Part shown: piece by piece, positions 1 to 64,000 of the stretch | How positions within the stretch are numbered: position 1 is the first letter of the stretch | How the letters are laid out: each line of letters starts with the position of its first letter | Origin: Candidatus Sulfomarinibacteraceae bacterium | Lineage (GTDB): Bacteria; Acidobacteriota; Thermoanaerobaculia; Thermoanaerobaculales; Sulfomarinibacteraceae | NCBI GenBank assembly: GCA_963796455.1 | Contig: CAWCLO010000004.1 | Coordinates: 960,001-1,024,000 of the forward strand | Reading direction: 5' to 3' | DNA length: 64,000 bases | Made by a program: the position numbers and the translations under genes | Notes under the pieces: model-generated | What the model was told of the DNA's origin: nothing | Seen by the model: only the letters and a program-made list of their open reading frames with translations | Databases searched by the model: none

Positions 1-879
1 AAAATTCTCATTTCCGACGCCTTCGACCCTGCGTTGCCGGCCAAACTCGAAACCTTCGGCGAAGTCACGGAGGACAAAGAGCGTCTGCCTGAGGTGGATG
101 TGGTTCTGGTGCGTTCAAAAACAAAATGCACCAGCGAATATATCGATCAAGCAAAGAATCTCCGTCTGATCATTCGCGGCGGGGTCGGTCTGGACAATAT
201 CGATGTGGAATATGCACGTTCGAAAGGTGTGCAGGTGTTCAATACAGCTCAGGCATCGGCGGTTTCGGTCGCCGAACTCGCCTTTGCTCTGATGATCTCG
301 GTGCCGACTCGACTGGTCGAGGGTCACGACAGCATGAAACGACGTGATTGGCTGAAGAAACAACTCAAACGCACCGAACTCATGGGCAAGACCCTGGGTC
401 TGGTAGGCGCCGGCAACATCGGCACCGAGTTGGCGCGGCGGGCAATCGCCTTCGGCATGCGGGTGATCGCCTACGATCCGCTCATCAAAGGACACGAATG
501 TGTCGATCTGGTGACGCTGGAAGAGCTGTTCGAGCAGTCGGACTACATCTCGCTCCACGTACCGCTGACTGACACGACCACGGGCATGTTCAACTCCGAC
601 ACCATCGCGACCATGAAAGACGGCGTCGTGATCATCAACACCGCCCGCGGGGGTTGTATTGTCGAGGACGATATGGCGGCTGCACTCAAGTCCGGCAAAG
701 TTCGCGCTTATGCCACCGACGTGTTCTACTCCGATCCGCCGGACGATTCGTGTCCGTTGTACGATGAGCCGAATGCGATCATGACGCCCCACCTGGGCGC
801 GTCGAGCCGTGAGAACATGTTGCGGATTGGTGATGTGGTTGTCAGAATCCTCGAGGACTTCGACCAACAGACCGCATGA
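1..879 (+). CDS. serA: D-3-phosphoglycerate dehydrogenase / D-isomer 2-hydroxyacid dehydrogenase (5' end runs off window)
   Basis: Frame open from base 1 (KILISDAFD...). GVGLDNID, GxGNIG NAD-binding, INTARG and TPHLGAS motifs. Adjacent to serC; no ACT domain. Confidence 0.85.
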   Translation, partial: KILISDAFDPALPAKLETFGEVTEDKERLPEVDVVLVRSKTKCTSEYIDQAKNLRLIIRGGVGLDNIDVEYARSKGVQVFNTAQASAVSVAELAFALMISVPTRLVEGHDSMKRRDWLKKQLKRTELMGKTLGLVGAGNIGTELARRAIAFGMRVIAYDPLIKGHECVDLVTLEELFEQSDYISLHVPLTDTTTGMFNSDTIATMKDGVVIINTARGGCIVEDDMAAALKSGKVRAYATDVFYSDPPDDSCPLYDEPNAIMTPHLGASSRENMLRIGDVVVRILEDFDQQTA

Positions 880-910
880 CCCCGATTGATGAGCCAGTGA
901 GGAGGACACG

Positions 911-1996
911 ATGAGCAAGACCTGGAATTTTTATGCCGGACCTGCAACCCTGCCGGCGCCCGCGATCGAGCGCGCCAAAGCGGACCTCCCGGATTGGGAA
1001 GGAACCGGAATGTCGGTGATGGAGACCTCGCACCGATCTCCCGAATACGATGCCGTCCATCAGCAGGCGATCAGCCTGGTGACCGAACTGCTCGGTCTTG
1101 ATGACGACCACCAGGTGCTTTTCATTCAGGGTGGGGCCTCGCTCCAGTTCGCGATGCTGGCCATGAATTTCATCCCGAAGGGCGGTTCGGCGGATTACGT
1201 CAACACCGGCACCTGGTCGACCAAAGCCTTGAAAGAGGCCAACATCATCGCCAAGGGGCGGGAAGCGGCTTCGAGCGAAAAAGATGGATTCACCAGGATT
1301 CCGAAACAGGAAGAGTACGATCTCGACCCCGACGCGGCCTACGTTCACATCACGTCGAACAACACCATCAAGGGCACCCAGTTCCACGACTTCCCGGACA
1401 CCGGTTCGGTGCCTCTGGTGGCTGACATGTCATCTGATTTTCTGTGGCGGCCGTTTGACGCCAACCGTTTCAGCCTGATCTACGCCGGAGCGCAGAAAAA
1501 TATCGGCCCTTCCGGTGTGACGATGGTCATCCTCAAGAAGTCCTGGCTCGAGGCGGCCAATACCGATCTGCCGACCATGCTTTCCTACTCGACCTTCTCC
1601 GCCAAGGACTCGTTGTACAACACGCCGCCGTCCTTTTCGATCTACATGGTGAGAAACGTGCTCGAGTGGCTCAAGGACAACGGCGGTCTCACTGCCATGG
1701 AAGCTCGAAACCGGGCCAAGGGTGACCGCCTGTACGGGGTGTTTGCAGCTCACCCGGATTTCTACCGCTGCCCTGTCGACCCGGACAGCCGGTCGTATAT
1801 GAATGTCGTCTTCCGCCTTCCGACGGAAGAACTCGAAGCTGCGTTCGTGGCCGAGGGCAAGGCGGCCGGAATGGTCGGTCTCAAAGGCCATCGGTCGGTT
1901 GGCGGCTGTCGCGCCTCGATCTACAACGCCATGGCACCCGAAGGAGTCGAGTTTCTTGCGGAGTTTATGGAGGACTTCGCGCGGCGCAACGGATGA
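911..1996 (+). CDS. serC: Phosphoserine aminotransferase
   Basis: NFYAGPATLP, SVMETSHRS, GGASLQF, YAGAQKNIGPSG (PLP lysine), GLKGHRSVGG; RBS GAGGAGG. Confidence 0.97.
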   Translation: MSKTWNFYAGPATLPAPAIERAKADLPDWEGTGMSVMETSHRSPEYDAVHQQAISLVTELLGLDDDHQVLFIQGGASLQFAMLAMNFIPKGGSADYVNTGTWSTKALKEANIIAKGREAASSEKDGFTRIPKQEEYDLDPDAAYVHITSNNTIKGTQFHDFPDTGSVPLVADMSSDFLWRPFDANRFSLIYAGAQKNIGPSGVTMVILKKSWLEAANTDLPTMLSYSTFSAKDSLYNTPPSFSIYMVRNVLEWLKDNGGLTAMEARNRAKGDRLYGVFAAHPDFYRCPVDPDSRSYMNVVFRLPTEELEAAFVAEGKAAGMVGLKGHRSVGGCRASIYNAMAPEGVEFLAEFMEDFARRNG

Positions 1997-2015
1997 CCTG
2001 ATTCCGGTTCGATTC

Positions 2016-2043
2016 AAGGACGGGCTGCGGCCCGTCCTTTTTT
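2016..2043 (+). terminator. Intrinsic terminator after serC
   Basis: AAGGACGGGC-TGCG-GCCCGTCCTT hairpin followed by a T run. Confidence 0.85.
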
Positions 2044-2092
2044 GTTGCCGGGGCCATCGTTTCAACGACCGGCAGGGGGAGCCTGGGTTACC

Positions 2093-2833
2093 ATGAGTTC
2101 TGTGAAAAGACTGATCATCGCGGATTCTCACGTCGGGCAGATTGACGGCGATTGGGAAGCGATGTGCTCGCTGGTGCGGGCGGCCCCAGCGCGAGGAGTG
2201 TCTGAGATCATCTATCTCGGCGATGGATTTCAGTACCTGATCGGGATGTCCAAGTTCTGGACGACCGGGGTCCTGGAGGTTCTCGAGGCCTGGAGGGACG
2301 TTCGCAGCCAAGGGGTGCGGATCGTGGTTGTCGAAGGGAACCGGGATTTCTTCCTCGACGCCCCTGAGCTTGCGAACGAAATCGACTGGGGCGGACTCCG
2401 TTACGAGTTCAAGGCCGGTCCGACCGCATACCGACTGGACCATGGAGATCGTGTCAATAGCCGAGATTTCCAATACCGATTCTGGTCGAGCGTGTCGAAA
2501 TCATCACCGGCGCGCCTCTGGGCGCGGTTGTTGCCACGAAGGCTCGCCGTCAGCATCGTTCGTCGGATGGAGGCTCATCTCGCCACCACCAACAAAAAAT
2601 ACCGTTACACGAAACCGATTACCGACCTCAAGAAATCGGCGGAGAGTGCGTGGTCAGAAGGGATCGATGTGTTGTTCTGGGGACACTTTCATACCCCGTG
2701 GGAGTGGCGAAGCGGTGAACACCTGGCGATGATCATTCCGGCATGGTTGGAAACCAGAAAGAGCGTCCTGGTCGATGACATGGGAGAATGGAAACTCGAA
2801 AAAATGACTGATGTGAGTTTGCCAGAAAATTGA
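2093..2833 (+). CDS. lpxH: UDP-2,3-diacylglucosamine hydrolase (LpxH-like metallophosphoesterase)
   Basis: ADSH, YLGD, EGNRDF, HGD and GHFH metallophosphoesterase motifs; ATG at 2093. Confidence 0.75.
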   Translation: MSSVKRLIIADSHVGQIDGDWEAMCSLVRAAPARGVSEIIYLGDGFQYLIGMSKFWTTGVLEVLEAWRDVRSQGVRIVVVEGNRDFFLDAPELANEIDWGGLRYEFKAGPTAYRLDHGDRVNSRDFQYRFWSSVSKSSPARLWARLLPRRLAVSIVRRMEAHLATTNKKYRYTKPITDLKKSAESAWSEGIDVLFWGHFHTPWEWRSGEHLAMIIPAWLETRKSVLVDDMGEWKLEKMTDVSLPEN

Positions 2834-2873
2834 TCCAGCGAAAAATGGATTTGATCTTGAAAGGGGAGAGGGC

Positions 2874-4139
2874 GTGACTCCAAAGATCCTGCCAGGACCG
2901 AAGACCGAACTTCGCGGTTCGGTAAAACTTCCGCCATCGAAGAGCCTGACCAACCGCGCGCTGATTGCCGCCGCCGTCGCGGACGGCGGTATCATCACAT
3001 CGCCGCTGGATTGCGACGACACAAGGGTTCTTGTTGCTGCGCTCTCCGCTGCCGGTTGGTCGATCGATTGGAGCGATACCATCGAGGTCGGGGGACGCAC
3101 GGTCCCAGAGGGTCAAGTGCATCTCGACCTCGGCGACTCCGGAACCGGCGCGCGTCTGATCCTCGGTCTGCTGGCTGCGAGCCCCGGACGGTTCATCGTC
3201 GATGGCAGTGCGCGATTACGGCAACGGCCGATGGCTCCGGTGATAGATACGCTGCAGCGCCTGGGTGCCCAGCTCAGTTCAACTGACGGCAAATTGCCCA
3301 TCGAAATCGACGGCGTTGAACTCGATGGCGGCGGAGCCACCGTGAAACCGGAGGTCTCGTCGCAGTTTGTGAGCTCCCTGGTGCTGGCTGCGCCGCTGAT
3401 GAAAAGAGGTCTTGATCTCCAGGTCGTGGGTGATCTGCCCTCGGCGCCATATCTGGATCTGACCGAAGAAGTCCTGACCGCATTTGGTGGCGGTGTCATC
3501 GTCGACAATGATCGACGGTGGTGGCGAGTCGCTCCCGGTCCCCTTCGTCTCGCACTCTATGATGTGGAGGGAGACTGGTCTGCTGCCTCCTTCGCCCTGG
3601 CTGCTGCGGCGGTGGCGGGTGGGCAGGTGGAAATGGGGCCCCTCGAGCCTGCCAGTCGTCAAGGTGATCGTGGGATCCTCGAGATTCTCTCGCGAGCGGG
3701 GCTCGAGTTCGAGTGGCGCGAAAGATATGTCGCGGCGCGCGGACCCATCACTTCGCCAATCAAGGCCGACCTCCGCGACATGCCGGACCTCTTCCCGGCG
3801 TTGATGGTAGTCGCCGCCTGCGCGCCACCGGGATCGCGTCTCTCGGGTCTTGAAAACCTGCAACACAAAGAGAGTGACAGACTGACCGTCATGGTCCGAA
3901 ACCTCGGCAGGCTTGGGGCGGGAATCACGGTTCGGGAAACCGAAATTGAGGTCCATACCTGCATCCGACCGACCCCTGGGCCGTCGCCAAAGGTTACCGC
4001 CGCCGGAGATCACCGGGTGGCCATGGCCATGGCGGTTGCCGCCCTCGCCGTAGGTCCCCTTGAAATCGACGATGCGGATTGTGTCAGCAAATCCTTCCCG
4101 GGTTTCTGGCAAACGTGGGATGGTCTGGTGGGCGCTTGA
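2874..4139 (+). CDS. aroA: 3-phosphoshikimate 1-carboxyvinyltransferase (EPSP synthase)
   Basis: PPSKSLTNRAL, GDSGTGAR, SSQFVSSL, KESDRL, DHRVAMA, CVSKSFPGF. Confidence 0.95.
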   Translation: MTPKILPGPKTELRGSVKLPPSKSLTNRALIAAAVADGGIITSPLDCDDTRVLVAALSAAGWSIDWSDTIEVGGRTVPEGQVHLDLGDSGTGARLILGLLAASPGRFIVDGSARLRQRPMAPVIDTLQRLGAQLSSTDGKLPIEIDGVELDGGGATVKPEVSSQFVSSLVLAAPLMKRGLDLQVVGDLPSAPYLDLTEEVLTAFGGGVIVDNDRRWWRVAPGPLRLALYDVEGDWSAASFALAAAAVAGGQVEMGPLEPASRQGDRGILEILSRAGLEFEWRERYVAARGPITSPIKADLRDMPDLFPALMVVAACAPPGSRLSGLENLQHKESDRLTVMVRNLGRLGAGITVRETEIEVHTCIRPTPGPSPKVTAAGDHRVAMAMAVAALAVGPLEIDDADCVSKSFPGFWQTWDGLVGA

Positions 4140-4252
4140 CGATAGTTTTTCTTCTGCCGCCGCGTCTCGTGAGTCCTGGAACACCCAGCTGGCGGTGCGC
4201 GGTAGGGGATCGAAGACCGGCATTCGGCAAAAGGTGGGCTGAGGCTGGATAG

Positions 4253-7200
4253 ATGAGATTCCCGACCCCGGCGGCATTGCTTATCGAACATCCAGCGGTG
4301 CCGGTTCCGGGGATCGAGGCCCACGCGACGGAATCCGAACCTGTCGGCGAAGTGGTCGACCGGAAAACCCTGACCCGTAGCGATCGATATCAACTGGCCG
4401 CGCAACTGACGGCGGCCGTTTCATTGCTGGCGGAATTCGATCTTTGGCCCGGACGGACCGCCATCAAGTCTGCGCGGATATGGCGATCATCGGATGGAAT
4501 CGGCACAACCTTGTCCCGTTTCCCCGTGCCGTTATCGCAGGTCTTCACCCGTCTCGGCAGCGGCCAGACCGCGGCCGAGACGACCCGGCGGGCTGTCATG
4601 GAGGCCGTCTCCTGCGCGGTGGGCCTGCCGATTTCTGCGATCGACGTGGATCGCGATGAACCCGGTTTTTTTCTGGAAGGGGCGATTGTTCGGCAGCTTC
4701 GCGAGTTGCCGACGCCCCTCGACCGGGTAACGGCCCGAAGTCTGTGGGCTCTTCGCTGGGATGGTCTGCCCGCGCCCGAGCCCGGCGTCGCGAGTTACTG
4801 GCACGTATCCGATGAGGACCTGGCCCGCAGGTATGCGTCCGCCCTGTGGGCCACCCTCGGCCGCAAGGGGAGGGAAGCCTGGATGTGGCCGGCCGGGAGA
4901 GAGGATTTGGGAACGGCTCCGTCTCCGGCTCTCGGAGGCAAAGGTGTATTGATCGTCGTTGGATCCATCTCATCGGACGAATTGGCCGCGATTTCGAGAT
5001 GGGCGCAACGTCCCGGATGCTCCGCCGTGGCGGTCGGTTCATTTCCTCGAGGTTGGTACCCACCCGAACCGCCGGGAATCGACGACGGGTCCTTGTCCCG
5101 CCACCTGGCGGTCACGGGCACCACCCCGGACCGGTCGCGCAAGGTCATCGATCAACGGGCCGGTCGTTTCGATCCCTTGGATCGCCGGGATCGCGAGGCG
5201 CTGACGCGCTTGGCGAGATATCGGTTCAAGGATCCGCCGCTGATTGAAATCGGTGCCCGCGCCCGTTCGGCCGCCGAGCGGCTGGAAGAGATGCTCCACC
5301 TGGTGCCGGAAGGGCTGCCGCCGGGATTCGTTGCGGTCCACAGCGGTTTATCCGCGGGTGAGATCGATGACGCCCTGAAAGACCTCGCGGTGATCGAGAC
5401 CCTGGACCGGTGGCGGCTGCCGGATGTCCGGCCTCTCGAACCCGGTGCCGCCCATCTCGAGATCGCCGGTCTCTTCGAATCAGGCGATCCGCGGCGCCGT
5501 CTTCACAGCGCTCTGGGGAGCGGCGATGCAACAGAACTCGTCAAATGGTCGCGTCGCCAGCTCGATGTTTTGGATGGACGATCGGTTCGCGACCTTTTGG
5601 CGCCGGTTGCCCCCGGTTGTCTGGGGCCGGTTGTCCAGTCCCTCATGGCGGAAGCGTGTCTCTCGATCCTCGATCTCACTGGCGCACGAGCGGCGATCGG
5701 GATCATGAACGGGCCGCGGAGACGTGTGCTTGAGCGTTGGTTTGCATGTCTTGATGAAGCCCCATCATCTCATCACGAGATGCCCTCGGACGAGGAGCTG
5801 GAGATCGAGCCGAGGGTCGCCGCCGAGGTTGCGATCAGGGTACTCGCTCAGTCCGTTCATGGACGGGGAGGCGACCTGAAGGCGGTGCGGAATTGCATCG
5901 ATGGTCTGCTGCCCCGTTTGTCGGAGGCTCTCCGCGGCAGGATCGAAATCGAGCGTACATTCATCGACGATCCGGCTCGATTCAAGGACCGGGAGTGGCG
6001 CCGCCGGGTCGCGGCCGGACATCCGGTGCTGCGGGCACTGGTTATCCATCGTTTCGCATACCTTCTGGCGGACGCGGAGCCACACAAGGCCCGTCGGTTG
6101 TTTCGAAATCTGCGGGGCGATGAAATCGGACCGGGTCTTTCCGCCGTTCTGGAGCTGGATATCGGGATGACAGAAATCGTGGGCGGCGAATCCAGAATCG
6201 CGGAGGTCCATCAACTGAGGGCCTATCGTCTCCTTCAGGCGGCCGGCTTCCAGCATGCCACCAGGGCTGTTCTTTTCAATCTCGCTGTGACCGATCTCGA
6301 TCAGCTCAGGGTCGGGCGGGCGTCGGACCGATTGTCAGCGCTGGCCGAGGACGAGCCGGAGAGCCCGTATCTGCTTGGTGAAATGTGCCGGCTGGCATTG
6401 GCGCTCGGCGATGAGTCGGAGTTTCGCCGGAGCTTGTCGTTAATGACCGCTGATGTTTCGGCTGACCTGCCTCCGTTTGCCGAGGGTGTGGCCTTTCTGC
6501 GCGGGGTCTCTTTGCTCCTCGACGGGGATCTTGCTTCGGCTCGTCGCGAACTCGCGCGTGGCGGTCAAGAGGGAGGGGTGTGGCTCGAACTGGTCCACGG
6601 TCTGTCCGGAAGGGTTGCAGAACCCCAAACCACCGATGGTTGGGGCGTGACTCTTGCCGCTGCATGGTTGGGGCGGGGCCTTCCCTCGTTTGAAAAAACG
6701 ACGATGTCCGACCAGGAAGGCTTCGCGCTTGCGCTGGTTGATCGATTGGCGGGCACAACGATGGAGATCGAGCCCACCGCGCGGGCGCTTGCCGTCAGGG
6801 TATTGGATTCGCTCGGTATTCACGGCTGGGCGGAACAACTCCGCGGCAGTTTTGGTGGCAGCGTGGTACCGGCGCTTGCAAAGATCGTCGAGAGGGGGTC
6901 CTTTGAGGGCATCGGCGAGGACAATCTGGCCGGCCTCCTCCAGGCTCTCGGGCTCACGGGTCTCGAAATCATTGACACCCGTGAGGGTCGACAGATTTGG
7001 AGGATCGGTACGGGCGCGGCGGGAAGCGAGGTCCGTCACGGCCGAATCTCCCTGGTCCCCCTCGGCGGAGAGGCGTCGGGTGAACCGGCCTGGATTCTGG
7101 TCAAAACCCTGTTTGAGCTCTTTGCGCCGCCTTCGGTGGATCACCAGGATCCTTCGGTCGAAAAGACGGGTTTTGTCGGGTCCTCACCCCCTGCCGTACT

Positions 7201-8092
7201 GGTGCGCCGGCAACTTCTCGAACTCGGGCCGAGCCATCTGCCGATTCTCATCCTTGGTGAAACTGGAGTCGGCAAAGAGGTTGCCGCGAAAGCTCTGCAT
7301 CGATTGTCCGGGCGGGATGGCGCACTGGTCGCGGTCGATATGAACGCCATCCCGGCGAATCTCCTCGAAGCCGAACTCTTTGGTTCCCTCAAAGGGGCGT
7401 TTACCGGGGCCGATCGTGCGCGACGCGGACTGGTGATGGCAGCTGACGGCGGAACCCTTTTCCTCGACGAAATCGGCGATCTCGACCCACTGCTGCAGGT
7501 CAAGCTTCTGCGCTTTCTCGAGTCCAAGGAGGTCCGGCCGGTGGGTTCAGATCATGCAACGAAGGTGGATGTTCGGATCGTCGCCGCCACCCATCGTGAT
7601 CTGAAGCAGAGGATTCGGGAAAACGTCTTCCGGAGTGATCTTTTTTATCGACTCGCCATCACCGAGATCAAGATCCCACCTTTGCGCGAACGCCATACGG
7701 ACATTCCTGCACTGACGGAACACTTTGAGAGCTTGGCTGTCGCGCGTCATGGGCTTTTGTCGGCGCGATGGAGCGCGGAGGCGATGAAATTGCTGCAACG
7801 ATACCGCTGGCCCGGCAACGTTCGCGAGTTCCGCCAAACCATCGAGGTTGCACTCGTGCGGGCGGCCGGCGGGCCCGTGCGCGCGGAACACCTTCCGATA
7901 GAAAACTTCGAAGAAATGGAATCGAAACCCTGGGACGTTGCCCAACGGGAGTTCAGAGCCCGTTTTCTCGAAGCCGCGCTCCGCCGCAACAACGGCAACC
8001 GCAGCGCGACCGCGCGCGAACTGGGAATCTCGCGGCAAGCCCTGCTCTATCATCTGAGAAACCTGGGCCTCACACATATCCTTAAAAACTGA
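4253..8092 (+). CDS. Very large (1279 aa) sigma-54-dependent enhancer-binding protein with long uncharacterised N-terminal region
   Basis: C-terminal GETGVGKE Walker A, EAELFG..KGAFTGA, LFLDEIG Walker B, WPGNVRE and Fis-type HTH (NRSATARELGISRQALLYHL). Confidence 0.92.
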   Translation: MRFPTPAALLIEHPAVPVPGIEAHATESEPVGEVVDRKTLTRSDRYQLAAQLTAAVSLLAEFDLWPGRTAIKSARIWRSSDGIGTTLSRFPVPLSQVFTRLGSGQTAAETTRRAVMEAVSCAVGLPISAIDVDRDEPGFFLEGAIVRQLRELPTPLDRVTARSLWALRWDGLPAPEPGVASYWHVSDEDLARRYASALWATLGRKGREAWMWPAGREDLGTAPSPALGGKGVLIVVGSISSDELAAISRWAQRPGCSAVAVGSFPRGWYPPEPPGIDDGSLSRHLAVTGTTPDRSRKVIDQRAGRFDPLDRRDREALTRLARYRFKDPPLIEIGARARSAAERLEEMLHLVPEGLPPGFVAVHSGLSAGEIDDALKDLAVIETLDRWRLPDVRPLEPGAAHLEIAGLFESGDPRRRLHSALGSGDATELVKWSRRQLDVLDGRSVRDLLAPVAPGCLGPVVQSLMAEACLSILDLTGARAAIGIMNGPRRRVLERWFACLDEAPSSHHEMPSDEELEIEPRVAAEVAIRVLAQSVHGRGGDLKAVRNCIDGLLPRLSEALRGRIEIERTFIDDPARFKDREWRRRVAAGHPVLRALVIHRFAYLLADAEPHKARRLFRNLRGDEIGPGLSAVLELDIGMTEIVGGESRIAEVHQLRAYRLLQAAGFQHATRAVLFNLAVTDLDQLRVGRASDRLSALAEDEPESPYLLGEMCRLALALGDESEFRRSLSLMTADVSADLPPFAEGVAFLRGVSLLLDGDLASARRELARGGQEGGVWLELVHGLSGRVAEPQTTDGWGVTLAAAWLGRGLPSFEKTTMSDQEGFALALVDRLAGTTMEIEPTARALAVRVLDSLGIHGWAEQLRGSFGGSVVPALAKIVERGSFEGIGEDNLAGLLQALGLTGLEIIDTREGRQIWRIGTGAAGSEVRHGRISLVPLGGEASGEPAWILVKTLFELFAPPSVDHQDPSVEKTGFVGSSPPAVLVRRQLLELGPSHLPILILGETGVGKEVAAKALHRLSGRDGALVAVDMNAIPANLLEAELFGSLKGAFTGADRARRGLVMAADGGTLFLDEIGDLDPLLQVKLLRFLESKEVRPVGSDHATKVDVRIVAATHRDLKQRIRENVFRSDLFYRLAITEIKIPPLRERHTDIPALTEHFESLAVARHGLLSARWSAEAMKLLQRYRWPGNVREFRQTIEVALVRAAGGPVRAEHLPIENFEEMESKPWDVAQREFRARFLEAALRRNNGNRSATARELGISRQALLYHLRNLGLTHILKN

Positions 8093-8127
8093 TTCTTGGT
8101 GTTCCTTCATTGCCATTGGCGGCGGGC

Positions 8128-8153
8128 AAAAAAGAGCGGGCCGTCAGGCCCGC
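8128..8153 (-). terminator. Intrinsic terminator of the candidate sRNA (possibly bidirectional)
   Basis: Minus strand GCGGGCC-TGAC-GGCCCGC followed by TCTTTTTT. Confidence 0.8.
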
Positions 8154-8206
8154 AGGAGGAAGGAGGAGGTATGATGTCGTGTACCAGGTCGTTGTGTGCC
8201 CGGCAC
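8128..8206 (-). ncRNA. Candidate sigma-54-dependent small RNA with anti-SD (CCUCCU) tract
   Basis: Minus strand: perfect sigma-54 promoter at 8232-8217, then GUGCCGGGCAC...AUCAUACCUCCUCCUUCCUCCU, a GC hairpin and UCUUUUUU. Confidence 0.7.
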
Positions 8207-9191
8207 TCAGTTTATAAGCAAACGGTGTGCCAGAAATCCGGAAGTCGGTGGTTTTTTGGTTCAGATCGGATCTACGCTCCTCAAACAACACCTTCGGAGT
8301 CTCCGCGAAGACGGAGAACCGGAGGTCCACGAGCGTGTGGACCTGCGAGCCTGGACCGCCTTGGGCGTTGGTGGTCTGGCCGACCTTTTGATCCGATGTC
8401 GTAGTGCTGACGGGCTTCAGCGGGCGATCGACCTGCTCGCCGCGCACGGCCAGCGTTGGTTGGTTCTCGGCGCCGGAAGCCGTCTGGTACCACCGCCTGA
8501 GGGTTTGCGGGTGCCGATCGTGAATCTGAGCGGAAATCTCGCCCTCTGGGAGCTTGACCTCGATGGTGCGGTGGCTGGAGGGGGTGCCAACCTGGCACAG
8601 GTGTCCCGTGCTGCGACACGGACCGGTTTGCCCAGCTTGGCCGGGTTGATGAAGACGGGCGATTCGGTGGGTGGTGTGATCCATGCCGCCGGGAGCGGAA
8701 GATTCTCCCTCGCGGGTCTGCTCGATTGGGTTGATCTCGCGCGACCTGGCGCGCCTGCAGAAAGGCTGCTGATCAGGGACCGGGGGATCTCGTTGAGCGA
8801 TCATGAGCTCGATCTCGACCGCCGGGTCGTGATCCGGGCCCGCCTCCAGCTTGCGGCTGACAACCAGGCCACGGCACCTCAAGACCTTGCTTCCGCGGCC
8901 GGCCAACGTCTGCCGCGGCAGCCGCGGTCCACCGCGCCTGCATTTGTCGCGGCGAAGGGGAAAAGCATCGAAAACGTGCTCTCCGACGCCGAGTGCACCG
9001 GGATGACTGCCGGTGGGGCTCGTTTGTCGAAGCGGTTTCCAAATCGGATCTGTACTTCGAGGGCCTCGCGTTCCACCGACGTCGCGGCGCTGACGCGAAA
9101 GGTGATTCAGGCGGTCACGGAACGAACCGGCGAGGCGATCACCTCGGCCCTGTGTTTCGTTGATGACGAGGGTCGGGAAATCGATCCGTGA
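8196..9191 (+). CDS. Divergent MurB-like FAD-binding protein (true start probably downstream of 8196)
   Basis: N-terminal T.LGVGG.AD, VLGAGS.L and SVGG motifs resemble MurB; C-terminal catalytic motifs are degenerate. Confidence 0.65.
   Translation: MPGTQFISKRCARNPEVGGFLVQIGSTLLKQHLRSLREDGEPEVHERVDLRAWTALGVGGLADLLIRCRSADGLQRAIDLLAAHGQRWLVLGAGSRLVPPPEGLRVPIVNLSGNLALWELDLDGAVAGGGANLAQVSRAATRTGLPSLAGLMKTGDSVGGVIHAAGSGRFSLAGLLDWVDLARPGAPAERLLIRDRGISLSDHELDLDRRVVIRARLQLAADNQATAPQDLASAAGQRLPRQPRSTAPAFVAAKGKSIENVLSDAECTGMTAGGARLSKRFPNRICTSRASRSTDVAALTRKVIQAVTERTGEAITSALCFVDDEGREIDP
8217..8233 (-). promoter_or_regulatory. Sigma-54 (-24/-12) promoter
   Basis: Minus strand CTGGCAC-ACCGT-TTGCT, an exact match to TGGCAC-N5-TTGCW. 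Confidence 0.85.
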
Positions 9192-10447
9192 GCCGTCAAC
9201 TCGCTGCCGGCAGCTGGTTGCGCATTCTTGCCGGGATCGCGGTTCTCATTTTGGCTGTTGAAACCCTGGGTGCGTGGCGATGGGGCAGGGCTGCGGCGGT
9301 TCTGATGCGCAACCCCGATCGCGGTGCGGTCATGCTTTCGGATGACCGGTCCGTCGCCCTTCCCTCGTTCGTAGAAAGATCGCGACGGCTCGTGGTGCGT
9401 GATTTTGGCAGCGCCGACCGCGAAGTCGTTGTCGCCGCGCTGACCCGTTTGGGTCACCGGCAGACGGCTTGGATTCCGGCCCATCCAAGTGGCTTCACAC
9501 ACCTGTCGCACGCCGCCTTGCTCGGTGATCAGCCCGCTGTGGCCCTCGACCTTCTTGGCAAGTCCCTCAAGCGCGATCCACTGTCACCCGCTCTGCGGCG
9601 ATTGCGGGCCATGGTTCTCCTGTACCTGGGCGTTCTGGATGAGGCGCTTCTGGATCTCGCCATCGCGGAGGCTGTGGCACCGGGTCTTCAGAGTCCGGAG
9701 ATCGAGCTTCCCCCCGAGGATCAGCGAGCCGTCAGGCTTGAATCTCTGCGCTTGCGGAGTGAGCTCTATCCCCGCAAGCGGACCGAAACCGCGCTCACCC
9801 TCGCCCGACTGCTGCGCAGCCAGGGTGATGTTGCCGCAGCTGAGCTCGTATTGGCAGATTTCGGGGGTCGTCCCGAAATCGAATTGGAACGCGCCCGGTG
9901 GGCGATGGAGGAAGGCGACCTCGGCCGTGCGATCCCTATTCTGGAGTCCATTGCCGAGCGGAGCTCCTATCCCAGAGCCATACGGGCCAGTGCCTGGTCT
10001 TCCATCGCAGTTGCCCGGGACCGGGACGGCGATCGCGACGGTGCCCTGGCCGCAGCTCAGGCCGCTCTCCAACTCATGCCCGCATCGCCAGCGCCCTATG
10101 TCACCCTTGCCGGTCTGGCACAGCGCAGGGGCGACGCTGACCTCGCACTGCAACACCTGCGGAGGGCGTGGGGGATGGCACCGACCGATGTCGGGCTCCT
10201 GCACCGGATCGCCGCGGTCGCGGAGGGTTCGGGCAAGACTTCCGATGCGATTCTGGCCCTCGAACGAGCAGTGGAAATCGAACCCAATGAAGCTCGCCAC
10301 GCCGCCGCCCTGGTTTCGTTTCAGATTCGGAACCGCGACTTCGTCGAAGCGGCCGGTGCCCTGTCACAAGCTCTCGATCGTTTCCCGACCGATCCGGAAT
10401 TGCTGCGTCTCGCCGAGCGGCTGCAGAGGGATATCGGGATCCGGTAG
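9188..10447 (+). CDS. Membrane-anchored tetratricopeptide-repeat protein
   Basis: N-terminal hydrophobic segment and repeated TPR-like helices (A...L..A..L.P); overlaps upstream stop (GTGA). Confidence 0.75.
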   Translation: MSRQLAAGSWLRILAGIAVLILAVETLGAWRWGRAAAVLMRNPDRGAVMLSDDRSVALPSFVERSRRLVVRDFGSADREVVVAALTRLGHRQTAWIPAHPSGFTHLSHAALLGDQPAVALDLLGKSLKRDPLSPALRRLRAMVLLYLGVLDEALLDLAIAEAVAPGLQSPEIELPPEDQRAVRLESLRLRSELYPRKRTETALTLARLLRSQGDVAAAELVLADFGGRPEIELERARWAMEEGDLGRAIPILESIAERSSYPRAIRASAWSSIAVARDRDGDRDGALAAAQAALQLMPASPAPYVTLAGLAQRRGDADLALQHLRRAWGMAPTDVGLLHRIAAVAEGSGKTSDAILALERAVEIEPNEARHAAALVSFQIRNRDFVEAAGALSQALDRFPTDPELLRLAERLQRDIGIR

Positions 10448-10466
10448 GAATTGGGCAGAGGAGAGG

Positions 10467-10530
10467 GAGCAGAGGAGCAGAGGAGCAGAGGAGCAGAGGA
10501 GCAGAGGAGCAGAGGAGCAGAGGAGCAGAG
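10467..10530. repeat. Tandem octamer (GAGCAGAG)x8
   Basis: Eight exact copies, flanked by the inverted pair GGGCAGAG (10453-60) / CTCTGCCC (10535-42). Confidence 0.95.
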
Positions 10531-10613
10531 GAGACTCTGCCCTTATCACGTTGGTCGACCCGCGATGATCTCCCTTTCCCCTCATACCCAGCCGAATCGG
10601 TGGGTCTTTTCAA

Positions 10614-10734
10614 GATGTCATCCTGAGCGAAGCGCCTTTGGCGCGAAGTCGAAGGATCTGCGGGCCGGGGTCTTTGTGATCCACCTCATAGATCCTTCGA
10701 CTTCGCCTTGTGGGGCTCCGCTCAGGATGACATC
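10614..10734. repeat. Palindromic REP/MITE-like element, copy 1
   Basis: GATGTCATCCTGAGCG...GTCGAAGGATCT / AGATCCTTCGAC...CGCTCAGGATGACATC nested inverted repeats; inverted homologue at 58455-58577. Confidence 0.9.
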
Positions 10735-10822
10735 GGGAGGCGACACTCCCATTCAGGAGAGATCAGAACCGAGTGGTTTTCCCTTTCCCTCGTTCGGTAA
10801 CGGTAAAGGGCTGGGGCTCGGG

Positions 10823-10850
10823 ATCCAGCATCCAGTATCCAGCATCGAGC
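10823..10850. repeat. Heptamer tandem repeat (ATCCAGY-like)x4
   Basis: atccagc atccagt atccagc atcgagc; reverse complement of the GATRCTS repeats at 55692, 57858 and 58293. Confidence 0.8.
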
Positions 10851-10897
10851 GACGGGGCGGTCTACCTTTCCCCCATTCTCCCTTTCACAGACGGCCC

Positions 10898-11641
10898 TCA
10901 CTCATCCTCGTCGGCATCAACCTTCGAATATCTGCCGGGTTTGGCCCCCGCCGCCCACTCCATCTGGCGACAGATGCCGCGGACGATCTGGACCTCGTTG
11001 TCGGTGATTCCGGCGCGACCGAAGAGCCGGCGGAGTTTGCGAAGGATCCGCTGCGGGCTCTGAGGATCGAGAAAGCCGATCACGGAGAGGCTCTGGTCGA
11101 GGTGTGCCATCAGGGCCTCCACCTCCACCTGTGAGGCCGGTTCCGGGGCGGCGTCGGGTGCTCCCACGGCCCACAGATGCGCCTCAGCCACCAGAATCGC
11201 GATTGCCTGGACGAGGTTGAGCACCGGAAATGCCGGATCGGTCGGGATACGGATGACCATATCGCAGCGATCGAGGTGGTCTCGGGTCAGACCGCGGGTT
11301 TCGTTGCCGAAAACGAGGGCAGCCTGCTCCGGGCCTCGCTCGAGCAAAAGGGGGATGGCCTCGGGGGGGGAAAGCACCGGAAGGTTTTTGCGCCCTCTTC
11401 CCGATGCAGATGCCGCCAGAGTGCGGTACGGAGCGCAGGCCTCGGCAAAGCTCGGCCATCTTCGGCACTGCAGCTGATCCTCGGCGCCGCAGGCCCAGCT
11501 GAGGACCTCCGGATCGTCGGGGGAAATCGCCGGGCGCACCAGCTCGAGTCTCGGAATTCCGAAGTTGGCCGCAACCCGCATGGCGGCCCCAAGGTTACCG
11601 GGCAGACCGGTTTCGACCAGAATCAAGGCTCCTACTGACAT
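10898..11641 (-). CDS. trmJ: TrmJ/LasT-family SPOUT RNA methyltransferase
   Basis: ILVET..PGNLGAAMR, ALVFGNETRGL, IPT.P.FPVLNLVQA and C-terminal IGFL...LRRLFGR; only the last 247 aa of the 976-aa ORF. Confidence 0.88.
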   Translation of the reverse strand: MSVGALILVETGLPGNLGAAMRVAANFGIPRLELVRPAISPDDPEVLSWACGAEDQLQCRRWPSFAEACAPYRTLAASASGRGRKNLPVLSPPEAIPLLLERGPEQAALVFGNETRGLTRDHLDRCDMVIRIPTDPAFPVLNLVQAIAILVAEAHLWAVGAPDAAPEPASQVEVEALMAHLDQSLSVIGFLDPQSPQRILRKLRRLFGRAGITDNEVQIVRGICRQMEWAAGAKPGRYSKVDADEDE

Positions 11642-11680
11642 CGGGGGATATAATAGACCAAAGATCGCAGCGGAGCTTTC

Positions 11681-13642
11681 ATGATCATTCCCCTCGGTCA
11701 CGAACAAACCAAAGTTCGGAGATTGCCGTGGGTGACCTTCTCGATCATGGGTCTGTGTGTTGTGGTCTTCATCGTCACGAATATCGTCGGCACCTCTCAT
11801 GAAGAGAGGGGTGCGGAACATCTCGACGAGGCGATCAACTATTTCGTAGAGCATCCCTACCTCGACCTCCCGGAGCGATTGCTGAACTTCTTCGAAACCC
11901 GGTTCGGTGAAGAAGAGACAGCCGCGGAGATCGAAACCATCCGCGAGTTGGGGCCGGATCGCCCGTCGAGCGAGTTGCAGGTATCGCAAGAACAGACCCA
12001 TCTCGATGAGCTTGTCGCCAAGGGTTATTCGTCGATGGAAAAATCGCCGATGCGACGCTGGGGTCTGGTGCCGGCCGATTTCCACATTCCGACCGTCGTG
12101 AGCTACCAGTTCCTCCACGGCGGTTTCTGGCACCTCTTTGGAAATCTCTTTCTGCTTTATCTGGCCGGTCCATTTATCGAGGATGTCTGGGGCCGTCCGA
12201 TCTACGGGTCGTTCTACATTGTTGCAGGTGGGATTGCGGGTCTGATGTTCATGGTCCGGTATCCGGATCTGGACATGCCTTTGATCGGCGCGTCGGGCGC
12301 CGTTGCCGGTGTGATGGGCGCCTTTTTGATTCGCTATTGGAACTCGAAGATCAAGTTCTTTTATTGGATCGGATTCATCTTCACCGGCGTCGGTACGGCT
12401 CCAGCGTGGATCATGTTGCCGCTGTGGTTCTTCAAAGAACTCTCGTATGCAAACCTGGCCGACTACCTCGCCCCGGGAGCGGGGGGTGGGGGAGTCGCGT
12501 TCTGGGCCCACGTGTGGGGTTTCGCATTCGGGGCCCTCGCGGCTACCGTGATCGCCTATTTCAAGGTCGAGGAGCGCTTTATCGATTCGAGCATCGAGTC
12601 CAAGATCACGGTGATCGACAACACGGTCGTGGAGTCGGCGGTTCAACTCGCCGACAAGGGAGATCTCGGAGGCTCCATCGAAGCTCTCGATCGGGAAATC
12701 AAGGCCAATCCGGACAACGTCGACGCGGCGATGGCCCTGTGGAATCTCAGTTTCCAGAACCAGAATGTGGGGGCGGCCGTCCCTGCGATGTTGGGCGCTA
12801 TGCGAAGCGCGGCGCGGCGGGGAGACAGCGGTTTTGTGGTCGCTCACTGGGAGGACATGCTGCATGCTGCGCCCTCGATGACCTTCGACCCCGTCCTGGG
12901 CATTCAAATTGCCGAGATGATGGAAAGGGAACGTCGGGAAGAAGCGGCACGGGAGACCCTGCGCCGTGCTCAGGAGTCGGTCACCGTCGGCACGCCTGCT
13001 GCCATTCAACTCCGTATGGCGCGGCTCGCCGTGGCCCTCCAGGCGCCGGAGGCCGCGGCCATTATCGAATCCGCTCTCGGAAATCCGGAAACGCCGCCGG
13101 AAGCGAGATCGGAACTCGAAACCGCGCGCAAAGTTATTCCCGAGACTATTCCCCCCCAATCCCACGAGCGCGATTCCATGGAAATCAGCGAAGAGGAGGA
13201 GGGAGCCGTCGAGACGGAAGAGGTGGTTCACACGCTGCGGAAGTTGGCTGCAATCCCGCGCTCGATCGAAGGCGCCTCGCTGCAGATCGAAGTCAATGGC
13301 GAGCTGCGCAAATTGCACATCGACTCGATTCAAGCCGTGGCGGTTGGCGGGATCAACCGGTCGGGGCAAAAACCGGTTGTTTTGGTCGATTTGTTGCTCG
13401 ATTCGCCCTGGGGCAACCGTGCGCCCATCCGAACAATCCGGGTCCTGAGCAACACCTTTGATCCCCGTCCCCTCGTCGGGATCGACGATCCGCTCAAAGC
13501 GTTTCAGAAATTCCTGGGGCACATGCTTGAGGTGTCGGAGGCGGTACCGCTTCCCGATCCCGATGCCGCGCGAGGACAGCCCTTTCGCTCTTATCCGACG
13601 ATTGATGCCTATGAACTCGAGGTGCTGGGTATTCGTCCCTGA
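11681..13642 (+). CDS. Rhomboid-family intramembrane serine protease with long C-terminal helical extension
   Basis: FLHGGFWHLFGN, GASGA (catalytic Ser), AFWAHVWGF (catalytic His). Confidence 0.88.
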   Translation: MIIPLGHEQTKVRRLPWVTFSIMGLCVVVFIVTNIVGTSHEERGAEHLDEAINYFVEHPYLDLPERLLNFFETRFGEEETAAEIETIRELGPDRPSSELQVSQEQTHLDELVAKGYSSMEKSPMRRWGLVPADFHIPTVVSYQFLHGGFWHLFGNLFLLYLAGPFIEDVWGRPIYGSFYIVAGGIAGLMFMVRYPDLDMPLIGASGAVAGVMGAFLIRYWNSKIKFFYWIGFIFTGVGTAPAWIMLPLWFFKELSYANLADYLAPGAGGGGVAFWAHVWGFAFGALAATVIAYFKVEERFIDSSIESKITVIDNTVVESAVQLADKGDLGGSIEALDREIKANPDNVDAAMALWNLSFQNQNVGAAVPAMLGAMRSAARRGDSGFVVAHWEDMLHAAPSMTFDPVLGIQIAEMMERERREEAARETLRRAQESVTVGTPAAIQLRMARLAVALQAPEAAAIIESALGNPETPPEARSELETARKVIPETIPPQSHERDSMEISEEEEGAVETEEVVHTLRKLAAIPRSIEGASLQIEVNGELRKLHIDSIQAVAVGGINRSGQKPVVLVDLLLDSPWGNRAPIRTIRVLSNTFDPRPLVGIDDPLKAFQKFLGHMLEVSEAVPLPDPDAARGQPFRSYPTIDAYELEVLGIRP

Positions 13643-13643
13643 T

Positions 13644-14216
13644 TCAACGGTCGGTGGCTTCGCCAAAAACCTGAGCGCTGAACACCTTGAGAATTGCGTC
13701 AGATCGGCGCCAGCAGCCCGCCTCGAGCCCGGCCTTGCGGCAGGTGTGATCGAGGAATGTCTCGCGGTCCCAACCATACTCGGTAGCGACCTGGGGAAGC
13801 AGCAGGCCACGTGCCGCTCCGCATTCAATCAGCACGCCGTCGCGCCCGACGACCACCTGTTCGGCGGATACCGGACAGAGGGGAGTCAAGGCTGAGATTT
13901 CGATGACGGTGCGGGAGAGTTCATCACCCGTCAAAGGTGGGAAGCGCGGGTCCTCGAATGCCGCCGCCACGGCATTGTCGCGGACGCTCTTCCACAGGGG
14001 TGAAACGCCGACGACGTGACCGATACAGCCCCGGAGGACGTGATCGATCTTGAGGGTGACAAAGGCGCCGCGTTGTTCGAGAAGAAGATCCGAGGGCGGC
14101 GAGGAGACCGGCGGGGGAAGGTCAGCCAGGCGGTTGGAGATGGCCGATCGGGCGAGATCGAGCAAGAACCGCCGGTCATCTTCACCGATCAACGGAGAGG
14201 TGGTCGGGGCTTCCAT
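13644..14216 (-). CDS. AMMECR1-domain protein (AmmeMemoRadiSam protein A)
   Basis: GAFVTL...LRGCIG, AAFEDPRF, GLLLPQVATE, CRKAG. Confidence 0.9.
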   Translation of the reverse strand: MEAPTTSPLIGEDDRRFLLDLARSAISNRLADLPPPVSSPPSDLLLEQRGAFVTLKIDHVLRGCIGHVVGVSPLWKSVRDNAVAAAFEDPRFPPLTGDELSRTVIEISALTPLCPVSAEQVVVGRDGVLIECGAARGLLLPQVATEYGWDRETFLDHTCRKAGLEAGCWRRSDAILKVFSAQVFGEATDR

Positions 14217-14242
14217 ACCCTGCAGGATGCTATCGTGCGCCC

Positions 14243-15508
14243 ATGATTGTCAAACTTCCTTTTGGCCATGAACAACTGGCTCTCGATCTTCGCGGCATTC
14301 GGGTTCGCCCATTGGCGCCCACCGCCCCTCCCGGTCAGCGCGATATTGGTGGGTTGGTGGCTCAGGCCCTGGACTCACCACTGGAAGGGGATCCACTGTC
14401 CACGCTCGCGTGCGATCGATCAACCGTCACCATCCTCGTGCCCGATTCCACCCGAAAGGCCTGGCTTCCAGAGGTGCTCCCGGCGGTGATTCTTCGTCTT
14501 GAAGGGGCGGGTATCGATGCCTCGGCAATCACGGTTCTGGTGGCCAACGGCACCCACCCCTCGGTCGGCGAGGAGGCGGTCGCAACCCTGGTGGGCCCGC
14601 TGCCGGACGGGGTCCGCGTGGTCGAACACGATAGCCGTCGCTTGCAGGATCTGGTGGTTGTCGGAAAACTCGGGCCGGATCGAGATCTTCACCTCAATCG
14701 CCGAGCGGTTGAAAGCGACCTCCTGATCACCGTCGGGACGGTCCGGCATCACTACTTTGCCGGTTTTGGTGGCGGCCCGAAAATGGTCTTTCCGGGAATC
14801 GGAGCCTATGACGAGATCCAGACCAATCATTCGCTGGTCTTGCGATCCGACGATCGGGGTTCCGTTCGCGAGCCCGCTTGTGAGCCCGGGTTGCTGATCG
14901 GCAATCCGGTAGCTGACGAAATCGCCAAGGCCGCCGATCTATACCCACCTGATCTCGCCCTGTGCCTGGTCGAGGGCAACGATGGGAACCCGGCCTGGGC
15001 GGGGGCCGGCCCCTGGCGGACGGCATTTGCGGCCGCGGTGGACAAGCTTCGAATCTGGTTCGAGACAAGCCCGGGCGCACCCTTTCAACTCATGGTTGCT
15101 TGTGGAGGCGGGTCGCCGTCCGACGCCACCCTGATCCAGGGCCACAAGTCTTTCGATGCCGTCTGCCGCTTTCTCGCTCCCGGGGGAGAGCTGCTGTATG
15201 TGGCGGCACTCGATGGCGGGCTTGGTTCACCCATGATGGAGCCGTTCATCCGTGATCCTCGACCCGAGCGCATTCTGGAAGCACTGGCAGAGAAATGGGT
15301 GCAATACGGTCACACAACCCTGCGCTTGGTTGAAAAGACTTCTCGCTATCGGGTCAGCCTTTGTTCGAACCTCGATCCGGTTGTGGTCTGCAAGCTCGGT
15401 TTCGAGCCAGTTGTGGAACCGGATGAGATCATCGAACGCTGGCGACGCGAATATCCGGGGGAAACGGTGGGCGTGATGGCAGGGGCGCCGGTCTTCCCAC
15501 GAAACTGA
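14243..15508 (+). CDS. LarA-family (lactate racemase-like, nickel-pincer) protein
   Basis: VPDSTR, ANGTH, HHYFAGFGGGPKMVFPG and QGHK motifs typical of DUF2088/LarA. Confidence 0.8.
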   Translation: MIVKLPFGHEQLALDLRGIRVRPLAPTAPPGQRDIGGLVAQALDSPLEGDPLSTLACDRSTVTILVPDSTRKAWLPEVLPAVILRLEGAGIDASAITVLVANGTHPSVGEEAVATLVGPLPDGVRVVEHDSRRLQDLVVVGKLGPDRDLHLNRRAVESDLLITVGTVRHHYFAGFGGGPKMVFPGIGAYDEIQTNHSLVLRSDDRGSVREPACEPGLLIGNPVADEIAKAADLYPPDLALCLVEGNDGNPAWAGAGPWRTAFAAAVDKLRIWFETSPGAPFQLMVACGGGSPSDATLIQGHKSFDAVCRFLAPGGELLYVAALDGGLGSPMMEPFIRDPRPERILEALAEKWVQYGHTTLRLVEKTSRYRVSLCSNLDPVVVCKLGFEPVVEPDEIIERWRREYPGETVGVMAGAPVFPRN

Positions 15509-15534
15509 TCCGGCAAATCTTCACGGATCTGCCC

Positions 15535-15548
15535 TTGACCCTGATCAA
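15535..15548. promoter_or_regulatory. Crp/Fnr-family (Fnr/DNR/HcpR-type) binding site
   Basis: TTGAC-CCTG-ATCAA, one mismatch from the Fnr consensus TTGAT-N4-ATCAA, 65 bp upstream of the cupin gene. Confidence 0.6.
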
Positions 15549-15612
15549 GGACGCGAATCGGTATGAACCCTACTCTTTCAACTGGATGTCAAGAGATCGT
15601 TTTGGAGGCTCC

Positions 15613-15972
15613 ATGACTGCAGATAAGAACACGATCGATGAGTTGGCCAGCGACCACCCGAGCGCGCTCGTCGACCTCGTCCGGGTGGGTGAGGGGGCGA
15701 TCGTCAGCCGGGTACTCGCCCGGACCACGGGCGGTAACGTGACCCTTTTTGCGTTTGACCAAGGGCAGGGGCTTTCCGAACACACCGCACCATTCGATGC
15801 TTTGGTCCAGGTCGTCGATGGGCGTCTCGATCTGACTATCGGGGAGAATCCCGTAAGTCTGGGTGCCGGCGAAGTGGTCAGGATGCCAGCCAACGTGCCC
15901 CACGCTCTGCACGCTCCGGAGCCCGCACGGATGCTTCTGACGATGCTCCGCGAAATCGAAACGGAGGCCTGA
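15613..15972 (+). CDS. Cupin-domain protein
   Basis: FAFDQGQGLSEHTAPFDA and MPANVPHAL; RBS GGAGG before ATG 15613. Confidence 0.88.
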   Translation: MTADKNTIDELASDHPSALVDLVRVGEGAIVSRVLARTTGGNVTLFAFDQGQGLSEHTAPFDALVQVVDGRLDLTIGENPVSLGAGEVVRMPANVPHALHAPEPARMLLTMLREIETEA

Positions 15973-16749
15973 ATGGCAATTCGAGAGGTCATTGAAATTG
16001 ACGAAAAGCTCTGCGACGGCTGTGGAGACTGCGTCACCGCATGTGCCGAAGGTGCGATCGCGATTATCGACGGCAAGGCCAAATTGATCAGTGATGTTTA
16101 TTGCGACGGCCTCGGAGCCTGTCTCGGCCACTGCCCTCAGGGAGCTCTCAAGGTCATCCATCGCGAGGCCGACGAGTTTGATGAATCAGCGGTCGAGCAG
16201 CACCTGAAGGGCATGGGGCAGGGGAGAAATCCTGTGGCACCAGCACCTGTTTTTGGTGTCGTCGGTCAAAACCCGATGGCCGGAGGCGGTTGTCCCGGTT
16301 CCCGACCCCAGGTGATGAGCCCCACCCAGGATCCCGCCGTCGCCGCCGGGCCCGGCCCCGCCTCACAGCTCGGACATTGGCCGATTCAGCTCCATCTCGT
16401 GCCGCCCACCGCGCCCTTCTTCCAGAATCAGAATGTGCTCCTGGCCGCAGACTGTGTGGCATTTTCGGTCGGCGATTTCCATCAACGCTATCTGCAGGGA
16501 CATTCCTTGGCCATCGCGTGCCCGAAACTTGACAGCAATCAGGAGATCTATCTCCAAAAGCTCGTCGCCATGATCGACGAGGCGGAGATCAAGAGCCTAA
16601 GTGTCATGGTCATGGAGGTCCCGTGCTGCGGAGGGCTGGTGCGTCTGGTCGAGGAGGCGCTCCGAAGGTCAGAGCGGCAGATTCCGGTCGAATGCCTGGT
16701 AGTGGGCACCCAGGGACACATCCTTGGTGAGTACCAGATCGCCGGCTGA
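15973..16749 (+). CDS. 4Fe-4S dicluster ferredoxin-like protein (type often associated with hcp)
   Basis: CDGCGDC..AC, CDGLGACLGHCP, GGCPGS, WPIQLHL, AADC, ACPKLD, MEVPCC. Confidence 0.85.
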   Translation: MAIREVIEIDEKLCDGCGDCVTACAEGAIAIIDGKAKLISDVYCDGLGACLGHCPQGALKVIHREADEFDESAVEQHLKGMGQGRNPVAPAPVFGVVGQNPMAGGGCPGSRPQVMSPTQDPAVAAGPGPASQLGHWPIQLHLVPPTAPFFQNQNVLLAADCVAFSVGDFHQRYLQGHSLAIACPKLDSNQEIYLQKLVAMIDEAEIKSLSVMVMEVPCCGGLVRLVEEALRRSERQIPVECLVVGTQGHILGEYQIAG

Positions 16750-16789
16750 TACAATCGGGTCGTTCGATGAGCGGCCCGAGGAGAATAGA

Positions 16790-17917
16790 ATGAGAGACCG
16801 ATTTGGCACCGTCCTAACCGTGGTGGTGCTGTTTTGTGCGGTGGCGTCTGCGCCGCCAGTCGTGGCCCAGGATGAGGGAAAGACCTTATTCTGGGTCGAA
16901 AATTCGACTGTTGAGATCGGCAAGGTCATTGCCGGCCGACCTGCTTCCGCCACATTCCTTTTCCACAACGACGGACCGGAGGATGTCCACATCATTCGGG
17001 CGAAACCTTCCTGAGGATGCACGGTGGCCGAGTTCGACTCGGTCATCCCGGCAGGTGGGTCGGGAACGCTGCGGGCGGTGATCAAAACAAGCGAACAACA
17101 AAGCGGCGTGTTTTCGAAATCGATCAATGTCCAGACCGATGCCGCGGATGCCCGGACTCTGGTCTTGCGATTGCGCGCCACAATCGACCAGCCCATCGTG
17201 GCAAAACCCCGCATGTTTCTTATCGTCACCGCGACCGAAGGCGAAGAGCTGCGAGGAGGTCTTCTGCTCCACCGGGCCGATGGTGTTCCCCTCGATATCT
17301 ACAGTGTGTCCTCCGGAAACCCACTGTTCAAACCGCGGGTCGAAAAGGTCGAGAAAACAAAGGAATTCGACGGGAGGGAAGGTCTGCCTGGAGATATATG
17401 GCTCGAGGTGGTCGGTGATGCAACCCTTGCTGCGGGAACCACGAAGGGCACCCTTCGCCTGGAAACAAATCATCCGGATGTTTCAAAGCTCTCGATTCCC
17501 TATACGATGCGCGTCCGCCCACTGATCACTCTTCGACCGGACGTCGTGAGAATGTGGCCGACCTCATCGACCGAAACCGTCGGTCGAGTTGCCGTCGTCG
17601 GTCTCAACCGAAACGACGGGATCGCCTTTTCGATCACTGACATCGAGGTTTCACATCCGGATCTGTTTACCGTGTCGGCCATTTCGACAAAGGCCGGTCA
17701 GCAACAACAGATCATGGTGGTTTTGGCCGAGAATCTTGCAAGCGACGACCTCGTCGGGAGCGTGGACGGGAGGATCACGATTCGTACCGACGATCCCCGA
17801 AAGCCGGTCATTGATGTTCCGGTCATCGTGGCCCGCAACCGGACTCAATCCCGGCGCCCGCCGAGAGCTTTTGTGCGGAGTCAGACAGCGGCGACTACGA
17901 ACCCGGCAGCGCGCTGA
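16790..17917 (+). CDS. Secreted DUF1573-like (Ig-like) protein, probable selenoprotein (TGA 17012-17014 = Sec)
   Basis: RBS GAGGAG and signal peptide. ORFs 16724-17014 and 17024-17917 share a frame and join as KPS-[TGA]-GCTVAEFD, matching the family S-C-G-C-T motif. Hairpin follows the TGA. Confidence 0.75.
17025..17045 (+). promoter_or_regulatory. Putative bacterial SECIS hairpin
   Basis: TGGCCGAGT-TCG-ACTCGGTCA 9-bp stem starting 11 nt after the in-frame TGA. Confidence 0.5.
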
Positions 17918-19466
17918 CCGGAGCCGATGTTACAAAACGCCATACCGGGTCCTCATCTGTTTTGACGAGTGTCGAGGCCTCGACACGGGAGCGAAACCTC
18001 GCCAGCAATTCGCCGAGCGAACTGCCCGTCGCCGCGGCCTGAAGGGCGTCGAAGACCCCGACATCGCCGCGGCTGAGAAAGGCCTGCCACTGGGCCTCAC
18101 GATAGCCCGGGTGGTCGATTCGGACCCCGCCGAGACCGCTGATCCCGCGCTGAATCAGTTTCATCCTCCGCCGCGCTTCATGTTGGCTGAGCATGAGCTC
18201 CTTCGAATAGGGGGTGTAGGGCTTCGGCACCAAAACGTTGAAGCCGGCGTGAAGGGTCCCGACCCGTCCACGTTCGCGGCCGTAACCCACCATCACTGCC
18301 CGCACCCGGGTGATGAGGTCCACGATGCCGGCGAGGTCGGTGTCGGTCTCGCCGGGAAGACCGATGATGAAGTACATCTTCAGGCTTTCGATACCGCAGC
18401 GCTGTGCGGTTTCGGCGGCGGCGAGAATGGCGCTGTTCGGGATCGGTTTTTTGAGCTTGCGGCGGAGCTCATCGCTCCCGGTTTCCGGTGCGATGGTGAC
18501 CGATCGCGCCCCGGATTCCGCGAGAGGTCGCAGGACATCCTCCGTCATCGCCGGAATTCGCAGCGATGATAGGGCCACATTCAGATCCCGACGTCGGCAC
18601 TGGTGCAGGATCTCCGCCAGACGTGGGTGATCACCGACGGCGGTGGCGACGAATCCGATACGGTCGCTGATCTGCGCGATTCGGTCGACTCGAGCGAGGA
18701 TGCCCTCCTCCGAATAACAACGGAGTCGGCCGTAGTTGTAGCTCACCCAACAATAACGGCACTTCTCGGGACAGCCTCGCGACATCTCGACGAGGCCACG
18801 ACCACTGTATTCGGTATGAGGAGTCACCATGTGGGAGGCTGGAACCATGGCGTTGTCGGCCATGTGTTCATCACGCTTTTCGATTCGTCTCCGGCGGCCG
18901 TTTGGACGCCCATTCTCGTCGAGATGGTGGAGCGGCACGAAATACCCGTCCCGCGTCGCCAACTCCAGGAGGAGCCGGTCGCGATCACGGATTTCGAGAC
19001 ACAGCTCGAGCAAGGGCGGCCACAATCGTTCGGCGGATCCGAGGACGAAGACGTCGACGGCCGGCGACAAGGGGAGGGGATTGATGGATGCCACCGCGCC
19101 ACCCATGACCAGTAGGGGATGCCGATGGTCGCGTTCTTCCCTTCGAGTCGGGATACCGGCTGCCTGAAGAGTCGAAAGCAGATTCGCGGCATCGAGTTCG
19201 AAGGAGCAGCTCCAAGCGAGGAGATCGAGATCGCCGAGTCCACAACCGGTTTCCAGAGTCCTGCCGTTTCCCGGCGCATCCGAGAAGAAGCGTTCGATCC
19301 CGACGTCCTCACATCGGCCGGCGATCTCCACCACCCACTGGAACGCGAGCGAAGACATCGCAACGTGATATGTGTTCGGGTAACCGACACCCACCCTCAG
19401 CTTGCCTGCGGTGGAGACATCGAACACCCGCTTTTCGGAATTCAGCAGGTGACGGCGTTCGGTCAT
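17895..19466 (-). CDS. Radical SAM protein with B12-binding-like N-terminal domain
   Basis: YPNTYHVAMSSL, EMSRGCPEKCRYC (CxxxCxxC), TIAPETGS, KMYFIIGLPGE. Confidence 0.85.
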   Translation of the reverse strand: MTERRHLLNSEKRVFDVSTAGKLRVGVGYPNTYHVAMSSLAFQWVVEIAGRCEDVGIERFFSDAPGNGRTLETGCGLGDLDLLAWSCSFELDAANLLSTLQAAGIPTRREERDHRHPLLVMGGAVASINPLPLSPAVDVFVLGSAERLWPPLLELCLEIRDRDRLLLELATRDGYFVPLHHLDENGRPNGRRRRIEKRDEHMADNAMVPASHMVTPHTEYSGRGLVEMSRGCPEKCRYCWVSYNYGRLRCYSEEGILARVDRIAQISDRIGFVATAVGDHPRLAEILHQCRRRDLNVALSSLRIPAMTEDVLRPLAESGARSVTIAPETGSDELRRKLKKPIPNSAILAAAETAQRCGIESLKMYFIIGLPGETDTDLAGIVDLITRVRAVMVGYGRERGRVGTLHAGFNVLVPKPYTPYSKELMLSQHEARRRMKLIQRGISGLGGVRIDHPGYREAQWQAFLSRGDVGVFDALQAAATGSSLGELLARFRSRVEASTLVKTDEDPVWRFVTSAPVSALPGS

Positions 19467-19639
19467 CGTCAAAGCAAAGCACCTCTCCGGTCGCGCGAAC
19501 CCGTGCAGTCGATATTTTCGAAGGCGGTGGCGCAACCGAACGAAATAATTGAATTGGTCACTGGACGAGCATACGGCACCCTGTACAATAGCGGTTCTGC
19601 AGACCTCCGCATGGTCCGCGTCAAAGGAAGCTCCACAGC

Positions 19640-20356
19640 GTGACTGCCCCACGAAACGACCGAACACACCCAATATTGGTGGCGATAGATGGACCGGCCG
19701 GGGCCGGAAAATCAACCGTGGCGGCGGGTTTGGCCGCCAGGCTCGGCATTCCCTACCTCGACACGGGCGCCATGTATCGGGCGGTGGCGCTGCTGGCCAT
19801 CCGCGACGGTCTTCCCGCTACCCTCGATTTGGAATCGGCGCGACGCGTCGTGGAACTGATGAACGAGCACGATATCGACGTCGCTGCGGATGTTGATGGC
19901 ACCCGGATCCTGATTGATGGTGAGGATGTGAGTTCCGAAATCCGTTCCCCCGAGTGCTCGATGATGGCTTCTGGAGTATCCGCTGTCAGTGAGGTCCGGC
20001 AGGCCCTGGTCCCCATCCAGAGGAGGCTCGGTCTCGAAAAGGGCGGGGTCATGGAGGGACGTGATATCGGATCGGTGGTTCTCCCCGATGCGGATCTCAA
20101 GGTATTTCTCACGGCTGATTCGGAGCAGCGAGCTCTGAGACGCCATCGCGACCTTGTGGAGGACCAGATCGAGACGACTCTCGACGAGGTTCGGCGGCAA
20201 CAGAATCAGCGCGATCATCAGGACACCTCACGCGCCGATTCACCCCTCCAGGTAGCTCGTGGCGCGATCGTGGTCGACACCTCGAAGCTGAGCCTGGAGG
20301 AGGTCATTGATCGACTGTCGGAGGAGCTGGGCAACGTTTTCGATCACGATGCTTGA
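19640..20356 (+). CDS. cmk: Cytidylate kinase
   Basis: AIDGPAGAGKST, YLDTGAMYRA, VMEGRDIGSVV, KVFLTA; upstream of rpsA. Confidence 0.96.
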   Translation: MTAPRNDRTHPILVAIDGPAGAGKSTVAAGLAARLGIPYLDTGAMYRAVALLAIRDGLPATLDLESARRVVELMNEHDIDVAADVDGTRILIDGEDVSSEIRSPECSMMASGVSAVSEVRQALVPIQRRLGLEKGGVMEGRDIGSVVLPDADLKVFLTADSEQRALRRHRDLVEDQIETTLDEVRRQQNQRDHQDTSRADSPLQVARGAIVVDTSKLSLEEVIDRLSEELGNVFDHDA

Positions 20357-20382
20357 CAGTATCGTGCATTAGGCCGTAAGGT
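20353..20382 (+). promoter_or_regulatory. Putative sigma-70 promoter for rpsA
   Basis: TTGACA-N18-TAAGGT. Confidence 0.45.
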
Positions 20383-20439
20383 CATCAAATTACAGAGGCT
20401 AGGTTCACAATGGGGTGAGTCTAGCGAGGAGGAACAGTC

Positions 20440-22590
20440 TTGAGTATGGACCCGGAAATGAATGGTGATCTGGAACAAGAGGAGGGAATGAACGAGCTCT
20501 CCATGGAACAGCTGATGGAGACGTCCCTGCAGTCTCTGAAGGAAGGCGAAGTCGTTCACGGTGTTGTGGTGGCGGTCGACAGCGATGAAGTGTTGGTCGA
20601 CATCGGTTACAAGTGTGAGGGCAGCGTCTCCGTTTCAGAGTTCACGGATCCCGAGACCAACGAGGTCACGGTATCGGTCAACGACGAGGTCGAGGTCTTC
20701 GTGGAGCGTATGGATGAGGGAGAAGGGCGTGTCCGCCTCTCTCGCGACCGCGCCGCAAAGCTCAAGATCTGGCGTACGATCGAGGAAGCCTACAAATCCG
20801 GAGTTCCCGTCACGGGGCAGGTTCTGGAGAGAGTCAAGGGAGGCCTGTCGGTCGATATCGGCGTTCGTGCCTTTCTTCCCGGCTCGCTGGTGGACCTGCT
20901 CCCCAACCGCCGACTCGAAGATTATCTCGAACAGGAGATCGAGGCCCGCATCATCTCCTTTGACCGCCGTCGCTCCAACGTTGTCTTGTCGCGAAAAGCC
21001 ATCCTCGAAGAGGCCCAGGGCAAGGTCAAAGAAGAGACCATGGAAACCCTCGAAGAGGGCAAACTGGTCAATGGAGTGGTCAAGAACCTGACCGACTATG
21101 GGGTTTTTGTTGATCTCGGAGGTCTCGACGGCCTGCTCCACATCACCGATATCTCCTGGGGACGCGTCGGTCACCCGACCGAGTATTTCAACGTCGGCGA
21201 CGAGGTGGATGTGGTGGTACTGAGGTTCGATCGCGAACGCGAGCGAGTCTCGTTAGGCTACAAACAACGCTTCGAAGACCCATGGATTCTGGTGCCGGAG
21301 AAATACCCTGTCGGCAAGAGAGTCGAGGGCAAGGTTGTCAGCATCGTGGACTATGGAGCTTTTGTGGTCCTCGAAGAGGGCGTCGAAGGCCTGATCCATG
21401 TCAGCGAAATGTCGTGGACAAAAAAGGTCAAGAATCCTCGTTCCATCCTCGAGATCGACCAGGAAGTCGAGGTCGTGGTCTCCGAAGTCGATGCCGATAA
21501 GAGACGCCTGTCCCTGTCCCTGCGTGCGACGGAGCCCAATCCCTGGGAGAAGGTGGCCGAGTCCTACAACGTCGGGAGCTCCGTCAAGGGTGTGGTCCGC
21601 AATCTGACGGATTTCGGCGCGTTTATCGAAATCATTCCCGGAGTGGACGGTCTGGTCCACATCTCAGATATGTCGTGGACCCGCCGGATCAACCATCCTT
21701 CGGAGGTCGTGCAAAAGGGCGAAGAGGTCGAGGCGGTCATCACTTCGATCGATTCGTACAATCAGCGGATCTCGCTTTCCATGAAAGAGCTCATGCCGAA
21801 CGAATGGGAAGAGTACGCCAACACCCATGGAGTCGGCGATGTGGGCAACGGGAAGGTCACCAACATCACCGATTTCGGTGTCTTTGTGGAGCTCGCCCCC
21901 GGTGTCGAGGGTTTGTGTCACATCTCCGAAATCGATCGCGATGAGAGTCTCTCCCTGGCGGAGATGTTCAGCACCGGGCAGCAGGTGATGTGCCGGATTC
22001 TGCGGATCGACTGGCACGAGAGCCGCATCGGTCTTTCGATGCATGGTGTCCAGCAGGATGATGTCGAGGCGGTTATAGCTGCCGAAGAGAGTTCTTCCAC
22101 CAATACCGCCATGGCTGCGGCTCTGCGCGCCGTCGGCATCGGTGATGACGAAGCCGAGACCGAGGCATCGACCGACGAGGCCGATGTGGTCGCCGAAGAG
22201 ACGGCGGCGGCTGGAGACGTCGTCGATGAATCCGCAGAAGAAGTGGCCGAAGAAGTCACCGAAGAAGCGGCTGTTGAAACGGTGGTCGAGGAAACGACTG
22301 AGGGTGAAACCGAAGTCGAGACCGTCGCGGAGGTGGCTGTAGAAGCCGAAGCGGCTGCAGAGTCGGATGAGATCGAGGCGGCAGCCGAAGTTGAAGCCGA
22401 AGCGGTGGTCGAGGAAGCAACGGTGGATGAGACCGAGGTCACGGAGGACGCGGCAGTCGAGACGGTCGAAGCAGTCGAAGAAAACGACGAGTCTGAAGAG
22501 GCTGAAGAAGCTGTGGCCAGTGATGACGGAGACGCGCCGGGTGAAGAAGAGCCCGAAGCATCCGCCGATCCGGAAAAAGAGGAAAAATAG
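20440..22590 (+). CDS. rpsA: 30S ribosomal protein S1 with long acidic C-terminal tail
   Basis: Six S1 repeats (TDYGVFVDL.G.DGLLHI, VDYGAFV.LEEGVEGLIHVSE, etc.) followed by ~150 aa rich in E/A/V/T. Confidence 0.96.
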   Translation: MSMDPEMNGDLEQEEGMNELSMEQLMETSLQSLKEGEVVHGVVVAVDSDEVLVDIGYKCEGSVSVSEFTDPETNEVTVSVNDEVEVFVERMDEGEGRVRLSRDRAAKLKIWRTIEEAYKSGVPVTGQVLERVKGGLSVDIGVRAFLPGSLVDLLPNRRLEDYLEQEIEARIISFDRRRSNVVLSRKAILEEAQGKVKEETMETLEEGKLVNGVVKNLTDYGVFVDLGGLDGLLHITDISWGRVGHPTEYFNVGDEVDVVVLRFDRERERVSLGYKQRFEDPWILVPEKYPVGKRVEGKVVSIVDYGAFVVLEEGVEGLIHVSEMSWTKKVKNPRSILEIDQEVEVVVSEVDADKRRLSLSLRATEPNPWEKVAESYNVGSSVKGVVRNLTDFGAFIEIIPGVDGLVHISDMSWTRRINHPSEVVQKGEEVEAVITSIDSYNQRISLSMKELMPNEWEEYANTHGVGDVGNGKVTNITDFGVFVELAPGVEGLCHISEIDRDESLSLAEMFSTGQQVMCRILRIDWHESRIGLSMHGVQQDDVEAVIAAEESSSTNTAMAAALRAVGIGDDEAETEASTDEADVVAEETAAAGDVVDESAEEVAEEVTEEAAVETVVEETTEGETEVETVAEVAVEAEAAAESDEIEAAAEVEAEAVVEEATVDETEVTEDAAVETVEAVEENDESEEAEEAVASDDGDAPGEEEPEASADPEKEEK

Positions 22591-22638
22591 GTTGCTTGCG
22601 GTCCGAGGGGGACTGCGGGGGAGCAAGGAGCACCATAG

Positions 22639-22923
22639 ATGACTATGACCAAGGCGGATCTCGTAGAAACGGTCGCTGAAGCAGCCGACGTGCCGCGCAA
22701 GCAAGCGGATGAAGTCGTACAGGTGATACTCGAGAGCATCATCACGGCTCTGAGGCGCAACGAGAAGGTCGAACTCCGGGGATTCGGTTCGTTCCGGATC
22801 CGGCAGCGTGGCGAGCGCACCGGGCGCAACCCCAAGACCGGTGAGCAGGTGCATGTTCCGCCAAAGAAGATCCCCTATTTCAAACCAGGCAAACACCTCA
22901 GAGAAGAGCTGCTGCAGCAGTGA
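22639..22923 (+). CDS. HU/IHF-beta family DNA-binding protein
   Basis: MTKADLVE, VELRGFGSF, GRNPKTGE, PYFKPGK; directly after rpsA, the usual ihfB position. Confidence 0.93.
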   Translation: MTMTKADLVETVAEAADVPRKQADEVVQVILESIITALRRNEKVELRGFGSFRIRQRGERTGRNPKTGEQVHVPPKKIPYFKPGKHLREELLQQ

Positions 22924-23438
22924 CCGGAGAGGGTCGACATCTCTTTGCTCCATGGCGGTTGAAGTACGTGTCAACGGCTGATAACCGCGACAAAAGCCAA
23001 TGCATCTTCTGCCGGGCCTACGCTTCGAAGGATGACCGTGAAACACTGACCCTGGCACGCGATACGGGTTCTTTTGCGTTGTTGAATCTCTATCCCTACA
23101 CAACCGGGCATGCGATGGTGGCGCCGATTCAGCACAAGAGTGATATCGGCGACGTCGATGTCGACATATTGACCGAAATGATGGGCACAGCCAAGAACCT
23201 GATGGATTCGCTCCGTGCTCTCTACAAACCCCACGGATTCAATGTCGGTTTCAATGTGGGCGAGGCCGCCGGGGCGGGAATCGAGGAACATCTGCACCTC
23301 CATATCGTTCCGCGGTGGCATGCGGACAACAACTTCATGACTGTCATCGGTGATACGCGGGTGATTCCCGAGGACTTGGAAACCACTTTCGACCGGATGC
23401 GGAAAGCACTCAAAACCGTTCGTGGGAGCGAGAGATGA
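22920..23438 (+). CDS. HIT-family nucleotide hydrolase/phosphorylase
   Basis: APWR, CIFC, LNLYPYTTGH, HLHLHIVPRW. Confidence 0.92.
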   Translation: MTGEGRHLFAPWRLKYVSTADNRDKSQCIFCRAYASKDDRETLTLARDTGSFALLNLYPYTTGHAMVAPIQHKSDIGDVDVDILTEMMGTAKNLMDSLRALYKPHGFNVGFNVGEAAGAGIEEHLHLHIVPRWHADNNFMTVIGDTRVIPEDLETTFDRMRKALKTVRGSER

Positions 23439-23899
23439 AAAAAAGCCGGTCGGAAAAGAAAACAAACAACCCGAAAGAGGAAAAGGCCGCCTCGAAGGTT
23501 CCGTTGAGGCTCCTCATGGGAGCATGGCTGATTCCGGGTCTGGGGCATTGGTTGCTCGGCAAGCGCAAGCGCGCGATCATCTTTGCGCTCGTGATAGTGA
23601 GTGCATTTGTCACCGGCACCCTGCTCGATGGCGAATTGGGAACACCAAAACCGCAGAACCCATTTTCATGGCTCGCCGCCTTCGCCTGCCTCGGTAACGG
23701 CATTCTCTACCTCATCCGGTTGTTCTGGATTAACGGTCTTGGAGACGTTCTCAGTGGGTTCCCGTTCGGGCTCGAAGGTGGGGGCAACCCGTCGGCAACG
23801 GGTTTTGCCTATGGAAACACCTTTCTCTATACCGCTGGTCTGATGAATCTTTTGACGGTTCTTGATGTTTCGGACATTGCCAAGGGTCAAAAGGACTGA
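23435..23899 (+). CDS. Membrane protein (DUF6677-like)
   Basis: AWLIPGLGH...GK..R motif, several hydrophobic segments, AGLMNLL. Confidence 0.7.
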   Translation: MKKSRSEKKTNNPKEEKAASKVPLRLLMGAWLIPGLGHWLLGKRKRAIIFALVIVSAFVTGTLLDGELGTPKPQNPFSWLAAFACLGNGILYLIRLFWINGLGDVLSGFPFGLEGGGNPSATGFAYGNTFLYTAGLMNLLTVLDVSDIAKGQKD

Positions 23900-23900
23900 G

Positions 23901-24068
23901 ATGGACCACCTCACTCTGATGCTGTGGCACGCATTTCTGGTTGCGGTTTTTTTCGCCTTTTTGTGGCGATCGACCACAGCGGGAAGGCGTCGCCTTTTCC
24001 TCAAGACCTTTTTGATCATGGCGGTTGGCGGGACCTTGCTCGGCTGGCTCATGTTCCCGTTCCCCTGA
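23901..24068 (+). CDS. Small two-helix membrane protein
   Basis: 55 aa, two hydrophobic segments, ends WLMFPFP; tightly packed between operon genes. Confidence 0.65.
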   Translation: MDHLTLMLWHAFLVAVFFAFLWRSTTAGRRRLFLKTFLIMAVGGTLLGWLMFPFP

Positions 24069-24083
24069 GCTTGAGATGAGGTA

Positions 24084-25211
24084 TTGAGCGTGTCGGGTCG
24101 CGAACTGCTCATCGTTGCGGGAGAGGTCTCGGGTGACATTCACGCCGGCAACCTTTTGCGCGAACTGAACGATCTCGACCCGACGATCACGGCCTATGGG
24201 GTCGGGGGCGATCGACTGATCGATGCCGGCCTCGAGGCGGTGGCGACGGTCGATGAGCTCGCTCACATGGGCCTGGTGGAAGTTCTTCGTGAGCTGCCGC
24301 GGATTCTCCGCCTGATGAATTCGCTGGTTGACGAGGCGAAGCGCCGAAAACCGGACCTTGCCGTACTGGTGGACTCTCCGGATTTCAACCTTCGCCTCGC
24401 ACGAAGGCTCCGGTCACTCGGGATTCCGGTGGTCCTTTATGTTTCTCCGCAGCTCTGGGCCTGGCGGCGCGGTCGTGTTCACCAGGTTCGGGAACTCGCC
24501 GAAGAGGTGCTCTGCATTCTCCCGTTTGAGGTTCCGTTTTATGAAGAGCACGGAGTCAAGGCACGTTATGTCGGCCATCCTCTGGTTGACGAGATCTATC
24601 GGGTCGGTCTGCTTGGCGCCGAGAATCGAGCCCGGGTCCGGCGTCTGGGGCTCCTCCCGGGCTCGCGAGGGATGGAAGTCCGGCAACTGCTGCCGGTGAT
24701 GATGGAAGCCCTCGCGCTGATGCCGACCGAACAGGTCGAAGAAGCGGTTCTGATCGAGGCTCCGGGAATGGAATCCGTCGTCGATGAGGTCCTTGCCGGC
24801 TGCCCCGCGGACTCGAGGCTGATCCGCAGCGGTGGTGAGGACCGTCGGGAAGCGTTGGTCGGAAGTGCTCTCGCCTGGACCGCCTCGGGCACGGCCACCC
24901 TGGAGTGCACCCTCCTCGATGTGCCCATGGTGGTTGGCTACAAATTGCGCGCTCTCTCTTTCGCCTTGGCCCGTCTCCTGGTGAAGGTGCCGAATGTCGC
25001 CCTCGTCAATCTGATCGCCGGCGAGACTGTGGTTCCCGAGTTGCTCCAGAAGGATTGGAACGGTCCTCATCTCGCCGAGGTCTCCCGACGTTTGTTGGCC
25101 GACGATGCCGCGTCACAGCGGCCGGGTCTCGCTCGAGCCCGTCGTCTGCTGGGTGAGCCGGGGGCCTCGAGAAAGACCGCCATGGCGGTGCGGGATTATT
25201 TGCGCGAGTGA
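24084..25211 (+). CDS. lpxB: Lipid-A-disaccharide synthase
   Basis: AGEVSGD, VDSPDFN, YVSPQLWAWR, YVGHPL, LLPGSR, SGTATLE. Confidence 0.96.
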   Translation: MSVSGRELLIVAGEVSGDIHAGNLLRELNDLDPTITAYGVGGDRLIDAGLEAVATVDELAHMGLVEVLRELPRILRLMNSLVDEAKRRKPDLAVLVDSPDFNLRLARRLRSLGIPVVLYVSPQLWAWRRGRVHQVRELAEEVLCILPFEVPFYEEHGVKARYVGHPLVDEIYRVGLLGAENRARVRRLGLLPGSRGMEVRQLLPVMMEALALMPTEQVEEAVLIEAPGMESVVDEVLAGCPADSRLIRSGGEDRREALVGSALAWTASGTATLECTLLDVPMVVGYKLRALSFALARLLVKVPNVALVNLIAGETVVPELLQKDWNGPHLAEVSRRLLADDAASQRPGLARARRLLGEPGASRKTAMAVRDYLRE

Positions 25212-25324
25212 AAAGCGTTCTCTTCCGCGATAGTGCCGGATAAGAGATCTCCACTGCAATGAAATTGCCGGAACCCGCGCACCGGCCCACTCGTCCGCGG
25301 TAGAATGCCTGGCTTGGAGGACGG

Positions 25325-26740
25325 ATGAAGACAGCGCCGACACGAGATTTGGATCAGCGGACCGGAAGGCCCGTCCGGGTCGGCATGATCAGCCTCGGCT
25401 GTGCCAAGAACCTGGTCGACGGCGAGCTCATGTTGGGAAAGCTCCAGAGTGACGGTATCGAGTTGACCTCGGATGCTGCCGGGGCGGATGTGGTTGTCGT
25501 CAATACCTGTGGTTTCATCACCGAGGCAAAAGAGGAGTCCATCGAGGCAATCCTGGAAATCGCTCGAGCGAAGGAGCGGGGCGATGTTCGGCGCCTGGTG
25601 GTTTCAGGTTGCATGGCGCAGGCCTATGCGGACGATCTGGCGCGAGAGATCCCTGAGATCGACGCATTCATCGGGCTCGACGAATTGGAGCAAATCACCA
25701 CCGCCGTTCGCGGCGAGTTGGCGGCCCATATTCCCGATCAGCGCGGAGCCTTGAAGGTCTATGACCACAGCATTCCCAGGGTGCTGTCAACCGGTAGCCA
25801 TGCCTATCTGAAGGTCGCCGAAGGCTGCAACAACCCGTGCACCTTCTGTCACATTCCGAATATGCGGGGGCGGTTCCGGTCGCGAAGCGTGGACGATCTC
25901 GTGGCCGAGGCACGGGCCCTCGAAGATCAGGGGATCCAGGAGTTGAATCTGATCGCCCAGGACACCACACGCTATGGCGAAGATCTGGGGCTCGCAGGTG
26001 GGCTGCGAGAGTTGGTGGAAGAGCTTCTCGAACAAACCGATCTGCCGTGGATTCGGTTTCTCTACGCCTATCCGGCCACCCTCGATGAAGGTCTTTTCGA
26101 TCTCATGGCGGCGGAGCCGCGGTTTCTTTCTTACCTCGATATTCCGCTGCAACATGCCAGCCGGAAAGTCCTCAAATTGATGAAGAGGGGAGGGGACTCA
26201 CGCAGCTATCGCGCCTTGATCGAAAAAGCCCGTTCGAAGGTGCCCGATCTGACGCTTCGCACGACCATGATCGTCGGGTTTCCCGGTGAGGGAGATCAGG
26301 AGTTCGAAGAACTCGAATCCTTCGTGCGCGATATTCGTTTTGATCATCTCGGTGTATTCAGCTATTCCTGGCAGGAAGAAAACCCTGGAGCGGAGCTCGG
26401 CGATCCGGTTGCAGAAGAAGTCAAGACACTCCGGCGTGACCGTCTCCTGACCCTGCAACAGGGCATCAGCATGCAACGCCATCAGGAAATGGTCGGTCGA
26501 AACTTCGAAGCCCTGGTCTCCGGACCTCTTGAAGAAATGGAACTCCTGCTCGAAGCACGACTGGCGCGGCAGGCACCAGAGATTGACGGTCGTCTGCTGA
26601 TCAACGATGGCGAGGCGCCTGCCGGTTCACTGGTTGAGGTTGAAATCACGGACGCCCACCCCTACGACCTGGTCGGTCGTCTGGTGAGGGTGGTTCGTGA
26701 GGGTCGCCGGCCGCCCACGCGGCTGCCGGTCATGAGCTGA
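25325..26740 (+). CDS. rimO: Ribosomal protein S12 methylthiotransferase
   Basis: SLGCAKNLVD, NTCGFI, AYLKVAEGCNNPCTFC, QAPEIDG TRAM domain. Confidence 0.95.
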   Translation: MKTAPTRDLDQRTGRPVRVGMISLGCAKNLVDGELMLGKLQSDGIELTSDAAGADVVVVNTCGFITEAKEESIEAILEIARAKERGDVRRLVVSGCMAQAYADDLAREIPEIDAFIGLDELEQITTAVRGELAAHIPDQRGALKVYDHSIPRVLSTGSHAYLKVAEGCNNPCTFCHIPNMRGRFRSRSVDDLVAEARALEDQGIQELNLIAQDTTRYGEDLGLAGGLRELVEELLEQTDLPWIRFLYAYPATLDEGLFDLMAAEPRFLSYLDIPLQHASRKVLKLMKRGGDSRSYRALIEKARSKVPDLTLRTTMIVGFPGEGDQEFEELESFVRDIRFDHLGVFSYSWQEENPGAELGDPVAEEVKTLRRDRLLTLQQGISMQRHQEMVGRNFEALVSGPLEEMELLLEARLARQAPEIDGRLLINDGEAPAGSLVEVEITDAHPYDLVGRLVRVVREGRRPPTRLPVMS

Positions 26741-26750
26741 AGGAGATCGG

Positions 26751-27716
26751 GTGGAGGTTCTCAGAGATCCGCTCGGAAACGATGATCCGCCGCAGGGCGC
26801 GGTGTTGAGCATTGGAAATTTTGACGGTGTACACGTGGGACATCAGGCTGTTCTCAGCTATGTGGTCGAGCGGGCACATTCGATGGAAGTTCCAAGTCTG
26901 TGTATGACCTTCGACCCCCATCCCATCAAGCTATTACGGCCATCCGACTCGCCTCGTCTTCTGACCACACTTGAGCAAAGGCTTTCACTGATCGAAGCCA
27001 CGGGGATCGAATCCACCCTGGTGGTGCCGTTCACCCACAAGCTGGCTCGAATGGATGCCGCCGACTTCGTTTCCGATGTCCTGGTCGACAAACTCCGGGT
27101 CCGAGAGGTCTATATCGGCAAAAACTTCAGATTCGGCGCCGATCGCGGCGGAGATGTTGATCTCCTGAAGAAGATGGGCGAGAAACTCGGATTCCTTGCC
27201 GAATCCTCACCGATCGTGGAGGCCGCCGGAGGGGTGGTGTCCTCGACCCGCGTGCGCGAATCGATGGCTGCCGGCCGAGTTGACGAGGTGAGTTCGTTGT
27301 TGGGACGAGCGGCCTTCATCGAAGGCACTGTTCTCGAGGGGAAACGCCTGGGAAGGACCTTGGGCTTTCCGACCCTCAACATCGAAGCAGACAACGAACT
27401 GGAACCGCGCCATGGCGTGTATGTGACAGCGGCCTATCTTCCGTCCTTCAATCGCACGTTTCCGGCTGTTACCAACATCGGGGTGCGTCCCACGGTGTAT
27501 CAGAATTCCATGACAACGATCGAGAGCCACCTGCTCGATTTCACGGCAGATGTGTATCGAGAAAAGGTTCGGCTTTTCTTCCTCGAACGTCTTCGCGAAG
27601 AACGGACCTTCAGTTCAACAATGGAACTCATGTCTCAGATCCGACGCGATGTTGCAGATGGGCGATCGTATTTTGAAAGCCATGCGGTTTCCGAGCTTCC
27701 TCTGGTGCTTCCGTGA
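26751..27716 (+). CDS. ribF: Bifunctional riboflavin kinase/FAD synthetase
   Basis: IGNFDGVHVGHQ, VSSTRVR, GRTLGFPTLN, NIGVRPT, ESHLLDF. Confidence 0.96.
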   Translation: MEVLRDPLGNDDPPQGAVLSIGNFDGVHVGHQAVLSYVVERAHSMEVPSLCMTFDPHPIKLLRPSDSPRLLTTLEQRLSLIEATGIESTLVVPFTHKLARMDAADFVSDVLVDKLRVREVYIGKNFRFGADRGGDVDLLKKMGEKLGFLAESSPIVEAAGGVVSSTRVRESMAAGRVDEVSSLLGRAAFIEGTVLEGKRLGRTLGFPTLNIEADNELEPRHGVYVTAAYLPSFNRTFPAVTNIGVRPTVYQNSMTTIESHLLDFTADVYREKVRLFFLERLREERTFSSTMELMSQIRRDVADGRSYFESHAVSELPLVLP

Positions 27717-28726
27717 CCGTTGAAGTGTTTCTGACGCTCTTCGGATCGCTCTTCGTTTCTACCGTTTTTTTGTTGTTCATTGTCGCGCTGGTATGGTGGT
27801 TCGATCGCTACGACCGAGAACCGATTCATTTAGTGGTGATGGTTTTCCTCTATGGCGCGTCGGTGGCGCCTGCGATCGCGCTCTTCGCCTTTGGTGTTTT
27901 CGACAGCGTCGTCGTGAGCTGGATCTCGGCGGATTCCATCACATTTGTGGGAACCACCATTCTAGGACCCATCGTCGAGGAGTGCGCCAAGGGCGCCGGG
28001 ATTTTGCTGGTGGTTTTTTTCACCAGCAAGTTCGACAATCCGACGGATGGGGTGGTTTACGGAACCGCGGTCGGACTCGGATTTGCAGTTACCGAAAATG
28101 TGATCTACGGGCTTGGCGCCGGGGTCCAGATGACGGAAGTTCAGAGCCCGGTCTTCCTGATCGCCGGCAGAACACTGTTGTCGGCTGGTGTCCACGCTGT
28201 TTGCAGTGCATCTCTTGGAGGCTTTATCGGTCACGCAGTCATGACCCGAAGCATGATTGTACGGGCAAACTGGACCCTCTGTGGTCTGGGGATCGCGGTC
28301 CTCATTCACGCCTCGTTCAATCTGACCTTGATGCTGGCGGGCCCATTTTCGCCCGATGGATCACTACGAAGCTGGTTACTGGCCGTTCCCGGCGTCTATA
28401 TCGCGTATTTTGTCGTCCTGGCGGCATTCCTGAGATCTGAACAGGGGATTCTGAAAGAACAATTGGCCGAGGAAGTGCGCTTCAAAACCGTGCCGCCGTG
28501 GGTTGCCGACGTGATTCCCTATTATCGCCGTAGAATCCGCAGCGATTGGTGGGAGTCCCGCAATGAACGGGCCGTTATTTCGCGGCTCTTGACCCGCATC
28601 GCGTTCCGCAAACACGCCCTCCGCAATCTGTCACAGGACGAAGCGAATCTGGCCTCGCTGGAGGTGGTCAGGTTGCGCCAGCGTCTGCGGGAAATCCTCG
28701 GTATCAAACCGCCCGAGATCGACTGA
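27713..28726 (+). CDS. PrsW-family intramembrane glutamic protease
   Basis: DRYDREP, VEECAKG, DGVVYG..VGLGFAVTEN, H..F/N motifs. Confidence 0.9.
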   Translation: MTVEVFLTLFGSLFVSTVFLLFIVALVWWFDRYDREPIHLVVMVFLYGASVAPAIALFAFGVFDSVVVSWISADSITFVGTTILGPIVEECAKGAGILLVVFFTSKFDNPTDGVVYGTAVGLGFAVTENVIYGLGAGVQMTEVQSPVFLIAGRTLLSAGVHAVCSASLGGFIGHAVMTRSMIVRANWTLCGLGIAVLIHASFNLTLMLAGPFSPDGSLRSWLLAVPGVYIAYFVVLAAFLRSEQGILKEQLAEEVRFKTVPPWVADVIPYYRRRIRSDWWESRNERAVISRLLTRIAFRKHALRNLSQDEANLASLEVVRLRQRLREILGIKPPEID

Positions 28727-28805
28727 AACAGACCGAATTGTCAAAAAATTGTCGAAGATCGACGACAACTGCGGCGGTCCCTCGCCCCGACGGTAGGATG
28801 GACCC

Positions 28806-29582
28806 ATGATTTCGGAGATGGATTCCAAAGATTTGCTCCACCTCGTATCCAACAAAAAGTTGGATGAACTCGAGGTACTGCAGGTACTTCGATCTCCATA
28901 TTGCACGTTGCAGATTGCTGAAATATTGGCCGCCGACGCAAAATCCCTCGATGGCCACGTGGTCCGCGAACGACTGGCTGGATTTCCCGGGTTCAATCTT
29001 GCCCGGGCCATGGATCTGCTCGGTTCACTGCCGTGGACCTCCTTGCTTTCTCTGGCACAAACCGCAAAAACACCGCCGGTGGTCCGTCGTCAGGCCGAGC
29101 GCAAGATCATGTTGCAACTGCCGAATATGTCGCTGGGTGAAAAGGTCGCGTTGGCGCGACGCGCGCACCGGGCCTTGTTGAGCCCTTTGATCTCTCACGC
29201 CGACGGCAAGGTTCTGTCGGCTCTGCTCAACAACCCCAGGTTGGTGGAAAACGACATTCTGGTGATGGTCAACACCGCCGAACCGCCGCCCGAATTCTTC
29301 GCTGAGCTTGCCAGGCATCACAAATGGGGACAGTATTTCCGAGTTCGACGGGCCCTCGTAGAATGCCCGGCCACACCCTATCCACTGGCATTGAGTGTTC
29401 TTGTTCAACTGCCTCAGGCCGAACTTCGACGGGCTTTGAATCGCCCGGATCTTCCCGACAACGTTCGCTCGGCCGTGGCCTCGCTGCTCGAACGCGAGGC
29501 CCAAGGTCTCCGAAGGGTGGTAGAATCCAGGCGTGATGTCCGCAATGGAGGGGGCGCCCAACCATCCGAAGACCTTCGGTGA
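28806..29582 (+). CDS. Uncharacterised helical-repeat protein (paralog of 30350-31423)
   Basis: MSLGEKVALARR...LLNNPRL...VRRALV.CP.TP motif shared with the downstream gene. Confidence 0.7.
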   Translation: MISEMDSKDLLHLVSNKKLDELEVLQVLRSPYCTLQIAEILAADAKSLDGHVVRERLAGFPGFNLARAMDLLGSLPWTSLLSLAQTAKTPPVVRRQAERKIMLQLPNMSLGEKVALARRAHRALLSPLISHADGKVLSALLNNPRLVENDILVMVNTAEPPPEFFAELARHHKWGQYFRVRRALVECPATPYPLALSVLVQLPQAELRRALNRPDLPDNVRSAVASLLEREAQGLRRVVESRRDVRNGGGAQPSEDLR

Positions 29583-30357
29583 GGAGCTGCAGAGACTTCG
29601 CCAGGGTGCCGGAATGAGTTTGGAGGATATCGCTGCCGAAACCAAGATTTCGCGGCAGATTTTGTCGAGCCTTGAAAGCGGCGATTTCAGATACCTGCCG
29701 CAAAAAGTTTTCTGCCGCAATTTCGTCAATCAATACGCCATCGTCGTCGGTGCAGACCCCTACCAGTTGACCGAGGCCTTTGACGGGGCCTGGAATCGTT
29801 TTCTGCTCGCCTCCGGCGCTCACCCGGGCCTGGTGGACGAAGAGACGCCTTTTGTTCGCACGGTTCGGTGGCGCTTCTGGGTGCCGGTGCTGATTGCCGG
29901 TGCGATTCTGGTGGCAGCCGCGGTGGTGATCTGGAGAAGCTCCGCCCCCGACCAGCAGATCGGAGGCGGTTCCAGCATACCGGCGACGCCGACATCGATC
30001 CCTCCGGCCCCGATCATGAATGTTCAACGTCCATCTCCCGGTATCGTGGAAGACGAAGCGTTGCTCGAAGCGGACGATATGTTGTCGATTGTTGTTCGGG
30101 TCGAAGCAGAAATGGAGTGCTGGATCCACTATCGGGACCGCGACGGGGTGGCGGGAGGCAAACTGCTTGCCGGCGGGACCGAAGAGACTCTCGAAATCAT
30201 CGGGCCGGTCAAACTCACCATCGGTGATGCCAGTGCGGTCGTCCTTGAAATTGGCGGCGCAACCTACCGCAATCTCGGTCGGCCCGGTCAGGTGGTTCAT
30301 ACCGAAGTCAGTAATGATGGTTTGAGGGTGCTAGGATCGAGGGCACTCGATGAATGA
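29545..30357 (+). CDS. RodZ-like protein (HTH + TM + DUF4115-like domain)
   Basis: FGEELQRLR..GMSLEDIAAETKI...LESG.F..LP, single TM helix, C-terminal ECW...IGDASAV. Confidence 0.8.
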   Translation: MEGAPNHPKTFGEELQRLRQGAGMSLEDIAAETKISRQILSSLESGDFRYLPQKVFCRNFVNQYAIVVGADPYQLTEAFDGAWNRFLLASGAHPGLVDEETPFVRTVRWRFWVPVLIAGAILVAAAVVIWRSSAPDQQIGGGSSIPATPTSIPPAPIMNVQRPSPGIVEDEALLEADDMLSIVVRVEAEMECWIHYRDRDGVAGGKLLAGGTEETLEIIGPVKLTIGDASAVVLEIGGATYRNLGRPGQVVHTEVSNDGLRVLGSRALDE

Positions 30358-31423
30358 ACACAATGTCACCGCGGGTGCCGACCTGATCGAAGGTGTCGTC
30401 AAGGGGATGGTGCCCCGACAGGTGAGGCTCTTCGCGGCCCAGGGACTGTTGCCGGTCACCCGTGAAGAACTACTCAGTCTTCAGGTGCTGCTTTCGGCCG
30501 ACCCGGATAAAGAGCTTGCAGAGGTGGCGTCCGCGTCGTTGAAGGCGGAGGAAGAGCGAACGATTATTTCCTGGATCCGTTCGAGCCCTCCGGATCCTCT
30601 GGTCCTCGATCTCTTGATTCGGGTCCGTAACGATGAGAGCATCTGGGCGGTGGTTGCACAATCGGCAAAGGTTTCCGACCAGACGCTGAGAGTCATGGCC
30701 CGAAATGCAACGCCGCTGATTCAGGACATCGTTATTACCAACCAGGTTCGGGTGCTGGGATGCCTCGATATCCTCGACGATCTGCGGGAAAATCCTCAGA
30801 TCAACCAGGTGATCATGCGCCGGGTCCGGGAGTTCGAGGAAGAGTTCATCCAGAAAGTGCTTGCCCAGGAGGAAGCGCTCAACGCGGCCGGTCCGAGCGT
30901 CCAAGACGCGTTGGAAGCGTTGCGCGCGATCGGTGCGCACATTCCCGCTCTGGATACGCTTCCGTATCCGACCAACGAGGATCCGTCACTCGACGAAGCA
31001 GTCAAAAAATCCGCAAATACGGACACCCATGCTCGGCTCCTCAAGATGAGCGTCCACGAACGAATTATCTGCGCCCTGCGGGGAACATCGGAAGAACGTA
31101 CGATCTTGATCAATAGCCGGAACCGGCTGATCCAACGATCGGTCCTAGCCTGTCCAAAATTGACGGACAACGAGGTCGAACGATTTGCCTCGTCAAGAAG
31201 CGTGGCGGAAGAAGTCATCCACGCGATCTCGGAAAACCGCCGTTGGATGCGGTTGTACCCGGTGGCTGTGGCGCTGGCCCTCAACCCGAAGACTCCGGTC
31301 TACGCGGTGAAACAGGTGATCGCCCGGCTCAACCATCGCGACAAGATCAGAGTGTCGCGCGACCGGAATCTCAGCCCGATCACCCGCCAGATCGCTCAGA
31401 AATTGAGCGACACCAGAAGGTGA
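30350..31423 (+). CDS. Uncharacterised helical-repeat protein
   Basis: RLFAAQGLLP N-terminus; MSVHERI..A.RG..EER.ILI, PKLT..EVE.FA, YPV..ALA.NPKTP. Confidence 0.75.
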   Translation: MNEHNVTAGADLIEGVVKGMVPRQVRLFAAQGLLPVTREELLSLQVLLSADPDKELAEVASASLKAEEERTIISWIRSSPPDPLVLDLLIRVRNDESIWAVVAQSAKVSDQTLRVMARNATPLIQDIVITNQVRVLGCLDILDDLRENPQINQVIMRRVREFEEEFIQKVLAQEEALNAAGPSVQDALEALRAIGAHIPALDTLPYPTNEDPSLDEAVKKSANTDTHARLLKMSVHERIICALRGTSEERTILINSRNRLIQRSVLACPKLTDNEVERFASSRSVAEEVIHAISENRRWMRLYPVAVALALNPKTPVYAVKQVIARLNHRDKIRVSRDRNLSPITRQIAQKLSDTRR

Positions 31424-31521
31424 AATCCACGTCTGCAACTCCATCTCAGGTACTCGCCCGTGCGTTGCGAAGGTACCGTGATCGTGGTAATTTCGGTCTA
31501 ATGTGGGTGGAGTGATCGAGA

Positions 31522-32178
31522 ATGCGCCACAAAGTCACTTTGTATGACACCCTGGGTCTGGAGCGCGACGCAACGGACCAGGAGATACGAGATGCGTTTC
31601 GCAAGCTCGCGATGAAGCACCACCCTGACCGCTTCTCCGGGCCAAAGCGAGACGAGGCGGAAGTGCGTTTCCAGGTCATCACTGAAGCGTTCAACGTGCT
31701 CAGTCATCCAGACAGCCGCGAGAAGTACGACAAGGAGTTCGCCAAGGGAACCGAAAGCAAGGCGATGGACCCGAAGGAAATCGCCCGGCGGCTGACCGCA
31801 AAAGGTTCACAGGATATGAGGGAGGGAAATTGGGCGGAAGCACTGGAAAACCTCAAACACGCCATCGATCACGATGATGAGAGTGCTCGTGCCCATTTCT
31901 TTTATGGACAGGCGCTGGGAAGGATCCCATCAAAAATTCGAGATGCCCTGCGCCATGTCGAGCGTGCCGCGACCCTCGAGCCCTCGAACGCAACAATGCG
32001 GGGTGAGGCGGCAGCATTGTCCTTGGCGGCGGGAATGAAAAGCCGCGCACTTCGCTTAGCTCAGGAGGCGCTGCGTCTCGATCCGACGAATCAAAAGGCG
32101 AACGAGGTTCTCGGAGCTATTGAAGCCGAGAAGGGTGCGGGTGGCGGATTGCTCAACCGGTTCCGTCGCCGGAGTTAA
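31522..32178 (+). CDS. J-domain + TPR co-chaperone
   Basis: LYDTLGL...IRDAFRKLAMKHHPDRF (HPD motif) followed by TPR helices. Confidence 0.9.
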   Translation: MRHKVTLYDTLGLERDATDQEIRDAFRKLAMKHHPDRFSGPKRDEAEVRFQVITEAFNVLSHPDSREKYDKEFAKGTESKAMDPKEIARRLTAKGSQDMREGNWAEALENLKHAIDHDDESARAHFFYGQALGRIPSKIRDALRHVERAATLEPSNATMRGEAAALSLAAGMKSRALRLAQEALRLDPTNQKANEVLGAIEAEKGAGGGLLNRFRRRS

Positions 32179-32182
32179 TCAA

Positions 32183-32992
32183 TTGACCCTCGATGAAAAA
32201 AAACACTTCGAGATCGAAGCGTGGGGCGCCACCGATGTCGGTCTGAAACGACGGCTCAACGAAGACGTCTTTTTGCTCGATGTCGATGCCGGTGTTTACC
32301 TGGTCGCTGACGGTATGGGTGGCCATGCCGCCGGCGAGGTTGCGTCGCGTGAAGCTTCGGACGAAATAGCCCGCGCCTTCAGGAGCGGTATCAGCGATGC
32401 CGACGAAACCTGGCCCGAACATTGGGACTCGAGTCGGAGTGCCATCGCGAACAAAATTGTCGACTCCATCGTGGCCGGTCATCACCGGGTGACGATGGCG
32501 ATGAACAACGACGCCGAACTCAAAGGCATGGGCACCACGGTCGTCGTGGCCGCCCACCAATACGGCGATTCAAAGCTGGTTTTTTGCCACGTCGGCGATA
32601 GCAGGGCCTACCGCTATCGCGATGGCGTGCTCGAGGTTCTCACCAACGATCACTCGTGGGTTCACGAGCAGGTGACAGCCGGTTTCTTGACCGAAGAGGC
32701 GGCCCGTACCCATCCCTTGAAGAACGTTGTCACCCAGGCGCTCGGGGGATCGAGCGAACCCAGAGTCGATGTCCTCGAGACGGAGATCATGGATGGTGAT
32801 CTCTATCTCTTGTGTTCGGACGGTCTCAATTCGATGTTGACCGACGCGGAGATCGCGACGGTTCTGTCGGAGGGCGGAGCACTTGACGTTCGTTGTCAGA
32901 GGCTGATCGAAGCGGCGAATGAACGCGGCGGCAACGACAATATCAGTGTCGTGTTGTTGCGACCGCAGGTCGCGATCGCCAACCACGGGTGA
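32183..32992 (+). CDS. PP2C-type (Stp1/PrpC) Ser/Thr phosphatase
   Basis: TDVG.KR..NED, VADGMGGHAAGEVAS, MGTT, HVGDSRAY, LCSDGL, GGNDNIS; start approximate. Confidence 0.93.
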   Translation: MTLDEKKHFEIEAWGATDVGLKRRLNEDVFLLDVDAGVYLVADGMGGHAAGEVASREASDEIARAFRSGISDADETWPEHWDSSRSAIANKIVDSIVAGHHRVTMAMNNDAELKGMGTTVVVAAHQYGDSKLVFCHVGDSRAYRYRDGVLEVLTNDHSWVHEQVTAGFLTEEAARTHPLKNVVTQALGGSSEPRVDVLETEIMDGDLYLLCSDGLNSMLTDAEIATVLSEGGALDVRCQRLIEAANERGGNDNISVVLLRPQVAIANHG

Positions 32993-33023
32993 TCGATCCA
33001 ATCCTCCGGCTCGGGATCTGACG

Positions 33024-33794
33024 GTGGTTTTTCAGGGCGTACTCTTCACCGATCTCGATGGAACCCTGCTCGATTTTGAAACCTACCGGCCTTCGCCCGA
33101 GGCGATTTCCATTTTGCAGCAACTCGGCCGGCGGCGGATCGCCGTTGTCCCGGTGAGTTCCAAAACCAGCGCCGAGGTCGCCCCTCTCATGGACGAACTG
33201 GGACTGGTGGGACCTTCGGTTACGGAGGGCGGCGCGATCATTTCCTCGAGCAATGGTAGGGAAACGGTCAATGGGCTCGCCCGAGGTGATCTGGTGCCTC
33301 TCTTGAGCATGCTCCGCTGCAAGGGTTGGCCGGTTCGTGGTATGTCTGAAATGACCGCCGGCGAGGTGGGGGAGAGGACGGGTCTCGCTCCGGAAGCAGC
33401 CGAGAGGGCGATGACCCGACGGGCGTCCGAACCATTTGTTTTTGAATCTGAAATCACCGAAGCAGACACCGACGCGTTCGTGGCAGAGGTCGCTTTGATG
33501 GGGGCCGATGTGGTGCGTGGTGGTCGGTTTTTTCACCTCCTTGGCCCCGGGATCGACAAGAGAATGGGGGTTCGCGCGGTTCTGGCTGAGATCGAGCTCG
33601 CGGACCACCTGAGGACGGCGGCCGTCGGAGACGCGTGGAACGATCTCCCGATGCTCGACGAAGTCCGGATCGGGTACCTGTTGGGAGATGCGGTTGATCC
33701 CGAACTGGTCCCTCCCGGGGTCGTGATGATCAAGACCGTTGGTCCCGCCGGGTTTTCAGAGGTCGCCTCTCGTTTGATCGGTCTCTGGGAGTGA
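33024..33794 (+). CDS. HAD-IIB phosphatase, mannosyl-3-phosphoglycerate phosphatase-like
   Basis: FTDLDGTLL, SSKT.AE, R.ASEPF, GGRFFH, GDAWND.PML; start approximate. Confidence 0.8.
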   Translation: MVFQGVLFTDLDGTLLDFETYRPSPEAISILQQLGRRRIAVVPVSSKTSAEVAPLMDELGLVGPSVTEGGAIISSSNGRETVNGLARGDLVPLLSMLRCKGWPVRGMSEMTAGEVGERTGLAPEAAERAMTRRASEPFVFESEITEADTDAFVAEVALMGADVVRGGRFFHLLGPGIDKRMGVRAVLAEIELADHLRTAAVGDAWNDLPMLDEVRIGYLLGDAVDPELVPPGVVMIKTVGPAGFSEVASRLIGLWE

Positions 33795-33848
33795 GTCTGC
33801 AGGAATTCAAAGACCCCGTTCCGGGTTGACGAAGCCGTGGAGTAGAAG

Positions 33849-35537
33849 ATGGAAAACCACCTCGAAGTGAATCCGATGTTTAACGGAATACACGGTCAGC
33901 TCGTGCTGGTCATCCTCGATGGCGTCGGTCTTTATCGTGGCCGAGATGAAGGATATGGCGGCAATGCCCTGGATCTGGCCGACACACCCAATCTCGATCG
34001 TCTGTTCGCGGAGTCAGAGGTCTTTCTCGAGCTCAAGGCTCACGGGACCGCAGTGGGACTGCCAAGCGATGGCGACATGGGGAACTCGGAAGTCGGACAC
34101 AACGCCATCGGAGCCGGACGGATATTTGAACAGGGTGCGAAACTGGTCAATCAGGCAATCTCCAGTGAACGGCTGTTTGATGGACCAACCTGGAAGGCGC
34201 TTTCTCAACGGGTCCGCGAACGAGCGTCGACCTTTCACCTCATCGGCCTGCTCTCGGATGGAAACGTCCACAGCCACATCGATCAACTGATCGCCTTGAT
34301 CCGCCGGCTCGCCGACGAAGGCGTGGGGCGGATTCGAGTCCATGCCCTGGCCGATGGACGGGACGTCGATCCAGTCTCCTTCGAGCGCTACCTGGCACAA
34401 CTCGAAAAGGTCCTCGCTGAACTTCAAAACTCCGGTACGGATGCAGCCATCGCATCCGGCGGCGGCCGGATGCAGATCACGATGGATCGATATCAGGCGA
34501 ATTGGAACATGGTCCGGAAAGGATGGGCGACCCACGTCCTGGCCGAAGGCCGTTTGTTTTCGAGCGCGATCGAAGCCGTCGAGGCCCTGCGAACCGAAAA
34601 CCCCGGGATCATCGATCAGGATTTGCCCGCCTTTGTGATCAGTGATGCCGAGGGACGTCCCCTTGGGCCCGTCAACGACGGCGATTCCGTGGTTTTCTTT
34701 AATTTCCGTGGCGATCGGGCAATCGAGATTTCCCGTGCATTCACCGAAGTGGGTTTCGATGCCTTCGATCGCACCAGGGTCCCGGATGTCCTGTACGCGG
34801 GGATGATGGAATACGACGGCGATCTTCATCTTCCTCCAATGTACCTGGTTGACCCGCCGGCAATTTCGCGGACGGTTTCCGAATACCTGGTCGATAACGG
34901 AATCAGCCAACTGGCGGTGGCCGAGACCCAGAAATTCGGCCACGTGACCTATTTCTGGAATGGTAATAACTCGGAGCCCTTCGACAGGACGCTCGAAAAA
35001 TGGGTGGAAATACCATCCGATGACGTGCCCTTCGAGACCGCGCCGGACATGAAGGCGCGCGAGGTTTGTGAGGTGGTGCTCGAAGCGCTGCGAAACAAGA
35101 GCCAGAGGTTTATCCGGGTCAATTTCGCCAACGGGGATATGGTGGGCCACACCGGTTCGCTGACGGCGGCCATGCAGGCGATCGAGGTTGTGGACGAATG
35201 CATCGGACGAATCGAGGACGAGGTGCGTGAGGCCGGGGCGACCCTGATCGTGACCGCGGATCACGGGAATCTCGACATGATGTGGGAGGTCGACAAGAAG
35301 ACCGGTGAAATCAAAAAAGATGGCGAGGGCAGGCCGCAGTTGAAGACCAGCCACACCCTCTCGCCGGTTCCCTGGTGTCTCCTCGGCGACTCGGTGGCAG
35401 GATTCCAGGTGAATCCCGAGGTGACCGAGCCAGGCCTCGCCAATATTGCGGCGACCCTGCTGCTCCTGCTCGGATTCCAACCACCATCGAATTATCTTCC
35501 TCCACTGGTCCTTCCTCCAGATGTGCGGTCCACCTGA
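33849..35537 (+). CDS. gpmI: 2,3-bisphosphoglycerate-independent phosphoglycerate mutase
   Basis: LVILDG.G, MGNSEVGH, LSDGNVHSH, FNFRGDRA, NFANGDMVGHTG, TADHGN. Confidence 0.96.
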   Translation: MENHLEVNPMFNGIHGQLVLVILDGVGLYRGRDEGYGGNALDLADTPNLDRLFAESEVFLELKAHGTAVGLPSDGDMGNSEVGHNAIGAGRIFEQGAKLVNQAISSERLFDGPTWKALSQRVRERASTFHLIGLLSDGNVHSHIDQLIALIRRLADEGVGRIRVHALADGRDVDPVSFERYLAQLEKVLAELQNSGTDAAIASGGGRMQITMDRYQANWNMVRKGWATHVLAEGRLFSSAIEAVEALRTENPGIIDQDLPAFVISDAEGRPLGPVNDGDSVVFFNFRGDRAIEISRAFTEVGFDAFDRTRVPDVLYAGMMEYDGDLHLPPMYLVDPPAISRTVSEYLVDNGISQLAVAETQKFGHVTYFWNGNNSEPFDRTLEKWVEIPSDDVPFETAPDMKAREVCEVVLEALRNKSQRFIRVNFANGDMVGHTGSLTAAMQAIEVVDECIGRIEDEVREAGATLIVTADHGNLDMMWEVDKKTGEIKKDGEGRPQLKTSHTLSPVPWCLLGDSVAGFQVNPEVTEPGLANIAATLLLLLGFQPPSNYLPPLVLPPDVRST

Positions 35538-35598
35538 CACCTTGTTGGGACAGCTCGTGAACTAGACCTTTGCCGGATTCCGGGTTAAAGTCCGAATT

Positions 35599-36555
35599 AT
35601 GGCGACTCCTACACCTCCGTTCCTCGATCCCGTCGAGGAGATCCGAACCCGAATCAATGACATGGAAAACGCCGGCACATCGAGCCCCACCACCGAAGAG
35701 GATCTGATTGCCGCGCGGCGCGAACTCGAAGCCACCATCAAAAGTGTGTTTGCCACCATCACGCCGTGGCAGCGGTGCCTGCTCGCGCGTCACCCCGAAC
35801 GGCCGTACACGATGGCCTATATCCACAGCATCTTTGATGATTTTGTCGAACTTCACGGCGACCGGCGCTTTGCCGACGATTCGGCGATCATTTCCGGTTT
35901 AGCTCGATTTGAAGGCGAATCGGTGGTCGTGGTCGGACATCAGAAGGGCAGGGACACGGCGGAGAAACTGCGGCGGAACTTTGGCATGCCCCGCCCGGAG
36001 GGTTATCGCAAGGCGATCCGGATCATGCAGCTTGCCGCCCGTTTTCGTCGACCGATCATTTCTTTCGTCGACACACCCGGGGCCTATCCGGGAATTGACG
36101 CCGAACAGCGCGGCCAGGCCGAGGCTATCGCCAACAATCTGATCGAAATGGCAGGCTTTCCGGTTCCGATCATCGTGATCGTCACCGGTGAGGGCGGGTC
36201 GGGCGGAGCTCTTGCGCTCGGAATCGGCGATCGGGTGTTGATGCTCGAAAATGCTATCTACTCGGTGATTTCTCCTGAAGGATGCGCGGCGATTCTTTGG
36301 AAAGACCAGAGCCGGGCCGAAGACGCCGCTCGGGCCTTGAAACTGACCGCACCGGATCTCAAGCGCTTCGGAATCATCGACGAGATCATTCCCGAGCCCT
36401 CGGGTGGGGCCCATATGGACCCGGGCACCATGGCCGACTCGATCGCCGCCGCGATCCGCCGCAACCTCAAGGCTCTGCGTAAGGTCAAACCGGATGTTTT
36501 GGTCACCCGGCGATTCAAAAAATTCCGAGGTATGGGGATCTACACGGATCGGTGA
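35599..36555 (+). CDS. accA: Acetyl-CoA carboxylase carboxyltransferase subunit alpha
   Basis: ARHPERP, ELHGDR, NFGMPRPEGYRKA, DTPGAYPG, GEGGSGGAL, YSVISPEGC. Confidence 0.97.
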   Translation: MATPTPPFLDPVEEIRTRINDMENAGTSSPTTEEDLIAARRELEATIKSVFATITPWQRCLLARHPERPYTMAYIHSIFDDFVELHGDRRFADDSAIISGLARFEGESVVVVGHQKGRDTAEKLRRNFGMPRPEGYRKAIRIMQLAARFRRPIISFVDTPGAYPGIDAEQRGQAEAIANNLIEMAGFPVPIIVIVTGEGGSGGALALGIGDRVLMLENAIYSVISPEGCAAILWKDQSRAEDAARALKLTAPDLKRFGIIDEIIPEPSGGAHMDPGTMADSIAAAIRRNLKALRKVKPDVLVTRRFKKFRGMGIYTDR

Positions 36556-36617
36556 CCACCGATCTTTCCTAACAACTGCGAGTATTGATGGGTGCCGGTT
36601 AGAATTGGACCTGCGAT

Positions 36618-38570
36618 ATGAGCCGATTTTCCCGGACCTGGATCCGACGTTTGACGTCGATTTTGATGGTGCTGCTTCTCGCAGTGCTAGGGACGCTGAT
36701 CGCGCAGCGATTCCGGCTCCTCAACACCCCGGTCGAAAACGTTGATGGTGAACAGGTTGTCAGTGAAGAGGGTGACCGGGCGGTGGGCGTCTACACCGGA
36801 TTCGAGTATGTCGAAAGGGTCGCCGGAGAGCTGATATTCGAGCTGTTGTCAAAACGTACTCTCGGGCTCTCCTCCGGATGGCACGAGATCGAGGGCGTGC
36901 GACTGCAGTTTCACAACGACGGAGAGCCGGGACCGGCCCTGAGTTGCGATCGAGCGAGCTTCAATATTCAGACCCGCGATGCTCGCCTCGAAGGTGGCAT
37001 CCGGATCGACCTGCCCGATGGCGCGGTGTTGACTGCAGAGGCCGGAACCTTCGAAGCGAGTTCCCGTCGATTCACAACCGACACCGATGTGCATTTCGTG
37101 TCGGGTGGGTCCTATGGCAGGGCCCGAAACGCCACCTACGATCTGTTACAAAACCAGGTGCTCCTCGGCGGCGGGGTTCTCCTCAGTTCCGAAAAAGGCG
37201 GGACCTTGACGGCACCGACCGCTTTGTATCGCCGCGACGACGGAACGATCGAGTTTTCGGGCGGCGCCACCATCCGTATCGAACAATCCGAGATCACCGC
37301 GCCACGATTGGTGATCGGTCTGGAGGATGAGGGCGGCCCGATTCGGCGAATCGAACTGTCAGGAGGGGTCTCCGCCAGGGGATATGGAGTTGGAGGAACG
37401 GCGTCGGCTGAAGCCTGGATGGAGAAGTTGGTGGCAAAAACCGATGCGCGCGGCCGATGGCAGGTGGAGGCCTCGACCAGCGGCAAGTGGATCACGATCC
37501 TGTTTACCGAAGGGGAAGGGTTCATCGAGCGCAAACTGGAGACATGGATCCTGCGCGGCGTGTTGGAAAGCAGCGGCGAGATCGTCAACCTCCGGGGTGA
37601 GCAGGGCGTCTGCATTCGCGAGGTTCCAGTCATGGGAGAAACCAGGTTCGGCGAAGCGCGGTCAGCACGAGTGTGGTTCAAGAATGGGCTGGCCACGGAT
37701 ATCGAGCTTCTCGAGGATGTCATTCTTCGCGGCGAAGAGATCGAAGGGCGGAGTTTTCGCGCACGACTTTCACCCGAGGCCGGGTTATCGATGCTGCACG
37801 GCGATCCGACCGGACCTGAGAGAGTCTTGTTGATCTCGCAGCGTGGCCGCCTGAGCTGCGACCGGGCCCAGCTCTTCCACGATGAAGGTCGCGCGGAAGC
37901 CCGCGGCAACGTGCAGGGTCAGGTCGAGAATGTGTCCCTGGTCGGCGCTCCCCAGCAGAACGATTCACTTCCAACCCACTTTGCCGCCGAGTCCCTTGAT
38001 GTCAACAACGAGGGCAACGAGTATCATCTGCGCGAGAACACCCGGTTGTGGCAGGGTCACCAGATGTTGCTGGCCGACGACGTTTTCTACCGCCACGATG
38101 CCGGAGAGGTTCGGGCGGTCGGGCATGTTCGAACGACGATGCCGGCGTCGGCTCTGGATGCCGCGGCGGATCCATCCGCTGATGTGGTTGTGGTCGCCAG
38201 ATCCCTCGACTTCGATCGGAGCGTGGGCGAGGCGATCTATCGCGGAAACGTGCACTACAGCGATCCGGAGCACACCCTTTCGGCGGCCGAACTCAGTATC
38301 TTTTTTGATGACGATAACGAGCTGACTGCCATCGAGGCGCTCGGAGCTGTCGAATTGGTGGAGCTGGCCACCGGACGGCGGATGACCGGGCGATTTGCCC
38401 GCCGAGAGACGATCAGCCAGATCATCACGGTTGAAGGTTCGCCGGTGCGTTTGACGGATCCGGAAGGCAACACGGTATCGGGATCTTCGTTGACCTGGAA
38501 TCAGGCCGATGGTACGGTCGCGGTCGCTGGAGGAACCGAGACCATCTACTATCCGGAGGAAAGCCCCTGA
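36618..38570 (+). CDS. Extended LptC/LptA (OstA-like beta-jellyroll) LPS transport protein
   Basis: N-terminal TM anchor, repeated beta-rich units (A.Y.GNV, GGVLL, GNVQG); directly upstream of lptB. Confidence 0.75.
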
Positions 38571-38590
38571 GCCCGAAAGCGCTCGATCTC

Positions 38591-39301
38591 GTGGCCCAGA
38601 ATCTACGCAAGGCCTATCGCGGAAGGTGGGTCGTCGATGGGATCAATCTGCGTATTTCTCCGGGGGAGATCGTGGGTCTTCTGGGTCCAAATGGAGCCGG
38701 GAAAACCACAACCTTCTACATGATGGTCGGCCTGGTGGAGCCCAACGAAGGACATGTTGTTCTCGGCGACCGCGAGATTACTGAAGAGTCGATGTATAAG
38801 CGAGCGAGAATGGGCGTGTCCTACCTTGCTCAGGAGCCGAGTTCCTTCAAGCGTCTTTCGGTCGAGGACAATATCTGGCTCATTCTCGAGGCCCTCGGGG
38901 TCGAGGCGAGAAGTGCCCACCAGCGTATCGACGGTCTGCTCGAAGATTTCGGTCTGGCGAAACTCAGGGGACAAAGGGCCGAGACATTGTCCGGTGGCGA
39001 ACGACGGCGGCTGGAAGTCGCGCGGGCGCTCGCAACCGAACCGACCTTCATTCTTCTCGATGAGCCCTTCGCGGGAATCGACCCGCTCGCCGTACTCGAT
39101 CTTCAACGCATCATCAGGCGGCTTAAGTCTTTGGGAATAGGAGTTTTGATCACTGATCACAATGTCCGGGAGACATTGAAGATCACCGACCGCGCCTATA
39201 TAATCAAGGACGGCAAGATTTTTGCTACGGGACAGCCCGTTGATCTGTCTGAAAATCGAGACGTGCGCCGCATCTACCTCGGAGAGGACTTCCGTCTCTA
39301 G
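38591..39301 (+). CDS. lptB: LPS export ABC transporter ATP-binding protein (start may lie slightly upstream)
   Basis: [58 protein letters not shown]. Confidence 0.96.
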
Positions 39302-39371
39302 AACGAAATGAGTCGAAAGACCGGGCACCGAGAGATGCCATCGACAGAAAAACTGCGAGGACTTTGAGCGA

Positions 39372-40892
39372 ATGGCACTGGAACAAAAGCTTAGATTGAA
39401 GCTGGCCCAGCGGCTGGTGATGACGCCGTCGCTCCAGCAGGCGATCAAGCTCCTTCAGCTCTCCCGCATCGAGCTCGAGGAAACACTCGCCGAGGAGATC
39501 CTTGAAAATCCAGTACTGGATGTGGAAGAGCCGGAAGCCGAACAGAGCTCCGCCGAGGCAGCTTCCGAGTCCGACGACGAGACTGGAAACGATGATGCTT
39601 CCCCCGGAGAGGAACTGAAGTCCGAGGCAAAGAGCGAGGACGACGCTTTGCCGTCGGAAGAGGAGACCTATGCCGACATCGATGTCGAGGCCTTCTTTGC
39701 CGACTACCTCGGAGACGGCCGTTCCGAGGGCCCGTCGATGGCGGCGCCGGCCCTGGATCAGGAAAATCGTCTCGAGAACATGGTTTCGGTTTCGGCCGGG
39801 CTCAACGACCACCTTTTGTGGCAGCTGCACTTGATGGATTGTCCCGAGGAGATCCTCGAGGCCTGCGAGTTCATCATCGGAAACCTCGACGAGGACGGGT
39901 TTCTGCGCGCCACCCCGGTCGAGATCCGAACCGGCACCGACTGCACCGAGAGTGGGGTGACTGCAGCCCTGGCGACAGTGCGATCTCTCGATCCGCCCGG
40001 TATCGCCGCATCCAATCTTCAGGAATGTTTCGCCGCCCAGATCGAGGCGATGATCATGGAGGCCGCGGGCAACGGCGATGGGGCTATTCTGCAAACCGTT
40101 GCATTCGTGATCGCCGAACATTGGGACGATCTGCTGCATCAACGCTGGGAGAAGCTTGCGGAAAGTCTTGGATACTCCGAATTGGTCGAGATCAAACCGG
40201 TTCTCGACATTATTCAGAGTTTGGAAATGAAACCCGGTCGGGCTTTTCGTCAGGACGACAACCAGTACATCGAACCCGATGTCTATGTTCGATTGATCGA
40301 TGGTGAATACAGCATCACGCTGAATGATGATGGCTTGCCCCGTCTTCGCATCAATTCCCGTTATGCCCGAATGCTTGAAGGAAAACAACTCGACGCAAAG
40401 GCCAATGAATACCTGCGCGACAAGATGCGATCGGCGATGTGGTTGATGAAGAGCATCGACCAGCGGCAGAGGACCATCTTCAAAGTTGCCAACAGCATCG
40501 TCAGTTTTCAGAAAGAATTTCTCGAGAACGGCATCGAACATCTGCGCCCGATGGTCCTGCGACAGGTTGCCGAGGACATCGGGATGCACGAATCGACCAT
40601 CTCGAGAGTCGTGAGCAACAAATATATGTACACCCCGCGGGGTCTTTTCCCGATGAAGTACTTCTTCCACTCGGGTGTCGACTCGGCACGGGGAGAAAAC
40701 GTTTCGTCGATGGTGGTCAAGGAGCGGATTCGCAAGGTGATCGAGGCTGAAGACCCGGAGCGGCCGCTGTCGGATTCGAAGATCATGCGCACCCTGCAAA
40801 AAGAAGGAATTCGCCTCGCCCGTCGAACCGTTGCCAAGTATCGTGAAGAAATGATGATTCCTTCGTCCGACAAACGAAAGAAAGTGTTCTGA
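39372..40892 (+). CDS. rpoN: RNA polymerase sigma-54 factor
   Basis: LVMTPSLQQAIKLLQL, MHESTISRV, RpoN box ARRTVAKYRE. Confidence 0.98.
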   Translation: MALEQKLRLKLAQRLVMTPSLQQAIKLLQLSRIELEETLAEEILENPVLDVEEPEAEQSSAEAASESDDETGNDDASPGEELKSEAKSEDDALPSEEETYADIDVEAFFADYLGDGRSEGPSMAAPALDQENRLENMVSVSAGLNDHLLWQLHLMDCPEEILEACEFIIGNLDEDGFLRATPVEIRTGTDCTESGVTAALATVRSLDPPGIAASNLQECFAAQIEAMIMEAAGNGDGAILQTVAFVIAEHWDDLLHQRWEKLAESLGYSELVEIKPVLDIIQSLEMKPGRAFRQDDNQYIEPDVYVRLIDGEYSITLNDDGLPRLRINSRYARMLEGKQLDAKANEYLRDKMRSAMWLMKSIDQRQRTIFKVANSIVSFQKEFLENGIEHLRPMVLRQVAEDIGMHESTISRVVSNKYMYTPRGLFPMKYFFHSGVDSARGENVSSMVVKERIRKVIEAEDPERPLSDSKIMRTLQKEGIRLARRTVAKYREEMMIPSSDKRKKVF

Positions 40893-40919
40893 CCCGATGA
40901 GAGTTTCATCGGGTTTTTT
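40892..40919 (+). terminator. Intrinsic terminator after rpoN
   Basis: CCCGATGA-GAGTT-TCATCGGG followed by TTTTTT. Confidence 0.75.
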
Positions 40920-40994
40920 GACAAGGGCGACGAAGCAATATCAATCGCCGTCCACAGGAGAAGCCCGAACTGAAAAACGGGTCTGGGAGAAGTC

Positions 40995-41543
40995 ATGAAA
41001 GTTGAATACATCGCACGCAAGGTCACATTGAGTGAGCAGTCCCGCGAGTTGGCGGAAAAGAAGCTGGCAAAAATCACCAAGTACTTCAACGACATTATCG
41101 ATGTCCGGCTGGAGGTGTCCCAAGAGCGGCATCTCCACGTCGTCGATCTGTCGGTGAAAGGTAAGGACTTCGATACTCAAGCAACGGCCCAGCACAAGGA
41201 CATCAGCTCGGCCATCCAGGAAGCGATCGACAAGCTGGAAATGCAGGCGCGGCGGGCGAAGGCTCGATTGAAGGACCACAAAAAGCGCGCCGGTTCGGTT
41301 GCCAAAACCGATCAGGGCTGGGCGATTGACGTGCTCGAGCGAGAGTCGATCGGTGATGCCGAACCGCGCATCGTCGAGCGCAGCAACCTCGAAATCAAAC
41401 CGATGTCGATCGAAGAAGCGGCTCTACAGCTCGATGCTTCGTCATACGGTTTTCTGGTCTTTCGGAACTCGAACAACGATCGCATCAATGTGATCTATCG
41501 TCGTGACGACAATAATCTGGGATTGATCACCCCCGAGCTTTGA
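40995..41543 (+). CDS. hpf: Ribosome hibernation promoting factor (long HPF)
   Basis: N-terminal S30AE domain (AIDKLE.Q.RR.K) plus C-terminal KPMSIEEAALQL...VIYRR. Confidence 0.93.
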   Translation: MKVEYIARKVTLSEQSRELAEKKLAKITKYFNDIIDVRLEVSQERHLHVVDLSVKGKDFDTQATAQHKDISSAIQEAIDKLEMQARRAKARLKDHKKRAGSVAKTDQGWAIDVLERESIGDAEPRIVERSNLEIKPMSIEEAALQLDASSYGFLVFRNSNNDRINVIYRRDDNNLGLITPEL

Positions 41544-42007
41544 TGAAGATCCACAAACTCATTACACCCGACAACGTGTACCTCGACCTCGATGCAGATG
41601 ACGTCGAGGCGGCTCTGAGCGCGGTCTCTGAAGTGTTCTCACCAACCCTGGGTCTCGAGAGTGAAGAAGTTCTGCGTGCGCTGCTCGAACGTGAGGGCCT
41701 GGGTTCCACTTCGATCGGCAATGGTTTTGCGATTCCACATTGCAAGACCGAAGGTCTGCGCCAGATCGCGATTGCGCTGGCTCGTTTTTCTCAACCTGTT
41801 CCCTTTGGCGGCAATGATCATGATCCGGTGGCTTTTGCGTTTGTCGTGTTGTCACCCCCCGATCAACCCGCCGCCCATCTTCAGGTCCTGTCACAGATCG
41901 CACGGGTTCTGAAACGCCATGATCTTCGCGACCAATTGCTGTCGGCTTCGACATCCGACGAGATCGCGACCGCCATCTGTGCGACCGCAGAGTCGGAGGG
42001 GCTATGA
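41543..42007 (+). CDS. ptsN: PTS EIIA (Ntr/fructose-type)
   Basis: LLEREGLGSTSIGNGFAIPH, HLQVLSQIAR; rpoN-hpf context. Confidence 0.88.
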   Translation: MKIHKLITPDNVYLDLDADDVEAALSAVSEVFSPTLGLESEEVLRALLEREGLGSTSIGNGFAIPHCKTEGLRQIAIALARFSQPVPFGGNDHDPVAFAFVVLSPPDQPAAHLQVLSQIARVLKRHDLRDQLLSASTSDEIATAICATAESEGL

Positions 42008-42993
42008 CCACGCCGGATCCGATTCCGGTGGATCGCCTGCTCAGCGAGAGGCGGCTCGCTCACCTGAATCTCGAAGTTGTCGGTGGCGCTGAAGGATTGG
42101 CGGACCACCGGATCTCCAATCCGCGAGTCCAAAAGCCGGGTCTCGCTTTGGCCGGATTCCTGCCGTATGTCAAACCGGGCCGGCTGCAGATCATCGGCGA
42201 GTCGGAACACGATTTCCTGGCGACATTCCCGAAGGGCGAAGGGGACCAACGGCTGAAATGCCTGCTGGAACTCGAAATTCCCTGTGTGGTTTCGAGCAAA
42301 GGAAAACGCCCGTCCGAAGCGGTGATTGCGGCTGCGAATGCGGCTCGAGTGCCTTTGCTCGTGACACCCGAACAGACCTCGGAAACCATCGAGGCGCTGT
42401 CGAGTTTTCTGGAGGACGAACTTGCTCCCAGAACCCAGATGCACGGTGTGCTGGTGGATGTCTTCTCCCTCGGCACATTGATCATCGGCGATCCTGGTAT
42501 CGGCAAGAGCGAGTGCGCCCTCGAACTGGTTTATCGCGGCCACCGATTGGTCGCCGATGACACGGTGGTGGTTCGCCGGACCCACCACCGGGGTTTGCTC
42601 GGCGGCCCGCACGAGTTGCTCGAAAACTACCTCGAACTCCGCGGCGTCGGAATCATCGACGTCCGCAAACATTTCGGTATGACGGCGACATCGCCCGCGG
42701 TCGCGTTGTCCCTGGTCATTCAGCTGACCAAGCTGACACCCGAAGCTCGAGAAATGGAGCAGGTGTGGCGCGAACAGATGATGGAACGACCGAGCGCGTG
42801 GACCTCGACCGAGAATATTCTCGGAATCGAAATACCCCGCTACACCATGGTGGTGGCCCCGGGGAGAGACCTGGCGATCATGGTTGAAACGGCGGTGCGA
42901 AAATGCCTGCTCGCGCAACGCGGCATCGAAGACGAACGCGGATTTCTGGAGAGCGTGAATATGATGGCGCTAGGGATCGATCGTGAGCGCTGA
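42004..42993 (+). CDS. hprK: HPr kinase/phosphorylase
   Basis: QKPGLALAG, HGVLVDV, G.PGIGKSECALEL..RGHRLVADD, LELRGVGII. Confidence 0.95.
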   Translation: MTTPDPIPVDRLLSERRLAHLNLEVVGGAEGLADHRISNPRVQKPGLALAGFLPYVKPGRLQIIGESEHDFLATFPKGEGDQRLKCLLELEIPCVVSSKGKRPSEAVIAAANAARVPLLVTPEQTSETIEALSSFLEDELAPRTQMHGVLVDVFSLGTLIIGDPGIGKSECALELVYRGHRLVADDTVVVRRTHHRGLLGGPHELLENYLELRGVGIIDVRKHFGMTATSPAVALSLVIQLTKLTPEAREMEQVWREQMMERPSAWTSTENILGIEIPRYTMVVAPGRDLAIMVETAVRKCLLAQRGIEDERGFLESVNMMALGIDRER

Positions 42994-43861
42994 CGGCGCA
43001 TTGTTTAACGGGCCATTTGTCATAACCGGGCTTTCCGGGGCTGGGAAATCGGTTCTCAGCCGGAGCCTCGAGGACATGGGCTACAGCTGTGTGGACAATA
43101 TTCCTCTCGATCTGGTTCCGCTTTTGTTTACGCGAACGACCGAAGAGATGGAACGCCTCGTGGTGGTGCTCGACATTCGGACCCGGGGCATGATCCAGCT
43201 TTTTCCGGACTTCTTCCGCGATCTGGCAAAGAAATACAGTGGGGTTCGATTGATCTTTGTCGAGGCATCTCCGGAGATCCTGCTCAAACGTTTTTCGGTT
43301 GCCCGCCGGCCCCACCCCTTGCGTGACCTCAGTCTGGAACAGGCGATCACCGAGGAGAGAAAGACGCTCTCTGAGGTCCGTGACCTCGCCGATCTGGTAG
43401 TCGATACGACCGGTTTGTCTCCGCACGACCTGCGTCGGCAGGTGTTGTCCCTGGCCGGCGGTGATGCCACCAAACAACAGCTCGCCATCGAGGTTCAGAG
43501 CTTCTCTTATCTGCAGGGCGTGCCGGCGACGGCAAGCCTCGTTTTTGACGTTCGCTTCCTGCCAAACCCGTTTTTCGAGCAGTCATTGCGGTCCCTGGCC
43601 GGTGATGATCAACCGGTTTCCGATTGGCTCGGGAAGTTTCCGGAAGTTGAAGCAGTGGGAGATCGAATCATGGCTTTGGTATCGTATCTCCTACCGAGGT
43701 ACGCCGAAGAGCTGAAAACCCACCTCGGTATCGCCCTCGGTTGCACCGGCGGCCGACATCGATCGGTCTATATGGCCGAGCGTGTTGCCCGGGCACTCAG
43801 GGAGGAGGGTCACGAAGTGGTGGTGCATCACCGTGACAAGGAGCGCTGGAGGTATTCATGA
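42983..43861 (+). CDS. rapZ: RNase adapter RapZ / YvcJ-family nucleotide-binding protein
   Basis: ITGLSGAGKS, EDMGY.CVDN, RRPHPL, FDVRFLPNP, GCTGGRHRSV. Confidence 0.94.
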   Translation: MSADGALFNGPFVITGLSGAGKSVLSRSLEDMGYSCVDNIPLDLVPLLFTRTTEEMERLVVVLDIRTRGMIQLFPDFFRDLAKKYSGVRLIFVEASPEILLKRFSVARRPHPLRDLSLEQAITEERKTLSEVRDLADLVVDTTGLSPHDLRRQVLSLAGGDATKQQLAIEVQSFSYLQGVPATASLVFDVRFLPNPFFEQSLRSLAGDDQPVSDWLGKFPEVEAVGDRIMALVSYLLPRYAEELKTHLGIALGCTGGRHRSVYMAERVARALREEGHEVVVHHRDKERWRYS

Positions 43862-44274
43862 TTCCGGTCCTCATTCTGACCCACGGCAATCTCGCGTCTG
43901 AACTCCTGCAGGCCGCTCAGACCATCGACCCTTCTCTGACCGATCAGACCTCCGCCATGCCTCTACCCTGGGATGTGGACTCCGATGAGGCCTCAAAGAG
44001 CCTCAAGAAACAGCTTCGCGAGCTCGATCAGGGTGAAGGCACCCTGGTGTTGACCGATATGTTTGGCGGTACGGCAACCAATCTCGCGCTGCCATTCCTC
44101 GAAGCCAAACGGGTCGAGGTCGTCACCGGGGTCAATCTGCCGATGCTGGTCAAACTCGGTTCATTGCAGGGCCGGACCATGTCCCTGGAGGAGTTGGCCG
44201 AAGGGCTGAAGGCCGCCGGTCAGAAGAGCATTCGAGTCGCCAGCGAGTTCCTGCACGCGAAGGCATCGAGCTAA
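43858..44274 (+). CDS. PTS EIIA, mannose/fructose family
   Basis: LILTHG.LA.EL, LTDMFGGT, VTGVNLPML. Confidence 0.9.
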   Translation: MIPVLILTHGNLASELLQAAQTIDPSLTDQTSAMPLPWDVDSDEASKSLKKQLRELDQGEGTLVLTDMFGGTATNLALPFLEAKRVEVVTGVNLPMLVKLGSLQGRTMSLEELAEGLKAAGQKSIRVASEFLHAKASS

Positions 44275-44373
44275 CTCACGACAATCACATACAATAAAGG
44301 GGTCGTCTGCTTCGAAAAGCCGACCCGGCACAGAGTTCCAAGGCTACGGCCGCAATTCACGAGGAGAGATGAG

Positions 44374-44643
44374 ATGACCCAGGAGACGGTGATGATTTCG
44401 AACAAGCTCGGGCTGCACGCGCGCGCTGCCGCCAAGCTCGTTCACACCGCGAGCGTTTTTGAGGCTGAAATCTATGTTGGTACGGAAAACGAAGAGGTGA
44501 ACGCGAAATCGATCCTCGGCATTCTCACCCTCGCTGCGACCAAAGGCACTCCGCTCACCGTGCGTGCCGACGGCGCAGACGAACGTGAGGCGGTCCAGGC
44601 GATCGTCGATCTCTTTGCGGACAAATTCGGGGAAGGCCAGTGA
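44374..44643 (+). CDS. ptsH: Phosphocarrier protein HPr
   Basis: NKLGLHARAAAK (His15), NAKSILG (Ser46). Confidence 0.95.
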   Translation: MTQETVMISNKLGLHARAAAKLVHTASVFEAEIYVGTENEEVNAKSILGILTLAATKGTPLTVRADGADEREAVQAIVDLFADKFGEGQ

Positions 44644-46403
44644 GCCGATTTCTGAGCGGCCTCGGGGTCAGCCCCGGCATCGCCATCGGCGAGCCGGTGG
44701 TGCACGAGACCCGGCCGATCTCCACGTTGCGGATTCCGATCCGGGCCGACAAGGTGGACAAAGAGATCGAGCGCTTCCGAAAGGCGGTCACAACAACCGT
44801 CGAGCACATCAAGGAGAATCGCGACCGGGCTCTGGCCCAGATGGGGGAGGAGTACGCCGCCATTTTCGAGGCCCATCAACTGATTGCCTCTGATCCTTCG
44901 TTTGTCGGTCCGGTGGAGAAAGTGATTCGCGACGAGAAGGTCAACGCCGGTTGGGCCATTGATCAGGTCCTCGAACTTCTCATCAAACGTTTTGAATCGC
45001 TGCCCGACGAATACCTCGCTGACCGCAAACTCGATGTGGTCGACGTCGCCACCCAGATTCTTCATGCGCTTCATGGTCTCGATCTCGGCCAACTCGAAAA
45101 ACTCGACCGCCCGGTGATCCTGGTGGCCGACGACCTGCCTCCATCGGCTGCAGTGCAGCTCCCACTCGATCGGATCCTCGGTTTTGCCCTCGAAATGGGT
45201 GGGCCGACCTCCCACACCACCATCATCGCCCGGTCCCTGGGGATCCCGGTGATTGTCGGTGCACACGGTTCCTGCTCAGAGGCCAAACAATCTCGGCGCA
45301 TGGCCCTCGACGCCTTCGAGGGTAAGATCGTGTTCGACCCGAATCCGGCGGAGCTCAGTGAATACGAGAGCCGGCAGCGGGAGTACCAGGAACAGCAGGC
45401 GGCACTGTTACAGATGCGGGTGATGCCGACCGTGACTCGGGATGGACGGGCCATCACCCTGCTCGCAAATATCGATCTGCCCGGCGAGGTCGAACAGGCC
45501 GTTCAGTGGAACGTGGAGGGCGTGGGTCTGTACCGGTCCGAGTTCCTGTATATGAAGATGAGCCCGAATCTTCCATCGGAAGACGATCACCTCGAGGTTT
45601 ATCGGGAGATGGTCTCCGGTATGGGCGACCTGCCCGTCACCATCCGGACTTTCGATCTCGGCGGACGAAAATTGGCTCGAGAGGTCATTGGGGCCAACGA
45701 AGCCAACCCGGTGCTCGGGCTGCGTGGTATCCGGCTCTGTTTCTCGCAGCCCGAGTTCTTCCGGACCCAGCTACGGGCCCTGCTTCGAACGGCCGGGGAG
45801 TTTCCTGTCGGCCGGGTCAAGATCATGTTCCCCTTGATTTCGGGCATCGAGGAGTTTCGCATTGCACGACTCCTGGTCCGCGAAATCACCAAGCAGCTCC
45901 TCGAGGAAGGCCGGAACGTCCACGAACAGATACCCCTGGGCGCCATGGTCGAGGTGCCCGCCTCGGCAATCATGGCCAGGGAGCTTGCCCGGGAGGTGGA
46001 TTTCATGTCGATCGGCACCAATGACCTGATCCAATACTCGCTGGCGGTCGATCGATCAAATGACCTCGTCGCAAATCTCTATCGTCCAACGAACCCGGCG
46101 GTACTGCGTCTGATCTCGAACGTCATCGATGCCGGCAAGGCCGAAGGCATCGAGGTGTCCATGTGCGGGGAAATGGCCGCGGATCCGCTGATGGTGCCGG
46201 TTTTGGTGGGTCTGGGTCTCGAACGATTCAGCATGAACCCGCAGGCGGTTCCGGTGGTCCGGGCCCTCGTACGTCAACTGTCGTACCGTGAAGCCGCACA
46301 TATTGCTCGCACCGCGTCGAAGATGATCACCGCCAGGGACGTGGAAGAATACCTGCTCGAACGACTGGCCTTCCAACTCGCGAAAACAAAGATTCAGGTC
46401 TGA
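44640..46403 (+). CDS. ptsI: PTS enzyme I
   Basis: GGPTSHTTI (phospho-His), GVGLYRSEF, NPVLGLRGIR, SIGTNDLIQY, MCGEMA. Confidence 0.96.
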   Translation: MSRFLSGLGVSPGIAIGEPVVHETRPISTLRIPIRADKVDKEIERFRKAVTTTVEHIKENRDRALAQMGEEYAAIFEAHQLIASDPSFVGPVEKVIRDEKVNAGWAIDQVLELLIKRFESLPDEYLADRKLDVVDVATQILHALHGLDLGQLEKLDRPVILVADDLPPSAAVQLPLDRILGFALEMGGPTSHTTIIARSLGIPVIVGAHGSCSEAKQSRRMALDAFEGKIVFDPNPAELSEYESRQREYQEQQAALLQMRVMPTVTRDGRAITLLANIDLPGEVEQAVQWNVEGVGLYRSEFLYMKMSPNLPSEDDHLEVYREMVSGMGDLPVTIRTFDLGGRKLAREVIGANEANPVLGLRGIRLCFSQPEFFRTQLRALLRTAGEFPVGRVKIMFPLISGIEEFRIARLLVREITKQLLEEGRNVHEQIPLGAMVEVPASAIMARELAREVDFMSIGTNDLIQYSLAVDRSNDLVANLYRPTNPAVLRLISNVIDAGKAEGIEVSMCGEMAADPLMVPVLVGLGLERFSMNPQAVPVVRALVRQLSYREAAHIARTASKMITARDVEEYLLERLAFQLAKTKIQV

Positions 46404-46491
46404 ACCCGTCACCCTCCCTCTGCAACCTGAGCGGAGGCAAACAGGCGCCGTGACGGTTGGCTCCCAAATCTCACCCGGCTAAAATGGAATC

Positions 46492-46866
46492 ATGATCAAA
46501 ATCACCGAAGCACGCATCGTCGATAAACCCTGGGGGCACGAAGAGATCTTCGCCCACACCAAAGACTATGTCGGCAAGATTCTCTTTGTCCGCACCGGAG
46601 AGGCGCTGAGTCTTCAGTACCACGAAGTCAAAGAGGAGACTCTCCGGGTGCTCGGCGGGGAGCTCGAATTGGTCACCGGCAGCAGCGTCGACGAACTCGA
46701 AACTCACCTTCTGAAAGAGGGGAATGTGTTTCACATACCTCCCCGCACCCTCCACCGGATGGTGGCGATCAGTGATTGCACCCTGCTGGAGGTGTCTACC
46801 AGCAACCTCGATGACGTGGTGCGACTCGAGGATCGATATGGCCGTGAAGGAACTTCTGAGGCCTGA
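46492..46866 (+). CDS. Cupin, mannose-6-phosphate isomerase C-terminal-like
   Basis: VDKPWGHE, LSLQYHE.KEET, LHR, EVST...DDVVRLEDRYGR. Confidence 0.88.
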   Translation: MIKITEARIVDKPWGHEEIFAHTKDYVGKILFVRTGEALSLQYHEVKEETLRVLGGELELVTGSSVDELETHLLKEGNVFHIPPRTLHRMVAISDCTLLEVSTSNLDDVVRLEDRYGREGTSEA

Positions 46867-46907
46867 ATACGTCATACTGGTAATGAGAGACCCCATGAAA
46901 GGGGAGA

Positions 46908-47627
46908 ATGACGATGAGGCCGATGATGACAATTCGCTGGCATGTATCGCTGGTGGCGGCCGCCATCTGGTGCGGTGGCGCACTGTATGCGGCTGGTCCG
47001 ACGCCGACACCTACCCCGACGCCCCGCCCCTCAGGCGGCCAGTCGCTGAACGAAGTAGCCAAGGACAAGCAGCTTAAAGGTACTGGCAAAGGAACGTCGA
47101 TCGTCATTACCAACGAGAATCTCTCTGAATATGCCGACAAAGGCGGTTTGACCACCGCCAAAGAAAAAGAAGCGGGCAAGGGTTCCCGCCGGCCGGTCCG
47201 GGGAGACGCAACCGACTCCAGTGTGACCGTTCTCGGACCCACCGATCCCCTCCACATGGACGAGCGCCAGAGATATTGGGTGGGGCAGTACCAGAACCAA
47301 ATCAACATGGTGACCTCCGTTAAACGACAGATTGCGGTTCTCGATGCCGAAATCCCCGGGCTTTGGAACGACTTCTTCGCTCGCGATGACCCCGCCTATC
47401 GAGATGGAGTGATCAAACCAAAGCTCGATGCGTCCATCAAACGGCGGGAGAGGCTGGTGGAACAGTTGGCGACGGCCGAACCGAGGCTGCAGGAGATCAA
47501 GGAGCAGGCACGGCGCGATGGTGCCCAACCGGGATGGTTCCGCGGTATCACCGTACCTGACGAGATCCCGCCGACGCCGACTCCGGAAACCAAAGCAGTC
47601 GAGAAAGACACTTATGTAATTAAGTAG
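46908..47627 (+). CDS. Secreted hypothetical protein with Pro/Thr linkers and coiled coil
   Basis: Signal-peptide-like N-terminus, PTPTPTP, VITNENL, ARRDGAQPGWFR. Confidence 0.7.
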   Translation: MTMRPMMTIRWHVSLVAAAIWCGGALYAAGPTPTPTPTPRPSGGQSLNEVAKDKQLKGTGKGTSIVITNENLSEYADKGGLTTAKEKEAGKGSRRPVRGDATDSSVTVLGPTDPLHMDERQRYWVGQYQNQINMVTSVKRQIAVLDAEIPGLWNDFFARDDPAYRDGVIKPKLDASIKRRERLVEQLATAEPRLQEIKEQARRDGAQPGWFRGITVPDEIPPTPTPETKAVEKDTYVIK

Positions 47628-47748
47628 ATTCTGAGAATCTGCTCAAACTCGATCGTTCTGAGTCGCACTCATCTCGCAAACAGTGAATTCACGCCTTGCA
47701 GCAAGAGCCGACCGAGGATACACTTCCGGCGTTGGACGGAAACTGCGA

Positions 47749-49098
47749 ATGAGATCCTTTTTCATTGAAACCTGGGGCTGCCAGATGAATCTGCACGACA
47801 GCGAGCTGATCGAAGGGCAGCTGCGTGAACACGGAATGTCTCCAGCCGAAAATGCCGCCGCTGCCGATCTGGTCATCCTCAACACCTGTTCAGTTCGGGA
47901 GCGCCCGGTCCACAAGATCGTCAGCCGCATCGGCGCGCTTGAAAAAACCAAGTCGCCGCCGCTGATCGGTGTCTGTGGCTGCGTCGCGCAACAAGAGGGC
48001 GCTTCGCTCCTGAAGAGATCCAAAACAGTGGGTTTTGTTCTCGGTCCCGGCCAGATCGCCCGGGTAGGGGAGGCGCTCCGCGCGATCGAGCAGGGTGGCC
48101 GTCCGGTTCTGACCGGTTTTGATGCCGAGCCGCGAACACAACTTCCAGACGATTTTTCGCAAAAGCTCGACCCGGGGAATGGTTACCGTGGTTGAGGGCT
48201 GCAACGAGTTTTGCACCTTCTGCATCGTTCCTTATACGCGTGGGCGAGAGGTCAGCAGGACCCTCGAAGACGTGATCACCGAAGTCAGGCACCTAGCCGG
48301 GGACGGGTTGAAGGAGATCGAGCTCCTCGGCCAGACGATCAATGCCTACCGGTGCCCCGAGACGAATGCTCCTTTTGCCGATCTTCTCGAGGCCGTGGCG
48401 GCGATCGACGGCATCGAACGAGTCCGCTATATCACCTCCCATCCGCGTCATTTTGATGATCGTTTGATCGAAGTGCTCGCAGACAATCCGAAGGTCTCCC
48501 GCTATCTTCATCTGCCGTTCCAGGCCGGATCGAACCGCATCCTGGAGCGCATGCACCGCCGTTACACCCGGGAAGAGTTCTCGGAGCTCATCGGGAAAAT
48601 CCGAGCGAGTATTCCGGACATCAATATTTCGACCGATGTCATCGTCGGTTTCCCCGGCGAGACCGAAGAAGAGTTTCAGGAGTCTCTCGACCTGCTCGAA
48701 TCTCTCGAATTCGGCCAGGTCTTTGCATTTGCTTATTCGCCCAGGCCGCGGACCCCTGCCGCCAAATACGACGATCCGGTTCCGGAGACTGTCATGAAGA
48801 ACCGTCTCCACCGCCTCTTCGAATTGACCGATCGAATTTCCCGCCGGCTCAACCAGGCGATCGTCGGCACGAAGTCCGGGTACTGATCGATGGCGACAGC
48901 CGAATGTCCCCCGATGATTGGCAGGGCCGGGGCGAGGACAACAGGGTTGTCAATTTTGCCAAGACGGGACGTGAAGCGATCGGCGACGTCGTGGATGTCC
49001 GCATTACCCGCGCGGGAGCCCACTCACTGTTTGGTGAGAGTCTGCGAAAAACCGACCGTCTGCCGGTGCTTCAGACACGATCGGTTGGAGCCGCTTGA
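47749..49098 (+). CDS. miaB: tRNA-2-methylthio-N6-dimethylallyladenosine synthase (two apparent frameshifts, ~48130 and ~48875)
   Basis: TWGCQMN..DSE, NTCSVRE, GCVAQQEG; then VEGCNEFCTFCIVPYTRGRE, YSPRP.TPAA; TRAM domain in a third frame. Confidence 0.88.
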
Positions 49099-49130
49099 CA
49101 TCAGCCATCGGTTCTCGCCACAGTGGAGAG

Positions 49131-49629
49131 GTGAGCAGTCACCCTGACCCAAGTGAAGCCGTCAAAATGACCGTTCGTGGATTGGTAATGGATCCGACGT
49201 CCAACAGTCCGGTGGTCATCCTGCAAAACTCTGACGGCACGGCGTTTCTGCCCATTTGGATCGGTGTCTGCGAAGCGAACTCCATAGCCCTGGTTCTTGA
49301 AGGGGTGGAAAGCCCGCGACCGATGACCCACGATCTGGTCCATAATCTCCTGGACACCGCGGGGTGCGCGGTGGAGCACATTTTTATTCATTCCCTGGAC
49401 GACAGTATCTTTATTGCGTCGATTCAGCTCCGTGATGCCGACCTTCGACCCATCAGGTGGATTCTCGCCCCTCGGACGCCATTGCCCTGGCCTTGCGGAC
49501 CGGGGCGGATGTGCTCGTCGATTCTTCAGTTTTGGAGAGGCCGTCCTGAGCGAAACCGATATCGAGGACACCATCCGCACCATCCTCGAACGAATGCGGC
49601 CCGAAGACATGGGCGAATACGAGATGTGA
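49131..49629 (+). CDS. Bifunctional nuclease (DUF151) family protein (two apparent frameshifts, ~49452 and ~49540)
   Basis: LPIWIG..EA.SI, PRPMTHDL; VDSRPSDAIALALR in a shifted frame; LERMRPEDMGEYEM C-terminus. Confidence 0.82.
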
Positions 49630-49656
49630 CCGGGATCGCAAGGTCGTTCGGCCGCG

Positions 49657-49686
49657 TTGACACCTGATTCGTTGCCCTCCTATGAT
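49657..49686 (+). promoter_or_regulatory. Putative sigma-70 promoter for the parA/parB-like pair
   Basis: TTGACA-N18-TATGAT, ~45 bp upstream of the parA start. Confidence 0.6.
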
Positions 49687-49730
49687 GACCCAACGCAACC
49701 CGTTGCAGCGGAACGGAGCACGGAGAACCC

Positions 49731-50492
49731 ATGATCATCGCCATCACCAATCAAAAGGGCGGCGTCGGAAAGACGACCACCGCCATCAATCTTGCGGCCG
49801 GCCTGGCCCTCAAAGGGCCTCCAGACCCTGCTGATCGATCTCGACCCGCAGGCCAACTCGACCATGTCGAACACCGATCTCGACACCATCGATGGCAATA
49901 TGTTCGATGTGCTGCGGGGCGAAAAGTCTCGGCCGAGGTCATCATCCCCGGAGCCCACGAGAATCTCTGGGTCGCGCCGTCACGAATTGCCATGGCGAAG
50001 CTCGAGGTCAACATGGTTGGAGAACTCGACGCGCCATACGAGCTCAAAGATGCGATCGAGACCCTCGAAATCCACTTCGACGCGGTTATCATCGACACCG
50101 CGCCGACCCTCGGTCTCCTCACGGTGAATGCACTCGTCGCCGCCACTCACGTTCTGATTCCGATTCAGGCGTCCTATTTTGCACTCGAGGGAACCGATGA
50201 CCTGTTGGAGACCATCGACAAGATCAAGGCCCGACCAAACACCCAACTCCAGATGCTCGGGGTTTTGATCACCATGTTCGATCGCCGAACCATTCTCGCT
50301 CGGGAGGTCAAGGCGGAAATCGAAGAAGTGTTTGGCGACATCGTTTTTGGGACCTTCATCACAAAATCCGTTCGACTCGAAGAATCACCGGCTCATCGGT
50401 CAAGCATCTTCGACCACGCGCCGTCTTCGAGCGGCGCCTATGAATATTACCGGCTCTGCGAGGAGGTTCTGCAACGTGTCGGCTCCGAATAA
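49731..50492 (+). CDS. parA: ParA/Soj-family ATPase (two compensating apparent frameshifts, ~49818 and ~49925)
   Basis: NQKGGVGKTTTAINL; LLIDLDPQAN in a shifted frame; IDTAPTLGLLTVNAL, TMFDRRT, SVRLEESP. Confidence 0.85.
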   Translation: MIIAITNQKGGVGKTTTAINLAAGLALKGPPDPADRSRPAGQLDHVEHRSRHHRWQYVRCAAGRKVSAEVIIPGAHENLWVAPSRIAMAKLEVNMVGELDAPYELKDAIETLEIHFDAVIIDTAPTLGLLTVNALVAATHVLIPIQASYFALEGTDDLLETIDKIKARPNTQLQMLGVLITMFDRRTILAREVKAEIEEVFGDIVFGTFITKSVRLEESPAHRSSIFDHAPSSSGAYEYYRLCEEVLQRVGSE

Positions 50493-51397
50493 ACCGAAGG
50501 CGGGCCTCCCGGCCCACCGAAAAATGCGCCACGATCGCCATTTCGTTGACGAGTTGACGCAGAGAATGGGGGAGGGGATCGGTCGGATGGTCCGGATCAC
50601 CGCGATCACAAGCAACCAGGATCAACCCCGTTCCAATCTCGGCGACCTCGACGATCTCAAGATCTCCGATCGACGCTCACGGCGTGCTCGAGCCTCTGCT
50701 CGTCCGTCCGCTCGAAGGCGGGAACTACGAACTCGTGTCCGGTGAACGCCGATTTCACGCCGCCATGGCCGCTCGGATCTGACCGAGGTCCCGTGCATCG
50801 AGCTGACCGTCACCGACCAACAGGCTCTCGAGATCGCACTGATCGAAAACCTCCAGCGAAAGGACTTGACCGCTTTCGAGGAGGCGGACGGGTATCGAAC
50901 GCTGATCAACAAATACCATTACACCCATGCTCAGGTGGGCGAGGCCGTCGGTAGATCCCGGGTGACCGTCAGCGAAATGTCTCCGATTGCTCGAGATGCC
51001 CGAGGAGATTCGCGATCAATGTCGGCATGCCGACATCACCGCCAAAGGCATGCTTCTGGAGATCGCCAGCGTTGACGATCCAGCTGAGATGGAACGCCTC
51101 ATCCAGGAAATCGTCGAGGATCGTCTCGATCGTGCCGGTCTTCGGCGGCGTCGGGCCGATATGGAGCACGAGGCCGGTCAAGACGATCCCGTCGACAAAA
51201 ATGCGGCACCGGTGCAGCGACCGTTTCGTTTCCAATTTCGAAATCCCGACCGGAACGTTTCCATATCGCTTTCATTTCGTACTGATCAAGAGCCCGAGCC
51301 CCGACAGGTGATCGAAGTGCTCAAAGAGATGATCCGTGAAATCGAATCGGGCATCGACCAACAAACGGACGAGAAGGCGAATCCTTCCGGGGAGTGA
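50476..51397 (+). CDS. ParB/Spo0J-family protein (three apparent frameshifts, ~50668, ~50775, ~50979)
   Basis: [26 protein letters not shown] (CTPase arginine patch), [37 protein letters not shown]. Confidence 0.82.
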
Positions 51398-51449
51398 GAA
51401 GCGGCGAAATCTACCTCTCAGGCCGGAAAATGGGGCTTCACCATATTCA

Positions 51450-51477
51450 GGTTTACATAATATATCTTATCGGACAT
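51450..51477 (-). other. dif-like XerCD recombination site
   Basis: Minus strand ATGTCCGATAA-GATATA-TTATGTAAACC: 11-6-11 layout, inner ATAA/TTAT palindrome, XerD-like arm (E. coli TTATGTTAAAT); intergenic. Confidence 0.8.
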
Positions 51478-51495
51478 TGCGTCAGGCTATGAATC

Positions 51496-51532
51496 TGTGG
51501 AAAACTTTCAGCTGTGGAAAAGCTGTGGAAGA
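51496..51532. promoter_or_regulatory. Three co-oriented DnaA-box-like 9-mers
   Basis: TGTGGAAAA (51496), TGTGGAAAA (51513), TGTGGAAGA (51524); consensus TGTGGATAA. Confidence 0.55.
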
Positions 51533-51637
51533 AGTTCTGAACCGTTGTCTTAGCGTGGATGAACGGCGTTTCAGCAATCGGTGTAGAATTCCTTCAATGC
51601 GGCAGCATCACGTCTCACCCCGTCCGAGGCACGCCGG

Positions 51638-54079
51638 ATGAGTCTCTTCCCGGTCGTCGACCGCTTGGTCATCCGCGAGGTCATTCCACCGACCATTCTC
51701 GGATTTATCATCTACACCTTCCTGGTGGTGATGCGCGGCATTTATGGTTTGATCGAACAGGTGCTCGTTCGCGGGGTTTCGGCACTCGACGCCGGCCGCG
51801 TGCTGCTTGCAACCCTTCCCCATATCGTTGTCCTGACAATCCCCATGAGCTTTTTGTTTGGAGTGCTCCTGGCCGTCGGACGAATGAATGCCGACAATGA
51901 ACTTGTGGCCCTGCAGGCTGGCGGTGTCCCGCTGCGGCGGCTCCTTCGCCCGATTCTAGTTCTCGGTTTGTTGTTCACCGCACTCAACGGATACCTCTAT
52001 CTCGAGGTTATTCCGCAATCGGCCCGCCAGCTTCGTGAACTCAAGGTCCGCCTGTTCGCCGGTGCCAGGAATCTCGGTCGCATCGAGCCCAAGGTATTTC
52101 ACGAAGAATTGCCCAACGTCTTGCTGTATCTGCGGGATGTGGACACCGAATCCGGTGAATGGACCCACGTGCTCTTTTACGACAGCAGTAACCCCAATGA
52201 GGAGCGTTTAACGCTGGCTCAGACCGGTCAGATGGTTACGGCCGGGTTGCCGGGGATGGTTGACGCGAACACGACCTCGACGGAATTACCCGAAATCGAG
52301 CAATGGATCAGGCTCAACGATGTGGTCACCCACCAGTTTTTCCGCGACGATCCGGAAACCTATCGAGTAAGCCGGAATCGATCCCAGTTGTTCAGACCGT
52401 CTCTGCAGAGCAGTGGGACCGTTCGATTCCAACTCAGTATGACCGAACGTGCGAGCATCCAGTTGTGGGATTTTGTACGCGGAAAGAGTGATCTACCCCT
52501 CGAAGAAGGTGCGGAACCATCTTCGGATGAAGAACTTGCAACAACCCGTCGCCTGGCGGGCGTCGAACTCAACCAGCGACTGGCAATCCCGTTTGCCAGT
52601 GCGGTTTTCGCCCTCCTGGCGTTGCCACTGGGTGTGGGTTCACGGTCGGGTGCCAGGGGACGCGGGTTCGTGGTTTCGGTCGGGGTCGTCCTGGTTTACT
52701 ACCTGATCAGCAACCAGGGAAAGATGTTGGCGATCGAGGGAAAGCTCCCGCCCTGGCTTGGTATCTGGTTGCCAAACATCATCTTGAGTGTGATCGCGGT
52801 TTATTTGATGACCAGAATGGGCCGCTGGCTCGGTGAGCGGGATAGTGGAGGATTCTTCATCTCTCGAGGCATCAAGTGGTTGCGTGATCGACGCAACCGA
52901 CGTGCTCAATCGACCGACTCGGCGGGTCGCCCTCTGACCGGAAGTGTGCCCCTCAACATCCAGCGCCGTCGCTATGCAACACGTTTTCCCGCTCTGTTCG
53001 ACCGCTATGTTGTCCGGCGGTTGATCCCTCCCCTGCTGCTGGTGCTCGGGAGCACCGTCGCTCTGTATATCTTGATCGATCTCACCGATCGCATCGAAAA
53101 CATGGCGAAAAACAACGTTTCTCCGGATGTGATCCTCGCCTACTACGCCAACCTGGTTCCGCAGGTCTTTCTCGATGTGACGCCCTTTGCGCTGATGATC
53201 TCGGTCCTGATCATGCTTGGTATTCTCGAACGCCAACAGGAGTTGACCGCGCTGAAAGCGGCCGGTATTTCGCTGTTCCGACTCGCGGTACCCATTCTTT
53301 TGTTGGCGGCGGTTTCGGCGGGAGGACTGTGGTTTCTCGGGGACATCGTGGTTCCCAATGCAAATCGTGAGGCGCAACGGTTGCGAGATGTGATCAACGG
53401 CCGGCAGACCACCCGCTCCTATCGTGCCAGCGACCGGCAGTGGCTGATGGCGCGCGACGAGTCGGCGCTTTACAACTTCCTCCGCTTTGACGAACCGACC
53501 ACGACCCTGATCCGCTTTTCGCTCTTCAAGATCGACGAGGACATGAATCTCCGTTTTCACCTTTTCACGCGACGGGCACAGTGGAACGGCGGCTTCTGGG
53601 TCGCCGATTCAGGGTGGTTTCGCCAGATATATCCGGACGGAACCGACGAGTTTCGCCGCATCACCTCACCGATGAGGCTCGATATCTCTGAAAATCCGCA
53701 GTATTTCGGACAGGAGTATCGGATGCCCGGGGAGATGTCCATTGGAGAGTTGGGCGCCTACATCAATGAGCTCAACGAATCCGGCTACAGTCCCTCGAAT
53801 CTGATCGTGCGCTGGCACCAGAAGCTCACCTATCCTCTATCGGCCTTTGTGATGGTCCTGTTGGCGCTCCCGTTTGGTCTCAACAATGGTGGACGCAGGG
53901 TCACCACGATGCAGGGAGTGGCCGTGGCACTGGGTTTGGGAATCGGCTATGTGATTCTGGTGGCACTTTTTGGAAAGCTCGGCGAGGTGAACATCTTGCC
54001 TCCGGTTCTCGGGGCCTGGGCGCCGTTTTTCCTTGCCATCTTGTTTGCGATCAACCGCCTGACCTCGCTGCGTACCTGA
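51638..54079 (+). CDS. Fused LptF-LptG LPS export permease
   Basis: Two tandem LptF/G modules: DRLVIRE...GRMNADNELVALQAGG and FDRYVVR...ELTALKAAGISL. Confidence 0.9.
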   Translation: MSLFPVVDRLVIREVIPPTILGFIIYTFLVVMRGIYGLIEQVLVRGVSALDAGRVLLATLPHIVVLTIPMSFLFGVLLAVGRMNADNELVALQAGGVPLRRLLRPILVLGLLFTALNGYLYLEVIPQSARQLRELKVRLFAGARNLGRIEPKVFHEELPNVLLYLRDVDTESGEWTHVLFYDSSNPNEERLTLAQTGQMVTAGLPGMVDANTTSTELPEIEQWIRLNDVVTHQFFRDDPETYRVSRNRSQLFRPSLQSSGTVRFQLSMTERASIQLWDFVRGKSDLPLEEGAEPSSDEELATTRRLAGVELNQRLAIPFASAVFALLALPLGVGSRSGARGRGFVVSVGVVLVYYLISNQGKMLAIEGKLPPWLGIWLPNIILSVIAVYLMTRMGRWLGERDSGGFFISRGIKWLRDRRNRRAQSTDSAGRPLTGSVPLNIQRRRYATRFPALFDRYVVRRLIPPLLLVLGSTVALYILIDLTDRIENMAKNNVSPDVILAYYANLVPQVFLDVTPFALMISVLIMLGILERQQELTALKAAGISLFRLAVPILLLAAVSAGGLWFLGDIVVPNANREAQRLRDVINGRQTTRSYRASDRQWLMARDESALYNFLRFDEPTTTLIRFSLFKIDEDMNLRFHLFTRRAQWNGGFWVADSGWFRQIYPDGTDEFRRITSPMRLDISENPQYFGQEYRMPGEMSIGELGAYINELNESGYSPSNLIVRWHQKLTYPLSAFVMVLLALPFGLNNGGRRVTTMQGVAVALGLGIGYVILVALFGKLGEVNILPPVLGAWAPFFLAILFAINRLTSLRT

Positions 54080-54135
54080 GTCGCCGCGCAACTCTTTCAC
54101 CAGCCTGCGATCGATGTCGGCATGCCGACATCAGA

Positions 54136-55233
54136 TCAACGATTCGATGATCCAGCCAATGCATGGAACCGGCGCCGCAATGGGTGCAACTCGGTTTCGC
54201 GCTGCGACGGGTGGTTCCGATTGGTCAACAGGGTGAACACCGATTCCTGGTCCGGATCGATCCACAAAGACACACCGGTAAAACCGGTGTGGCCATAGGC
54301 TCGTTTGCCGAGCGCAGGTCCCGCCGAACATCCGGGAGATCCCGCCAACTGCCAGCCGAGGCTGCGCTCTTGTTCAAGACCAACCGTCCTCGGTGCTGTC
54401 CAGCCCTCGACCTCGCTGCTGCTGAGGACTTTACGGTTGGGACCGATCCACTCCCTGGCAAGGGCAAAAACCCCGCCGATCGACCCAAAGAGCCCGGCGT
54501 TACCGGAGACCCCGCCGAGAAACCGGGCGTTGCCGTCATCGGGAAGACCCGGCCCGGGTGGTGGAATCAGTGCCGGATCACAGCCCATTTCGAGGACCAT
54601 TCGGTGTTCCACCACGGACCGGAGGGCGCCACCGGCCAATCGCGGATCACCCGGATCCGGTCGGTAGCCGATTTCCTCGGCGATCCCCAGAGGACTCGCG
54701 ACCTCGCGGCGAAACAACACATCCAGACTCTGATCGGAAACCCTTTCCAGGATCTTGCCGAGGAGCACAAAGCCGAGACAGGAATACACGACCTGGGCGC
54801 CGGGCGGTGCCACTTGAATCGACCTCAATGCGGAGAACAGCCTTTCCGGATCACCGTTGGCGACACAATAGAGAGGTAACCAAGCCGGTAAGCCCCCGGT
54901 GTGGTTGAGGAGGTTGTGGATCCGGATATCGCCGGCCGTTGTGTCACCGAGCTCCACCAGAATGTCCCCGACCGGGGTATCGAGGCCTATGGCTCCCTGG
55001 CGGACGGCGACAACGCTCAGGGTGGTGATGGCCAGCGGTTTGGTCAGGGAGGCGAGATCAAAAATGGTCCGATGGTCAGCCTCGACCCGATTCGGCTGCA
55101 GCCGAGCGGAACCGACCACGACAGGGTTTGCAGCGAAAGCACGCCTCCCCCACTGTGCGGCGGCGGACGGGGCGAGGCCCGCCCTCAGCGCCCGTTCGCA
55201 CAGCAATCGGATCTGATCCGAGCTCTCAACCAT
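54136..55233 (-). CDS. Beta-lactamase-family serine hydrolase
   Basis: FDLASLTKP (SxxK), [27 protein letters not shown]. Confidence 0.9.
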
Positions 55234-55624
55234 CGGCGCTGGATCCAGTCTTGACGATCTGCACCGGTCGAAGTTCGTCGTCAACGTTGACGTATGTGAT
55301 CTCGGCAACCGTGACCCGGACTTCCTCGGCACGATCCCAATGGCGGGCGGCGGTCACCTTCACGCCGACCGTTATGGAGGTACGGCCGATCTTGAGCAAA
55401 TTGGTATAAAAGGAGACCAGGTCACCAACGAAGACCGGTTCGTGAAATATGACCTCTTGCATCGCCACCGTCACGACCCGAGTCGCACCGTGACACTGAG
55501 CTTCCTCGGCTCCCGCCTGATCCATATAGGAGAGAATGACCCCACCAAAGATCGTTCCGCCCGGATTGGTGTCGCGGGGCATCATCAACACGCGTGTCTT
55601 TGGTTGCAGTCGGCTGTCTTCCAT
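55226..55624 (-). CDS. Acyl-CoA thioesterase (YciA-like hotdog fold)
   Basis: MPRDTN..GTIFGG.ILSYMD.AG, VVTVA, PVFVGD, GRTSI. Confidence 0.92.
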
Positions 55625-55691
55625 GAGAACTCCGTCGGCGCTTGTGGTGTCGAGTCGATCGATGGTCGTCTATCGAGAGGACCTTCTTGAA

Positions 55692-55719
55692 GATACTAGA
55701 TACTGGATCCTCGATGCTG
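55692..55719. repeat. Heptamer tandem repeat (GATRCTG-like)x4
   Basis: gatacta gatactg gatcctc gatgctg. Confidence 0.7.
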
Positions 55720-55865
55720 GTTTCTTGAGAGATCAGATCGTTTCGAACACCCGCAATGAACGGTACGAGATCAATTCAAAGGCGCAATCAATAATTCACA
55801 GATATTTGCAGAAATTGCACTAAGTCGTTTATTGTCAATAATTTAAAGAAAATTTTTGTGAAACT

Positions 55866-56450
55866 TTGACTCCCCCGCCCCGGGCCGTCCATACTCGCGT
55901 CATGAGCTGGCTTCCCGAAATGGCCCACAAATACCCACCTCGGGTCTATCGTCTCGAATATCGGGTTTCGGTCTCGGCGATACCTCTGGACCCCGGACGC
56001 GTGATCGACGAAGTGCTCCACACGAGATCTCTCGAGGGCGAAGGCGGTCTCTCCGGTGGCTGGACGGTTGAGTTTCCCATGGCGACGCGGGTCTACGGTC
56101 TGATACCCCGCGAAATCGACGAGGTGGTCACGCTCCAATTGCATCAGCGGCCGGAAAACTGGGCGCTCGTGCTGGAATGCCATCCGACTGAAATGCACAA
56201 TGCCCATGCCACCGGGCTGGCCGGTGTGCTGGCAGTTGCAGCAGTTGTCTGGTTTGCGGGCGGTCTGGCGGCGGGTTTTCTCGGCGCGCTGACAACCGTC
56301 ATCGCCGGTTCTCTGCTCGTCGAGGTGACCAGGCACTGGGCGATCGAGGCCCAGGAACGGAAGCTCCGGTTGCTTCTCGACGAAATCGGATCGGCGCTCT
56401 GGCCAAAACCCAGCGCTCGGATCACAAGTTCTTTTGAAGTCGTCAGTTGA
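55866..56450 (+). CDS. Hypothetical membrane protein (start uncertain)
   Basis: Fills the gap to scpB, two C-terminal hydrophobic helices; no family recognised. Confidence 0.6.
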   Translation: MTPPPRAVHTRVMSWLPEMAHKYPPRVYRLEYRVSVSAIPLDPGRVIDEVLHTRSLEGEGGLSGGWTVEFPMATRVYGLIPREIDEVVTLQLHQRPENWALVLECHPTEMHNAHATGLAGVLAVAAVVWFAGGLAAGFLGALTTVIAGSLLVEVTRHWAIEAQERKLRLLLDEIGSALWPKPSARITSSFEVVS

Positions 56451-57003
56451 CGCCGGTGGTTTCGTCTTTGAGCATCTCTTCCGGATCCGGGAGATCCTCG
56501 GCTCTCTCGAGCCCGAAGTGGACGAGAAACTCCTTGGATGTCCGGTAGAGAAACGGTTTGCCGACAACCTTTTTGCGACCGGCCATCCGCAAAAGCTTGC
56601 GTTCGATCAAGGTGCGAACAACGCTTGCCGAATTGGCGCCACGAATAAAGTTGACTTCCGGCAGTGTCACCGGTTGCCGATGGGCGACAACTGCGAGCAC
56701 TTCCAGAGCTGCCTGCGAAAGCCGCTGACGAGAGACAATCCCGTGAAAGGCACGCAAATAGACGTCGAGGCCGGGAGGGGTCACGCAACGCCAGCCATCA
56801 GCCACCTTTTCCAGTCGGAGACCGCTGTCAGGACGATCCCACGAGTCCTTGATCTCTTCGAGAACAGTCTTGATCTCGCTGGTTTCGGCCTGTTTCTCGC
56901 CGATGGCCTCCATCAGCGCGGTCATCGGCACCGGCCTGGATGCCGTGACAATTACCGACTCGATCACTGCCCTGAGTTCATCTTTATCCAATACCCGCTC
57001 CAT
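56443..57003 (-). CDS. scpB: SMC-Scp complex subunit ScpB
   Basis: LEKVADGW, LSQAALEVLAVVAHRQPVT, IRG.NS, GKPFLYRTS.EFL.HFGL. Confidence 0.95.
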   Translation of the reverse strand: MERVLDKDELRAVIESVIVTASRPVPMTALMEAIGEKQAETSEIKTVLEEIKDSWDRPDSGLRLEKVADGWRCVTPPGLDVYLRAFHGIVSRQRLSQAALEVLAVVAHRQPVTLPEVNFIRGANSASVVRTLIERKLLRMAGRKKVVGKPFLYRTSKEFLVHFGLERAEDLPDPEEMLKDETTGVN

Positions 57004-57763
57004 TGCGTTTCAGTTCGTCGATGTCGAGAGGACAATCGCCGGGACGTAAATAGATCTCTGCAAAGGCGCGTTCCTGCTCGGCAAAGATGCCGCGCATCCG
57101 CACCAATTCGAGGGTTGCCACCATCGCGGCGACGATTTCCTCCGGGTCCGACCGCGAATTCAGATGACGGAGAAGGGGCATCAACCCATCAGTTTTCACC
57201 CGTTCGTAGATGTCGGACATCTTCTGCTCGATGCTGTAGCGCAGCGGCATGACCTCGATCGGAGGCGGGTGTGATGCCGCAAAACGCTGCATGACATCGA
57301 GATAGGTTTCAGCCAGGACCTGGAGATCAATGTCTTCCCAATCGAGTTCGGTTTCCTGGTTGGTGCCGATGCCCGATGGAACATCGGCAGCCCAGACGCA
57401 GCGGCGGATGATGTCGGCATCGTGAAGATAGGATGCCAGTTCCTTGACCCTTCGATAGGCCAGCAGGCGCTCGACGAGTTCTTCGCGGGGATCCTCTTCG
57501 CCTTCGCTCACCGATGGCAACAGCATCTTTGATTTGAGGTGGAGCAGCCACGAGGCCATCCACAAGAAATCTCCCGCCCCATCCAGATCGAGTTCCTGCA
57601 GATCCTGGAGGTGGGCGTGGTACTGGTCGCAGATGCTGACGATCGGGATGTCGTAGATCGACACCTCGTTCTTCTTGATCAGGTGGAGCAGCAGATCGAG
57701 AGGTCCGCTGAACACACCCAACTCAACATCCGGCCCCAGGGGTTCTTCGTCAATTCGCGCCAT
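56984..57763 (-). CDS. scpA: Segregation/condensation protein A (kleisin)
   Basis: FSGPLDLLLHLIKKNE..IYDIPI, LKSKMLLP, DPREELVERL, A.LELVR. Confidence 0.95.
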   Translation of the reverse strand: MARIDEEPLGPDVELGVFSGPLDLLLHLIKKNEVSIYDIPIVSICDQYHAHLQDLQELDLDGAGDFLWMASWLLHLKSKMLLPSVSEGEEDPREELVERLLAYRRVKELASYLHDADIIRRCVWAADVPSGIGTNQETELDWEDIDLQVLAETYLDVMQRFAASHPPPIEVMPLRYSIEQKMSDIYERVKTDGLMPLLRHLNSRSDPEEIVAAMVATLELVRMRGIFAEQERAFAEIYLRPGDCPLDIDELKRNGAGIG

Positions 57764-57857
57764 GGCGGGGGATTATACAGGGATCCCTCTCCTTCCGTTC
57801 CCGAAATGGGGAAAGGGAGAAAGGGAGAAGGGGGGAAAGGGAGAACGACCGCCACAC

Positions 57858-57895
57858 GATACTCGATGCTCGATACTCGATACTGGATGCTTGAT
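57858..57895. repeat. Heptamer tandem repeat (GATRCTS)x5
   Basis: gatactc gatgctc gatactc gatactg gatgctt. Confidence 0.85.
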
Positions 57896-58098
57896 TTTAG
57901 ATCACAGCTATCCAAAATAAATCGTCATTTGAAGTTTTGCACCTGACAGCACCTGGTTTACGGGGTGGTTTTTGCCATATCCAGTTTGCGGTTTCCCCGC
58001 GTCCGCGTCCGCGTCCGTGCCCGAATTGCAGCGGCAGCGGTCAGGAGTCCAGGCGACGCAGTGGCCACCTCCGGGTCTTTCAACATAAGGAACAGCCG

Positions 58099-58153
58099 TT
58101 GTGGTGTAGGTGTCTCGCCTGCACACTGTGCGGCCGAGACGGCCGCACCACAA
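58099..58153. repeat. REP-like inverted doublet
   Basis: TTGTGGTGTAGGTGTCTCGCCTGCACA-C-TGTGCGGCCGAGACGGCCGCACCACAA; each arm is itself a small hairpin. Confidence 0.7.
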
Positions 58154-58454
58154 GGGCCGGAGCCCGAAGAAGTGAGTGCTGTTCGTTGTCCCGGCCGCTG
58201 ATTACTGACGCTGATGACTGCTTGCTGACGCTGTCGACCGTTCTCTGCCGCTGTCCCTGCACGCTATCAGAGACTCTGTCTTGGACAAGAGTGATGCTGG
58301 ATTCTGGATACCGAATCAGGTTGGCAGAGAGACGCAAGCGGACGGAGGAGCAGAGGGGGCCGTCGCTATCGCTATCGAATGGCCGCTGTGGATACCGTTG
58401 CTGAAAGGGAGACCGCTCGGCACCGATTCCCCACGCATGCGAATGCCGCCACCC

Positions 58455-58577
58455 GATGTCATCCTGAGCGCAGCCCCGCAGGGGGCGCAGTCGAAGGATC
58501 TATGAGATGGATCGCAATAACCTCGGACCGCAGATCCTTCGACTCCGCGCCAAAGGCGCTTCGCTCAGGATGACATC
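58455..58577. repeat. Palindromic REP/MITE-like element, copy 2 (inverted relative to 10614-10734)
   Basis: Same GATGTCATCCTGAGCG termini and GTCGAAGGATCT inner repeats; flanks TTCAA and GGG also shared. Confidence 0.9.
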
Positions 58578-58676
58578 TTGAAGGCCCATTCCCAAAATGG
58601 CGGAAGGTACCGAGCCGGAGGCGCGGGGGAGAAAGGGAGAACCGTACAGGTGAGGTCGTTCGTGATAAGGGCGGTG

Positions 58677-58754
58677 TCTCCCCTTCTCCCCTTCTCCCCT
58701 TCTCCCCTTCTCCCCTTCTCCCCTTCTCCCCTTCTCCCCTTCTCCCCTTCTCCC
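58677..58754. repeat. Tandem octamer (TCTCCCCT)x9 plus partial unit
   Basis: Nine exact copies; degenerate relatives at 57809-57845 (opposite strand) and 10866-10886. Confidence 0.95.
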
Positions 58755-58814
58755 TGTTACAATCCCGCGCGAGCAAACCAGGGGAGGCAGGAATTGGAAC
58801 ACTGGGACGGCCAA

Positions 58815-59389
58815 ATGGGCTTTTCGACCCCAACCCGCAACGCGAGGTGCCGCGGGACCAGAAGGTGGTGGTTTTCGATCTCGAGACCCAGCGGTCATTT
58901 GCCGAAGTCGGCGGCCGCAGCCAGTTTCACAAGCTCGGTGTTTCGGTCGGCGTCGCCTATCGATATGAACCGACGAATACCTGGTGGTCAAAGAGGATGA
59001 GATCGATCAGCTCATCACCTGGCTGCGCGAGGCCGATCTGGTGGTCGGCTACAACATCATCGGATTCGACTACGAGGTGCTCAGGGCCTATACCGACCAG
59101 GATCTCCAGAAGCTCCCGACCTTCGATTTGATGTACGACCTCGAGGAACGCCTCGGGTTTCCGACCAAAGCTCGACAGCGTCGCCTCGGCGACGCTGGGC
59201 ACCGGCAAATCGGCTGACGGGATGCAGGCGCTCGAGTGGTGGCGATTGGGTGAGGTGGACAAAATCATCGAATACTGCCGCGAGGACGTCAAGGTCACCA
59301 AGGACCTCTACGACTACGGCAAACGCAACCGCTGTGTCATGGTCTCGCGCTTTGGCGGCAAGCCCCGCAAGGTCGAAGTGAAATGGTGA
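58815..59389 (+). CDS. RNase H-like / 3'-5' exonuclease domain protein, YprB-like (three apparent frameshifts, ~58820, ~58968, ~59160)
   Basis: VVFDLETQ; VVGYNIIGFDY; KLDSVA.ATLG..KSADG.QA..WWR.G...KIIEYC.EDV.VT, distributed over different frames. Confidence 0.8.
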
Positions 59390-59404
59390 GTTGACCGGCT
59401 GTTT

Positions 59405-60730
59405 TCAGCGCAGGTATTCGAGGCACCTTTTCGCCATCAAGCTGCGAGACGGCAGGCCGATCCGGGCGAGAAGCCCGGCAGTTGGTTCGGGGTGTGATCC
59501 CAAGCCCGAAAGGACCGCCCGGAATTCGCGGGCCGCACGTTGTTTCTTTCCAACCTTGGCAAGGGCCTCTGCCAACAAAAAGCGGACCTCATCCATATCA
59601 GGCTCGAGATAAAGCGCCGCCCGATAGGCCTCGAGAGCGGCATCCATATCTCCGGTGCGTTCCCTTGCGATGCCCTCGAGGAGGTGGGTCAAAGCGTTTT
59701 CCGGAAAATCGTGGCGGATCGCATCGATGTGATCGATGGCCTCATCGAGTTTCGTACCGGCCTCCAAGACGGCCACGACCCTTTCGATCCTCCCGTCAAA
59801 ACCGGTTACTGAACCTGCTTCCGGGTTTGGAGCCGGACCCTTGACACGAATGATTGCCGGTTCGACGATCGCGCCACCATCCTCGAGCCCATTGCCTGCT
59901 TTGTCTGTCTCGGAGGCGGGAAAGGATTTGTGGCGGTACGCAAAGCAGGTTCCAAGGTCGTGGGCCCGAAGGTCGCAATCGAGATGGAGCAGGCTTTCGC
60001 TTGGACCGAGAAACAGGGAGCCGTCGCCCGCCAACGCGCGCGCGGCCGCCGCCACGACCTGTTTCTGGAGGGCCGGTCGGAAATATATCAATACATTGCG
60101 CAGGAAAACGATGTCGAAGGATCCAGGTGCCACATCGAGTTCAGGCTGGACGAGATTGAGATGGCGATAGGTGATGCGCCGCCGGAGTTCGGGGCGAAGC
60201 TCGAAACGATCTCCGACGGTGGCAAAATAGAGATCGAAGAGCTCGCTCGGCACCCTGGCGACCGCGCGGCGGCTGTAGAGCCCGCGACGGGCCTCCTCCA
60301 GTGCGTGGCCATCTACATCGGTGGCGAGAACATTCCAGTCCCAGCCCTTGAGCCCCGGGTGCTGATCGAGCACGATCGCAAGCGTGACAGCCTCCTCTCC
60401 GTGGGCACAGCCGGCGGACCAGACCCTCAACACGGTATTGCCTCGGCGTGTCGCCAAATCCTTGATGACCACATCTCTCAAAACATCGAGCTGAGCCTGT
60501 CCGCGGAAAAGATATGACTCTTTGATGGTGATGCGGTTGAGCAGGATTCTCCACTCATCGGAATCGGGATGTCGGCGCAGATAACTCACGTAGTCATCGA
60601 GGCTGCTGTGGCCGCCGATGGAGGCCCTCTCCCGGGCAAAGGCCTGCAATGCACCGAGATAACGATCGCGGATCACGAACCCAGTCGAAGACTCAATCAA
60701 TCGGGCGAGCCTTCGAGTCGATGGGCTCAT
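59405..60730 (-). CDS. cheR: CheR methyltransferase with C-terminal TPR (WspC/FrzF-like)
   Basis: TIKESYLFR, VWSAGCAHGEE, ATDVD, RNVLIYF; C-terminal YRAALYLEP TPR. Confidence 0.9.
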   Translation of the reverse strand: MSPSTRRLARLIESSTGFVIRDRYLGALQAFARERASIGGHSSLDDYVSYLRRHPDSDEWRILLNRITIKESYLFRGQAQLDVLRDVVIKDLATRRGNTVLRVWSAGCAHGEEAVTLAIVLDQHPGLKGWDWNVLATDVDGHALEEARRGLYSRRAVARVPSELFDLYFATVGDRFELRPELRRRITYRHLNLVQPELDVAPGSFDIVFLRNVLIYFRPALQKQVVAAAARALAGDGSLFLGPSESLLHLDCDLRAHDLGTCFAYRHKSFPASETDKAGNGLEDGGAIVEPAIIRVKGPAPNPEAGSVTGFDGRIERVVAVLEAGTKLDEAIDHIDAIRHDFPENALTHLLEGIARERTGDMDAALEAYRAALYLEPDMDEVRFLLAEALAKVGKKQRAAREFRAVLSGLGSHPEPTAGLLARIGLPSRSLMAKRCLEYLR

Positions 60731-61749
60731 TCAGCCTCCCCGGTGGCGACCGCGAGCAGGCGCCCGATCAGTGCCGGGGGCAACGCGAATGACACCGCGC
60801 CACGTTGGATCGCGGCCCGAGGCATCCCGAATACGGCGCATGAACTCATGTCCTGCGCAATTGTCAGGACCTTGGCCCGGCGCAGATCGGACATGGCTTC
60901 GGCCCCGTCAATCCCCATTCCCGAAAGCAGGACCGCGGCCACCCGATCCGCGGAGTGCTCGAGCAGGCTGCGAAAAAGCACGTCCACAGCTGGCCGGTGA
61001 CCTCCCGACGCGCTGCTCTCGGTGTCCAGCCGGACGACACCCCCGGGCGCGAGCATGGTGTGGCTACCGGGTGGCGCGACAAGGACCTGACCTCTCTGCA
61101 GCACGTCGCCGTCGGTTGCGACCCGGACATCCATTTTGAGATCCGAGGCCAACCACTCGGCAAAGATCGATTCGAAGCCACCGGTGATGTGCTGCACGAT
61201 CATGATCCCGAGGGAGGGTCGTGGACCGAGAGACTGCAGCAATTCGTGAACGGCCCCTGGACCGCCGGTGGAGGCGCCGACACAGAGGAACTCGAGCTGG
61301 CGACTTACCACCGGGGTTTCGTCAGGCTCATCCATACCGGTGACGCCATCGGTGGCAACGCAGCTCTCTGCCACTGATTTCCCGAGGCTCTGCCCCAGTT
61401 CCTCCCATTGCTTCGGCACCTCGGGTTTCGGGATGACCGCAACGACACCGTTTTCATGGGCCGCGAAGGCGATCTTTGTGAGCTCTCGATTCTGGTTTGG
61501 GGTGATCACAAAAATCGGAATTCTCCGGGTCGCCGTGATCGCATCCACCAGTGCCCTGCCTCCGAGCATCGGAAGATCGAGATCGAGTACCAGGGCATCC
61601 GGCAAATGTTTCGCCACCAATTCCACCGTCTCAGGGCCGTTGCCGGATTCGGCAACCACCGTGACACCTGGAGATTGATCGAGAAAGCGGCGGAGAACCG
61701 CCCGAACGGATGTGGAGCGATCGGCGATCAGGACTCGGACATCAGCCAT
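60727..61749 (-). CDS. cheB: CheB methylesterase with N-terminal receiver domain
   Basis: GASTGGP (Ser), VQHI (His), HRPAVDVLF, LSGMGIDGA (Asp), VFGMP. Confidence 0.93.
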   Translation of the reverse strand: MADVRVLIADRSTSVRAVLRRFLDQSPGVTVVAESGNGPETVELVAKHLPDALVLDLDLPMLGGRALVDAITATRRIPIFVITPNQNRELTKIAFAAHENGVVAVIPKPEVPKQWEELGQSLGKSVAESCVATDGVTGMDEPDETPVVSRQLEFLCVGASTGGPGAVHELLQSLGPRPSLGIMIVQHITGGFESIFAEWLASDLKMDVRVATDGDVLQRGQVLVAPPGSHTMLAPGGVVRLDTESSASGGHRPAVDVLFRSLLEHSADRVAAVLLSGMGIDGAEAMSDLRRAKVLTIAQDMSSCAVFGMPRAAIQRGAVSFALPPALIGRLLAVATGEAE

Positions 61750-63760
61750 GGCCGCCACCCACACGGCGGATGAGCGCCACCAATTCGCGGGCATCGAGCC
61801 CCTGTTTGGTCAGATACCCATCGGCCCCCGACTCAAGCCCCGCCAAACGGTCGGCGGGTCGATCCAGGGTCGACACCACGACGATCGGAAGATCCGCCAA
61901 ACCCTCGGTCTGCCGGAGTTTTCTCGTCAGATCAAGACCATCGATACCGGGCATCTCGATATCCGTCACCAGACAATCGAACGGATCCCCGGCCAGTGCC
62001 TCGAGCGCATCCTCGGCGCCACCGACACTGGTGACGACAAAGCCCGCATCTTCGAGAAGGCGTCGGATCATCTCTCGCGTGACATCGGAATCGTCCACCA
62101 ACAGGACGCGAATCGGCCGGGCGCCCCGGCCCGCGAGCGGCGGCAGATCACGATCTGGAAACTGCAGCGGTCCGATCTGTTGCAGGGACAGAACCGCCAC
62201 CGGTCGACCGGATGACAGCAGCGTGATGCCATCGATGCCGGCCGGTGCGCCGGCGGCCGCGGGAAGAGGATGGACGATCACCTCCTCCTCGGTGAGCACC
62301 GCGTCGGCCACGATGCCGATCACTCCGCCCCCGACAACCATCTCCACCAGGACTCCATTGATCGGAGGCGGTTCTCCCAACACATCGGCGAGGAAACGAG
62401 CGGTAATCGTTCGTCCCCCGATCACCGCCCGTCGACGGCCGTCAACCTCGGAGACGTTTTCTCTCGACACCCGCCGGTAGGCTCGTACCGGTGCCGCCGG
62501 GAGGGCGATTTGATGTCTGCCCACCTTGAGGACGAGGACCCTTTCGCCGCGCCGCGCCACCGGAACCTCCACTGTGAGCGATGTGCCCTTCCCGAATTCG
62601 GACTCCAACCATAGATCCCCGCCGACCGATCGGACCCTTGCCGCCACGGCGTCGAGACCGATTCCGCGTCCCGAAATCTCCGTCGTCTCTTCGATGGTTG
62701 AAAAGCCGGGCTCGAAAAGCAGGTGAAAGACCTCCGTCTGATCGAGGCCAGCGGCGGTATCAGGATCGACGATTTTGTGGCGGACGGCCTTTCGAACAAC
62801 CTCGTCGCGGTCGATGCCCCGGCCGTCATCGACGATTCGCATTCGCACTCGATCGCTTTCGCTGATGGCCTCGATCCGGATTCTGCCTGCCCTGTTTTTA
62901 CCGGCCAGTAGTCGCTCTTCGGGCCTTTCGATTCCATGATCGACTGCGTTGCGCACCAGATGGAGGAATGCTTCTCGGAGTGAATTGACGATCCGCCGGT
63001 CGAGATGTGCTTCACCGGCCTCAACCTCGATCTCGATCTCTTTGCCGATGGTGGTGCCGAGTTCACGGGCATGATCGGCGAGCCCGTGCAGAAAGGGTGT
63101 CAAGGGCTGTATCTGGAGGCGGAGGAGAGCGTCGAGTTGGCGGTCGCTGAGGCGACGAAAAATTCGTTGGCCGGTTTCGAACTCGATTCCGATCTGGCGA
63201 AGGGAGGTCGCGAGGGTTGCCAGGACCTGGATCGGCTCCGGTTCTGCCGTGCCCTGTTCGGCAAGGGTTGCAAGTCGAAAGATCCTCGATGCGAGTCCCT
63301 CCGCGGCCACAGCAACCACCCGTAAACGAGCTCCGCGATCGGCAAGATCATCGACAGTTTTCGAGGCGACCCGAAGCTCGTCGCGACCCATCGAACGGGC
63401 GCTGCTTTGCGGTTCCGGAGCTTGCGCCGAATGGGGCGATGAATCTTGTTGCTCACCGGGGACCGACAATTGATCCAGAGCTCGCCGAATTTCGAACACC
63501 CCTCGCTCGACCTCGGATATGGCGAGCCCGTCCATGTCCTCGAGAAGATCTTCCACCCGGTGGCACAAACCGGCGATCTCAACCAGACCCATCATCCGGC
63601 TCGCCCCTTTGAGGGCGTGCAGCTGGCGACTCACTTCGATCCGGGCCTGGCCGTCTCCCGCGAGGTCACCGATGAGCTCGGCGAGGCGTTCGAACCGTTC
63701 TCCCGACTCCTCGAGAAAGAGAGCCATGAGTTCGTCGTCGTCGCGTGGATTAGTGGGCAC
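61742..63760 (-). CDS. cheA: Hybrid CheA histidine kinase (Hpt-HATPase-CheW-REC)
   Basis: LHALKGASRMMG, HLVRNAVDHGIE, DDGRGID, GFST...ISGRGIGLD, C-terminal LLVDDS...TDIEMPGIDG; start approximate. Confidence 0.92.
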   Translation of the reverse strand: MPTNPRDDDELMALFLEESGERFERLAELIGDLAGDGQARIEVSRQLHALKGASRMMGLVEIAGLCHRVEDLLEDMDGLAISEVERGVFEIRRALDQLSVPGEQQDSSPHSAQAPEPQSSARSMGRDELRVASKTVDDLADRGARLRVVAVAAEGLASRIFRLATLAEQGTAEPEPIQVLATLATSLRQIGIEFETGQRIFRRLSDRQLDALLRLQIQPLTPFLHGLADHARELGTTIGKEIEIEVEAGEAHLDRRIVNSLREAFLHLVRNAVDHGIERPEERLLAGKNRAGRIRIEAISESDRVRMRIVDDGRGIDRDEVVRKAVRHKIVDPDTAAGLDQTEVFHLLFEPGFSTIEETTEISGRGIGLDAVAARVRSVGGDLWLESEFGKGTSLTVEVPVARRGERVLVLKVGRHQIALPAAPVRAYRRVSRENVSEVDGRRRAVIGGRTITARFLADVLGEPPPINGVLVEMVVGGGVIGIVADAVLTEEEVIVHPLPAAAGAPAGIDGITLLSSGRPVAVLSLQQIGPLQFPDRDLPPLAGRGARPIRVLLVDDSDVTREMIRRLLEDAGFVVTSVGGAEDALEALAGDPFDCLVTDIEMPGIDGLDLTRKLRQTEGLADLPIVVVSTLDRPADRLAGLESGADGYLTKQGLDARELVALIRRVGGGHG

Positions 63761-63841
63761 CGATCGCCAACCTCCATCGTGAGTGCGGCGCGCCACGCCT
63801 TCCGCAGTAATTGACGAGCGAGAAATAAAGTCTACGCAACC

Positions 63842-64000
63842 TCAGATTCTCGTCCAATTGGCCAGATTGACATCGACGCCGAGGGTGCCGGCAAGCTCCC
63901 CGTTTTGATCGTGAACTGCCATCGCTATGGTGAAGCATTGATTGCCTGTCAGCAGAGAGTCGTAGATCGGCGTGACCACCGAGCGCTCCTTCCGCGCCAC
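63842..64000 (-). CDS. 3' end of a gene ending in a Cache/PDC-like domain (probable chemoreceptor; truncated by window)
   Basis: VVTPIYDSLLTGNQCFTIAMAVHDQNGELAGTLGVDVN, open from base 64000, upstream of cheA. Confidence 0.6.
   Translation of the reverse strand: MARKERSVVTPIYDSLLTGNQCFTIAMAVHDQNGELAGTLGVDVNLANWTRI

Follow-up and report, generated by a model that had tools for sequence, protein, structure and literature searches.

A conserved small RNA behind a sigma-54 promoter in Thermoanaerobaculales, its neighbouring giant activator gene and a predicted IHF/HU-family target

The window (the whole 64,000-nucleotide stretch of DNA that was analysed) carries on its minus strand a small RNA gene which comparison with related sequences confirms as real, conserved and non-coding, promoted by sigma-54 and bounded by a terminator, and which represents an apparently undescribed small RNA (sRNA) family of the Thermoanaerobaculales. 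Our reading of the system as a whole, to which we assign a probability of about 0.6, is that this sigma-54 RNA, likely activated by the product of the neighbouring gene, would repress translation at extended, purine-rich ribosome-binding sites, with the site of an IHF/HU-family gene most likely among them. The features of the locus are collected in Table 1.

Table 1. Features of the RNA locus, with coordinates given as positions in the window
Feature	Position	Strand	Remarks
1279-aa sigma-54 activator	4253..8092	plus	AAA+ 976-1224, HTH 1237-1269
Small RNA gene, predicted ~79 nt (5' stem-loop, single-stranded CU linker, terminator)	8128..8206	minus	
Intrinsic terminator, 7-bp GC stem and U run	8128..8153	minus	GC hairpin 8153-8136
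Seed ACCUCCUCCUUC	8159..8170	minus	in unpaired linker; complementary to GAAGGAGGAGGU
77-aa antisense ORF behind AGGAGG	8171..8404	plus	judged not a gene
5' stem-loop SL1	8181..8206	minus	structure kept, sequence variable
Sigma-54 promoter (-24/-12), TGGCAC-N5-TTGCT	8217..8232	minus	exact sequence match
Degenerate murB-like gene	8256..9191	plus	divergent from RNA; start uncertain: 8196, 8256 or 8337
Second block of frozen synonymous sites	8397..8412	no strand	genus g1 only (20 loci)
Candidate enhancer palindrome GTGCCA-N3-TGGCAC	8584..8598	no strand	~365 bp upstream of promoter, in murB-like coding region

The RNA gene and its distribution

The minus-strand promoter, the CU tract, the 7-bp GC hairpin and the U run that an initial annotation of this DNA had described are all present as it gave them. 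The TGGCAC-N5-TTGCT box occurs once in the 64-kb window, where 0.04 would be expected by chance, and 20 exact copies are found genome-wide; from the -12 GC at 8219-8218 the +1 is placed near 8206. The resulting 79-nt unit has a predicted folding energy of -28.7 kcal/mol (z -4.2), equalled by none of 200 shuffled sequences, and is made up, from its 5' end, of a stem (8206-8181), a linker of 27 unpaired nucleotides (8154-8180) and the terminator, the seed within the linker having a computed unpaired probability of 0.99-1.0. The tiny 5' hairpin GUGCCGGGCAC of the initial annotation is replaced in the predicted fold by a 9-pair stem, GUGCCGGG(C)...(G)ACCUGGUAC, the core pairs of which covary.

Conservation of this architecture is seen in an alignment of 58 distinct sequences, fitted to the proposed structure, in which 12 of 14 pairs have changed on both sides (7/8 in SL1 and 5/6 of the modelled pairs in the terminator) and 90% of alignment cells are paired, against 32-43% in slid controls; RNAalifold gives the same two stems. 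The seed is invariant in a second alignment, A2, of 51 sequences, and one change is found in genus g3.

All 22 of the genus-level activator orthologues that were fetched (own genome included) are followed by the RNA. A search of 185,579 species genomes with a pattern for the RNA body, which left out the sigma-54 box, found 51 loci; most record titles read Thermoanaerobaculia or unclassified Acidobacteriota, and four carry a different label. A sigma-54 box lies 61-71 nt before the seed in 50 of these and the 51st ends at a contig edge, and a convergent activator gene is present within 3 kb in 46, the remaining five being four short contigs and one true separation. When model R1 was run over 149 genomes of the class, with a strong match defined as E below 1e-4, strong matches were obtained in 18/19 genomes of family 1 and 14/16 of family 2, which are the two families of the Thermoanaerobaculales. 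The exceptions within the order are G046, which matches the sibling RNA described below only, G039, with a weak match, and G040, with none; the 114 other class genomes gave no strong match and five weak ones, one of the five being the unpublished G044, which contributes to this and the other class tallies as a count alone. Metagenomes yielded 114 distinct matches, of which 34 came without a terminator or linked gene and were counted as non-members, except for a few that are truncated, and a viral scan gave a single match, without a terminator.

The RNA has no match in Rfam: Rfam 15 (4227 families) at E up to 10 gave two chance matches, none of them on the RNA, a search of six related loci at gathering thresholds gave no matches, and two loci of the sibling RNA gave none either. 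As judged from listings, the literature yielded no paper on this RNA or on the activator. The original proposal is supported as regards a sigma-54-promoted, non-coding RNA gene with an exposed anti-Shine-Dalgarno (anti-SD) tract, linked to a giant activator.

Predicted targets and a sibling RNA

Target prediction covered 4090 start regions of this genome, the gene starts being taken from a simple custom caller. The best partner of the linker (rank 1/4090) is an 89-aa IHF/HU-family gene, G000:C1:519616-519885, with the site GGGGAAGGAGGAG before its AUG; the same gene ranks 2/4090 for the sibling RNA and 17 for the 12-nt seed alone. Its orthologues were taken from the best 30 family-1 loci, from 20/30 family-2 genomes and from 20/107 outgroup genomes, the latter two sets being hand-picked across genera and families. 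Among distinct start regions, and with the limit that related genomes in the comparison are not independent, pairing with the seed at -15 kcal/mol or better is found in 24/27 from family 1, 17/19 from family 2 and 0/20 from the outgroup, against a background of 172/4090 start regions in this genome. The extended site is in this way kept in 41/46 start regions within the RNA-bearing order and 0/20 outside it, an absence in the outgroup that may reflect short leaders; many outgroup ihf genes have a -10-like box near the start. As control genes, ssb and acyl-carrier-protein orthologues contain GAAGG.GG in 0/19 and 0/23 cases, respectively, and two g3 genomes with an altered seed lack the extended site, which counts as one event.

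From this pairing and its conservation we put the chance that the IHF/HU-family mRNA is a real target at about even. Its product best matches IHF beta, at 86.6 bits against a cut-off of 115, with HU lower; none of the cut-offs for IHF alpha, IHF beta and HU is reached, and the protein is perhaps not an IHF subunit at all. In genus g1 a short GC hairpin in the ihf leader (L144:4595-4612) lies over the first bases of the predicted site. A second IHF-family gene, at 22639-22923 (+), has purine-rich sites ahead of its start in many relatives, with GAAGG.GG in 7/31 start regions, and is a possible second target. The serC and rpsA genes, which had been put forward as targets, rank 624 and 565 of 4090 and were rejected as special targets; the start of the activator itself ranks 1263 and that of rpoN 3241. 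A nuoD-like gene had the look of a target in this genome, but its site overlaps the end of the upstream coding region, varies among 20 orthologues and is uninformative. The genome-wide count of GAAGGNGGAG before start codons is only modestly above control and was not used.

That the RNA acts in trans, probably aided by Hfq, at the start regions of mRNAs is the part of the reading in which we would place good confidence. The features of an Hfq-dependent sRNA are present, namely an unpaired seed, a U-tailed terminator and Hfq in the genome, where two Hfq-family matches were found. On a rival reading the RNA might damp translation broadly at many strong SD sites, or mimic the 16S tail, and have no special target, the ihf site then being simply a strong ribosome-binding site. 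The seed does resemble the 16S tail of this genome, GAUCACCUCCUUUCU, and pairs broadly (132/4090 start regions at -25 kcal/mol or better, compared with 15 coding windows); pairing of start regions with the RNA correlates with their pairing to 16S (r = 0.61), and covariation between RNA and target was not found, cognate combinations having no advantage over non-cognate combinations (permutation p 0.11, 0.55). Nevertheless, the IHF/HU site favours the seed over the 16S tail as a pairing partner by 3.5-4 kcal/mol, and its GAAGG block is kept amid variable flanks and is missing from neighbouring genes. Extended SD sites occur in all of the class genomes searched (100/100), so that this is no lineage-wide shift. 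We regard general damping or 16S mimicry as unlikely.

The sibling RNA, at G000:C1:~497909-498014 in this genome, was found through weak R1 matches; its seed core, CUCCUCCUUC, is followed by a terminator. Model R2, built from 11 sibling copies, identifies it in this genome and in 19/19 family-1 genomes (20 loci), and it was sought in family 2 and not found. An aroD/E or acyl-CoA dehydrogenase gene adjoins 15 of the 20 loci, and a strict AAC-N16-19-CGT promoter pattern is likewise present in 15/20. AAC and CGT boxes are a mark of ECF promoters (PMC8103513), and the sibling promoter is predicted to be of ECF type; this genome has 26 matches to the sigma region-4 family. One predicted fold of the sibling, with a guessed start position, pairs part of the seed with its own 5' end.

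Other elements were observed alongside these searches. A different structured element stands behind a sigma-54-like box at L372:601-720 (also in L307, L345 and L363), within which CAACCUCCUCCUUCC could pair with the 5' GGAGGUUG; in L372 it precedes a gene that by eye is purF-like, and the element has no match in Rfam. In G054, a genome of another family, L123:1030-1112 lies directly 3' of an RNase E/G gene and combines CAUCCAACCUCC with a sigma-54-like box and a terminator; it is a possible short, distant relative. Outside the order, other CU-rich tracts precede hairpins in L163 (G106), L131 (G043) and L336/L364, and may be further anti-SD RNAs.

The giant activator and a candidate enhancer

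The activator gene ends at 8092, tail-to-tail with the RNA terminator. Its product has an AAA+ domain of the sigma-54 type and a Fis-type HTH (Pfam), and among the relatives the activator consensus shows the GAFTGA loop and the Walker motifs, the HTH being conserved as well. The N-terminal ~960 aa have no Pfam match at threshold, with sub-threshold TPR matches, and align with 75 representatives made up of full-length proteins of ~1200-1340 aa and fragments, none bringing a named domain; Pfam scans of 11 proteins found no receiver domain. A STAND/MalT-like sensor is defined by NTPase, winged-helix and TPR domains, and Atlas matches of the N-terminus to such proteins reach only 0.81-0.84 (below 0.9); Pfam, a PDB sequence search and Atlas give only weak TPR/STAND-like leads. 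With the family-1 activator as query, matches were found in 17/19 family-1, 1/16 family-2 and 0/114 other genomes, and with the family-2 activator in 4/5 family-2 and 0/5 outgroup genomes. The gene for sigma-54 itself, rpoN, is in the window at 39405-40880 (+), 31 kb from the RNA. Upstream of the activator lies aroA (2874-4139), and aroD/E follows the sibling RNA (L134:8054-9559), a proximity to shikimate-pathway genes that is perhaps due to chance.

The murB-like gene on the other side of the RNA reaches 45.6 bits where the cut-off is 144.5 and has its SAGSVF motif replaced, a full-scoring murB being present elsewhere in the genome. This family-1 copy is degenerate yet kept, and the family-2 copy at the same place retains SAGSVF. 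A short tandem repeat, read as SRGAEEQR repeats in translation, was noted farther along at 10450-10530, after a TPR gene.

Within the murB-like coding region the pattern G.G.CA...TG.C.C is found in 43/44 family-1 loci and 0/128 control windows, counts which are not a blind test as the motif was discovered in the same loci. Over 42 family-1 loci the third base is frozen in 4/76 conserved multi-codon columns, and all four positions fall in GTG(C/T)CA-N3-TGGCAC, the central three bases of which take eight forms that alter the encoded residues between constant arms. At locus L106, which is without murB, the palindrome is found at -124 in non-coding DNA. It is also present in 32/35 further metagenome loci of family-1 type with enough flank, a set that partly overlaps the genomes, and in this genome it has one copy and precedes 1/32 sigma-54 promoters. 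In family 2 the exact pattern occurs in 2/27 loci, the others having looser variants, and the recognition helix of the activator is alike in both families; ATGCCA-N3-AGGCAC and GGGACA-N3-TGTCCC are candidates for the family-2 enhancer. We consider it probable that GTG(C/T)CA-N3-TGGCAC is bound by the activator, which would reach the promoter by looping, and the palindrome would be a clear case of a regulatory site maintained within coding sequence. The second block of frozen synonymous sites is not frozen family-wide and is a possible second protein-binding site. Two other interpretations were set aside, that of the palindrome as a sigma-54 promoter, neither half-site having a correctly spaced -12 box, and that of TGTC-N10-GACA as a general enhancer, the exact site being in 4/68 loci.

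Synteny, co-distribution and the candidate enhancer lend indirect support to the neighbouring giant activator as the likely switch for the RNA. The RNA could be real and the palindrome be used by another activator, or by a repressor, with the giant activator a mere neighbour: this genome encodes at least 16 sigma-54 activators that could drive the promoter, three g7 genomes and G029 hold both RNA and activator but apart, the half-site of the palindrome is identical to the sigma-54 -24 box, and the exact palindrome is rare in family 2. We give this only a small chance, in view of the tail-to-tail linkage in most loci of both families, the matching distributions of RNA and activator, the single copy of the palindrome in this genome and the lack of a -12 box at either half-site.

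Action in cis or as a decoy, whether as antisense to read-through from the activator gene into murB or as a sponge for a pyrimidine-binding protein or purine-rich RNA, is very improbable; the RNA is indeed antisense between two plus-strand genes, between which no plus-strand terminator was found, but its seed stays unchanged at loci where the neighbouring genes differ and is shared with the sibling at another locus, and CsrA was not found in this genome (90.5% complete). That the real gene is the plus-strand 77-aa ORF, the CU tract being merely the reverse of its ribosome-binding site, is scarcely credible, for although AGGAGG with ATG ATG is maintained genus-wide, the ORF is of very uneven length across 21 complete genus loci (14 to 339 aa), some of which show a 2-nt frameshift, shrinks to 8-16 aa or has no ATG in family 2, has no Pfam match and runs opposite to the promoter, stems and terminator.

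Proposed circuit and comparison with known systems

In the mechanism that we propose, a signal would release the activator, which would bind the palindrome and open the sigma-54 promoter. The RNA, probably together with Hfq, would then pair over the SD and start of a few mRNAs with long purine-rich sites, and the IHF/HU-family gene would be among those repressed in translation in this way. The ECF-driven sibling would bring a second signal to bear on these targets. With less IHF in the cell, sigma-54 promoters that depend on it would be damped, perhaps that of the RNA itself among them. In the fullest version, which spans the order, a giant one-component activator would respond to an enhancer concealed in the degenerate murB copy, the sRNA would silence IHF, and the sibling, with the same seed under an ECF stress sigma, would converge with it, throttling the whole class of sigma-54 promoters by RNA feedback; this is offered as a tentative picture that probably does not hold in all its parts.

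Several consequences would follow from these assignments. An orphan sRNA is now provided with its promoter and with candidates for its enhancer and target site, and the RNA would be an output of the 1280-aa activators, a family so far uncharacterised. Should the IHF/HU gene prove to be the target, this would be sRNA feedback on an architectural protein needed by sigma-54 promoters such as that of glmY; no case of an sRNA repressing IHF was found in the literature, as judged from listings.

The locus has the features of an activator-linked sRNA module, with a -24/-12 promoter at the correct distance and a neighbour carrying GAFTGA, AAA+ and HTH. This layout of activator plus sRNA is of a known kind, represented by Pxr, by GlmY, which works as a protein decoy, and by Qrr.

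Pxr of Myxococcus xanthus is an sRNA adjoining a sigma-54 activator gene, PxrR (Nla19), and has a predicted sigma-54 promoter (PMC5568312, PMC5684412), all of which is like the arrangement seen here. Pxr is processed and has three stem-loops, unlike the two stems and unpaired linker seed of the present RNA, and PxrR, which has a partner kinase, is a response regulator of the NtrC type, unlike the 1279-aa activator, in which no receiver domain was found. The GlmY/GlmZ system with GlrR has palindromic upstream sites, a promoter that requires IHF and RNAs that are homologous yet served by different sigma factors (PMC3045617). In the Enterobacteriaceae GlmY/GlrR likewise combine a sigma-54 sRNA beside the activator gene with an upstream palindrome; unlike here, the GlrR site is TGTC-N10-GACA, found exactly in just 4/68 of our loci, and Rfam gives no match. 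The Qrr1-5/LuxO system of Vibrio, where the sibling sRNAs that a sigma-54 activator switches on act as repressors of translation (10.1101/2021.07.01.450815), differs in that there is no sequence match and in that the sibling here has an ECF-type rather than a sigma-54 promoter.

For the seed the closest parallels lie elsewhere. NfeR1 of the alphaproteobacteria is an RNA with a C/U anti-SD seed and feeds back on ntrBC (PMC10746234), and the Cuckoo RNAs have 2-4 hairpins whose loops contain CCUCCUCCC (PMC4615179). The present RNA is like Cuckoo, alpha-r14 and NfeR1 in its C/U anti-SD seed, which in those RNAs blocks start regions, and unlike Cuckoo and alpha-r14 in that a single ACCUCCUCCUUC (CCUCCUCCUUC) is held in the single-stranded linker between two stems. 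It thus resembles Pxr, GlmY and Qrr in layout and NfeR1 and Cuckoo in seed, and on its sequence and predicted structure appears to belong to none of these families. Its novelty is that of an apparently undescribed sRNA in a known type of module, with new predicted wiring.

Follow-up and report, generated by a model that had tools for sequence, protein, structure and literature searches.

A DUF1573-type gene of a Sulfomarinibacteraceae bacterium with a probable selenocysteine codon and two conserved downstream hairpins

Introduction

Standard ORF calling divides one gene of a Candidatus Sulfomarinibacteraceae bacterium (phylum Acidobacteriota) into two pieces, 16724-17014 and 17024-17917, separated at an in-frame TGA. 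Coordinates are those of the window, that is, the whole stretch of 64,000 nucleotides that we analysed (GCA_963796455.1, contig CAWCLO010000004.1, positions 960,001 to 1,024,000, forward strand). An earlier note on this DNA took the two pieces for a single hidden, secreted selenoprotein with one SECIS-like hairpin after the TGA. Is the TGA a selenocysteine codon or a stop, and, if it is recoded, which element of the mRNA would direct the recoding?

Results and discussion

A reading frame that continues through a TGA

The TGA occupies 17012-17014, within CCT TCC TGA GGA TGC ACG GTG at 17006-17026 (P-S-U-G-C-T). As the earlier note had it, the two called pieces share one frame across this codon, and sequence and joined translation agree: with TGA read as U, the frame runs from the ATG at 16790 to the stop at 17915-17917 and encodes 375 amino acids. 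The ribosome-binding site that had been placed ahead of the upstream piece is found as GAGGAG. The gene comprises the following features:

16790..17917, + strand: whole gene, 375 amino acids with TGA as selenocysteine (sequence, translation)
16778..16783, + strand: ribosome-binding site GAGGAG, 6 nucleotides 5' of the ATG (sequence)
16790..16867, + strand: predicted signal peptide, residues 1-26, with a basic start, a hydrophobic core and cleavage near the junction of VVA and Q (sequence, hydropathy, orthologue N-termini)
17012..17014, + strand: in-frame TGA, predicted selenocysteine 75 (sequence, homologue comparison)
17018..17020, + strand: Cys77 codon (alignment, residue count)

Residues 5-22 are the only strongly hydrophobic segment of the protein by hydropathy, and the N-termini of orthologues resemble that of the window's gene. 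Both observations are consistent with the signal peptide proposed in the earlier note; its predicted cleavage site was read from the sequence. A scan for promoters and terminators gave no signal exceeding those of shuffled sequences.

Selenocysteine machinery and genetic code

Profile searches of the genome recovered selA (394 bits), selB (317 bits) and selD (348 bits), all above cut-off, together with a tRNA-Sec of anticodon TCA (UCA; 76 bits), the sole TCA tRNA of the 55 called. The selD gene is frameshifted near its 3' end in the assembly: at G000:C10:115035-115874 (L018; G000 is the genome of the window), its frame shifts near locus position 2370, just ahead of the DPQTSGG motif. Since ten of 11 selD matches from the same genus are full length, the eleventh stopping at a contig edge, this frameshift is likely an assembly indel. 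The same selD has a long N-terminal extension and an N-terminal motif with Cys, not TGA. Among the 61 related genomes, selA was found in 60 and tRNA-Sec in 55.

TGA is the commonest stop of the genome and closes 2637 of the 3865 training frames. UGA thus normally terminates translation here, and recoding would be site-specific, with an unchanged code. A code of the table 4/25 type, or a second UCA tRNA, was ruled out by stop usage and tRNA calls.

Conservation of the TGA codon among homologues

Among the best 30 loci in 61 related genomes, the window's own gene included, the codon is TGA in 29 and TGC in one. Protein identity at the TGA loci is about 34-50%; at 28 of them the downstream frame stays open for 287-329 codons, at the remaining one for 186. 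The TGC locus (L105) is sister to the window's gene within the TGA clade (SH-aLRT 97 on a quick tree from which the motif region was excluded), and its genome retains selA and tRNA-Sec; this is compatible with a recent change from Sec to Cys.

The codon can be followed much farther. The profile NF041425 has matches in 157 of 301 genomes of the phylum, a tally that takes in one unpublished genome (G084), and 39 of the approximately 150 matches listed across the phylum carry one TGA (counted by eye). We fetched 21 of these 39, all from other genomes of the phylum; in every one the TGA takes the place of the first Cys of C-G-C. A Desulfatiglans-centred phylum search gave 18 TGA-bearing loci among 33 fetched, again with this placement in 18 of 18. 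All nine TGA-bearing matches above the NF041425 cut-off have it at the same codon. The identical codon is thus TGA in two phyla. A protein collection added three more full-length Cys forms. On the quick tree the TGA/Cys label changes six times, three of these changes being forced by strong branches; because the sequences are related, the TGA/Cys counts, like the hairpin counts below, overstate independence. A further count, Cys in 82 of 83 homologous loci, was not used as proof, since those loci had been found with the C-G-C pattern and the count is biased.

Two other sets of relatives deserve mention. The same genome encodes a Cys paralogue of the three-domain protein (L022, G000:C10:645136-646122; 27% identity), located between genes that look Mpl-like and TsaD-like by their sequences. 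In three related genomes (L166, L170 and L176), the TGA-bearing DUF1573 gene has a further DUF1573-like gene, with a C-S-C motif, downstream of it.

Could the TGA nevertheless be a true stop, a pseudogene mutation, a sequencing error or a codon read as Cys or Trp? The assembly does have indel-type breaks elsewhere, in selD and in a Prx-like gene at C5:108090, and 68 of 78 matches in public protein sets are called as fragments that begin after the motif. However, no alternative letter is listed for 17012-17014 in four sequencing runs, and one 151-nucleotide contig, from a run possibly related to the source sample and hence not surely independent, is identical across the codon. Retention of TGA in 29 of 30 orthologous loci at such low identity, with long open frames downstream, and its recurrence at the same codon in two phyla also argue against these readings, as do the tRNA-Sec being the only tRNA with a UCA anticodon and the rank of TGA as commonest stop. 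We consider all of them together very improbable.

The sel machinery and the 29 TGA loci against a single TGC make selenocysteine read-through in a DUF1573-type protein very likely, and SelB would very probably deliver Sec-tRNA(Sec) to the in-frame UGA. The central claim of the earlier note, a hidden secreted selenoprotein, thus draws support from the frame, the machinery genes and the interchange of TGA and Cys, selenium incorporation being a prediction. Of the checks it had proposed, those on the genome, the homologues and the reads came out in its favour: selA, selB, selD and tRNA-Sec are encoded (selD with its frameshift), homologues carry TGA or Cys codons at this position, and the reads agree with the assembly. 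None of the three observations it had named as fatal, a genome devoid of sel genes, reads with TGC, TGT or TGG, or homologues with neither Cys nor TGA, turned up.

A member of a listed selenoprotein family

The Pfam family PF07610 (DUF1573) matches residues 36-131, spanning the TGA, at 58.3 bits against a cut-off of 26.1. The same stretch is matched by NF041425, 'OS_HP2 family (seleno)protein', at 63.9 bits (55.4 in the genome scan), below the cut-off of 100. In their tables, reviews include a 'DUF1573 domain-containing protein, UGC' among known selenoproteins (PMC9312934, PMC13188914), and OS_HP2 is listed by Zhang and Gladyshev 2007 (PMC1976440); from the NF041425 match and the review tables, we infer that the two are the same family. 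The window's protein has a PF07610 match above the gathering cut-off, a U-G-C whose TGA aligns with a conserved Cys, and the Sec machinery in its genome. Given the Pfam match and the review listings, we regard it as a member of the listed family, on a branch outside the strict NF041425 model. It shares the Pfam domain, the U-G-C and the TGA codon with the entries of these tables and of NF041425 (PMC9312934, PMC13188914, PMC1976440), but scores under the NF041425 cut-off and represents a three-domain branch of Thermoanaerobaculia-like Acidobacteriota whose proteins are cut after the motif in public sets. One correction to the earlier note is that the family already stands on published selenoprotein lists; the protein alone is ordinary.

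Two conserved hairpins follow the UGA

The earlier note described one hairpin, 9 bp long and SECIS-like, 11 nucleotides past the TGA. This hairpin is real and conserved, but it may be only half of the signal. A second one, immediately downstream, had been missed:

17025..17045, + strand: hairpin 1, +11 to +31 after the TGA, loop UCG or UUCGA (folding, consensus fold, covariation)
17047..17064, + strand: hairpin 2, +33 to +50, loop AGGUGG starting 38 nucleotides past the TGA; candidate SelB-binding hairpin (folding, consensus fold, covariation)

Hairpin 1 consists of the 9-bp stem TGGCCGAGT-TCG-ACTCGGTCA, beginning at the 11th base after the TGA. Taken alone, its folding energy does not stand out from shuffles (z -1.82; 12 of 200 shuffles are equally good). 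Among 20,000 TGA triplets sampled from the genome, a stem of at least 10 bp occurs at the hairpin-1 position in 0.85%, and a near stem of at least 10 bp combined with a distal G[G/T]-loop hairpin in 0.055%.

Comparison of orthologues brings out both elements. In the 29 TGA orthologues, synonymous-codon identity is 0.53-1.0 at nine codons between +5 and +17, whereas it averages 0.36 over 116 other codons; this nearly frozen stretch exceeds the length of one hairpin, and the consensus fold of the TGA orthologues consists of two adjacent hairpins. Covariation was assessed on 19 diverse TGA genes lacking indels in the hairpin stretch. In hairpin 2, two-sided changes affect four of the seven pairs and 85% of cells are paired, above all slid controls; hairpin 1 covaries too, with 73% of cells paired. 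Both hairpins lie within the energy limits in 65 of 68 TGA genes from two phyla (30/30 in the own family, 18/20 among other Acidobacteriota and 17/18 in the Desulfatiglans-centred set) versus 19 of 119 Cys genes, many of which were chosen via the motif pattern. GGT encodes the Gly of loop 2 in 41 of 49 TGA forms but in just 6 of the 104 Cys forms; of 918 Gly codons farther downstream, 151 are GGT.

Some features of hairpin 2 are shared with Cys forms. The GG of its loop is dictated by a Gly that these forms also conserve, and 61 of the 119 Cys forms reach -7.5 kcal/mol or better at the hairpin-2 position. Over 50 nucleotides, the Cys orthologue L105 retains a folding energy of -23.7 kcal/mol. 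Farther from the window's gene, GGU appears in loop 2 of 7 of 18 Desulfatiglans-centred TGA genes, and GGT in 13 of 20 phylum-wide TGA forms. A supposed link between G-U in loop 1 and a weak hairpin 2 was dropped, being true for just two loci (L184 and L179). An Rfam search of 16900-17200 found no SECIS family and a single chance match (E 0.57).

Other TGA-containing genes of the genome

For comparison we used 13 other TGA genes of the same genome. Seven are AhpC/TSA genes, 14 of which were matched in the genome, half of them with TGA: C4:241721(-), C10:125796(+), C4:219925(+), C4:458690(+), C1:1155944(+), C5:108090(-) and C1:54568(-), all in G000. Six of these seven have a G[G/U]-loop hairpin 16-23 nucleotides downstream; the gene at C5:108090(-) is apparently frameshifted 26 codons past the TGA. 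A genome-wide TGA scan gave 228 candidates, mostly false, and served only to pick examples: 13 were picked by eye (the target included) and six kept for the hairpin comparison, four of which match known selenoprotein families. A first dicodon filter for TGA genes was abandoned because it scored the true gene near zero.

TGA-bearing DUF3179, deiodinase-like, PrdB/GrdB-like and CMD-like genes lie at G000 C1:471309(-), C2:119611(+), C1:356707(+) and C7:105182(+), respectively, each with a consensus-type hairpin. Two further genes with such a hairpin are unmatched in Pfam and NCBIfam at E 0.001: C4:602301(-) (L187), encoding an exported protein with U-G-H-C, and C10:138225(+) (L191), encoding a small protein whose one hydrophobic stretch precedes GVPT-U. 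A short frame at C7:20724(+) (L192), which ends WPT-U-TAWLYGTGCTG, has a strong hairpin after its TGA and no family match; this TGA could be an ordinary stop.

Fit to the bacterial SECIS model

The bSECIS model, as given in PMC10778597 and in PMC13188914 (in part in its Fig. 2 legend), describes one stem-loop with a loop of 3-9 nucleotides, a stem of 4-16 bp, a spacing of 16-37 nucleotides, an energy of -7.5 kcal/mol or lower and a G within the first two loop positions. Like this consensus, the elements described here are stem-loops in the coding region right after UGA, hairpin 1 fitting the distance and hairpin 2 the loop and energy. Unlike it, they are two adjacent conserved stem-loops, and neither minimum-energy hairpin agrees with the model in every respect.

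Hairpin 1 agrees in size, spacing and energy (loop 3, stem 11, spacing 19 nucleotides, -15.5 kcal/mol). Its loop, UCG or UUCGA, does not: a G within the first two positions is found in none of the 30 own-family genes. The loop varies among orthologues (UUCGA, UACGA, CACGA); it has a G in its first two positions in 7 of 19 other Acidobacteriota forms, and in the Desulfatiglans-centred set 9 of 18 TGA genes have no G in it. If the top G-C pair opens, G comes first in the loop, which would then agree with the model. The earlier note had remarked that this loop differs from that of the E. coli fdhF SECIS; compared with the bacterial consensus, loop 1 is off throughout the own family. Hairpin 2 agrees in loop, stem, loop G and energy (AGGUGG, stem 7, -10.9 kcal/mol), but its spacing of 38 nucleotides is 1 nucleotide outside the range. 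This spacing is 38-39 nucleotides in all 30 own-family genes and 37-43 across the three TGA sets; once the length of hairpin 1 is subtracted, loop 2 comes to lie at 13-26 nucleotides.

An N?G[GU] loop in a near hairpin is found in none of the 30 own-family TGA genes. Of the other Acidobacteriota TGA genes, 2 of 20 have it under a strict rule and 5 of 19 under a looser one. In the 13 other TGA genes of the genome, this near loop is present in 12, at 16-23 nucleotides, and a far hairpin in none; six of the 13 had been chosen with a hairpin filter, and six of the seven unfiltered ones have the near loop.

Which hairpin would bind SelB?

The misfit of loop 1, the fit of loop 2 and the near N?G[GU] loops in 12 of 13 other TGA genes together point to hairpin 2 as the SelB site and to hairpin 1 as a spacer. 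We put forward tentatively, at slightly below an even chance, that SelB would bind hairpin 2, with its G-rich loop 38 nucleotides away, and that hairpin 1, by folding out about 21 nucleotides, would bring this loop to the usual distance from the ribosome. Against this reading count the loop-2 Gly and the folding that Cys forms share, the low GGU count in the Desulfatiglans-centred set, the near N?G[GU] loops of some other Acidobacteriota, the G-first loop that hairpin 1 can adopt and the kinship of the sequences. A possible reason for a displaced hairpin lies in the protein: the residues directly following U-G-C would not accommodate a G[G/U] loop, and on the bipartite reading the SelB hairpin would be placed farther downstream. 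Extended to the whole DUF1573/OS_HP2 family, the proposal is a natural bipartite SECIS, present in at least two phyla, with a SelB hairpin 37-43 nucleotides downstream on P-[P/A]-G codons and a spacer hairpin that folds out about 20 nucleotides; this generalisation is conceivable but slightly more doubtful.

Alternatively, selenocysteine may be inserted with hairpin 1 itself as the SelB-binding SECIS, its loop being non-consensus or partly opened, while hairpin 2 plays an auxiliary part, by pausing the ribosome, stabilising the mRNA or offering SelB a second site. We hold this for a serious contender that falls short of an even chance. It accounts well for the position of hairpin 1, at +11 with the usual loop spacing of 19 nucleotides, for its covariation and for its greater strength in the own family (median -13.2 versus -11.7 kcal/mol for hairpin 2); opening the top pair would supply a loop starting with G, and hairpin 2 sits just 1 nucleotide beyond the published 16-37 range, as given in PMC13188914. 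What it accounts for less well is the free variation of loop 1 (UUCGA, UACGA, CACGA), without a G in half of the Desulfatiglans-centred genes, in a genome whose other TGA genes, in 12 of 13 cases, have an N?G[GU] loop.

The proposed displacement of hairpin 2 would have a parallel in an engineered system. Su, Li and Gladyshev reportedly found in 2005, with a 3'-UTR SECIS engineered in E. coli, that a distant SECIS is functional when base pairing brings it near the UGA. The principle would be the same as proposed here, although that construct was artificial. A literature search, mostly outside subscription journals, found no published two-hairpin or distant bacterial SECIS, and the rows listed in the BSepDB supplement include none for DUF1573 or OS_HP2. 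Reviews do state, in their passages on SECIS diversity, that some bacterial selenoprotein genes misfit the model and that further classes must exist (PMC13188914, PMC13326102); according to one of these passages, a canonical SECIS is present in 87.4% of bacterial selenoprotein entries and absent in the remainder (PMC13326102).

Predicted fold and function

An AlphaFold2 model built from 73 alignment rows has a mean pLDDT of 96.6 and is an all-beta chain. The strand pattern and fold matches predict three beta-sandwich domains, in line with the periplasmic multi-Ig-like protein of the earlier note:

16886..17191, + strand: domain 1, DUF1573 (PF07610), predicted PapD/ASH-like beta-sandwich with U75-G-C77 in a four-residue inter-strand loop (Pfam, model, fold match)
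17192..17521, + strand: domain 2, predicted beta-sandwich (model, fold match)
17522..17839, + strand: domain 3, predicted beta-sandwich (model, fold match, profile match)

Over about 100 residues, domain 1 aligns with domains of the PapD/ASH/MSP type (Z 10-12, rmsd 2.0-2.6 A), and the whole chain resembles HYDIN-type arrays. Domains 2-3 are matched by P. gingivalis 2QSV (profile, E 5e-5), the nearest solved relative by profile; a PDB sequence search with the single protein gave no significant match, and the ESM Atlas returned DUF1573/HYDIN-like clusters only. The beta-sandwich fold is thus shared, by domain 1 or by domains 2-3, with HYDIN, the VesB Ig-like domain, pilus chaperones and 2QSV, but identity is 7-19% and a common fold is no proof of function. 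To our knowledge, none of these proteins has a U/C-G-C site. The relevant passages of the family listings (PMC9312934, PMC13188914, PMC1976440), like the DUF1573 passage of PMC10434189, give no function.

The U75-G-C77 loop is probably exposed. Cys77 is invariant in 73 of 73 aligned rows and is the sole further cysteine of the mature protein; among Cys, His and Met columns, only those at positions 75 and 77 are invariant. Selenocysteine usually stands in for a redox-active Cys, and small CxC rings readily exchange disulfides. We venture, as a best guess that we would place a little short of even, a site of thiol-disulfide exchange in the cell envelope, on a substrate-holding scaffold: after export and cleavage of the signal peptide, U75 and C77 might cycle between the selenol/thiol and selenenylsulfide states and engage in disulfide exchange with envelope proteins that the beta-sandwich domains hold, a mechanism to which we give the same tentative standing. 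CxC motifs are also known to bind soft metals, and U-G-C could instead bind one such as copper, in an envelope carrier or scavenger. A His at residue 228, present in 43 of 73 rows, would suit such a role, but no further His, Met or Cys is invariant, and the 69 neighbouring frames scanned contain no copper-protein family and one DUF3347 match only. We rank soft-metal binding behind thiol-disulfide exchange and consider it unlikely.

Gene neighbourhood

Gene neighbours, in the 69 frames scanned and at the orthologous loci, gave no pointer to pathway or function. The upstream Fe-S gene lies beside 20 of the 29 orthologous loci and the downstream radical SAM gene beside 18; both are absent beside 61 Cys homologues, and more distant TGA forms have unrelated neighbours. 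We dropped the neighbourhood as a functional clue, as the pattern looks like genus-level synteny. The gene directly upstream (15973-16749) encodes a 4Fe-4S dicluster protein with additional ACPKLD and MEVPCC motifs; beside the 20 orthologues it is joined by a cupin and a LarA-family gene. Elsewhere in the window, at about 10460-10540, a short intergenic tandem repeat encodes EEQRSRGA several times.

Implications

For annotation, the cost of the in-frame TGA is plain: 68 of 78 database matches lose the signal peptide, the active site and the Pfam match. The DUF1573 selenoprotein family was already known; what its two conserved hairpins add is a variation on the bacterial SECIS that can be tested. 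If our proposal is true, the bipartite SECIS would be a definable class within the 12.6% of entries lacking a canonical SECIS in the tally of PMC13326102. A displaced SECIS would also relax the design rule for selenocysteine placement in recombinant proteins. The DUF1573 family offers a concrete and widely conserved candidate for a non-model bacterial SECIS, testable by a simple reporter.
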